Part shown: positions 1 through 32,000 of the stretch, in pieces
Position numbering within the stretch: the first letter of the stretch is position 1
Layout: each line of letters opens with the position of its first letter
Assembly (NCBI RefSeq): GCF_005696695.1
Contig: NZ_CP040006.1
Coordinates: forward strand, 30,001 to 62,000
DNA: 32,000 nucleotides
Source of the DNA: Schaalia odontolytica
GTDB taxonomy: Bacteria; Actinomycetota; Actinomycetes; Actinomycetales; Actinomycetaceae
Direction: 5' to 3'
Notes under the pieces: generated by a model
What the model was told of the DNA's origin: nothing
What the model saw: the letters and a program-made list of their open reading frames with translations, nothing else
The model's database searches: none
Made by a program: the position numbers and the translations under genes

Positions 1-2340
1 GCGCAGTGAACGCGTGATGCCGACCAGGAAGAGCAGGCCGAAGAGCGAGGCGATGACGGCCGTGATCGCATCCTCCCACCCGGCGCGCATGCGCACGGTC
101 ACGGTCTGGGAGTCGTCGAGGACGAGGCCGTCGGGTGTGGTGACCTTGTACGTGACCTCGATGTCGCCACTGCCGATCGCGCCCACGGGCACCTCAACCG
201 TCGTCGCGCCCTGCGCGGCGAGCGTCTGGGATTGGGCGGGGGTGGCGCGCAGACGCGGGTCGTCGGGCACGAGGGTCACGTCGACGCGCACCGGCCAGGG
301 CAGGTTATTGCGCACGAGGACAGGGAAGTTCGCTGATTTGTTAATGAGGTTGACGGCCGAGGAGGGCTCGACGGTCACGGCGGAGAGCATGGTCGTGACC
401 TGCGAGGTGACGGCAGTCGCCGCGTCGAGCTGCTCGGAGGGGGTGAGCTGCGCGGACAGAGCCGGGAGAATCTGGGGGGTGACCGAGGCGTACACCGCGT
501 CGGCGTCGTCCGTCGCCTTCGCCAGCGGTGTGAGCATGGTCAGGGACGAGGCCATGGCCGAGATCGCGGTCTCCGTGTCGGCCTCGAGGACGCCGGCCCC
601 GACGGTCTGGCGGTCGATGTCGGTGGGTTCACTGGCGGCCATCTCGCTGAAGGACATGGCGCTCACCCAGCGTGGCGAGAACAGGGCTTTTGTGCGGCCG
701 GTGAGCCGCTCGTTGATGACGGTTCCGCGCTGGGCCGCAGCGAAAATGGTGCGCGAGGAGGCTGGGCGCTCGCGGGTGATGATCGCGGTGATTGCGGTGA
801 GGGCCTGTTCGGCGTCGAGCTCGTCGCCGCCGGATGCGTTCCACGACAGGAGCGCCGCGATGTCGCTCTGCTGGGCGAGGGTGCGTGCGCCCGTCCCGTC
901 CGTCGAGGTCTCGCCGGTGGCGGGGTCGACGTTGACGCGCGCGTAGGAGGTGAAGGGAACGTCTTCGGAGGGGGTCAGGGTGCCGACCGGAGCGATCGTG
1001 ATCTGCTGCGAGGAGGCGAAACCCGACAGGAATGACGTGCCGAAGGTCGTGTCCGCAGGCCAGGCGACGTTACGCAGGATCGAGGGCCCGGAGTCGGGCG
1101 CGGAGGTCGTCGTGGTGGACTGGCCGGCGGTGTTCGTGGATGCGCTCGGCGTGGGCGTGGCCTCGGGTGTCCCGGAGGGGGAGGGCGTGGCCGAGGCCGA
1201 CGGGCTCGGGCTGGCCGGAGAGTTGGCGGGTGCGACCCACCCGGCCTTGCGCAGCGTGTCGGGGAAGTCGGCCATCGAGCGCGAGGCGCGGTCCCAGAAG
1301 CCGGTGTTGCCCGATAGCGACAGGGCACCGAGGTCGGCATCTCCCTCGGGCAGGGCGATGATCTCGGTCGCGTTCGACAGGAGCGCCGCGACGAAGGCCT
1401 CGGACTGGAGGTCACGCGCGCGCTGCGCTGGGTCCGTGGCCGTGGGGGCGGGCGTCGGGGTGGGGGACGCGCTCGGCGAGGCCGAGGGGGCACCGGACTG
1501 ACCCGATTCCGCGTCGGACTGGCCGGACTGGGCGGGGTCAGATCCGGATTGGCCCGCGTCGGCCGAAGGGGAAGCCGAAGGGGAAGCCGAAGGAGAAGCC
1601 GAAGGAGAAGCCGAAGGGGTCGGCGTGGCCGTGGGCTGCGGGCCGCGAGGGATCAGCAGCGGGTCGACGGCCAGGGTGACGCCGCTGGCGGAGGCGAGGC
1701 TGAGGACCGCCGAGCGTTCGCCCTGGTCCTGGGTGGCGCTCGTTGATGTCCAGGGGATCACGGTGCTCACGCGCGAGGCGGAGACCTGCGCGCCCGAGTC
1801 CCACACGATGATCGATCGGTCCTTGCCCGAGTATTCGCCGGAGGTCGCAGTCACGGTTGTGACGCGCGGGCCCCACTCATCGGCGTCCGTGAGAGGCAGC
1901 GAGGACGTGGGAATGTGGATCTCGAAGGAAGTCGTGGCTCCTCGGGCGACGTCCGTGAGCGAGGAGGAGGCCGCGTGGGTGGCGTCCGGCTCGTCATCGG
2001 AGAGGGCGGTCGTCAGCGCGGGGACAGAAATCGGGGTCTCGTTGGCGACGAACACCTCGAGGGAGATATTCGCGAGCGTCGTCGGCGAATCGTTACGGAC
2101 CGTTCCAGAGATAACGAGTTCGTTTTCATCTGTGATGATTCGAGGCGACAGCGAGTTAATGGAAACAGATAGAGCAGAATCCTCTGAGACCGTACCCATG
2201 ACGGCGGGGCGCGACTCGTCCGACTGCGAGGTCACGGTGGGCGCCGGGGCGGCCCCGGCCTCGCCGAGACCGAGGCCGAAGGGAAGAGCCATCGCCGCGC
2301 ACAGGACGCCAGCCGTCAGCGCGCGCCTAGTCACGGCCAT
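1..2340 (-). CDS. Large secreted/membrane-anchored hypothetical protein, 3' end cut by the window edge (positional equivalent of the mycobacterial Rv3909 / DUF6049-type gene)
   Basis: Absent from the ORF track because it runs off the left edge. Hand translation of the minus strand from ATG 2340..2338 gives MAVTRRALTAGVLCAAMALPFGLGLGEAGA, which looks like a signal peptide. The same frame is open where I re-checked it: 1501-1560 reads DAGQSGSDPAQSGQSDAESG, and 1-30 reads a hydrophobic helix ending GITRSLR. It is the one minus frame not occupied by listed ORFs. I did not translate every codon. The start overlaps the NUDIX stop by 14 nt. The product call rests on position only (cca / NUDIX / large protein order). 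Confidence 0.55.
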   Translation of the reverse strand, partial: MAVTRRALTAGVLCAAMALPFGLGLGEAGAAPAPTVTSQSDESRPAVMGTVSEDSALSVSINSLSPRIITDENELVISGTVRNDSPTTLANISLEVFVANETPISVPALTTALSDDEPDATHAASSSLTDVARGATTSFEIHIPTSSLPLTDADEWGPRVTTVTATSGEYSGKDRSIIVWDSGAQVSASRVSTVIPWTSTSATQDQGERSAVLSLASASGVTLAVDPLLIPRGPQPTATPTPSASPSASPSASPSASPSADAGQSGSDPAQSGQSDAESGQSGAPSASPSASPTPTPAPTATDPAQRARDLQSEAFVAALLSNATEIIALPEGDADLGALSLSGNTGFWDRASRSMADFPDTLRKAGWVAPANSPASPSPSASATPSPSGTPEATPTPSASTNTAGQSTTTTSAPDSGPSILRNVAWPADTTFGTSFLSGFASSQQITIAPVGTLTPSEDVPFTSYARVNVDPATGETSTDGTGARTLAQQSDIAALLSWNASGGDELDAEQALTAITAIITRERPASSRTIFAAAQRGTVINERLTGRTKALFSPRWVSAMSFSEMAASEPTDIDRQTVGAGVLEADTETAISAMASSLTMLTPLAKATDDADAVYASVTPQILPALSAQLTPSEQLDAATAVTSQVTTMLSAVTVEPSSAVNLINKSANFPVLVRNNLPWPVRVDVTLVPDDPRLRATPAQSQTLAAQGATTVEVPVGAIGSGDIEVTYKVTTPDGLVLDDSQTVTVRMRAGWEDAITAVIASLFGLLFLVGITRSLR

Positions 2341-2860
2341 CCCGATACAGCAGGTCCAGGGCGATGCGCACGATGCGACGCTCGTTGGGGTAGGCCAGCT
2401 GGCGCGACACGTCGCGCAGCGGCACCCACGCGGCCTCCTCGGCCTCGTGATCCGGATCCCCATCGACGGAGATCGTGCCGGACTCGTACCCCATCAGGTA
2501 GTGGTGGACGACCTTGTGGACGCGGCGGTCGTTGCCGGAGAACCAGTAGTCGATCGACGCGAGGTGGCGGATGATGCGCCCGTGGATGCCGGTTTCCTCG
2601 GCGACCTCGCGCAGCGCGGCCTGCTGGGGGGTCTCGGAACCCTCGAGGTGGCCCTTGGGCAGGCACCACTCGATGCGACCCGCTCGATTGCGTCGCGCGA
2701 TCAACGCCGCATAGGGAATTCCGTCACGCACGTCGACGACGATGCCGCCCGCGCTGGTTTCCGCGGAAATCGGCAGGTGAGAGCGGCCAGCGCGCACAGA
2801 AGCGGACCGACGCGGGGGTCGGGGCACCCCGCCTCGGCGGTCAACTGGACGTGCAGGCAT
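2327..2860 (-). CDS. NUDIX hydrolase (MutT4-like)
   Basis: 177-aa ORF with Nudix box GHLEGSETPQQAALREVAEETGI (GX5EX7REUXEEXGU). It is divergent from cca, as in other actinobacteria. Confidence 0.85.
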   Translation of the reverse strand: MPARPVDRRGGVPRPPRRSASVRAGRSHLPISAETSAGGIVVDVRDGIPYAALIARRNRAGRIEWCLPKGHLEGSETPQQAALREVAEETGIHGRIIRHLASIDYWFSGNDRRVHKVVHHYLMGYESGTISVDGDPDHEAEEAAWVPLRDVSRQLAYPNERRIVRIALDLLYRDGRD

Positions 2861-2929
2861 GACTCCACTTTAGCCGGTACGCGGCCCCCGGTAGTCGGCC
2901 AGGGTGCTTTCCTGGCATGCTTAAGGGCG

Positions 2930-4537
2930 ATGAGTACCCAGTCAACTTCCCCGAATAACGGCCCCGTGACCGCGCAAAACGCCGGAACGACGGACATTCC
3001 TACCCTCATGGCGAACGCCACGAGGACGTTTGCGGCGCTCCCGCCCGCGATTATGGAACTCGGCACGATTTTTGACGAGGCCGGGGAGGAGCTCGCGCTC
3101 GTCGGCGGGCCCGTGCGTGACGCGTTCTTGGGAGTTACTCCGCACGACTTTGACATGACGACCTCCGCGCGCCCCGAGCGCACCGAGGAGCTCCTGGCGA
3201 AGTGGGGCAACGCGACCTGGGACATCGGCAAGGAGTTCGGCACGATCGGCGGGCGCCGCGGCGACCTGGTCGTCGAGGTGACGACCTACCGCACCGACGA
3301 GTACGAGATCGGCTCGCGCAAGCCCGAGGTGACCTTCGGCGACACCCTCGAGGGTGACCTGACGCGCCGCGACTTCACGGTCAACGCGATGGCGATGCGC
3401 CTGCCGCAGATGGCCCTCGTCGACCCGTGCGGCGGCCTGGCCGACCTCGCGGACGGCAACCTGCGCACCCCCGTGTCCGCCGAGCAGTCCTTCGACGACG
3501 ACCCGCTGCGCATCATGCGCGCCGCGCGTTTCTCCGCGCAGCTGGGCCTCGACGTCGACATGGACGTCATGAACGCGATGGAGACCATGGCCTCGCGCCT
3601 GGAGATCGTCTCCGCCGAGCGCATTCGCGCCGAGCTCGAGCGCCTCATCATTTCGCCCTACCCGCGCCGCGGCATCGAGCTGATGGTGCACACGGGCGTC
3701 GCCGACATTGTCCTGCCCGAGGTCGCCGGCCTCGTCTCCACGGTGGACGAGCACAAGCGCCACAAGGACGTCTACGAGCACACCCTCACCGTCGTTGAGC
3801 AGGCGATGGACCTGGAGACCGGCCCGGACGGCGCCGTGCCCGCACCTGACTTCATCCTGCGTTTCGCCGCCCTCATGCACGACGTCGGCAAGCCGGCGAC
3901 CCGCCGCTTCGAGCCGAACGGCACCGTCTCCTTCCACCACCACGAGATCGTGGGCGCGAAGATGACGCGCAAGCGCATGAAGGCCCTGCACTTCGACAAG
4001 GCGACGATCGAGGCCGTCTCCACCCTGGTCGCGCTGCACCTGCGCTTCCACGGCTACGGCGAGGCCGCCTGGTCCGACTCGGCGGTGCGCCGCTACGTGG
4101 CCGACGCGGGCGACCTCCTTGAGCGCCTCCACCGCCTCACTCGCGCGGACTGCACGACCCGCAACCGCCGCAAGGCCAACTACCTGTCCGCCGCCTACGA
4201 CGACCTCGAGGCGCGCATCGCCGCCCTGCGTGAGCAGGAGGAGCTGGACGCGATCCGCCCCGACCTCGACGGCGACCAGATCATGGAGATCCTCGGGCTG
4301 CGCCCCTCGCGCGCCGTGAAGATCGCCCGCGACTACCTGCTCGAGCTGCGCATGGAGCGCGGACCGCTGGGCGAGGAGGCCGCCCGTCAGGCGCTTCTCG
4401 ACTGGTGGGCGTCGGACGACGTGCGTGCCCTCGCCGAGGAGTACCAGGCCCAGCAGGCCCACTGGGAGGCCAAGGTCGCGGAAAAGAAAGCCCGCAAGGC
4501 CGCCGCGAAGGCCGCCCGCGAGGCCCAGGGGCAGTAA
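2930..4537 (+). CDS. cca: CCA tRNA nucleotidyltransferase / poly(A) polymerase family (class II, HD domain)
   Basis: The listed ORF 1625..4537 is over-extended; its first ~1.3 kb is antisense to two minus-strand genes. I trimmed it to the in-frame ATG at 2930 (MSTQSTSPNN...). Motifs: LVGGPVRDAFLG...DFD (nucleotidyltransferase head), RIMRAARF, and an HD region (HDVGKP). It has a Lys/Ala-rich C-terminal tail. Confidence 0.85.
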   Translation: MSTQSTSPNNGPVTAQNAGTTDIPTLMANATRTFAALPPAIMELGTIFDEAGEELALVGGPVRDAFLGVTPHDFDMTTSARPERTEELLAKWGNATWDIGKEFGTIGGRRGDLVVEVTTYRTDEYEIGSRKPEVTFGDTLEGDLTRRDFTVNAMAMRLPQMALVDPCGGLADLADGNLRTPVSAEQSFDDDPLRIMRAARFSAQLGLDVDMDVMNAMETMASRLEIVSAERIRAELERLIISPYPRRGIELMVHTGVADIVLPEVAGLVSTVDEHKRHKDVYEHTLTVVEQAMDLETGPDGAVPAPDFILRFAALMHDVGKPATRRFEPNGTVSFHHHEIVGAKMTRKRMKALHFDKATIEAVSTLVALHLRFHGYGEAAWSDSAVRRYVADAGDLLERLHRLTRADCTTRNRRKANYLSAAYDDLEARIAALREQEELDAIRPDLDGDQIMEILGLRPSRAVKIARDYLLELRMERGPLGEEAARQALLDWWASDDVRALAEEYQAQQAHWEAKVAEKKARKAAAKAAREAQGQ

Positions 4538-4543
4538 GAAGGG

Positions 4544-4572
4544 GCGCGGGGCGACAATCGTCACGCCCGCGC
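4544..4572 (+). terminator. Imperfect GC-rich hairpin downstream of cca
   Basis: gcgcggggcg ... cgcccgcgc with one bulged G, 7 nt after the cca stop. There is no clear U-tract. Confidence 0.3.
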
Positions 4573-4640
4573 ATGGTGCACCCCCGGCCATGCCGCCGTA
4601 CTCTGGGAATAATTCAACTTTTTGTTAGGAGAGTTATCGC

Positions 4641-6107
4641 ATGAGCACGTTCACCCCCGAGAAGGCATCGGCCGACATCGGCGTGTACGGCCTGGGAGTC
4701 ATGGGCGCAAACCTCGCCCGCAACCTGGCCCGCAACGGCTACGCGACCGCCGTCTTCAACAGGACCCCGGCTCGCACCGAGAAGCTCATGGCGGAGCACG
4801 GCGACGAAGCGACCTTCGTTCCCGCGTCCACGCTGGAAGACTTCGTCGCGTCCCTGCGCGCGCCCCGCGTCGCCATCATGATGGTCCAGGCCGGCCCCTC
4901 GACGGACGCCGTCATGGAGCAGCTCGCCGATCTCATGGACGAAGGCGACATCATCGTCGACTGCGGTAACTCCCTGTTCACCGACACGATCCGCCGCGAA
5001 AAGTGGGCCGCCGAGCGCGGCCTGCACTTCGTGGGCGCGGGCGTCTCCGGCGGCGAGGAGGGTGCCCTGTGGGGTCCCTCCATCATGCCCGGCGGCACCC
5101 CGGCCTCGTACGACCGCCTCGGCCCCATGTTCGAGGCCATCGCCGGCACCTACGACGGCGTGCCCTGCTGCACGTACATCGGCGCGAACGGCGCCGGCCA
5201 CTTCGTGAAGATGGTGCACAACGGCATCGAGTACGCCGACATGCAGGTCATCGCCGAGGCGTACACGCTCCTGCGTGAGGGCCTGGGTGCGACGCCTGCC
5301 GAAATCGCGGACATCTTCGCCGCCTGGAACGAGGGCGAACTCAACTCCTACCTCATGGAGATCACCGTCGAGGTCCTGCGCCAGGTGGACGCCGAGACCG
5401 GCAAGCCCCTTGTCGACCTCATCGTGGACGCCGCCTCGCAGAAGGGCACCGGCAAGTGGACGGTCCAGACCGCCCTCGACCTGGCCGTCCCCGTCACCGC
5501 GATCGGCGAGGCGACCTTCGCGCGCGGCGCGTCCTCCGAGCCTGCCCAGCGCGCGGCCGGCCAGGCGCTCGCGGGCAACGCTAGCGCCCTCGTCATCGAG
5601 TCGGACGAGGCCCGGGCCGCGTTCATCGAGGACGTGCGCCAGGCGCTGTTCGCCTCCAAGATCGTCGCTTACTCGCAGGGCTTCGACGAGATCGAGGCCG
5701 GCGCGAAGGAATACGAGTGGGGCATCGACAAGGGCGCCCTGGCTCGCATCTGGCGCGCGGGCTGCATCATCCGCGCGGCCTTCCTCGACGACATCACCCG
5801 CGCCTACGAGGCCGACCCCGACCTGCCGCTGCTGCTGGCCGCCGAGCCGTTCGCGACGCGCTTCCAGGAGTGCACGCCCGCGCTGCGTCGCGTCGTCTCC
5901 CAGGCGGCCCTCGCAGGTGTTCCGATTCCGGTGTTCGCCTCGTCCCTGGCCTACTTCGACCAGATTCGCGCGACGCGCCTGCCGGCGGCCCTCATCCAGG
6001 GTCAGCGTGACTTCTTCGGCTCCCACACCTACCACCGGGTAGACAAGGAGGGTGTCTTCCACACCCTGTGGGCTGTCGATGGTCGTCCCGAGGAACAGTG
6101 GTCCTGA
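4641..6107 (+). CDS. gnd: 6-phosphogluconate dehydrogenase, decarboxylating
   Basis: 488 aa. N-terminal Rossmann motif IGVYGLGVMGANLARNLARNG plus family-typical blocks (GAGHFVKMVHNGIEYADMQ, GTGKWT, RDFFGSHTY). An AGGAGA RBS lies upstream of the ATG. Confidence 0.95.
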   Translation: MSTFTPEKASADIGVYGLGVMGANLARNLARNGYATAVFNRTPARTEKLMAEHGDEATFVPASTLEDFVASLRAPRVAIMMVQAGPSTDAVMEQLADLMDEGDIIVDCGNSLFTDTIRREKWAAERGLHFVGAGVSGGEEGALWGPSIMPGGTPASYDRLGPMFEAIAGTYDGVPCCTYIGANGAGHFVKMVHNGIEYADMQVIAEAYTLLREGLGATPAEIADIFAAWNEGELNSYLMEITVEVLRQVDAETGKPLVDLIVDAASQKGTGKWTVQTALDLAVPVTAIGEATFARGASSEPAQRAAGQALAGNASALVIESDEARAAFIEDVRQALFASKIVAYSQGFDEIEAGAKEYEWGIDKGALARIWRAGCIIRAAFLDDITRAYEADPDLPLLLAAEPFATRFQECTPALRRVVSQAALAGVPIPVFASSLAYFDQIRATRLPAALIQGQRDFFGSHTYHRVDKEGVFHTLWAVDGRPEEQWS

Positions 6108-6135
6108 TCTGAGATTGCGGCGGAAGCTGCACGAG

Positions 6136-6168
6136 GGGGTGGGTGCGCGGCACCCACCCCTTTGTGTT
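6136..6168 (+). terminator. Intrinsic terminator of gnd
   Basis: Perfect 11-bp stem ggggtgggtgc / gcacccacccc with a 3-nt loop, followed by TTTGTGTT. Confidence 0.75.
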
Positions 6169-6244
6169 GCAGCCCATACTTTGGGGTTCTTTCAGGAAAC
6201 CTGGTTAATCTAGGGGTATACCAATCCGCTGAAAGGGCGAATAC

Positions 6245-8599
6245 GTGGCTACTAACAACGGACAGTCTGACTGGAACGACATCATCGAGCCTGGCGGCTC
6301 CGGCACGTCAGGGCGGGATTCGCTGCCCTCGCGACGTGCGGCGCGCGCCGCGGCCGGATCGCATGCATCCCGGAAGGCTGCCAAGGCCTCGTCGGCCGGT
6401 AAGAAGGGCCCGGCGAAGAAGAAGCACCGGTGGGCCAAGCGCATCGGCTTCTCAATTCTGACCGTCTTCCTGGGCGTGTTCATCGCGGGCATGGCGATGT
6501 TCCTGTACCTCTACAACACGCTGACCGTGCCCGCGCCGGATGACCTGGCGCTCGCGCAGAAGACCACGGTCTACTACGCCGACGGCACGACCGAGATGGG
6601 TACCCTGGGTGACATCAACCGTCAGATCATCGACACGACGACGCTTCCCGACTACGTGTCGAAGTCGATCGTGGCCTCCGAGGATCGCACGTTCTACACG
6701 AACTCGGGTGTTGACCTGAAGGGCATTTTCCGCGCCCTCGTCAACAACCTGCGCGGCGGCGCCCGCCAGGGTGGTTCGACGCTGACCCAGCAGTACGTGG
6801 AGCGCTACTACATCGGCGAGACCACGTCCTACACGGGCAAGCTTAAGGAAGCCGTCCTGGCTATCAAGATCAACCGTGAGAAGTCCAAGGACGAGGTCAT
6901 CGGTGCCTACATGAACACGATCTATTTCGGTCGTGGCGCGTACGGCATCGACGCGGCCGCCCAGGCGTACTTCGGCCACGGCGCTTCTCAGCTGACCCTG
7001 TCCGAGTCGGCGCTCCTCGCGGCCGTCATCCCCGCGCCCTCCGCGTGGGACCCCGCCGTCAACCCCGACAAGGCGAAGGAGCGCTGGGAGCGCGACCTGA
7101 ACCTCATGGTCGAGGACGGCTGGATCACACAGGCAGACAAGGACGCCGCGGTGTTCCCCGACACCATCGACCCCGACACGCTCAATAGGGCCTCGATGAC
7201 CGGCACGAACGGCTACCTGATGGCCCAGGTCAAGCAGGAGCTGATCGCTTCCGGCCAGTTCGACGAGGACAAGATCAGCCAGGGTGGCCTGCGCATCACC
7301 TCTACGATCGTCAAGGAGCACCAGGAGCAGGCCGTCGCGGCCGCCGAGGGCATGAACGAGGTCGAGGGCTGGGATCCGACGCACCAGCATGTGGCTCTGT
7401 CCTCCATGGACCCGGCGACGGGCGAGATCCTCGCCGAGTACGCGGGCGCGGATTACGAGAAGCGCCAGCAGAACGCCGTCACGCAGGACATCGCGATGGC
7501 CGGCTCGTCCTTCAAGCCGTTCGCCCTGCTGGCGAACGCGCGCCTGGGTGGCACGGTCTACGACACGTACTCGGGCAAGTCCCCCCAGTATTTCCGAGGC
7601 ATGGGCACCCCCATCTCGAACGACGGCGGCTACTCCTTCGGTAACGTCACCCTCGTGAAGGCGACCGCGTACTCGATGAACACGGTGTTCGTGGGCCTGA
7701 ACGACGATGTTGAGCCGGAGAATACGCTCAAGGCCGCCATTGACGCGGGCATCCCCGAGGACACGGTGGGTCTGAACGACGAGCTGCTCAACGTCCTGGG
7801 CCCCTCCTCGCCGCACAACATCGACCTGACAACCGCCTACTCGACGATCGCGAACGGTGGCGAGCGCGTTACCGCCCACATCGTCAAGAAGGTTGAGGAC
7901 TCGAACGGCAAGCTGCTCTACAGCGGCGACGTGGCCCCCAAGCGCGTCTTTGACGTCGAGGAAGTCTCTTCGATCATGCCGGCCCTCGAGGCCGTCACGA
8001 AGGGCGAGGGCACGGCCGCCAACGTCGATGCGTCGATCGCGCGACTGACGACGGCCGGCAAGACCGGTACCTCCTCGGACCAGCTCTCCGCCCAGTTCGT
8101 GGGCTTCGTGCCCGGCATGGTGACCGCCGTGTCGATGTACCAGTCCGACGACGCCGGTAACTCGGTGCCCCTGGATGACGTGGGTGGCCTCGATCAGTTC
8201 CACGGCGGCGACTGGCCGGTCGACGTGTGGATCGACTACATGAAGCCGGCGACCGCGAACCTCCCGGGCGACGACTTCCCCTGGAAGGTCGAGTCCAACC
8301 GCAAGGCCCACAACAACGCGCCCACGCCCGCGCCGAGCGCGACGACCGAGGCCCCGCAGTCCGCTGCTGAGCCCACCGAGACGCCTACCCCCACCGAGAC
8401 GCCCTCCGCCGAGCCCACCGAGAATTCGGAGAACGGCGGCAATGGTTCCAACAACGGCAACGGCGGGAATAACAACGGCGGCAATAACAACGGCAACGGC
8501 GGGAATAACAACGGCGGCAATGGTTCCAACAACGGCAACGGCGGGAACAATAACGGCGGCAATAACAACGGCAACAACAATGGCGGCCGAAGAAACTAG
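6245..8599 (+). CDS. ponA: Class A penicillin-binding protein (GT51 glycosyltransferase + D,D-transpeptidase) with an Asn/Gly-rich C-terminal tail
   Basis: GTG start. An N-terminal basic region is followed by a TM helix (FSILTVFLGVFIAGMAMFLYL). GT51 motifs: EDRTFYTNSGVD and GGSTLTQQ. Transpeptidase motifs: SSFKP (SxxK), SMN (SxN) and KTGT. Its position near rpsF-ssb-rpsR-rplI-dnaB mirrors mycobacterial ponA1. Confidence 0.9.
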   Translation: MATNNGQSDWNDIIEPGGSGTSGRDSLPSRRAARAAAGSHASRKAAKASSAGKKGPAKKKHRWAKRIGFSILTVFLGVFIAGMAMFLYLYNTLTVPAPDDLALAQKTTVYYADGTTEMGTLGDINRQIIDTTTLPDYVSKSIVASEDRTFYTNSGVDLKGIFRALVNNLRGGARQGGSTLTQQYVERYYIGETTSYTGKLKEAVLAIKINREKSKDEVIGAYMNTIYFGRGAYGIDAAAQAYFGHGASQLTLSESALLAAVIPAPSAWDPAVNPDKAKERWERDLNLMVEDGWITQADKDAAVFPDTIDPDTLNRASMTGTNGYLMAQVKQELIASGQFDEDKISQGGLRITSTIVKEHQEQAVAAAEGMNEVEGWDPTHQHVALSSMDPATGEILAEYAGADYEKRQQNAVTQDIAMAGSSFKPFALLANARLGGTVYDTYSGKSPQYFRGMGTPISNDGGYSFGNVTLVKATAYSMNTVFVGLNDDVEPENTLKAAIDAGIPEDTVGLNDELLNVLGPSSPHNIDLTTAYSTIANGGERVTAHIVKKVEDSNGKLLYSGDVAPKRVFDVEEVSSIMPALEAVTKGEGTAANVDASIARLTTAGKTGTSSDQLSAQFVGFVPGMVTAVSMYQSDDAGNSVPLDDVGGLDQFHGGDWPVDVWIDYMKPATANLPGDDFPWKVESNRKAHNNAPTPAPSATTEAPQSAAEPTETPTPTETPSAEPTENSENGGNGSNNGNGGNNNGGNNNGNGGNNNGGNGSNNGNGGNNNGGNNNGNNNGGRRN
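8435..8590 (+). repeat. In-frame tandem repeat encoding the N/G-rich tail of the PBP (78-bp period with shorter sub-repeats)
   Basis: ggcggcaatggttccaacaacggcaacggcggg occurs at 8435 and again at 8513. It translates to GGNGSNNGNGGNNNGGNNNGNGGNNN, repeated. Confidence 0.85.
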
Positions 8600-8621
8600 C
8601 CGCGCGTCCTAGCGCCGATGT

Positions 8622-8654
8622 TGCGGGCCCCGAGGAGCATCCTCGGGGCCCGCA
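8622..8654 (+). terminator. Terminator hairpin downstream of the PBP gene
   Basis: tgcgggccccgagg (8622-8635) pairs perfectly with cctcggggcccgca (8641-8654). Confidence 0.7.
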
Positions 8655-8680
8655 GTGCGTTCACAGCGGAGTATGCGTAC

Positions 8681-8782
8681 GCGGATAGGAAACGACGATC
8701 CGGATAGGTTACGAACATCTGGATAGGTTAATAACCTATCCACAAGCGAATAACCTATCCGGATGCGCACAACCTATCCAGA
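8681..8782. repeat. Array of six AACCTATCC / GGATAGGTT boxes (3 direct + 3 inverted, 19-bp step) around a 23-nt perfect palindrome
   Basis: GGATAGG occurs at 8683, 8702 and 8721. CCTATCC occurs at 8735, 8754 and 8773. The central palindrome tggataggtta-a-taacctatcca spans 8720-8742. The spacers between boxes are not conserved. Confidence 0.85.
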
Positions 8783-8885
8783 TGTGAGCGTATGTGCTCC
8801 CGTCGTGTGCCCTCCGTTGCCGCGCTCATAATGGGATGAGCAATGACGTGTCGTAGACGAACGTCAGATCTTGCATGCACAGCAA

Positions 8886-8925
8886 AAGGGGTGGCCCCCG
8901 CTCGCATGAGCGGGGGCCACCCCTT
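8886..8925 (-). terminator. Intrinsic terminator of the rpsF-ssb-rpsR-rplI operon
   Basis: 18-bp stem aaggggtggcccccgctc / gagcgggggccacccctt. On the minus strand it is followed by TTTTGCT. It lies 31 nt after the rplI stop. Confidence 0.8.
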
Positions 8926-8955
8926 CAATCAGCATTCAACCGATGCGTGAAGCCT

Positions 8956-9414
8956 TCACTTCGCGGCGGAAACGCGGACCTTGAGGTTCGCGGACACCTC
9001 GGGGTGCAGGCCGACGGTCACCGTGTAGTCGCCAACGGCCTTGATGGGCGAGGCGATGATGACGCGACGACGATCGATGGTCTGGCCCAGCTGCTCCTTG
9101 ACCGCGTCAGCGATCGCAGCAGCGGAGACGGCGCCGAACAGGCGGCCGGAGTTGCCAACCTTGCCGGAGATCTCGACAACGGCACCCTGGAGGGCGTCGC
9201 GCACGGCGCGAGCGTCGTCGATCGTGGCGATCTCGTGGCGGCGACGAGCAGCGGCGATCTGGTCGATCTGCTTCTGCGCGCCGGCGGTCCACTTGGCGGC
9301 GAAGCCGCGGGGGACCAGGTAGTTGCGGGCGTAGCCAGCCTTGACCTCGACGACCTCGCCGGCGTGGCCGAGGTTGGGGACGTCGTGGGTGAGGATCAGT
9401 TTCGTGGTAGCCAT
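8956..9414 (-). CDS. rplI: 50S ribosomal protein L9
   Basis: 152 aa; MATTKLILTHDVPNLGHAGEVVEVKAGYARNYLVPRGFA is a typical L9 N-terminus. Confidence 0.95.
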   Translation of the reverse strand: MATTKLILTHDVPNLGHAGEVVEVKAGYARNYLVPRGFAAKWTAGAQKQIDQIAAARRRHEIATIDDARAVRDALQGAVVEISGKVGNSGRLFGAVSAAAIADAVKEQLGQTIDRRRVIIASPIKAVGDYTVTVGLHPEVSANLKVRVSAAK

Positions 9415-9435
9415 ATCAGCTGTGTCCTTCCCTTA

Positions 9436-9678
9436 TCAGCGGCCGGTCGTGGAGTAGGGCAGCAGAGCCATCTCACGCGCGTTCTTGACGGCGCGAGCGA
9501 TCTTGCGCTGCTCCTGGGTGGAAACACCGGTCACGCGGCGGGCGCGGATCTTGCCGCGGTCCGAGATGAACTTACGCAGCAGAGCGGTGTCCTTGTAGTC
9601 GATCTTTTCGATCTTGGCCGACTTCAGCGGGTTGGCCTTCTTCTTGATGGGCTTGTTGCGAAGTTGGGGCTTCGCCAT
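9436..9678 (-). CDS. rpsR: 30S ribosomal protein S18
   Basis: 80 aa; [50 protein letters not shown]. Confidence 0.95.
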
Positions 9679-9772
9679 GATGGTCTCCTAGTGAATCCGG
9701 GCGGACTGTGCCGCCCCAAGCGTGTTGTCTTCGACGTGGCGCTTTCCGGCGTAGGTGCCGGGGCGCTCGACT

Positions 9773-10339
9773 TTAGAACGGGGGCTCGTCGCCGAAGGAG
9801 GTGGCGCCGCCAGCGGGGGCGGAGCGCCACGGGTCCTCGGGGGAGCCGCCGGTCGGTGCGCCGTAGTTGGCGCCACCCTGGCCATATCCACCCTGGCCGC
9901 CGCCGTAACCGCCGCCCTGCTGGGGCGCGCCCTGCTGGCCGCGGTTGTCGGACTGGTAGCCGCCGCCACCGGAGGGGGCGGTGCGGGTGACCTGCGCGCG
10001 TGCGCGGCGCAGGGAGGGGCCGACCTCGTCGACCTGCAGCTCAACGACCGTGCGACGTTCACCCTGCTGGGTGTCGTACGAGCGCTGGGTGAGGCGACCC
10101 TGAACGATGACGCGCATGCCCTTGCGCAGCGACTCGGCGACGTTCTCAGCGGTCTCGCGCCACACGGAGCAGCGCATGAAGAGGGTGTCGCCGTCGCGCC
10201 ACTCACCGGCGTTACGGTCGTAGGTTCGGGGGGTGGAGGCCACCGTGAAATCGGCGACCGCGGCGCCGGACTGCGTCCAACGCAGTTCGGGGTCAGCGGT
10301 CAGGTTACCGATGACAGTGATGACGGTATCTCCGGCCAT
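9773..10339 (-). CDS. ssb: Single-stranded DNA-binding protein
   Basis: 188 aa. It has an OB-fold N-terminus ([27 protein letters not shown]), a Gly/Gln-rich linker and an acidic tip ending DEPPF. Confidence 0.95.
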
Positions 10340-10374
10340 GTCGGCTCCTCGGGCTTAGAGGGTGTGGTGTCGGC

Positions 10375-10665
10375 TCAGTGAGCGTCGGGGCGCAGGAGCT
10401 TCGTACGGAGAATGGTCTCGTCGATGCCCATGCGGCGGTTGATCTCGAGAGCGACCTCGGGGGTCGTGGTCATGTCGATGACGACGTAGATGCCCTCAGA
10501 ACGCTTGAGGATGTCGTAAGCAAGGCGGCGCTTGCCCCAGACGTCAACGTTCTCGACGGATCCGCCGTTGGCAGCCACGGGTGCCAGGTACTTCTCCATC
10601 ATGGGGGCGACGGTGCGCTCGTCGATCGAAGGATCGAGGATCACCATCAGTTCGTAGTTACGCAC
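10375..10665 (-). CDS. rpsF: 30S ribosomal protein S6
   Basis: The track ORF starts at 10677 (MGTNVRNY...). The internal GTG at 10665 gives the canonical MRNYELMVILDP and sits 9 nt after AGGAGGTG, so I prefer 10665. Confidence 0.9.
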   Translation of the reverse strand: MRNYELMVILDPSIDERTVAPMMEKYLAPVAANGGSVENVDVWGKRRLAYDILKRSEGIYVVIDMTTTPEVALEINRRMGIDETILRTKLLRPDAH

Positions 10666-10677
10666 GTTGGTTCCCAC

Positions 10678-10730
10678 CTCCTATGGTCTTTACGGTCACG
10701 GACGGTCCGTGACAGGAGGGCGTTGCGTAT
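10678..10730 (-). promoter_or_regulatory. rpsF 5' leader with a 19-nt palindrome/hairpin (possible S6:S18 autoregulatory leader)
   Basis: gtcacggac-g-gtccgtgac at 10695-10713, about 20 nt upstream of the SD on the transcribed strand. Ribosomal-protein leaders upstream of rpsF are an established class. The assignment here rests on position only. Confidence 0.3.
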
Positions 10731-10930
10731 GGCCCGTGAGGGCCTGCTGGACCGGCCGCGGGTGCGGATAGTCCAGCTACCCACTTTACACGGGTGGCAG
10801 CGTCTTCGCTAGGGCGTTTCCGGTCACGATTGGGCTCCTCGGGACGAGGCCCGGGTACACCCCGCCGGGACGCCGACCCCCGCGTGGAACCGGGGGTGCG
10901 CACGAGGCCGGCCCCGGCCTCGTCGATCGA

Positions 10931-12304
10931 CTACAGCGAGCGGGCGCCGAGCCAGTTGGTGAGGGCCCGCATGCCCGTGTAGACGGCCGAGTAGGCGAGC
11001 CAGACCATTGCGAGCGCCAGGGACGGGCGAGCGGTGAGGGTGGCGGAGTGGGCGATGACCCACAGGAGGGGCGCGTAGACGACCAGGTTGACGATGCCGG
11101 CGACGGCCAGGTAGCGGCCTCGGCCCGCGCCGATGAGCACGCCGTCAAGGAGGAACACGTAGCCGGCGACCGGCTGGAAGAGCGCGCCGACGATGATGGC
11201 GACGGTCGCGTAGTCGATGACGGTCTGGTCGGTCGTGAAGATGCGCGTGATCCAGGGCGCGGTGATCGCTAGGACGACGCCGACTGCGACGCCGAAGCCG
11301 ATGCCCCAGCGCGACAGCGTGCGCAGGAGGGGGCGCATCGCGCCGCGCTCTCCGGTGCCGGTCGTGAATCCGGCGAGCGCCTGGGCGGCGATCGCGAGCG
11401 CGTCGAGCACGTAGGCGGCGAACGTCCACAGGGTCCACACGATCTGGTGGGCGGCCAGGGCCTGGGTGGAGATCGCAGTGACCGCGCTCAGGGTCGCGAG
11501 GAGGGCGACGCGCAGCGCGAGGGTGCGTACGAGCAGAGGCGCGCCCTCGAGCGCTGCGCCGAACAGGCCGTCCGTGGAGGGACGCAGGCTCACGCCCTCG
11601 CGCCGGGCCGCGCGCACGATCATCCACCCGAGGAAAGCCGCCATGAGCGTCTGCGTGATCGCGGTGCCCAGGCCTGAACCCGCCACCCCCAGGTTGAGGG
11701 GGTACATGAGCACCCAGTTGGCCACCGCGTTGAAGGCCGCGCCCACGGACGCCGCGATCAGCGGGGTGCGGGTGTCCTGCAACCCGCGCAGGGTGCCGGT
11801 GGCTGCCAGGACGACGAACATGCCGACGAGGCCGGGCGCGGAGGCGCGCAGGTAGGCCAGGGCGTGCGGCATCGTCGCAGCGTCGGCCCCCAGCCAGGTG
11901 AGCAGGGGAGAGGCGAAGACGGCCAGGAGGATCGCGGCGAGGGCGCCAAGGCCTCCCGCCAGCCACATGGCCTCGACCCCCGAGCGGATCGCAAGGTCCC
12001 GTCGCCCGGCCCCCAGGTGGCGGCCCGCCAGGGAGGTCGTCGAGTAGGCGAGGAAGATGAAGAGCCCGACCGCCGTGTTCAGCACGGTCGACGCGATGCC
12101 CAGGCCCGCCAGCTGCGGGGTGCCCAGATGGCCCACCATCGTGGAGTCGATGACGGTGAACAGCGGCTCCGCGATCAGGGCCCCCAGGGAGGGCAGCGCG
12201 AGCGCCAAGATCATCCGCGTGGTGATCGTCGGGGTCGACGAGGCCGGGTCCCCCTCACGCTTCGCGGGTGAGGTCGGGTCGCTGGGTCCCTGTGTGCTCG
12301 TCAT
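10931..12304 (-). CDS. MATE family efflux transporter (DinF/NorM-like)
   Basis: Polytopic membrane protein with a MATE-typical start (ILALALPSLGALIAEPLFTVIDSTMVGHLG). The track start at 12358 has no RBS. The ATG at 12304 (MTSTQGPSD...) has GGAG 6 nt upstream, so I prefer it. Confidence 0.8.
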   Translation of the reverse strand: MTSTQGPSDPTSPAKREGDPASSTPTITTRMILALALPSLGALIAEPLFTVIDSTMVGHLGTPQLAGLGIASTVLNTAVGLFIFLAYSTTSLAGRHLGAGRRDLAIRSGVEAMWLAGGLGALAAILLAVFASPLLTWLGADAATMPHALAYLRASAPGLVGMFVVLAATGTLRGLQDTRTPLIAASVGAAFNAVANWVLMYPLNLGVAGSGLGTAITQTLMAAFLGWMIVRAARREGVSLRPSTDGLFGAALEGAPLLVRTLALRVALLATLSAVTAISTQALAAHQIVWTLWTFAAYVLDALAIAAQALAGFTTGTGERGAMRPLLRTLSRWGIGFGVAVGVVLAITAPWITRIFTTDQTVIDYATVAIIVGALFQPVAGYVFLLDGVLIGAGRGRYLAVAGIVNLVVYAPLLWVIAHSATLTARPSLALAMVWLAYSAVYTGMRALTNWLGARSL

Positions 12305-12317
12305 GACACTCCGATTC

Positions 12318-12565
12318 TTTTCCACAATGTGTGCACAGGCCTGTGGAAAGCCGTGCATTGGGAAATTCTAGATGGCTCAATGAATGACAATGATGTGACT
12401 GTGATGAGGATATCTGCCCTGACAGATCGGTCATTTCGCGTTGTGCACAGGCGTCGTCGGCGTTGTGCACAGGTTATCCACGATATGTGCACATGCCCGT
12501 GCACAGCGTCGGTCGCGCAATCTCCTACAACGCGTTAGTCTTCGCCTGAAGGCTCTCTATCCACA
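12318..12565. promoter_or_regulatory. Cluster of DnaA-box-like / TGTGCACA motifs flanking an AT-rich core, upstream of dnaB
   Basis: TTTTCCACA 12318-12326; TGTGCACA 12330-12337; TGTGGAAAG 12342-12350; cgTTGTGCACAgg twice (12439-12451 and 12461-12473); TTATCCACG 12474-12482; ATGTGCACAT 12485-12494; GTGCACA at about 12499-12505; CTATCCACA 12557-12565. An AT-rich stretch spans about 12351-12440. Confidence 0.4.
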
Positions 12566-12643
12566 GGGCTTCAGGCCGCGCTCGCGGCACTCAGCCCGGC
12601 CCCGGCCTCGTCCCTACACGCCCGCGCACCCGAGAGGATCACG

Positions 12644-13996
12644 ATGTCCGACGACCAGTTCGACCGCGTCCCGCCGCAGGACATCGACGCGGAGATGAGC
12701 GTCCTCGGATCGATGATGCTGACGACCGAGGCCGCCAACATCGTCTCCGAGATGCTGCGCGGGCAGGACTTCTACCAGCCCAGCCACGAGACGATCTTCG
12801 ACACCATCGTCGAGCTCAACGGCCGCGCGGAACCCGCCGACGCGATCACCGTCGCCGGCGAACTCAAGCGCGCTGGCGTCCTGTCGAAGGTGGGCGGCGC
12901 CGCCTACCTGCACACCCTCATCGCCTCCGTGCCCACCGCCGCGAACGCCGCCTACTACGCGCGCATCGTGCGCGAACGCGCCATCATGCGACGACTCGTC
13001 ACCGCGGGCACGCGCGTCGTCCAGCTCGGCTACGCGGATGCCGGCGGCGACGTCGACGAGATCGTCGACCAAGCCCAGGCCGAGGTCTACGCCGTCTCCG
13101 ACGGGCGCGAAACCACTGACTACGTGTCCATGACGCAGATGAGCTCGGACATCCTCAACGCCCTCGAAGACATCGAGAAGAACCAGGGCAAGCTCAACGG
13201 CGTGCCCACCGGCTTCACCGACCTCGACGAACTCACCCAGGGCCTGCACGGCGGCCAGATGATCATCGTCGCCGCCCGACCCGCCATGGGTAAGTCCACG
13301 CTCGCCCTGGATTTCTGCCGATCGGCGTCCATGAAGCACGGCATCACGTCGCTGATCTTCTCGCTGGAAATGAGCTCGCAGGAAATCGCGATGCGTATGC
13401 TCTCCGCCGAGTCCGGCGTGCGCCTGTCCAAGATGCAGGCCGGCAAAATGAGCGACGTCGACTGGCGCAAGGTTGCCGAAACCACCTCGCGCATGAGCGA
13501 GGCGCCCCTGTACGTCGACGACTCCGCGAACATCACCATCTCCGAGATCCGCTCGAAGTGCCGCCGCCTCAAGCAGCAGGAAAACCTGGGCCTCGTCGTC
13601 ATCGACTACCTCCAGCTGATGACGAGCGGCCGTCAGGTCGAGTCGCGTCAGCAGGAAGTCTCCGCGATGTCGCGAAACCTCAAGCTCCTGGCCAAGGACC
13701 TCGACATCCCGGTCATCGCCGTCGCGCAGCTGAACCGTAACTCTGAGGGCCGCACCGACCGTAAGCCCATGATGAGCGACCTGCGTGAATCCGGCTCGCT
13801 CGAGCAGGACGCCGACATCATTATCCTGCTGCACCGCCCCGACTACTACGACAAGGAAGATCGCCCCGGCGAGGCCGACATCATCGTCGCCAAGCACCGC
13901 GCCGGCGCGACCGCGACCGTCACCGCCCTCTTCCAGGGCGACATGGCGCGCTTCGTCAACTACACCGGACGCCCCGAGCCCGGCGGCGGAGAGTAA
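12644..13996 (+). CDS. dnaB: Replicative DNA helicase DnaB (no intein)
   Basis: 450 aa. N-terminus PPQDIDAEMSVLGSMML, Walker A ARPAMGKST, and the motifs VVIDYLQLM and IIVAKHRAGATA. A GAGAGGA RBS lies upstream. Confidence 0.95.
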   Translation: MSDDQFDRVPPQDIDAEMSVLGSMMLTTEAANIVSEMLRGQDFYQPSHETIFDTIVELNGRAEPADAITVAGELKRAGVLSKVGGAAYLHTLIASVPTAANAAYYARIVRERAIMRRLVTAGTRVVQLGYADAGGDVDEIVDQAQAEVYAVSDGRETTDYVSMTQMSSDILNALEDIEKNQGKLNGVPTGFTDLDELTQGLHGGQMIIVAARPAMGKSTLALDFCRSASMKHGITSLIFSLEMSSQEIAMRMLSAESGVRLSKMQAGKMSDVDWRKVAETTSRMSEAPLYVDDSANITISEIRSKCRRLKQQENLGLVVIDYLQLMTSGRQVESRQQEVSAMSRNLKLLAKDLDIPVIAVAQLNRNSEGRTDRKPMMSDLRESGSLEQDADIIILLHRPDYYDKEDRPGEADIIVAKHRAGATATVTALFQGDMARFVNYTGRPEPGGGE

Positions 13997-14039
13997 GGGC
14001 TGGTTTACCCGGCCGCTGGTGTTGCTGGCCCCGCCTGTG

Positions 14040-14930
14040 CTTTGTGGGGCCGGGCTGCTTGGTGTGCCCGTGGGCGGCGGCCCGCCCGCGAGCCGTCCGC
14101 GCCGCGAGCTTCGCTCGGCGCGTCGTCTCGAAGCCCGGCCAGGCCCCGCCACCGCCCACGGGCACCGCAGCCAGGCCCCGCGCCTCGAAGCCCTCCCGTG
14201 CCCTCCGGTCCCTCTGGCGCCCTCCACACCGGCGGCACTTGTGTCGCTTGGACTAGCATGGCCAAGCCCCGCTGCCGCCCACGGGCACCGCAGTCTGTCC
14301 CTCCGGACCCTCCGGTGCCCTCCACACCGGCGGCGCTGTGTCACTGTGCGTGGATAGCACGCTCACCGCTCCCCCTAGCAATTTCGCACGTAATTCCCCT
14401 GAGACTATTTCAGAATTTGAATTGTGTTCGTTGGTATTTCAACGTTTTTGAGTGTTGTTGAGGGTCTGGTCCGATCGAATTACGTGCGAGTTTCTGAGGA
14501 GTCGGCATGTGGCTGAGCGCGGCGCGGTCGTCTGAAACCGGTGTCGCCTTTGCGGGCCGGCGAGGTGGGCCAGTTGAAACCGGTGTCGCCTTTGCGGGTG
14601 AGAAATGTGCGTTTTTGTTGTGTTTTTCGGTCGCAGAGGTGTCGTCGGTTTCAACGGGTGCTGTTCAGGGGCGCGCAGTGGTGACGGCGGTTTCATGCTG
14701 GCCTGCAGCAGCGGTCGCAGTGGTGGCGGTGGTTGCACCATCGCGACGTCACCGCGTCCAGTGCGCGAAAAAGTTCGCCCTGCGTGGCCTGTTGTCGGCC
14801 TGAGCGTGACAAAATTCGCCCAGCGCACGAAAAATGCCCCAAAATCGGCGGTTTGTGGCGTGCTGGGCGAGTTTTGTACCGGGTTGGCCCAAGAATGCCC
14901 AGTGCTGGGCGAGTTTTGTACCGGTCTGGC
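14040..14930. repeat. Repeat-dense noncoding region between convergent dnaB and rarD
   Basis: ccgcccacgggcaccgcag occurs at 14152 and 14275, with an inverted copy at 14064-14080. ccctccacaccggcggc occurs at 14220 and 14318. A 13-nt inverted repeat lies at 14384-14396 / 14477-14489. A 24-nt direct repeat lies at 14533 and 14575. A 23-nt direct repeat lies at 14860 and 14902. ttcgccc recurs at 14774 and 14815. Confidence 0.8.
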
Positions 14931-14986
14931 ATTCCCGGGGCTCCCGCCGTTTCCGACGTAGCCCGACCTTCCATGCGTGCCCGGCC

Positions 14987-15937
14987 TCAGTCCTGGTGAC
15001 CCGCGCGCGCCAGGCGCTTGGCGCGAATCGAGGAAAGCAGCCAGTCGGCGCTCAGGCAGCTCAGCGCCACCCACACGACGCCCATCGCGATCCAGCGGAA
15101 CGTCGGAACGGTCTCGTGGAAGATGAACACCGCGACGAGGAGCTGCAGGGTTGGCCCCAGGTACTGCAGGAAGCCCATCGTCCCCAGGGTCAGGCCCCTC
15201 GCCGCCGAGGCGAACATGATGAGGGGGATCATCGTCAACGCACCCGCGCCCACCAGGAGCGCCAGGTGAACCACCCAGGACACCCCGGAGCCGTCGGAAG
15301 AAGCGATCGTATGGAAAGACGTGGAGGATGTGGCCGCCAGGTAGGCGTAGTAGCCGAGCAGGACGGGCGAGACTGCGGCCGTCTCGATCGCCATGCCCGC
15401 GAGCGGGTCGACGCGTGCGGCCACGTCCTTCTTCACGAGGGAATACAAGCCGAACGTCAGAGCGAGCGTGAGGGAGACGATGGGGACTGAACGCTGGCCG
15501 ATCACGAGGATGACGACGGCGACGACGCCGAGGGCCAGGGCCACTTTCTGGATCGGCGTGACGCGCTCGCGCAGCACGATGAGGCCCAGCGCGATCGTCA
15601 CGAGGGGGTTGATGAAGTAGCCGACCGCCGCGTCGGTTGTGTGGCCGGCGAGGACCGCGTACACGTACACCGACCAGTTGACGACGACGAGCGCGCCCGC
15701 GACCGCGAGGCGCCACAGGGCTCCCCGGTCGGCGATCAGCGCGCGGATCTTTCCCAGCGAACCCGTCACAGCGAGCGCGACCAGGCAGAAGAACAGGCCC
15801 CACACCGCGCGGTGAACGATGACCTCAACGGCGCCGGCGGGGGAGAGCAGTGAGAAGTACAGGGGGAAGAATCCCCAGATCACGTAGCAGGAAACGCCGA
15901 GGGCGAGTGCGCGTGGTTCGTTCTTCTGGGTGCTCAT
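14987..15937 (-). CDS. rarD: EamA/RarD family transporter
   Basis: 316 aa and about 10 TM helices. The N-terminus GVSCYVIWGFFPLYFSLL is typical of RarD. Its start overlaps the hemA stop by 4 nt (ATGA). Confidence 0.85.
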   Translation of the reverse strand: MSTQKNEPRALALGVSCYVIWGFFPLYFSLLSPAGAVEVIVHRAVWGLFFCLVALAVTGSLGKIRALIADRGALWRLAVAGALVVVNWSVYVYAVLAGHTTDAAVGYFINPLVTIALGLIVLRERVTPIQKVALALGVVAVVILVIGQRSVPIVSLTLALTFGLYSLVKKDVAARVDPLAGMAIETAAVSPVLLGYYAYLAATSSTSFHTIASSDGSGVSWVVHLALLVGAGALTMIPLIMFASAARGLTLGTMGFLQYLGPTLQLLVAVFIFHETVPTFRWIAMGVVWVALSCLSADWLLSSIRAKRLARAGHQD

Positions 15938-17256
15938 GCACCCAGTGTATGAACATCGTGTGGGCAGACGCCGCCGCGGGAACGGCCGTGATCACCTGGC
16001 GAGAAAGCGTGAGGGGCCGCGTCGTCCCCCGAAATAAGGGCGGTCTCGTCGATACCGAGGACCACGCCGAGGGCCTCCAGATAGCGTTCCTGCTGGCTCT
16101 CCTCGCCCGCCCGGCGCGCCATGACGGTCGGGTTGTGGATGAGGCGCGCGGCCAGGTGACGCAGTGCTCGGGCCGCGTCGTCGGTCGAGAGGGGAGCGTC
16201 TCCGAGATGATCGATCTCCTCCTCAACGATGCGGAAAACGCGTGAGCGCAGGTGTCGCACGACCGGGTCCATGGATCGGGCGCCGAGGCCGCGCTCGAAG
16301 GAGGAGACCTCCTCGTCGATGATGGCGCGGGCGCGCGTCAGCGCGTCAGCATCGGCGGCGGGGACCGACGCCTGGATGGTCGGCAGGTCGATGAGAGTGA
16401 CGTTCGGGAGCGAGGCGACAGAGCTTTCGGTGTCGCGCATGAGGGCGAGGTCCAGGACCACGGTTGGCCCGGCCTGGGCGGCCATGTCGCGAGTCAGGAC
16501 GGGGCTTCCCAGCCCTCGGCACGTCACCACGAGGTCGGCGCATTCCAGAGCAGAGGGCAGGTCTGCGGCATCAACCCAGCCGATGCCTCGTCCCTCGGCG
16601 AATTCGCGTGCGCGCCCAGACGTCGAGTAGACGGACACATCCGATGCGCCGAGTGCGTGCAGGGCGCTGACGGTCGCGCCCGCGTACGCGCCCGTGCCGA
16701 CGATGAGCACGCGCGTGTCATCCCACGCGCTCAGGTGACGGAAGGCCATGTCGAGGCCGACGGCGACGACGGATCGTCCAGCCCCGGCCAGTCCGGTCTC
16801 GGTGGCGACGCGGCGGGAGGTGGCCGAGGCTCGCTCGGCGGCGCGCCCCAGGTCGCAGCTGAGGGTCCCGTCCTCCCAGGCTGTGCGCGCGGCGCGGCGC
16901 ATTTGCCCGGCGATTTCGCGCTCGCCGATGACCATGGACTCCAGTCCCGCCGCCGTTGAAAACAGATCGACGAGGCCGTCGCGACCCCACAGGTGCCGCA
17001 GGCGCACGTCCTCGCGCGGCGCGTGCGAGGCGGTGGCGAGCTCCCGCTCAACCGCGTCCTTCAGCGTGTGGGGGTCGGACGAGGCAGGAGCGTCGATGTA
17101 GATGGTGACGCGATTGCAGGTGCGCAGGACCATGACTCCGCGAGCGTGCGGAAGCGCGCGCATGAGGGTAGGACCCAGGTCGTCCGCGCTGGAGAGCCGG
17201 GCGATGTCGTCGAGGGGGGTGTAGCGGTGGTCCGCGGAGAGCACATGAATAGTCAC
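15934..17256 (-). CDS. hemA: Glutamyl-tRNA reductase
   Basis: Catalytic motif VLRTCNRVTIY and NADPH-binding VLIVGTGAYAG. The track start at 17403 adds an implausible leader. The family-typical N-terminus MTIHVLSADHRYTPL begins at the in-frame GTG at 17256. The start is uncertain; 17331 is an alternative. Confidence 0.85.
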   Translation of the reverse strand: MTIHVLSADHRYTPLDDIARLSSADDLGPTLMRALPHARGVMVLRTCNRVTIYIDAPASSDPHTLKDAVERELATASHAPREDVRLRHLWGRDGLVDLFSTAAGLESMVIGEREIAGQMRRAARTAWEDGTLSCDLGRAAERASATSRRVATETGLAGAGRSVVAVGLDMAFRHLSAWDDTRVLIVGTGAYAGATVSALHALGASDVSVYSTSGRAREFAEGRGIGWVDAADLPSALECADLVVTCRGLGSPVLTRDMAAQAGPTVVLDLALMRDTESSVASLPNVTLIDLPTIQASVPAADADALTRARAIIDEEVSSFERGLGARSMDPVVRHLRSRVFRIVEEEIDHLGDAPLSTDDAARALRHLAARLIHNPTVMARRAGEESQQERYLEALGVVLGIDETALISGDDAAPHAFSPGDHGRSRGGVCPHDVHTLGA

Positions 17257-17497
17257 AACGCGTCCATTTAAGGGCACGGGGGAAGCGCAGGCAGAGGAGC
17301 GAAGCCATTTATGTTGGTGACGCCGTGTCATTTCGGCATATGAGCGAAATAAATGGCGTTCTCCCGCGGATAAATGGATGTAAAGGCACGTAAATCCAAG
17401 CATTTGCGACGTGTGAGAAATTGTCTTGAACTAAACTGGAAAACGACGGAAATGCGCGAATTAACGCATGAAAACATCATTAAATTAAGGGAGATAC

Positions 17498-18595
17498 ATG
17501 ACGACGCCCCCGCTGATCGCCGCCCTGACCGGGCAACGCGGGCCCACCCCCGTGTGGTTCATGCGTCAGGCCGGACGCTCCCTGCCTGAGTACCGTGAGC
17601 TGCGCGCCGACGTTGGCCTGCCCATGCTCGAGGCCTGCCTGCGCCCCGACGTGGCCGCCGAGGCAACGGTGCAGCCCGTGCGGCGCCACGGCGTGGACGC
17701 GGGCATCTTCTTTTCGGACATCATGGTCCCTCTGCGCCTGGCCGGGGTGGGTGTCGAGATTGAGCCGGGGGTTGGCCCGGTCCTCGATCATCCCTATCGC
17801 ACGCGCGAGAGTATCGACGAGCTGCTGAGTCATCGTTACGGGGAGGGGTCCTGGACGGATTCCACCGGGCGTGCGTGCGACTGTGCCGAGGGTGCCCAGT
17901 CCGTGCGCGACGGCGTCGCAACGGCGGTGCGCGAGCTGGGCTCCACGCCGCTCATCGGATTCGGCGGCGCCCCCTTCACCCTGGCCGCGTACATGGTTGA
18001 GGGGCGTCCCTCGCGCGATCACATGGCTGCGCGCGCGCTCGCGGCGTCGGACCCGGGCGCGTGGGATGCTCTCATGACCTGGTGTGCGCGGGTGAGCGCC
18101 GACTTTATTACCGCTCAGATCGAGGCTGGTGCCAGCGCCGCGCAGCTCTTCGACTCGTGGGTGGGGTCTCTCTCGCCTCGTACCTATAGGGAATCCGTCG
18201 CGCCGTATTCGCGCTTGGTTGCGCAGCGCGTCGCCGGCGCCGTTAGCCCGGTGACCGGTGAGCGCGCTCCGCTCATCCACTTCGGGACGGGCAGCGCGCC
18301 GATCTTGTCCGACATGGCCGAGGTCGGTGCTGACTGCGTGGGCGTGGACTGGAAGACGGACCTGTCGTGGGCTATTGAGCAGGTGCCCGGGAAGGCCGTG
18401 CAGGGAAATTTGGACCCCGCGCTGCTTCAGGCTCCGTGGCACGTTATCGAACAGGCTGTTCGAGATATTCTCGACGCCGGACGCTCCGCCCCCGGGCACG
18501 TCTTCAACCTTGGGCACGGCGTACCACCCACGACCGACCCCGACGTGCTGACGCGCATCGTGGAGCTGGTGCACGAGCTGGGTGACGAACGATGA
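17498..18595 (+). CDS. hemE: Uroporphyrinogen decarboxylase
   Basis: 365 aa; signature PVWFMRQAGRSLPEYRELR; AAGGGAGA RBS. Confidence 0.95.
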   Translation: MTTPPLIAALTGQRGPTPVWFMRQAGRSLPEYRELRADVGLPMLEACLRPDVAAEATVQPVRRHGVDAGIFFSDIMVPLRLAGVGVEIEPGVGPVLDHPYRTRESIDELLSHRYGEGSWTDSTGRACDCAEGAQSVRDGVATAVRELGSTPLIGFGGAPFTLAAYMVEGRPSRDHMAARALAASDPGAWDALMTWCARVSADFITAQIEAGASAAQLFDSWVGSLSPRTYRESVAPYSRLVAQRVAGAVSPVTGERAPLIHFGTGSAPILSDMAEVGADCVGVDWKTDLSWAIEQVPGKAVQGNLDPALLQAPWHVIEQAVRDILDAGRSAPGHVFNLGHGVPPTTDPDVLTRIVELVHELGDER

Positions 18596-20058
18596 ACCCC
18601 CTGGAGGCCATCCCCGCCCACCCCGGCGCGGTCGTCGTCGGCGGTGGCATCGCCGGCCTCGTGAGTGCGTGGGAACTGGCCCGCGCGGGCGTGCGTCCCC
18701 TCCTGATCGAGGCGCGCGGCTACCTGGGCGGCCTCATCGCCCGGGGCACGGTTGGCGGAGCGAGCGTGGACCTGGGCGCGGAAACATACGTTGTGCGTGG
18801 CACCGACACCTCCTCGATCGTGGAGGCCCTGGGGCTGACCTCGGTCGAGCCCGCCGGATCGGGTGCCCGCCTCTATGCCCCCGCCCTGCGCGGCGGCTGG
18901 GAGCTGCGCCCCTTCCTGCGCGACTCGTTCCTGGGAATCCCGGCCCACCCGGACGCGCCTGACTGTGCTCACGTGCTCGGCGAGGCCGGGGTGAGCCGCG
19001 CCCTCGACGACCGCTCGATGGGCGCCGGCGTCGGCATGGACGAGGCCGGGGAGACTCTGGCCGGTTTCGTGGCTGCGCGCATGGGGGAGGCTGTGCTGGA
19101 GCGCTCGGTGCGGCCGATCATCGCGGGCATCTACACTGCCGATCCTTCCGTGCTGGCGACCGACGCGGTCGCTCCCGGCCTGCGCGCCGAGACTGCCCGT
19201 CACGGATCCCTGGCCGCTGCGGTCGCGGCACGTCTGGCCGCCGCCGGATCGCGCCGCACCCCCGAAGCCTGCGTCGAGGGCGGCATGTTCGTCCTCGTCG
19301 ACGCGCTGAGGGCTGCTATCGAAGCGGCCGGGGGAACCGTCCTGACCCGCGCGGGCGCGTTCTCACTGAGGCGTGAGGCCACGGGATGGACCCTCGAGTG
19401 CGGGCCGACCAAGCCCGGGCCCACCCCCGGAGCTGAACCCGTGCCGAACGGGCCGGGCGTGAGCGTCACGACGGAGCGCCTCGTGCTCGCATGCAGCGCC
19501 AGCGCCGCCCTGCGCCTGCTGACCGAGGCGCGCATCCCCGGCCTCGTCCCCGATGTGAGCGTTCCCGAGGGTGCGCCCATCGCGCGCCTCACCCTGGCCG
19601 TGCGCGCCCCCGAGCTGGATGATGCGCCCGTCTCCCAGGGCCTCCTGGTCGCCCCCGCGCCCGCCGGCGAGCGGCCGGTAGAGGCCAAGGCCCTGTCCCA
19701 CCTCAACGTCAAGTGGCCCTGGCTCGCCGACCAACTCCCGCCCCAAACGCACCTGCTGCGCCTGTCCTACGGGCGCCTCGGCGAGGCCGAACCCGCCGTC
19801 ACCGTCGAGGGGGCCCTGCGCGATATCCGCACGCTCACCGGCGTCACCATCGCCGCCGAGGCCGTCACTGACCACCTCCTCGCCCGCTGGAACGGCACGC
19901 TCCCGCCCCTGCCGCCCGAGTATCGCGGCCGCGTTGGCGCGCTCGAGGAACAGGTGCGTCCCCTGGGGGGCGTGGCCCTCACGGGTGCATGGGTCGCTGG
20001 AACCGGCATCGCCTCCGTCGTCACACATGCCCGCGCGGGCGCGAAAGGACTGTTATGA
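18592..20058 (+). CDS. hemY: Protoporphyrinogen/coproporphyrinogen III oxidase (HemY/CgoX type, FAD-dependent)
   Basis: 488 aa. N-terminal FAD fold VVVGGGIAGLVSAWELARAG. ATGA overlap with hemE. Its position after hemE is the usual one in actinobacteria. Confidence 0.85.
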   Translation: MNPLEAIPAHPGAVVVGGGIAGLVSAWELARAGVRPLLIEARGYLGGLIARGTVGGASVDLGAETYVVRGTDTSSIVEALGLTSVEPAGSGARLYAPALRGGWELRPFLRDSFLGIPAHPDAPDCAHVLGEAGVSRALDDRSMGAGVGMDEAGETLAGFVAARMGEAVLERSVRPIIAGIYTADPSVLATDAVAPGLRAETARHGSLAAAVAARLAAAGSRRTPEACVEGGMFVLVDALRAAIEAAGGTVLTRAGAFSLRREATGWTLECGPTKPGPTPGAEPVPNGPGVSVTTERLVLACSASAALRLLTEARIPGLVPDVSVPEGAPIARLTLAVRAPELDDAPVSQGLLVAPAPAGERPVEAKALSHLNVKWPWLADQLPPQTHLLRLSYGRLGEAEPAVTVEGALRDIRTLTGVTIAAEAVTDHLLARWNGTLPPLPPEYRGRVGALEEQVRPLGGVALTGAWVAGTGIASVVTHARAGAKGLL

Positions 20059-21089
20059 CCACGCGGACGTTCGTTCTGGGAACCAGGGGATCGCGCCTGG
20101 CGCTCGCCCAATCCACCACCGTCGCGCGGGCGATCGAAGAGGCCGGGGCTCGCCTCGGCGAGGACGTGCGCGTCAATCTGGAGGTCGTGCGCACGCACGG
20201 TGACGTGTCGGCGGCGCCCCTGGCAGCGCTCGGAGGCGTCGGCGTGTTCGCCGCGCAGCTGCGGCTCACCCTCCTTGGGGGAGAATGCGACCTGGCCGTC
20301 CACTCCTACAAAGACCTGCCCACCGCCCCCACGCCGGGCCTGCGCATCGCGGCCGTCCCGCAGCGCGAAGACCCCCGCGACGCCCTGTGCGCGGCCGACG
20401 GGGCGACACTGGCATCCCTGCCGGAGGGCGCGCTCGTCGGCACGGGCTCACCCAGGCGCGCCGCCCAGGTGCTCGCCGCGCGCCCCGACCTGCACGTCTG
20501 CGACCTGCGCGGCAACGTCCCCACGAGGCTCTCGCGCGTGCGCGGCATCGACCTGGGCGCCGACGCGGGCACCGCGCCCTCCGCCCTCGGCACGGGTGAG
20601 CGCCTCGACGCGGTCGTCCTCGCCCTCGCCGGGCTGCGGCGCATCGGCCTCGACGCCCACGCCACCGACGTGCTCGACCCCACCGTCATGATGCCCGCCC
20701 CCTCGCAGGGTGCCCTCGCCATCGAAACGCCCGACGAGGAGGACCCCCTCCTGCGCGTCCTCCTGGGCACCCTTCACCATCGGCCGACCGCGCTCGCGGC
20801 CAGCGCCGAGCGGGCTGTCCTCTCCGCCCTGGGTGCGGGGTGCGCGGCTCCCGTGGGTGCGTTCGCCCGTGTGGACGAGGCCTCCTCGGCCCTCCTGCTC
20901 GACGCGCGCGTGATGAGTGTCGACGGGCGCGAGCGGGTCGAGGCGAGTGGCGCGCTCCCGCTCACGGACTCGGTTGGTCGCGGCGACGCCGCCCACCTCG
21001 GCGAGGATGTGGCGCGCCAGCTGCTCGCGCGGGGCGCGGCCGAGGTCACCGACCTGGGAGCGACGAAAGCGCCGAGGCAATCCTCGTGA
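20055..21089 (+). CDS. hemC: Hydroxymethylbilane synthase (porphobilinogen deaminase)
   Basis: The track ORF starts at 19989. I trimmed it to ATG 20055 (MTTRTFVLGTRGSRLALAQS), which forms an ATGA overlap with the hemY stop. The cofactor Cys region is LGAGCAAPVGAF. Confidence 0.9.
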   Translation: MTTRTFVLGTRGSRLALAQSTTVARAIEEAGARLGEDVRVNLEVVRTHGDVSAAPLAALGGVGVFAAQLRLTLLGGECDLAVHSYKDLPTAPTPGLRIAAVPQREDPRDALCAADGATLASLPEGALVGTGSPRRAAQVLAARPDLHVCDLRGNVPTRLSRVRGIDLGADAGTAPSALGTGERLDAVVLALAGLRRIGLDAHATDVLDPTVMMPAPSQGALAIETPDEEDPLLRVLLGTLHHRPTALAASAERAVLSALGAGCAAPVGAFARVDEASSALLLDARVMSVDGRERVEASGALPLTDSVGRGDAAHLGEDVARQLLARGAAEVTDLGATKAPRQSS

Positions 21090-21907
21090 ACGAGCCCCAC
21101 GCGAGTGCACCCTCCGTGAACGCGGAGTTGACCGGGCGGCGGATCCTCCTGACCCGCGCCAAGTCCGATGACGCCATCGCGCGCGTCCTGCGCCTCGCCG
21201 GGGCCCAGGTGGATGCTCTCGCCCTCACCGTCTCGACGCCGCTGGATTCCGCACAGCTCGACGCGGCGCGCGCACGGCTCGCTGACGGCGGATACGCGTG
21301 GGTCGTCTTCTCCTCCTGGAGGGCCGCGCGGGCCGTTGCGGATGCCCTTCCGCGAGCACGCTCGCTCGGCACGCGTATCGCCGCCGTCGGCGAGGCCACG
21401 GCCCAATGGGTCAGTGACCACGCGGGCGTGAGCGCCGACCTGACCGGGGCCGGATCCGCCGCCGCTCTGCTCGAGTGCTTCCCCGCCCCGTCGGCTGATG
21501 CGCGCTCGGTCCTCATCCCCCGGTCGGCGGCAGCGCCCGATACGCTGCCGGACGGGCTACGCGCCCTTGGCTGGAGTGTCGAGGCCGTCGACGCCTACAC
21601 CACCACTCCCGCGGGCGCCGACGATATTGACGCCGATATCGCGGGGAATTTTCGCGCGGGGCGCTACGACGCGGCGGTCCTCACCGCCTCCTCCCAGGCG
21701 CGCGCCCTCCCCCCGCTCCTCGGCCTGCCGCCCCCCACAACCCGGGTCGTGACCATCGGCGCACCCACCGCAGCCACCGTCAGGCGGCAGGGGATCGCGG
21801 TCGCGGCCCAGGCCTCGTCCCCCACACCCGATGCCATCGTCCGCGCCCTCATCGACGCCCTCGCCCGCCCCGCCCACGCCGACGCACCCGAAGAAAGAGA
21901 CTCATGA
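21086..21907 (+). CDS. hemD: Uroporphyrinogen-III synthase
   Basis: The track ORF 20840..21907 overlaps hemC. I trimmed it to the in-frame GTG at 21086, which forms a GTGA overlap with the hemC stop. Weakly conserved family; the call rests on RILLTRA, size and position between hemC and hemB. Confidence 0.7.
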
Positions 21908-22935
21908 CCACCGTCCCCGAATCCGTTACCTCCTACCTCGCCGAGGCCGGGGTGGACTCCTCCCCGATCCCGACGATCCGCCCACGCCGCCTGCGCTCGA
22001 CCCCCGCGATGCGCGCGCTCGTGCGCGAAACCCACGTCGACCCCGCCAAGCTCATCTGGCCCGTCTTCGTGCGCGACGACATCGACGAACCCCGCGAGAT
22101 CGCCGCAATGCCGGGCCAGTACCAGCACACGATCGACTCGCTGCGCCGGGCCGCAGCCGAGGCCGCCGAAGCGGGCGTGGGCGCCATCGACCTGTTCGGC
22201 GTGCCCGCTCGCCGCGACGCGATCGGCTCCCAGGCGTGGGCGGAGGACGGGATCCTCAACCGCGGCCTCGCCGCCGTGCGCGCCGAGGTCGGCGACGCGC
22301 TCGTCGTGTGCGCGGACACCTGCCTGGACGAGTTCACCGACCACGGGCACTGCGGCCTCCTCGATTCCGAGGGAGGCGTCGACAACGACGCGACCCTGCC
22401 TCTCTACCAGGCGATGGCGATTTCCCAGGCGCGCGCGGGCGCACACATGGTGTCGCCCTCGGGCATGATGGACGGCCAGGTCGCCGCGATCCGCGCCGCC
22501 CTCGACCAGGCGGGACACGCGGATGTCGCCATCCTCGCCTACTCCGCGAAGTACGCGTCCGCCTACTTCGGGCCCTTCCGCGAGGCCGTCGGTTCCACCC
22601 TCAAGGGCGACCGCCGCACCTACCAGCAGGACCCCGCGAACCGGCGCGAGGGCCTTTTCGAGGCGCTGCTTGACGCTGCTGAGGGAGCCGACATGCTCAT
22701 GGTCAAGCCCGCCGGCCCCTACCTCGACGTGCTGGCCGACGTGGCCGCCGCCTCCGACATTCCCGTCGCCGCCTATCAGGTGTCAGGCGAGTATGCGATG
22801 GTCGAGGCCGCCGCCGCCAATGGGTGGATCGACCGCACCCGCGTCATCGACGAGTCCCTCACCGGCATCTTCCGCGCGGGTGCCGACTCCGTCCTCACCT
22901 ACTGGGCCCTCGAGGTCGCCCGCCGGGCCCGCTGA
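21904..22935 (+). CDS. hemB: Porphobilinogen synthase (5-aminolevulinate dehydratase)
   Basis: 343 aa; [20 protein letters not shown], and the Schiff-base Lys context [18 protein letters not shown] overlap with hemD. Confidence 0.95.
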
Positions 22936-22982
22936 GCGCGCGTACCATACCAACAACCCCGTTTTCTTCTGTGAAGGTAGCC

Positions 22983-24368
22983 GTGACCACTAACGAAACC
23001 GCATTCTCCCAAGCAAAGGCCGTCATCCCCGGCGGCGTCGACTCGCCCGTGCGCGCCTTCGGCGGCGTCGGCGGCACCCCGCGCTTCATCGCGAGCGCGA
23101 GCGGCGCACGCGTCACCGATGTTGAGGGGCGCTCCTACGTGGACCTGGTCGGGTCGTGGGGTCCGGCGCTGCTCGGCCACGCGCACCCCGCGGTGGTCGC
23201 AGCCGTCCAGGAGGCGGCCTCGCGCGGCCTGTCCTTCGGTGCACCCACCGAAACTGAGACGCTGCTGGCTAGCGCCGTGCGCGAGCGCGTGCCCTTCGCG
23301 CAGCGCGTCCGCTTCGTGTCGACGGGCACTGAGGCGACGATGACGGCGATCCGCCTGGCGCGCGGCGCCACCGGACGCGACCTCATCGTGAAATTCGCCG
23401 GCAATTACCACGGCCATTCCGACGGCCTGCTCGCCGCCGCCGGGTCGGGCGTCGCCACCGGCGGCCTACCCGGGTCGGCCGGCGTTCCCGAGGCCATCAC
23501 TGCCCAGACCATTGTCTTGCCCTACAACGATGTTGACGCCCTGCGCGCGTGCTTCGAGCAGGTGGGTGGCAGTATTGCCGCCGTCATCTTCGAGGGTGCC
23601 CCCGCCAACATGGGCACGGTCCCGCCCCACCCCGGGTGGAACCGCGAGATCCGCCGCCTGTGCACCGCGCACGGCGCGCTCATGATCCTCGATGAGGTCC
23701 TCACCGGCTTCCGCGTTGATCCCGCCGGCTGGTGGGGCCTCGAGGCCGTGGCCGGGTGGGTCGAAGGCGCGCCCTCGGGCCGCTACAGCGCCGGCTTCGT
23801 CGACGCGTCCTGCGTGGAGGGCGCCGACTGGGTGCCCGACCTGGTGACCTTCGGCAAGGTCGTGGGCGGCGGCATGCCCCTGGCGGCCGTTGCCGGGCGT
23901 GCGGACGTCATGGACCTGCTGGCCCCCCTGGGCCCCGTCTACCAGGCGGGCACGCTTTCGGGCAACCCCCTGGCCACGGTCGCCGGCCTGCGCACCCTCG
24001 AACTGGCTGATCAGGGCGTGTACGACCGTGTCAATGCCTCCGCGCAGGAGATCAGCACGATCGTGTCGGATGCGCTTAGCGCTGCCGGCGTCGCGCACCG
24101 CGTCCAGCGCACGGGATCCCTGTTCTCTGTCATGTTCGGCGAGGCCGCGGCCACCTCGGGCGTGTACGACTACGACCAGGCGCGCGCCCAGGAGGCGTGG
24201 CGCTACGCCCCCTTCTTCCACTCGTTCCTGTCCTCGGGTGTGGCCCTGCCGCCCTCGGTGTACGAGGTGTGGTTCGTGTCCGGCGCTCACGGTGAGGCGG
24301 AGCTGGAGGCTATCGCCGCCGCAGCTCCGGCGGCCGCGCAGGCGGCCGCTGCGGCTCAGCCCGAGTGA
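22983..24368 (+). CDS. hemL: Glutamate-1-semialdehyde 2,1-aminomutase
   Basis: The track ORF starts at 22824. I trimmed it to GTG 22983, with GAAGG upstream. Motifs [12 protein letters not shown] and the PLP-Lys context [10 protein letters not shown]. There is an extra segment between FRV and PDL. Confidence 0.9.
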
Positions 24369-24402
24369 TCGACCGCGTCGCGTAGCCCGTGCTGGCAACG
24401 AG

Positions 24403-24437
24403 GAGGGGTGGGAACCCTTGCTGGATTCCCACCCCTC
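24403..24437. terminator. Hairpin between convergent hemL and the 520-aa gene (bidirectional terminator candidate)
   Basis: gaggggtgggaa (24403-24414) pairs with ttcccacccctc (24426-24437). Confidence 0.6.
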
Positions 24438-24465
24438 GATATGCGCGGTTAGACGCGGTGATGCG

Positions 24466-26028
24466 TCAGTTGGAGCTCTTCATGAAGTTCCACACGATGA
24501 CCAGCATGGCGCCGACCGGCTTGTTGGTCGTTGCCATGTCACGCATTTCATCGGCCGAGACGTCGGCGCTGGATCCCGCGAAGCCGCTCATGCCGTTGAC
24601 AGCCTCGTTGACCGCGGCATCCGTCGCCTCCAGCAGGTTCAGGTTACCGACCGTGCTGATGAAAGACACGTGCCAGCCGGTGTTATCCTGCACCGCGAAA
24701 ATGCCGAGGCGCTCGGGGTTGACGAGGCCCTCCGTGAATCGGACGGTCTGGCTCTGGGGCTTGGAGCTCGTGTATCGAGAGTTGTAGCTGGAGCCAGAGT
24801 CGGCGTAGCTGTAGGTCACAGTGTCGTTATTGAACTCAACTTTGTAGTTGCCATCGAAGGTGATGGACGTCGTGCCGAAGTTGACGACAGCTCCACCGCT
24901 CACCTTCGTGGACGTCAGTCCCCAGTTCACCTGGATGCTGTCGCCGACGCCACCGGTCGAGCCGGAGCCGCCGTAGACCGCGGCAACGCGACGCTCGGGT
25001 AGGTCAAGGTAGCGGTAGACCTCTTCGCTGCCCAGGCTCGCGCCGTTACGCAGGGCGTCGACCATGCCCGACACCGCTTCCTCGGGCGAGGAGGCTCCCT
25101 TGACGTCGGAGAACTTCGCAGAGTAGTTCGGCTGGCCCGAGCCCGTGCCCAGGTACTGTTCAGCTGCCGTCATGTAGCCGGACAAGTACCACTTTCCGTC
25201 TTCCTGGACGGAGACGAGCGTCAGCTTGTTGTTGGGGAAGTTCGTCAGGACGTTGCCGGAGGTGGTCGGGTTCTTCTCGATCCTCTCCTTCATATCGTCG
25301 AAGACTTTCGACTCGTTCGCCGTCAGGTCAGAACCCTTGGCTTCCTTGTAGTGCTCGCGGATCTTGTCGGCCAGCTCGGGCTTGACCTGGATGTCACCGT
25401 CCCACTTGGTAATGGTGATGAGCGCCAGCTGATCGGACTTGCTGTCGACCGTGTACTCCATATCGGAATTCTTGATCTCGATCTGGTCGATGTAGTCCTT
25501 GAGGGCCTGCGCATCCATCACCTTTGACCAGTTAGCGCCGCCGTTGGCCTTGTAATCCTTCTGCCAGGCGGTGGCCGCCGTGATCTCGGAGGGGGACAGT
25601 GCGCCCGCCAGCGACACGAGGGAGTTCTTTGAGAAAGCGGAATCGATTCCCTCAGCCAGGGCCTCGGGGCTCTTGTAACCGCCGCCAACCATGCGGGTGA
25701 GCGCGAAGGCGCCACCACCGATGATGACGAGAACGGCAACGACAATCACCGAGATGATGGCCGCCATCTTGCCGCGGCTCTTCTTTGCGCCCTGCTGGGG
25801 AGCCTGCCCCTGGTACTGGGGGTTGTAGGCGCCGGGCTGGGGGGCCTGTCCCTGGTACTGGGGGTTGTAGGCGCCGGGCTGGGGGGCCTGTCCCTGGTAC
25901 TGGGGGTTGTAGGCGCCGGGCTGGGGGGCCTGTCCCTGGTACTGGGGGTTGTAGGCGCCGGGCTGGGGCACCTGCCCCTGGAACTGACCGTTGGGGCCGG
26001 GCTGGCCGCCGTAGTTCGGGGTGGACAT
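24466..26028 (-). CDS. Single-pass membrane protein with a P/Q/Y-rich repeat N-terminus and a large extracytoplasmic domain; function unknown
   Basis: 520 aa. Four copies of YNPQYQGQAPQPGA are followed by the TM helix MAAIISVIVVAVLVIIGGGAFAL and then about 400 aa of Ser/Thr/Gly/Asn-rich sequence. I recognise no catalytic motif. Confidence 0.7.
   Translation of the reverse strand: MSTPNYGGQPGPNGQFQGQVPQPGAYNPQYQGQAPQPGAYNPQYQGQAPQPGAYNPQYQGQAPQPGAYNPQYQGQAPQQGAKKSRGKMAAIISVIVVAVLVIIGGGAFALTRMVGGGYKSPEALAEGIDSAFSKNSLVSLAGALSPSEITAATAWQKDYKANGGANWSKVMDAQALKDYIDQIEIKNSDMEYTVDSKSDQLALITITKWDGDIQVKPELADKIREHYKEAKGSDLTANESKVFDDMKERIEKNPTTSGNVLTNFPNNKLTLVSVQEDGKWYLSGYMTAAEQYLGTGSGQPNYSAKFSDVKGASSPEEAVSGMVDALRNGASLGSEEVYRYLDLPERRVAAVYGGSGSTGGVGDSIQVNWGLTSTKVSGGAVVNFGTTSITFDGNYKVEFNNDTVTYSYADSGSSYNSRYTSSKPQSQTVRFTEGLVNPERLGIFAVQDNTGWHVSFISTVGNLNLLEATDAAVNEAVNGMSGFAGSSADVSADEMRDMATTNKPVGAMLVIVWNFMKSSN
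25810..25977 (-). repeat. 42-bp in-frame tandem repeat (3 identical units + 1 near-identical, with degenerate flanks)
   Basis: ctggtactgggggttgtaggcgccgggctggggggcctgtcc starts at 25810, 25852 and 25894 (identical) and at 25936 (variant). Confidence 0.95.
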
Positions 26029-26166
26029 CGTTGTTACCTTTCACCGATGGGAGTGAACGTCGCAGTATTTCACTTTTGAAATACATTGGCAAGTGACGGT
26101 GTGACAGCGCGATGGGGCGGTGAGACTGACCGGAGCGACCGATAGGTGATGTCGTCCGTGAGTTTC

Positions 26167-26637
26167 TTATGGATAGCTGCGGACAGTGAACGCGGGGTCT
26201 GGGTCAAAGCAGAATGTTGCTTTCCCTGGGTTGGGGGTGAACCAGACGATGTCTGAGTGGGCTTCCTTGAGGGTGAAGGTGCCGACCCCCTCGATGGTGG
26301 TGCTGTCGCCGCGGTGGAGATCCACAGCGCCTCCGAGGAATTCGTAGTGTTCTTTGTCGGTGCGTGCTGACAGGCCGAAGGAACCGAGCTGGCGTCCCTT
26401 GGAGACTTCTCCGGAGATGCTGATGTAGACGGCGCGTCCATCGGGGATGGTTCCCAATTTCATGGATCGTTGCTTGTCGTATGGGGTGAGGTAGTAGTTG
26501 CCGGTGCAGGCTTCGCCTGTGGATTTTTCTTTCCAGGGCCAGGCGTAGGCGATGTGTGCGTAGGTCCAGGGGATGACGAACGCCAGGACGAGGACAGCTA
26601 CAACGATGGCGCGGACGCGTGCGGGTCTGTTGCTCAT
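26167..26637 (-). CDS. Membrane-anchored small protein; candidate immunity/accessory protein of the upstream protease toxin
   Basis: 156 aa. N-terminus MSNRPARVRA is followed by the TM segment IVVAVLVLAFVIPWTYAHIAYAW, which predicts an N-in topology with an outside domain. Its ATG overlaps the toxin stop in an ATGA. GC is reduced. Confidence 0.65.
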   Translation of the reverse strand: MSNRPARVRAIVVAVLVLAFVIPWTYAHIAYAWPWKEKSTGEACTGNYYLTPYDKQRSMKLGTIPDGRAVYISISGEVSKGRQLGSFGLSARTDKEHYEFLGGAVDLHRGDSTTIEGVGTFTLKEAHSDIVWFTPNPGKATFCFDPDPAFTVRSYP

Positions 26638-27947
26638 GGGATACGCCCAACGGTGACATCGCCAAAGTTTGCGTAGAAATCTTCCCAGCTCATCGTGAAG
26701 GTTGCTCCAGTGTCTCCTGTGCCTTTAATGCTGCGATTGTTAAGGCCCCACGGGTTGATGAGGGTGACGCCGTTCTCGTCTGCTCCAATCACCGTATATG
26801 CATGTTGGGAGACAATCTTAATTTTCTCGTGAGCCCCGTCGGGGGTGGTGACGGTCGTGTCATGTGTGAATATACTGGATTCTGCGACAACGGGTCTCTC
26901 CGCTTTGATGCCGTTGACAGCAGCTTCTTTCATGGCGCCTCGATCAAGTCCACCCCTAAAAGTCGGTGTGGCGTTCTCACCGGAGATGTCTTTCATTGTC
27001 CAAGCGCTGAAGCTTCCTGATGCTCCCCACGAGGGGAACTTTCCTTGCGTTCCCCCCATGTGCGACTGAACGAAGGCCTTTTCGAAGATGGAAGCGATGT
27101 CCGCCTGTGTATCGTTTCCATTGCCGTGAACGAGGACATCCTGCACGAAGACGCGTTGGTAGCCGCCATCATATCCAGGCAGAGTGACAAAGAAGCCGAT
27201 ACATTGTTCATTGGAGTCGAAAAGAGGAGTGATCATCTTTGCGAGATGTTCGCGTCCTTTCTTGGTCTGGTTGTAAGCGTTTAGTGAGGCGAGTAAGTGG
27301 CAATCGCCAATGCGGCCCTGATCGATGTCAAAAAGAGAGGAAGAAGGGTCAGCTTGTCGGGCAAGGATTTCCTCCAGTTCTGTATATGTCAGGGAGCGAG
27401 TATCCCCATAATCGAGCGTGTTCTTGACGCCATTTGATGTTTCCTCATGAATATCCTCTGGTGTGAAATACAAGGCCTCCCTGAGAAAAGCGGCCGTGCT
27501 CAATGCTCCTTCTGATAGGATATGTTTCGCATCGTCATAGGATTTCTGGAGATAAGCTAGTACGCCCTCAATCTCAGCGTGTTGACTTGATCTGGTTTCT
27601 GGGGACATTGCTTGGAATTGCTCCCACAATTCGTCTGCTTGGGCGCGGATGTTGTTGACTATTCTGATGACCGACTCCAGGATAAAGTAGTAGCTCTTCA
27701 GAGCGTCGGCAGCCTGGAGGCAGCCGTCTTCCCAAATGCTTATCTCTTTTTGTTCCGCTCGTGCGCTGTCGTTAAAGGCCTCTCTAGCGAGTCCTCTCCA
27801 ATCTCCGCATGTGCTGATAGCGTCGGTGAGGCTAGTGCCCAAATCGCGAATATCTCGCCTGCGATTTCTGATTTCGTTTTGGCTCGACCAAATTGCACCA
27901 AGGTCTCCCGTTACTTCTGGGAAACGCTGTGAAAACCGTGTTGACAT
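26634..27947 (-). CDS. WXG100-type N-terminal domain fused to a calpain-like (peptidase C2 / papain-fold) cysteine protease domain; candidate T7SS polymorphic toxin
   Basis: The track ORF starts at 28058 and overlaps the upstream gene by 98 nt. I trimmed it to ATG 27947, with GAGGGA 5 nt upstream, giving 437 aa. The WxG signature is CGDW50RG52LAREAF, flanked by long helical-looking segments. The catalytic motifs are IDQGRIGDC216HLLASLNAY (Cys codon 27300-27302), SQH382AYTVIG (His codon 26802-26804) and LIN398PWG. These match the calpain motifs GDCW.LAA / GHAYSV / RNPWG. Confidence 0.75.
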   Translation of the reverse strand: MSTRFSQRFPEVTGDLGAIWSSQNEIRNRRRDIRDLGTSLTDAISTCGDWRGLAREAFNDSARAEQKEISIWEDGCLQAADALKSYYFILESVIRIVNNIRAQADELWEQFQAMSPETRSSQHAEIEGVLAYLQKSYDDAKHILSEGALSTAAFLREALYFTPEDIHEETSNGVKNTLDYGDTRSLTYTELEEILARQADPSSSLFDIDQGRIGDCHLLASLNAYNQTKKGREHLAKMITPLFDSNEQCIGFFVTLPGYDGGYQRVFVQDVLVHGNGNDTQADIASIFEKAFVQSHMGGTQGKFPSWGASGSFSAWTMKDISGENATPTFRGGLDRGAMKEAAVNGIKAERPVVAESSIFTHDTTVTTPDGAHEKIKIVSQHAYTVIGADENGVTLINPWGLNNRSIKGTGDTGATFTMSWEDFYANFGDVTVGRIP

Positions 27948-27960
27948 AATTCCCTCATTC

Positions 27961-28257
27961 CTACAGCTTGGCTCGAAGTGCCGCGAAGAACTCTGCCGCT
28001 TCATCGTCGGTGTCTGCGGATGCTTGTGCGGTGGTATGTAGGCTGTCGGAGCATCCATTGAGCCATTTTCGCGTCGTTTGGCCGCGCTTGTTGTACATGG
28101 AGACGAAGTAGGCCAGTGCTTCCTGCACGACGGCGTCTCCGCAGTCGAAGGAATCGTCGGACTTGGTGAGCTCCAAGTCGGACATTCTGTCGGCCAAGCG
28201 GCTCATAAGTACTGATGCCTCTTGGACATCCACGGGATTCATCTGAAAATCGCTCAT
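27961..28257 (-). CDS. Small ESAT-6/WXG100-like helical protein (candidate secretion partner/chaperone)
   Basis: 98 aa. It begins MSDFQMNPVDVQEASVLMSRLADRM, the pattern of many Esx-family N-termini. It has no signal peptide. AAGGAGGA lies 4 nt upstream of the ATG. Its stop is 13 nt before the toxin start. Confidence 0.6.
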   Translation of the reverse strand: MSDFQMNPVDVQEASVLMSRLADRMSDLELTKSDDSFDCGDAVVQEALAYFVSMYNKRGQTTRKWLNGCSDSLHTTAQASADTDDEAAEFFAALRAKL

Positions 28258-28290
28258 GACATCCTCCTTGATGTTGTGCTTAACAGACGG

Positions 28291-28319
28291 ACTTTAGTGG
28301 GGGAGAGCACAATATGCAA
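28291..28319 (-). promoter_or_regulatory. Putative sigma-70-type promoter of the three-gene cassette
   Basis: The minus strand reads TTGCAT (28319-28314), then 17 nt, then TAAAGT (28296-28291), about 35 nt upstream of the 98-aa ORF start. Confidence 0.3.
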
Positions 28320-28422
28320 ATCTCCTCATCGGGCCATGGTGGGCGACGGCGCCCGAGCGGAGGTGCTCAGACCGGGGGAAGGGAGGAGGTGCTACGAGTG
28401 TCAGAGGGGTGCAAGAAAGCAA

Positions 28423-28489
28423 CGAAAAAGCGTGACACCTTCGTGGTGTCACGCTGGCGGGGGTGGGGCGCGTGTCGTTCACGCGCCCC
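28423..28489 (-). terminator. Two tandem hairpins terminating the small membrane-protein gene and insulating the cassette
   Basis: ggggcgcgtg / cacgcgcccc (28465-28489). gcgtgacacc / ggtgtcacgc (28430-28454), followed on the minus strand by TTTTTCG. Confidence 0.75.
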
Positions 28490-28497
28490 GCATAAGC

Positions 28498-28716
28498 TCA
28501 GGCGCGAGTGCGAGCGATCGAGAGAAGAGCGGGGGAAACGATCAGGGCGGTCAGAGCGATGACGATCGCGAAGACGACCGATGCGACGGAAGCGACCTGA
28601 AGGGCAGCGAACACGCCGAGGCCCGCGAGAACAACGATCAGGGCGATGAGAACGGAAGCCGAGGCGGTGGCCTGGGACATGGTGGGGGCGGTTTCAGCCT
28701 TGACGATCTGGTTCAT
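28498..28716 (-). CDS. Small hydrophobic protein (72 aa, about 2 TM helices), function unknown
   Basis: The track ORF starts at 28866. I trimmed it to ATG 28716, preceded by AAGGAGAA-CCCC. The sequence is MNQIVKAETAPTMSQATASASVLIALIVVLAGLGVFAALQVASVASVVFAIVIALTALIVSPALLSIARTRA. Confidence 0.6.
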   Translation of the reverse strand: MNQIVKAETAPTMSQATASASVLIALIVVLAGLGVFAALQVASVASVVFAIVIALTALIVSPALLSIARTRA

Positions 28717-28822
28717 GGGGTTCTCCTTATGAGTGTCTTCGCGCGGAAGCACGAAGCGCGCCCCGCACGCCAGCGTGTTTGTGAACCTGTTGGTCCGTGC
28801 CGCCCGGGTGGGCGACGGCATC

Positions 28823-28853
28823 AAAAAAGGGGGCTGACTCGTGGTCGCCCCCC
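28823..28853 (-). terminator. Canonical intrinsic terminator (minus strand) with no gene directly upstream
   Basis: Stem gggggc..gac / gtc..gccccc. An A6 run on the plus strand gives a U6 tract on the minus strand. It lies about 200 nt downstream of the csp stop. Confidence 0.7.
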
Positions 28854-29013
28854 TTGGTGCAGTCACAATTCTACGCGGATTCCACCGCTCGGTCTATACC
28901 GCACAAGCCCTTGTAAGGCATGGCACAGGCATCGTAAAAAGCTGTTAAAGCATTGTTTTGTCAACGAAAAAGACATGCGTGAAGATTAGTAGAGAACATA
29001 TCACTTCGTGCAA

Positions 29014-29046
29014 GTGTGCCCGAGTGGGGACTCCACCCGGGCACAC
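29014..29046 (-). terminator. Hairpin immediately downstream of csp
   Basis: tgtgcccgagtgg / ccacccgggcaca with one mismatch and no U-tract. Confidence 0.45.
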
Positions 29047-29050
29047 AGTG

Positions 29051-29260
29051 TCACTCGGCTCGTGCCACATTCACAGCTTGGAGGCCCTTTGGTCCTTCAA
29101 TCGCCTCATATTCGACCTTCTCGCCCTCTAGAAGAGTGCGGCGCCCAGATTGGCCGATGATGTTTGAATAGTGCACGAAGACGTCGCCGGATTCGTCATC
29201 AGGAGTGATGAATCCGAAGCCTTTGGCGTCGTTGAACCACTTGATGGTCCCGGTAGCCAT
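29051..29260 (-). CDS. cspA: Cold-shock protein (CspA family)
   Basis: The track ORF is over-extended to 29473. I trimmed it to ATG 29260, with AAGGAGGG upstream. [32 protein letters not shown] carries the RNP1/RNP2 motifs. 69 aa. Confidence 0.95.
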
Positions 29261-29459
29261 GGGCCCTCCTTCGTGTTCGCCCCAACGCTGGGGCACCGTT
29301 CGGCCCCGTCTGCGGAGTCGACATGGTCCCGTTGCCCCGGCCCGGCATCGATGCCCCCCGGACTGGGCGTGCGGAATCACAGTTATACGGTACCGCACTC
29401 GCGGCGAAAATGTGGCTGACCTGCACAATCGTGACGAAGAAGTTTTCCGCGTGACGACG

Positions 29460-30260
29460 CTACTTATCTCCACTTAGTCGAACCGGAACGATCGCCTGCA
29501 CGTCCTCTCCCTCGAAGGCGACGTTGCCGATCGCCACGTCCACCCCGAAGACGCTCGCGAGGGTGTCCGCGTTCATGACGGAGGACGCGGGGCCGACCAC
29601 GGCCTCGTGAGTGGAGGAGAAGAGCGCGACCTGGTCGGCGACGCGCAGGGCGTGCGCCGGGTAGTGCGTGTTCATGATGATGGCGAGGCCTCGGTCCCTC
29701 ACGAGGCGCTCGAGGAGTCCCAGGACGATTAGCTGGTTGCGGAAGTCGAGGCCGGTTTCCGGCTCGTCGAGCACGAGGACGCGCGGGTCGGCGACGAGGG
29801 CGCGGGCGATGAGGATCATCTGGAACTGGCCGCCCGACATGGTTGCGCAGGGCATCTCGGCCAGGTGGGAGGCGCCCACCTCGTCGAGGACGTCGCGGGC
29901 CATGCGCTCCTCGCGCGCGCCGGGCTGGGCGAGGGTGCGCATGTGCGGGGCTCGCCCGACCATCACCATCTCGAGGCCGGTGAGCGCCACGTTGGATGCG
30001 TTGCGGGCCTGCGGCACGTAGGACAGGACGCGGCCCAGCGCCCGGGTCGACATCGACGAAATGGGGGTGCCGTCGATGAGCGTGCGCCCGCTGTCCCATT
30101 TCTGCAGGCCGATCATGGTGCGCAGCAGCGTCGTCTTGCCGGCGCCGTTGGGCCCCAGGATCGCTAGGAGTGAGCGCTCGGGCACTTCGAAGGACACGTT
30201 CGTCAGGATCGGGGAGGGTGCGCCCGGATAGGTGAAGGTCGCGTTTTCGACGCTGATCAT
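29460..30260 (-). CDS. ABC transporter ATP-binding protein (FecE/FepC/BtuD-type, iron-siderophore/heme/B12 importer class)
   Basis: Trimmed to ATG 30260, which forms an ATGA overlap with the permease stop. Walker [10 protein letters not shown], signature MSGGQFQ, Walker B VLVLDEP. Confidence 0.9.
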
Positions 30261-31285
30261 CGCGCTCCCCCCGTCCGACGCAGCAGCACGATAAAGAAGG
30301 GTGCACCGATGATGGCCGTCAGGATCGAAATGGGAATTTCCGAGGCCGACAGGGAGCGCGCGAGGGTGTCGATGACGATCATGAGCGCCGACCCGAGTAG
30401 CAGCGAGACGGGGATGACCGCTCGGTTGTTCTGCCCGCACAGCATGCGCGCGCAGTGTGGCACGAGCAGGCCGACCCAGCCGACCTGGCCGCACATTGAA
30501 ATGACCGAGGCCGTGATGACCGTCGAGGCGACGATGAGGATGGCGCGCATGAGGGAGACGTTGACGCCTGCTGAGCGGGCCTCGTCCTCAGACAGGGAGA
30601 GGATGTTGAGCTGCCAGCGCAGTGCCACGATGACGACGACGCCCGCGATGATGAAGGGGGCGCCCAGCGCGATCTGGTGGTAGGTGACCGCGGCAAGGGA
30701 GCCCATCAGCCAGTAGGTGATCTCGGGGAGCTGGCTCGTGGGGTCGGCGGTGAGCTTGAGGAGCGAGAGGACCGCGTTCGCCAGGGCGGATACGATGACG
30801 CCGCCGAGCACGAGCGTGATGACGTTGAAAGAACCCGTGCGCGTGCGCGAAATCGCCGTCGTAAACGCCATCGTCCCCAGGCCTGCGACGAGCGCCGCAG
30901 CCTGCACGCCGATCAGGTTCCAATCCAGCAGCAGGGCGATGACGGCGCCGACGCACGTGCCCGCCGCGACACCCAACGTGTCCGGAGTGGCCAGGGGATT
31001 GGAGAAGAGAGACTGGAACGAGGCGCCGGCAACCGACAGGCCACCGCCGATCAGGATTGCCACGATGATGCGCGGCGCCCGCAGGTCAAACACGACGGAG
31101 TTGACCCGCGGGGGCACCGCCGGGCCACCCCAGAACCTCGCGCGCAGCGCCGCAACCACGTCCTCCAGGGACACGGAAAAACGGCCGATCAGCATGGCTG
31201 CCGCCGCGCACACGACGATGAGGGCGATCAGCGTGGGGACCACCCACACGCGCAGCCGCCCGTTCCTGGTCAGTACAGACTTCAT
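30257..31285 (-). CDS. FecCD/BtuC-family ABC importer permease
   Basis: Polytopic, with family-typical blocks (LGVAAGTCVGAV, ILTAIIGAPFFIVLL). I prefer the ATG at 31285, which has GGAGAGGA upstream, over the track start at 31324. Confidence 0.85.
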   Translation of the reverse strand: MKSVLTRNGRLRVWVVPTLIALIVVCAAAAMLIGRFSVSLEDVVAALRARFWGGPAVPPRVNSVVFDLRAPRIIVAILIGGGLSVAGASFQSLFSNPLATPDTLGVAAGTCVGAVIALLLDWNLIGVQAAALVAGLGTMAFTTAISRTRTGSFNVITLVLGGVIVSALANAVLSLLKLTADPTSQLPEITYWLMGSLAAVTYHQIALGAPFIIAGVVVIVALRWQLNILSLSEDEARSAGVNVSLMRAILIVASTVITASVISMCGQVGWVGLLVPHCARMLCGQNNRAVIPVSLLLGSALMIVIDTLARSLSASEIPISILTAIIGAPFFIVLLRRTGGAR

Positions 31286-31330
31286 GATGTCCTCTCCCCG
31301 ACGCGCGCCGGGAGTAAAGCGCACAAGGGA

Positions 31331-31365
31331 CCCCGGCCTCGTCGATAGGGGAGACGAGGCCGGGG
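31331..31365 (-). other. Perfect 13-bp intercistronic stem-loop between the binding-protein and permease genes
   Basis: ccccggcctcgtc (31331-31343) pairs with gacgaggccgggg (31353-31365), 8 nt after the binding-protein stop. Confidence 0.7.
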
Positions 31366-31372
31366 CCAGGTA

Positions 31373-32000
31373 TCAGGACGCGGAGTCCGGGTTGACGATG
31401 CGCTGGGCCTGCTCGTCCGTGAGCGTGAAGTTGTACATCTTCTGGTAGTAGTCCTTCGTCATCGACACGAGGTCAACGTCGGAGAACTGCTCCGGGTACA
31501 GGGACGCGCCGATCCAGTTCGCCACGATCGGGGAATCCGGGTTGGGGGTGAACCAGTTCCACATGCCCAGGCCGGTGGAGTAGACGCGGCCGGACTTCAC
31601 GGAGCTGAGGGTGGACAGGTCCACGCCCTCGACCGAGTTCGTCAGGACGGTGTTCGCCGTCATGTTCGACATGCCCTTGCCGGTGACGAGGAGGACCTGG
31701 GGGTCCCACGTGAGGACCTGCTCGAAGGTGACGGGCGTGTGCGAAGTGTCGGTGTCGCGCGTGACGTTCGTGTAGTTCAGCGAGTCGGCCCATTCGTTGG
31801 TGAACCAGCCGTCCTTGCCGCCCGCAACCGCGAGCTGGCCGTCGGCCGCGCCCATGAGGACCATCGTCGAGACCTTCTGGTCCTCGGGGACCTTCGCGGT
31901 GCGCGCGCGGGCGTCGGCGACCAGATCCTTGCCGAGCGCGATCTTGTCGGCCATGTGGCCATCCTCGTTGAAGACGTCCTCAAGGAGCTCCATCCACTCC
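31373..32000 (-). CDS. ABC importer substrate-binding protein (periplasmic binding protein, siderophore/heme/B12 class), 5' end beyond the window
   Basis: The frame is open to the right edge. The C-terminal half reads ...QVLLVTGKGMSN...GRVYSTGLGMWNWFTPNPDSP... Its operon context is with the FecCD permease and ATPase. The class call is moderate. Confidence 0.7.
   Translation of the reverse strand, partial: EWMELLEDVFNEDGHMADKIALGKDLVADARARTAKVPEDQKVSTMVLMGAADGQLAVAGGKDGWFTNEWADSLNYTNVTRDTDTSHTPVTFEQVLTWDPQVLLVTGKGMSNMTANTVLTNSVEGVDLSTLSSVKSGRVYSTGLGMWNWFTPNPDSPIVANWIGASLYPEQFSDVDLVSMTKDYYQKMYNFTLTDEQAQRIVNPDSAS

What the first reader, a model, noticed from the sequence alone, without database searches (positions are those of the whole stretch)
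26634..27947. WXG100-type secretion domain fused to a calpain-like Cys-His-Asn protease: candidate type VII-secreted polymorphic toxin
Seen directly in the 437-aa product:
- Residues ~10-110 look like a helix-turn-helix. The turn carries CGDWRGLAREAF, which fits the WxGxAxxAF signature of ESAT-6/EsxA-family (WXG100) proteins.
- Residues ~205-437 carry IDQGRIGDC216HLLASLNAY, SQH382AYTVIG and LIN398PWG. These line up with the calpain catalytic-core motifs around the Cys, His and Asn (GDCW.LAA, GHAYSV, RNPWG), in the right order and with plausible spacing.
- There is no Sec signal peptide.

Established knowledge: WXG/LXG N-terminal domains route polymorphic toxins through type VII secretion in Firmicutes and Actinobacteria.

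Inference: this is a T7SS effector whose warhead is a calpain/papain-fold hydrolase. I do not recognise this fusion as a described toxin family. Because the neighbouring candidate immunity protein exposes its domain outside the membrane, the target may be extracytoplasmic, either an envelope protein or peptidoglycan stem peptides as with papain-fold amidase effectors.
Basis: partly seen in the sequence, partly recalled or inferred. Interest (0 to 1): 0.88.

Follow-up and report, generated by a model that had tools for sequence, protein, structure and literature searches.

The report
Esx-secreted calpain-like protease toxin module
An oral Schaalia bacterium carries a three-gene cassette (a small helper protein, a protein joining a type VII secretion handle to a calpain-like cysteine protease, and a surface-exposed protector protein) that looks like a weapon-and-antidote pair of a known general kind whose calpain version has never been tested.

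Summary
Window 26634..27947 (minus strand) encodes a 437-aa protein.

- **C-terminal half:** it passes Pfam's curated threshold for Peptidase_C2 (38 bits against 23.8). The AF2 model's best PDB match is m-calpain (E 1e-5). Q210, C216, H382 and N398 are invariant in 20 homologues.
- **N-terminal half:** it is a WxG helical hairpin plus a third helix. The window protein falls below Pfam cut-offs, but a family profile finds only WXG100 proteins (EsxA/EsxB) at the top of the PDB. The model also matches PPE41. Relatives hit Pfam WXG100 at 3e-10.
- **Neighbours:** a 98-aa WXG100-like (DUF6317) gene lies 13 nt upstream. A 156-aa exported β-protein gene overlaps the stop codon (ATGA) and occurs in 1 to ≥5 divergent tandem copies in other strains.
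- **Link to type VII secretion:** in Schaalia hyovaginalis the orthologous trio sits inside the ESX cluster (EccC, EccD, EccB, mycosin, EsxA/B). S. odontolytica has a functional Esx system according to a 2026 preprint.

WXG100–calpain fusions were noted in 2015. The N-domain is almost always tied to calpain, so this is not a classic C-terminus-swapping polymorphic toxin.

It is a new, uncharacterised member of a known kind, with moderate interest.

The parts
27961..28257 (-). 98-aa WXG100-like helical-hairpin partner (DUF6317-type). It is the likely co-secreted targeting partner of the effector, and its turn carries CGD instead of WxG.
   Evidence: It ends 13 nt upstream of the effector start and has its own AGGAGG ribosome-binding site. 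In a family alignment, 14 of 21 members hit Pfam DUF6317 (best E 6.7e-7), and there are weak WXG100 and EspC hits. The family profile's best PDB hit is S. aureus EsxA 2vs0_A, E 0.0027, over the full length. A homologous small gene flanks the effector in all the close loci that reach far enough upstream and, in distant relatives, upstream in L022 and L024 and downstream in L021.
27453..27947 (-). Effector residues 1-165: WXG100/PPE-like three-helix secretion domain. It contains W50-x-G52 (27792..27800), Y87-x-x-x-E91 (27675..27689) and the L155-R-x-A-L159 motif.
   Evidence: AF2 gives helices 16-49, 53-113 and 123-160. Foldseek matches PPE41/PPE15 at E 0.01-0.04 with probability about 1. The A8 profile hits EsxA/EsxB in the PDB at E 0.003-0.09. 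Pfam T7SS_signal gives E 6e-4, below its cut-off. Relatives hit WXG100 at 3e-10.
27348..27452 (-). Effector residues 166-200: a variable, low-confidence linker between the secretion domain and the protease domain.
   Evidence: pLDDT is below 50 for residues 156-190 and 198-214. This region has the lowest identity between alleles, 29-86%.
26634..27347 (-). Effector residues 201-437 plus the stop codon: calpain-like (Peptidase_C2) cysteine protease domain. It carries oxyanion Q210, C216 (27300..27302), H382 (26802..26804) and N398 (26754..26756).
   Evidence: Pfam PF00648 scores 38 bits against a cut-off of 23.8. Foldseek matches m-calpain at E 1.1e-5. The catalytic Cys and His align with calpain C105 and H262. 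These residues are invariant in A1 and conserved in the full-length members that carry the C-domain in the 19-44%-identity A5 alignment.
26167..26637 (-). 156-aa candidate immunity protein or protease inhibitor. It has an N-terminal signal-anchor or signal peptide, then an all-β ectodomain with two invariant cysteines.
   Evidence: Its ATG overlaps the effector stop codon as ATGA. The hydrophobic N-terminus has a KD19 of 2.24, and AF2 predicts helix 4-32 followed by 7 strands. C44 and C143 are invariant, and the middle of the protein (about residues 59-116) is variable. Other strains carry 1 to ≥5 tandem paralogues. The family has 298 clusters and no Pfam match. Distant effector homologues are followed by lipoprotein or signal-bearing proteins that share the GxGTFTL...FCF.P motifs.
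28429..28455 (-). Intrinsic terminator that separates the conserved 72-aa membrane-protein gene from the toxin operon.
   Evidence: It has an 11-bp stem with 7 G-C pairs followed by a T-run.
24439..28240 (.). Hypervariable, lower-GC island holding the module, between the conserved flanks (csp and the 72-aa gene on one side, hemL on the other).
   Evidence: The flanks are 92-96% identical at nucleotide level to other Schaalia loci. Identity breaks at 28240 and resumes at about 24438. GC is 0.575 in the island (0.513 in the effector) against 0.688 and 0.645 in the flanks.
24466..26028 (-). 520-aa membrane protein with a Pro/Gln-rich repeat N-terminus. It lies inside the island, and whether it belongs to the module is uncertain.
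   Evidence: The translation is and it has no Pfam family. Among the related loci it is present only in L013, at 75% identity.

Best explanation
This is a three-gene Esx (type VII secretion, T7SSa) effector module of an oral Schaalia/Pauljensenia species.

**Proposed mechanism**
1. The 98-aa WXG100-like hairpin pairs with the WXG100/PPE-like N-terminal helical domain of the 437-aa protein. Together they form the helical bundle that the EccC ATPase recognises. This pairing is inferred.
2. The complex is exported.
3. The C-terminal calpain-like Cys-His-Asn protease then acts on the outer face of the membrane or in the wall zone. The likely targets are neighbouring Schaalia/actinomycete cells. 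The substrate is unknown; candidates are an exported or membrane-anchored envelope protein, or a peptide bond in the cell wall.
4. The producer, and strains carrying matching copies, are protected by the co-translated 156-aa protein. This is tethered or secreted outside the membrane and most likely binds and blocks the protease.

**What is shown**
- The domain identities.
- The conserved catalytic residues.
- The conserved gene trio.
- The exported nature of the third protein.
- The arrays of divergent immunity copies.
- The physical linkage to ESX genes in one relative.

**What is inferred**
- Secretion and heterodimer formation.
- Proteolytic activity and toxicity.
- The inhibitor function of the third protein.
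- The site and identity of the target.
For: **Protease domain**
- Pfam C2 above threshold.
- Foldseek match to m-calpain.
- Catalytic Cys and His align with those of calpain.
- Q, C, H and N are invariant.

**Secretion domain**
- The family profile hits EsxA/EsxB.
- The model matches PPE41.
- Relatives hit WXG100, T7SS_signal and WXG100_2.
- Sources name a relative 'YukE' and another 'WXG100 family type VII secretion target'.

**Partner**
- DUF6317 matches and EsxA as the best PDB hit.

**Link to the machinery**
- The S. hyovaginalis homologue is flanked by EccC, EccD, EccB, mycosin and two WXG100 genes.
- S. odontolytica has a functional Esx system. Its candidate substrates encoded outside the cluster each sit next to a small WXG100-like hairpin gene (PMC13622651).

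**Immunity**
- ATGA start/stop overlap.
- Signal or lipobox in all lineages examined.
- Two invariant cysteines.
- 1 to ≥5 divergent tandem copies. The window's copy recurs at 96-97% identity as a non-first copy in L010 and L013.

**Locus**
- A hypervariable island between 92-96% identical flanks.

**Precedent**
- Actinomycetota 'eat-like' loci have an upstream tap-like gene, a helical-bundle toxin, and lipoprotein or TM immunity for extracellular targets (PMC13444075).
Against: - The window protein itself is below Pfam's cut-offs for WXG100 and T7SS_signal.
- No T7SS core gene lies in the 32-kb window, and the rest of this genome could not be read.
- The Esx secretome of S. odontolytica under laboratory conditions contained only four proteins, all encoded in the Esx cluster. 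Export of a protein like this one has therefore not been seen.
- The canonical YxxxD/E signal is present only in the close clade (Y87..E91). It is not conserved across the wider family, where the pattern is Y-x-x-x-L.
- Both AF2 models are of moderate confidence (pLDDT 65 and 64).
- The immunity model has no significant structural neighbour.
- Covariation between effector and immunity variable regions is only suggestive.
Confidence: 0.78

Rival explanations
1. The same secreted protease is not primarily an anti-kin toxin. Instead it is an effector against Saccharibacteria (TM7) epibionts or against host proteins, and the 156-aa protein merely shields the producer's own surface from collateral cleavage.
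For: - The Esx system of S. odontolytica limits TM7 proliferation. Five of eight candidate substrates encoded outside the Esx cluster are induced by TM7 (PMC13622651).
- The immunity domain is extracellular, which is where an epibiont attaches.
- Tpr, the characterised calpain-family protease of Porphyromonas gingivalis, degrades host proteins.
Against: - Arrays of up to five divergent immunity paralogues, together with strain-to-strain allelic replacement of the effector and its first immunity gene, are the signature of within-species arms races. A self-shield alone would not need orphan copies.
- The preprint does not name this protein.
Confidence: 0.15
2. The C-domain uses its papain-fold triad on a non-protein substrate, so it is not a protein endopeptidase. 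Possibilities are a peptidoglycan stem-peptide or cross-bridge amidase, or a transglutaminase-like modifier. On this reading it is a cell-wall-lytic effector analogous to NlpC/P60 and CHAP toxins.
For: - The immunity is extracytoplasmic.
- One protein with a weakly related N-domain carries a CHAP amidase domain instead (P0180).
- NlpC/P60 payloads are common in actinobacterial T7SS toxin loci (PMC13444075).
Against: - The significant matches are specifically to calpain (Pfam C2, and 3df0 in Foldseek), not to NlpC/P60, CHAP or transglutaminase.
- The only other cysteine-peptidase hit is a weak one to Peptidase_C39_2 (E 0.13).
- Calpain-specific motifs are kept: QG.xGDC, H-A-Y-[ST]-V and N-P-W-G.
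Confidence: 0.2
3. The protein is an intracellular, non-secreted protease with a helical regulatory domain. The neighbouring genes are functionally unrelated.
For: - No T7SS gene lies in the window.
- The window protein is sub-threshold for WXG100 models.
- It was not reported in the Esx secretome.
Against: - The trio is conserved from 90% down to about 25% identity across Actinomycetaceae, with start/stop overlap.
- The third gene is always exported.
- The S. hyovaginalis copy is embedded in the ESX cluster.
- Profile hits go to EsxA/EsxB.
Confidence: 0.05

Closest known systems
WXG100-calpain fusion proteins of Herpetosiphon aurantiacus and Segniliparus rugosus (Rawlings 2015, PMC4631099; MEROPS family C2)
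   Same: They share the two-domain architecture, an N-terminal WXG100 domain followed by a calpain-type peptidase. They were called likely T7SS toxins by the reviewer of that paper.
   Different: - They come from different lineages (Chloroflexota and Mycobacteriales).
- They are known only as a domain listing. No partner, immunity protein, locus structure or experiment was described.
- Direct sequence relatedness to the Schaalia family was not tested here.
Actinomycetota T7SSa toxin loci of the EatA/TapA/EatI type (Benedict et al. 2026, PMC13444075)
   Same: - An upstream small helical tap-like gene.
- A toxin with an N-terminal helical bundle.
- A downstream immunity protein that carries a lipoprotein or TM signal when the target is extracellular.
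- Secretion by ESX, and toxicity to neighbours.
   Different: - The EatA payload is a GH183 endo-arabinanase acting on arabinogalactan. Here the payload is a calpain-like protease, in a monoderm actinomycete without arabinogalactan or mycolate layers (the envelope point is my own knowledge).
- There is one partner gene here rather than two.
- Calpain does not appear in the text of that paper.
TelC-TipC of Streptococcus intermedius (LXG toxin of T7SSb; PMC6193138)
   Same: A T7SS-exported toxin that acts in the wall zone outside the membrane and is neutralised there by an immunity protein (abstract). That TipC is membrane-anchored and extracellular is from my own knowledge.
   Different: - TelC has an LXG domain, not WXG100/PPE-like. 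No LXG hit was found here.
- Its payload is a lipid II phosphatase.
- It belongs to the Bacillota T7SSb machinery.
PE/PPE heterodimers and EspB of mycobacterial ESX systems
   Same: - The effector N-domain model superposes on PPE41/PPE15.
- A roughly 100-aa hairpin partner is encoded immediately upstream, as PE is relative to PPE.
- The WxG motif lies on the larger partner.
   Different: - There is no PE or PPE Pfam match.
- The partner lacks a clear YxxxD/E motif.
- No EspG-type chaperone was seen near the locus.
- The C-terminal domain is an enzyme.
Eukaryotic calpain protease core (domains PC1/PC2; PDB 3df0, 1kfu)
   Same: - The fold.
- The order Gln-Cys...His...Asn.
- The motifs GDC, HAY[ST]V and NPWG.
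   Different: - About 19% identity.
- His follows the catalytic Cys, where calpain has Trp.
- The His-to-Asn spacing is 16 residues here. Calpain's is 24, by the calpain numbering I recall.
- There are no C2-like or penta-EF-hand domains.
- Ca2+ dependence is unknown. Rawlings reports that bacterial homologues lack the Ca sites (abstract).

Membership tests
Peptidase family C2 (calpain), Pfam PF00648 | Profile match above the curated gathering score | tested here: met
   38 bits against a cut-off of 23.8, E 1.3e-9, residues 204-402. Of 23 relatives scanned, 15 also match.
Peptidase family C2 (calpain), Pfam PF00648 | Catalytic Cys, His and Asn in that order, plus the oxyanion-hole Gln | tested here: met
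   Q210, C216, H382 and N398 are invariant in A1. C216 and H382 align with calpain C105 and H262. N398 lies in the NPWG motif.
Peptidase family C2 (calpain), Pfam PF00648 | Calpain protease-core fold with the triad juxtaposed | tested here: inconclusive
   The best Foldseek PDB hit is m-calpain 3df0_A (E 1.1e-5, probability 1.0, 263 columns). However, the model's mean pLDDT is 65 and residue distances could not be measured.
Peptidase family C2 (calpain), Pfam PF00648 | Cysteine-dependent endopeptidase activity | not testable with these tools
   This needs purified protein, comparing wild type with C216A.
WXG100 / ESAT-6 superfamily (T7SS substrates) | Helix-turn-helix hairpin with WxG in the turn | tested here: met
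   AF2 helices 16-49 and 53-113 flank W50-R-G52. W50 and G52 are the only invariant columns over the 19-44%-identity A5 alignment.
WXG100 / ESAT-6 superfamily (T7SS substrates) | Profile match of this protein to Pfam WXG100, WXG100_2 or T7SS_signal above the cut-off | tested here: not met
   T7SS_signal scores 18-20 bits against a cut-off of 27, and no WXG100 hit is reported for the window protein. Homology is supported indirectly. Relatives reach WXG100 at 3e-10, and the family profile hits EsxA/EsxB structures at E 0.003-0.09.
WXG100 / ESAT-6 superfamily (T7SS substrates) | Encoded next to a second small WXG100-type partner | tested here: met
   The 98-aa upstream gene belongs to the DUF6317 family, and its best PDB hit is S. 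aureus EsxA at E 0.0027.
WXG100 / ESAT-6 superfamily (T7SS substrates) | The genome encodes EccC/EssC, and export depends on it | not testable with these tools
   No core gene lies in the window. The relative in S. hyovaginalis sits inside an ESX cluster. S. odontolytica Esx is functional (PMC13622651). Export of this protein has not been tested.
LXG toxins (T7SSb) | N-terminal LXG domain | tested here: not met
   The Pfam scan found no LXG hit at E ≤ 1.
Polymorphic toxin systems sensu Zhang et al. 2012 | A constant N-terminal trafficking domain joined to alternative C-terminal toxin domains | tested here: not met
   The N-domain profile found 29 clusters in 1.84 billion representatives. The full-length ones align over the calpain-type C-domain (QG.IGDC ... 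NPWG), 15 of 23 scanned hit Peptidase_C2, and one carries CHAP. All 13 genome loci are full-length calpain fusions.
Polymorphic toxin systems sensu Zhang et al. 2012 | A cognate immunity gene immediately downstream, plus arrays of extra or orphan immunity genes and strain-level hypervariability | tested here: met
   ATGA start/stop overlap. There are 1 to ≥5 paralogues per locus. The island lies between 92-96% identical flanks. Alleles are mosaics.
Actinomycetota eat-like T7SSa toxin loci (Benedict 2026) | An upstream tap-like helical gene, a helical-bundle N-domain, a C-terminal enzymatic payload, and a downstream immunity protein whose signal matches the target compartment | tested here: met
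   The gene order and the predicted features all match. Sequence homology of the 98-aa protein to TapA1/2 was not tested.

The most novel reading that the evidence does not exclude
The Actinomycetaceae calpain effectors and their all-β exported partners may form a previously uncharacterised extracellular protease/inhibitor pair. Here a calpain-type enzyme would act as an interbacterial (or anti-epibiont) weapon outside the membrane, and the 156-aa family, which has no Pfam or structural match, would be a new class of calpain inhibitor. A further speculation follows from Rawlings' proposal that calpains arose in bacteria: such toxin domains might lie near the root of the eukaryotic calpain family.
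Probability: 0.2. Interest if true: 0.7.

Novelty: new member of a known kind. Interest (0 to 1): 0.48.

Why it matters
- No calpain-family protease has been shown to be a type VII-secreted toxin, and few bacterial calpains have any assigned role. This module gives a compact and genetically tractable test case: an allelic-exchange system for Schaalia now exists (PMC13622651).
- The exported immunity protein points to an envelope target, which is rare among characterised T7SS toxins. It also offers a candidate new protein inhibitor of calpain-type enzymes.
- The locus is one of the most variable spots between otherwise near-identical oral Schaalia genomes. It probably shapes strain competition in the mouth, in an organism whose Esx system was recently tied to defence against Saccharibacteria.

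Tried and rejected
- **PDB sequence searches.** Searches with the full protein and with the close-family profile A1 gave nothing meaningful. Only the isolated C-domain surfaced calpains, at non-significant E-values.
- **Structure of the 156-aa protein.** The AF2 model (pLDDT 64) had no significant Foldseek neighbour. The best hit was E 0.046, to a coronavirus spike lectin domain, so no link to chagasin- or staphostatin-type inhibitors could be made. Weak CshA_repeat hits (E 3e-4 to 0.03, below cut-off) were not pursued.
- **Alternative C-termini.** The search for other C-termini behind the same N-domain came back negative apart from one weak CHAP case.
- **YxxxD/E signal.** Y87..E91 is invariant only in the close clade. 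The wider family has Y-x-x-x-L, so I do not claim it as a signal.
- **Effector/immunity covariation.** One clean case supports it: in L019 the immunity variable region is 100% identical and effector residues 403-437 are 100% identical. There is no overall correlation.
- **Literature.** Searches for PF21725 and DUF6317 found nothing. Supplementary tables of the two key papers are not held, so I could not tell whether this gene is among the listed candidate substrates.
- **The 72-aa membrane protein.** I rejected it as part of the module. It is 82-100% conserved with the flank and is separated from the operon by a strong terminator.
- **The longer 474-aa reading frame.** Rejected, because homologue lengths and N-termini do not support it.
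Full report
**1. What is there**

On the minus strand, 26634..27947 is an ATG-initiated ORF of 437 aa with a GAGGGA ribosome-binding site. The mechanically longest ORF (474 aa, from 28058) overlaps the upstream gene. None of the roughly 120 listed homologues uses it; they are 435-440 aa and begin at the same Met.

The protein has no hydrophobic N-terminus: its highest 19-residue Kyte-Doolittle mean is 0.95.

The window is otherwise housekeeping DNA of a high-GC actinomycete:
- a CCA/polyA polymerase-type gene, 6PGD, a class A PBP, MatE, DnaB and EamA;
- the heme operon hemA, E, Y, C, D, B and L;
- a cold-shock protein and a Fec-type ABC importer.

The flanks are 92-96% identical at nucleotide level to Schaalia/Pauljensenia genomes, including Schaalia sp. 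ORNL0103.

**2. The C-terminal half is a calpain-type protease domain**

- Pfam Peptidase_C2 matches residues 204-402 at 38 bits, against a curated cut-off of 23.8 (E 1.3e-9).
- An AF2 model built on 20 homologues (mean pLDDT 65, higher over the β-rich C-terminal part) has m-calpain 3df0_A as its best PDB neighbour (E 1.1e-5, probability 1.0).
- With the isolated C-domain, the only PDB sequence matches are calpains. Their E-values are not significant (0.4), but the alignment puts QGRIGDC216 on QGALGDC105 and SQH382AYTV on KGH262AYSV.
- Q210, C216, H382, N398, P399, W400 and G401 are invariant in the 52-90%-identity set. They are kept in the full-length members of the 19-44%-identity set that carry the C-domain.
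- NCBI already names members 'C2 family cysteine protease'.

I could not measure triad geometry, because model coordinates are not exposed.

**3. The N-terminal half is a WXG100/PPE-like secretion domain**

AF2 predicts helix 16-49, the W50-R-G52 turn, helix 53-113 and a third helix 123-160. After calpain, the next five Foldseek hits are PPE41/PPE15 of mycobacterial ESX-5 (E 0.01-0.04, probability about 1, TM-score up to 0.68 on the target).

On its own the window protein only reaches T7SS_signal at 18-20 bits, against a cut-off of 27. I therefore tested homology through relatives.
- A profile of the N-domain (A2) was searched against 1.84 billion representative proteins and found just 29 clusters.
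- Among 23 of these relatives scanned, 9 hit Pfam WXG100 (best 3.2e-10), 9 hit T7SS_signal (best 3.9e-7) and 5 hit WXG100_2.
- A profile of the diverse N-domains (A8) has WXG100 proteins as its top four PDB hits, with WxG aligned to WxG. These are 4lws_A at E 0.0028, listed only as 'Uncharacterized protein' and which I recall as the Thermomonospora curvata EsxA/EsxB entry, two S. aureus EsxA entries at E 0.016, and Geobacillus EsxA at E 0.087.
- Source annotations agree: 'Uncharacterized protein YukE' for S. hyovaginalis and 'WXG100 family type VII secretion target' for P0180.

W50 and G52 are the only invariant columns across the whole A5 alignment.

A Y87-x-x-x-E91 motif is invariant in the close clade. 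The wider family shows Y-x-x-x-L instead, so I do not claim it as a YxxxD/E signal.

A conserved L155-R-x-A-L159-[HY]-x-[ET]-P motif closes the domain. Its role is unknown.

**4. The neighbours make it a module**

*Upstream partner.* Thirteen nucleotides upstream lies a 98-aa gene (27961..28257) with its own RBS.
- 14 of 21 family members hit Pfam DUF6317 (best 6.7e-7).
- The family profile's best PDB hit is S. aureus EsxA over the full length (E 0.0027).
- It is a WXG100-like hairpin whose turn reads CGD/TGD.

*Downstream immunity candidate.* A 156-aa gene (26167..26637) starts inside the effector stop codon, as ATGA.
- Its product has a basic, then hydrophobic N-terminus (KD19 2.24; AF2 helix 4-32).
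- A possible AYA|W signal-peptidase site follows, then a seven-stranded β domain.
- It has two invariant cysteines.
- It has no Pfam family and no significant structural neighbour.

*Upstream boundary.* An 11-bp-stem terminator at 28455..28429 separates the operon from the conserved 72-aa membrane-protein gene.

**5. Comparative evidence**

*Close relatives.* In 19 related loci the order is csp, the 72-aa gene, the hairpin gene, the effector, the immunity gene(s) and hemL.
- The flanking csp and 72-aa products are 82-100% identical (92-100% in all loci but S. meyeri L012).
- The hairpin is 39-94% identical, the effector 51-92% and the immunity protein 47-97%.
- At DNA level, identity breaks at window 28240 and resumes at about 24438.
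- The island is GC-poor, at 0.575 overall and 0.513 in the effector, against 0.688 and 0.645 in the flanks.
- Immunity genes occur in 1 to ≥5 tandem copies.
- Their 5' and 3' ends stay 92-96% identical between paralogues while the middle diverges. This is a layout suited to cassette recombination.
- The window's single immunity allele recurs at 96-97% identity as a second or fourth copy in L010 and L013, as expected of orphan immunity genes.
- Effector alleles are mosaics.
- Covariation between the effector and its first immunity gene is only suggestive.

*Distant relatives* (25-33% identity to the window protein) occur in Schaalia sp., Actinomyces sp. ICM58, Actinomyces oral taxon 848, Buchananella hordeovulneris and S. 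hyovaginalis. They keep the effector architecture, and the loci examined (L020-L024) keep an overlapping or closely following downstream gene.
- The downstream products share GxGTFTL and FCF-P motifs with the window's 156-aa protein.
- These products are lipoproteins (lipobox LTGC, IAGC or LSSC) or carry a signal peptide.
- S. hyovaginalis has in addition a signal-less 112-aa paralogue.

*Link to the machinery.* The S. hyovaginalis trio lies inside the ESX cluster, between EccC/EccD on one side and two WXG100 genes, EccD, EccB and mycosin on the other.

**6. Literature**

- **S. odontolytica Esx.** Wang et al. (bioRxiv 2026, PMC13622651) show that S. odontolytica F0309 has a functional Esx system (eccC, EsxA/B) that limits Saccharibacteria. 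They report eight further candidate substrates, each next to a WXG100-like hairpin gene. Calpain is not mentioned in the text, and only cluster-encoded proteins were detected in the secretome.
- **Actinomycetota toxin loci.** Benedict et al. (Nat Commun 2026, PMC13444075) establish the paradigm for the phylum: tap-like gene(s), a helical-bundle toxin, and lipoprotein or TM immunity for extracellular targets. Calpain is not mentioned in their text.
- **Prior record of the fusion.** Rawlings (2015, PMC4631099) had already listed WXG100+calpain proteins in Herpetosiphon and Segniliparus, and the reviewer L. Aravind called them likely T7SS toxins.
- **Toxin catalogue.** The 2012 polymorphic-toxin catalogue lists several papain-fold toxin domains but not calpain.

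**7. Interpretation**

The best-supported reading is an Esx-exported effector module. The hairpin and the effector N-domain form the recognised helical bundle. The calpain-like domain is the payload. The exported β-protein is its cognate inhibitor.

The inhibitor is outside the membrane in every lineage examined, so the site of action is most likely the extracytoplasmic face or the wall zone.

The strain-level hypervariability and the orphan immunity arrays argue for intraspecific antagonism. A role against epibionts or host proteins cannot be excluded, and neither can a non-protein (peptidoglycan) substrate.

None of the following has been tested: secretion, heterodimerisation, proteolysis, toxicity or inhibition.

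**8. Novelty and score**

- The general kind, a T7SS toxin-immunity module with a papain-fold payload and extracellular immunity, is known.
- The WXG100-calpain architecture was recorded in 2015.
- NCBI names the family.
- What is not described is this Actinomycetaceae family as a conserved hairpin/effector/immunity trio, its exported immunity family, and any function for a calpain-type T7SS effector.
- The N-domain is almost exclusively tied to calpain, so 'polymorphic toxin' in the domain-swapping sense does not apply.

I rate it a new member of a known kind, with interest about 0.48.

Noticed in passing
window 24466..26028 (-): A 520-aa protein with four tandem YNPQYQGQAPQPGA repeats, one TM segment and a roughly 400-aa ectodomain without any Pfam family. 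It sits inside the variable island, and among the related loci only L013 has it (75% identity).
   Followed up: partly
window 26530..26640 and 26186..26301 (-); L007 11311..13850: The 5' and 3' ends of the immunity genes are 92-96% identical between tandem paralogues while the middles diverge. Copy number ranges from 1 (window, L004, L014) to at least 5 (L007, L011). These look like recombination handles for cassette exchange.
   Followed up: partly
L022 9405..9743 and 9773..10306: S. hyovaginalis encodes two paralogues of the immunity protein after its calpain effector: a signal-less 112-aa form and a 177-aa lipoprotein. This hints at protection in two compartments.
   Followed up: no
window 27471..27485 (-), effector residues 155-163: The motif L-R-x-A-L-[HY]-x-[ET]-P at the end of the helical domain is the best conserved N-domain feature after WxG across the whole family (L155 and L159 are nearly invariant). 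Its function is unknown; it could be a signal, a hinge or a processing site.
   Followed up: no
window 28498..28716 (-) and 28429..28455 (-): A conserved 72-aa two-TM protein gene is followed by a strong intrinsic terminator. It always precedes the toxin operon but belongs to the conserved flank.
   Followed up: partly
L010 (NZ_JVOJ01000061.1) and L019 (NZ_JVKM01000064.1): Assemblies titled 'Sanguibacter keddieii 250_SKED' and 'Xylanimonas cellulosilytica 352_XCEL' carry this Schaalia locus. L019's flank is 96% identical at nucleotide level to the window, and L010's csp and 72-aa products are 97-99% identical. The records are probably mislabelled.
   Followed up: no
P0180 (374 aa, JGI metagenome): A protein with a weakly related WxG N-domain (E 4.6e-4) carries a CHAP amidase domain instead of calpain. 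It is the only alternative payload found.
   Followed up: partly
alignment A1 (e.g. P0028 against P0008 and P0031): Effector alleles are mosaics. N-terminal, middle and C-terminal segments follow different nearest relatives, which indicates recombination within the gene.
   Followed up: partly
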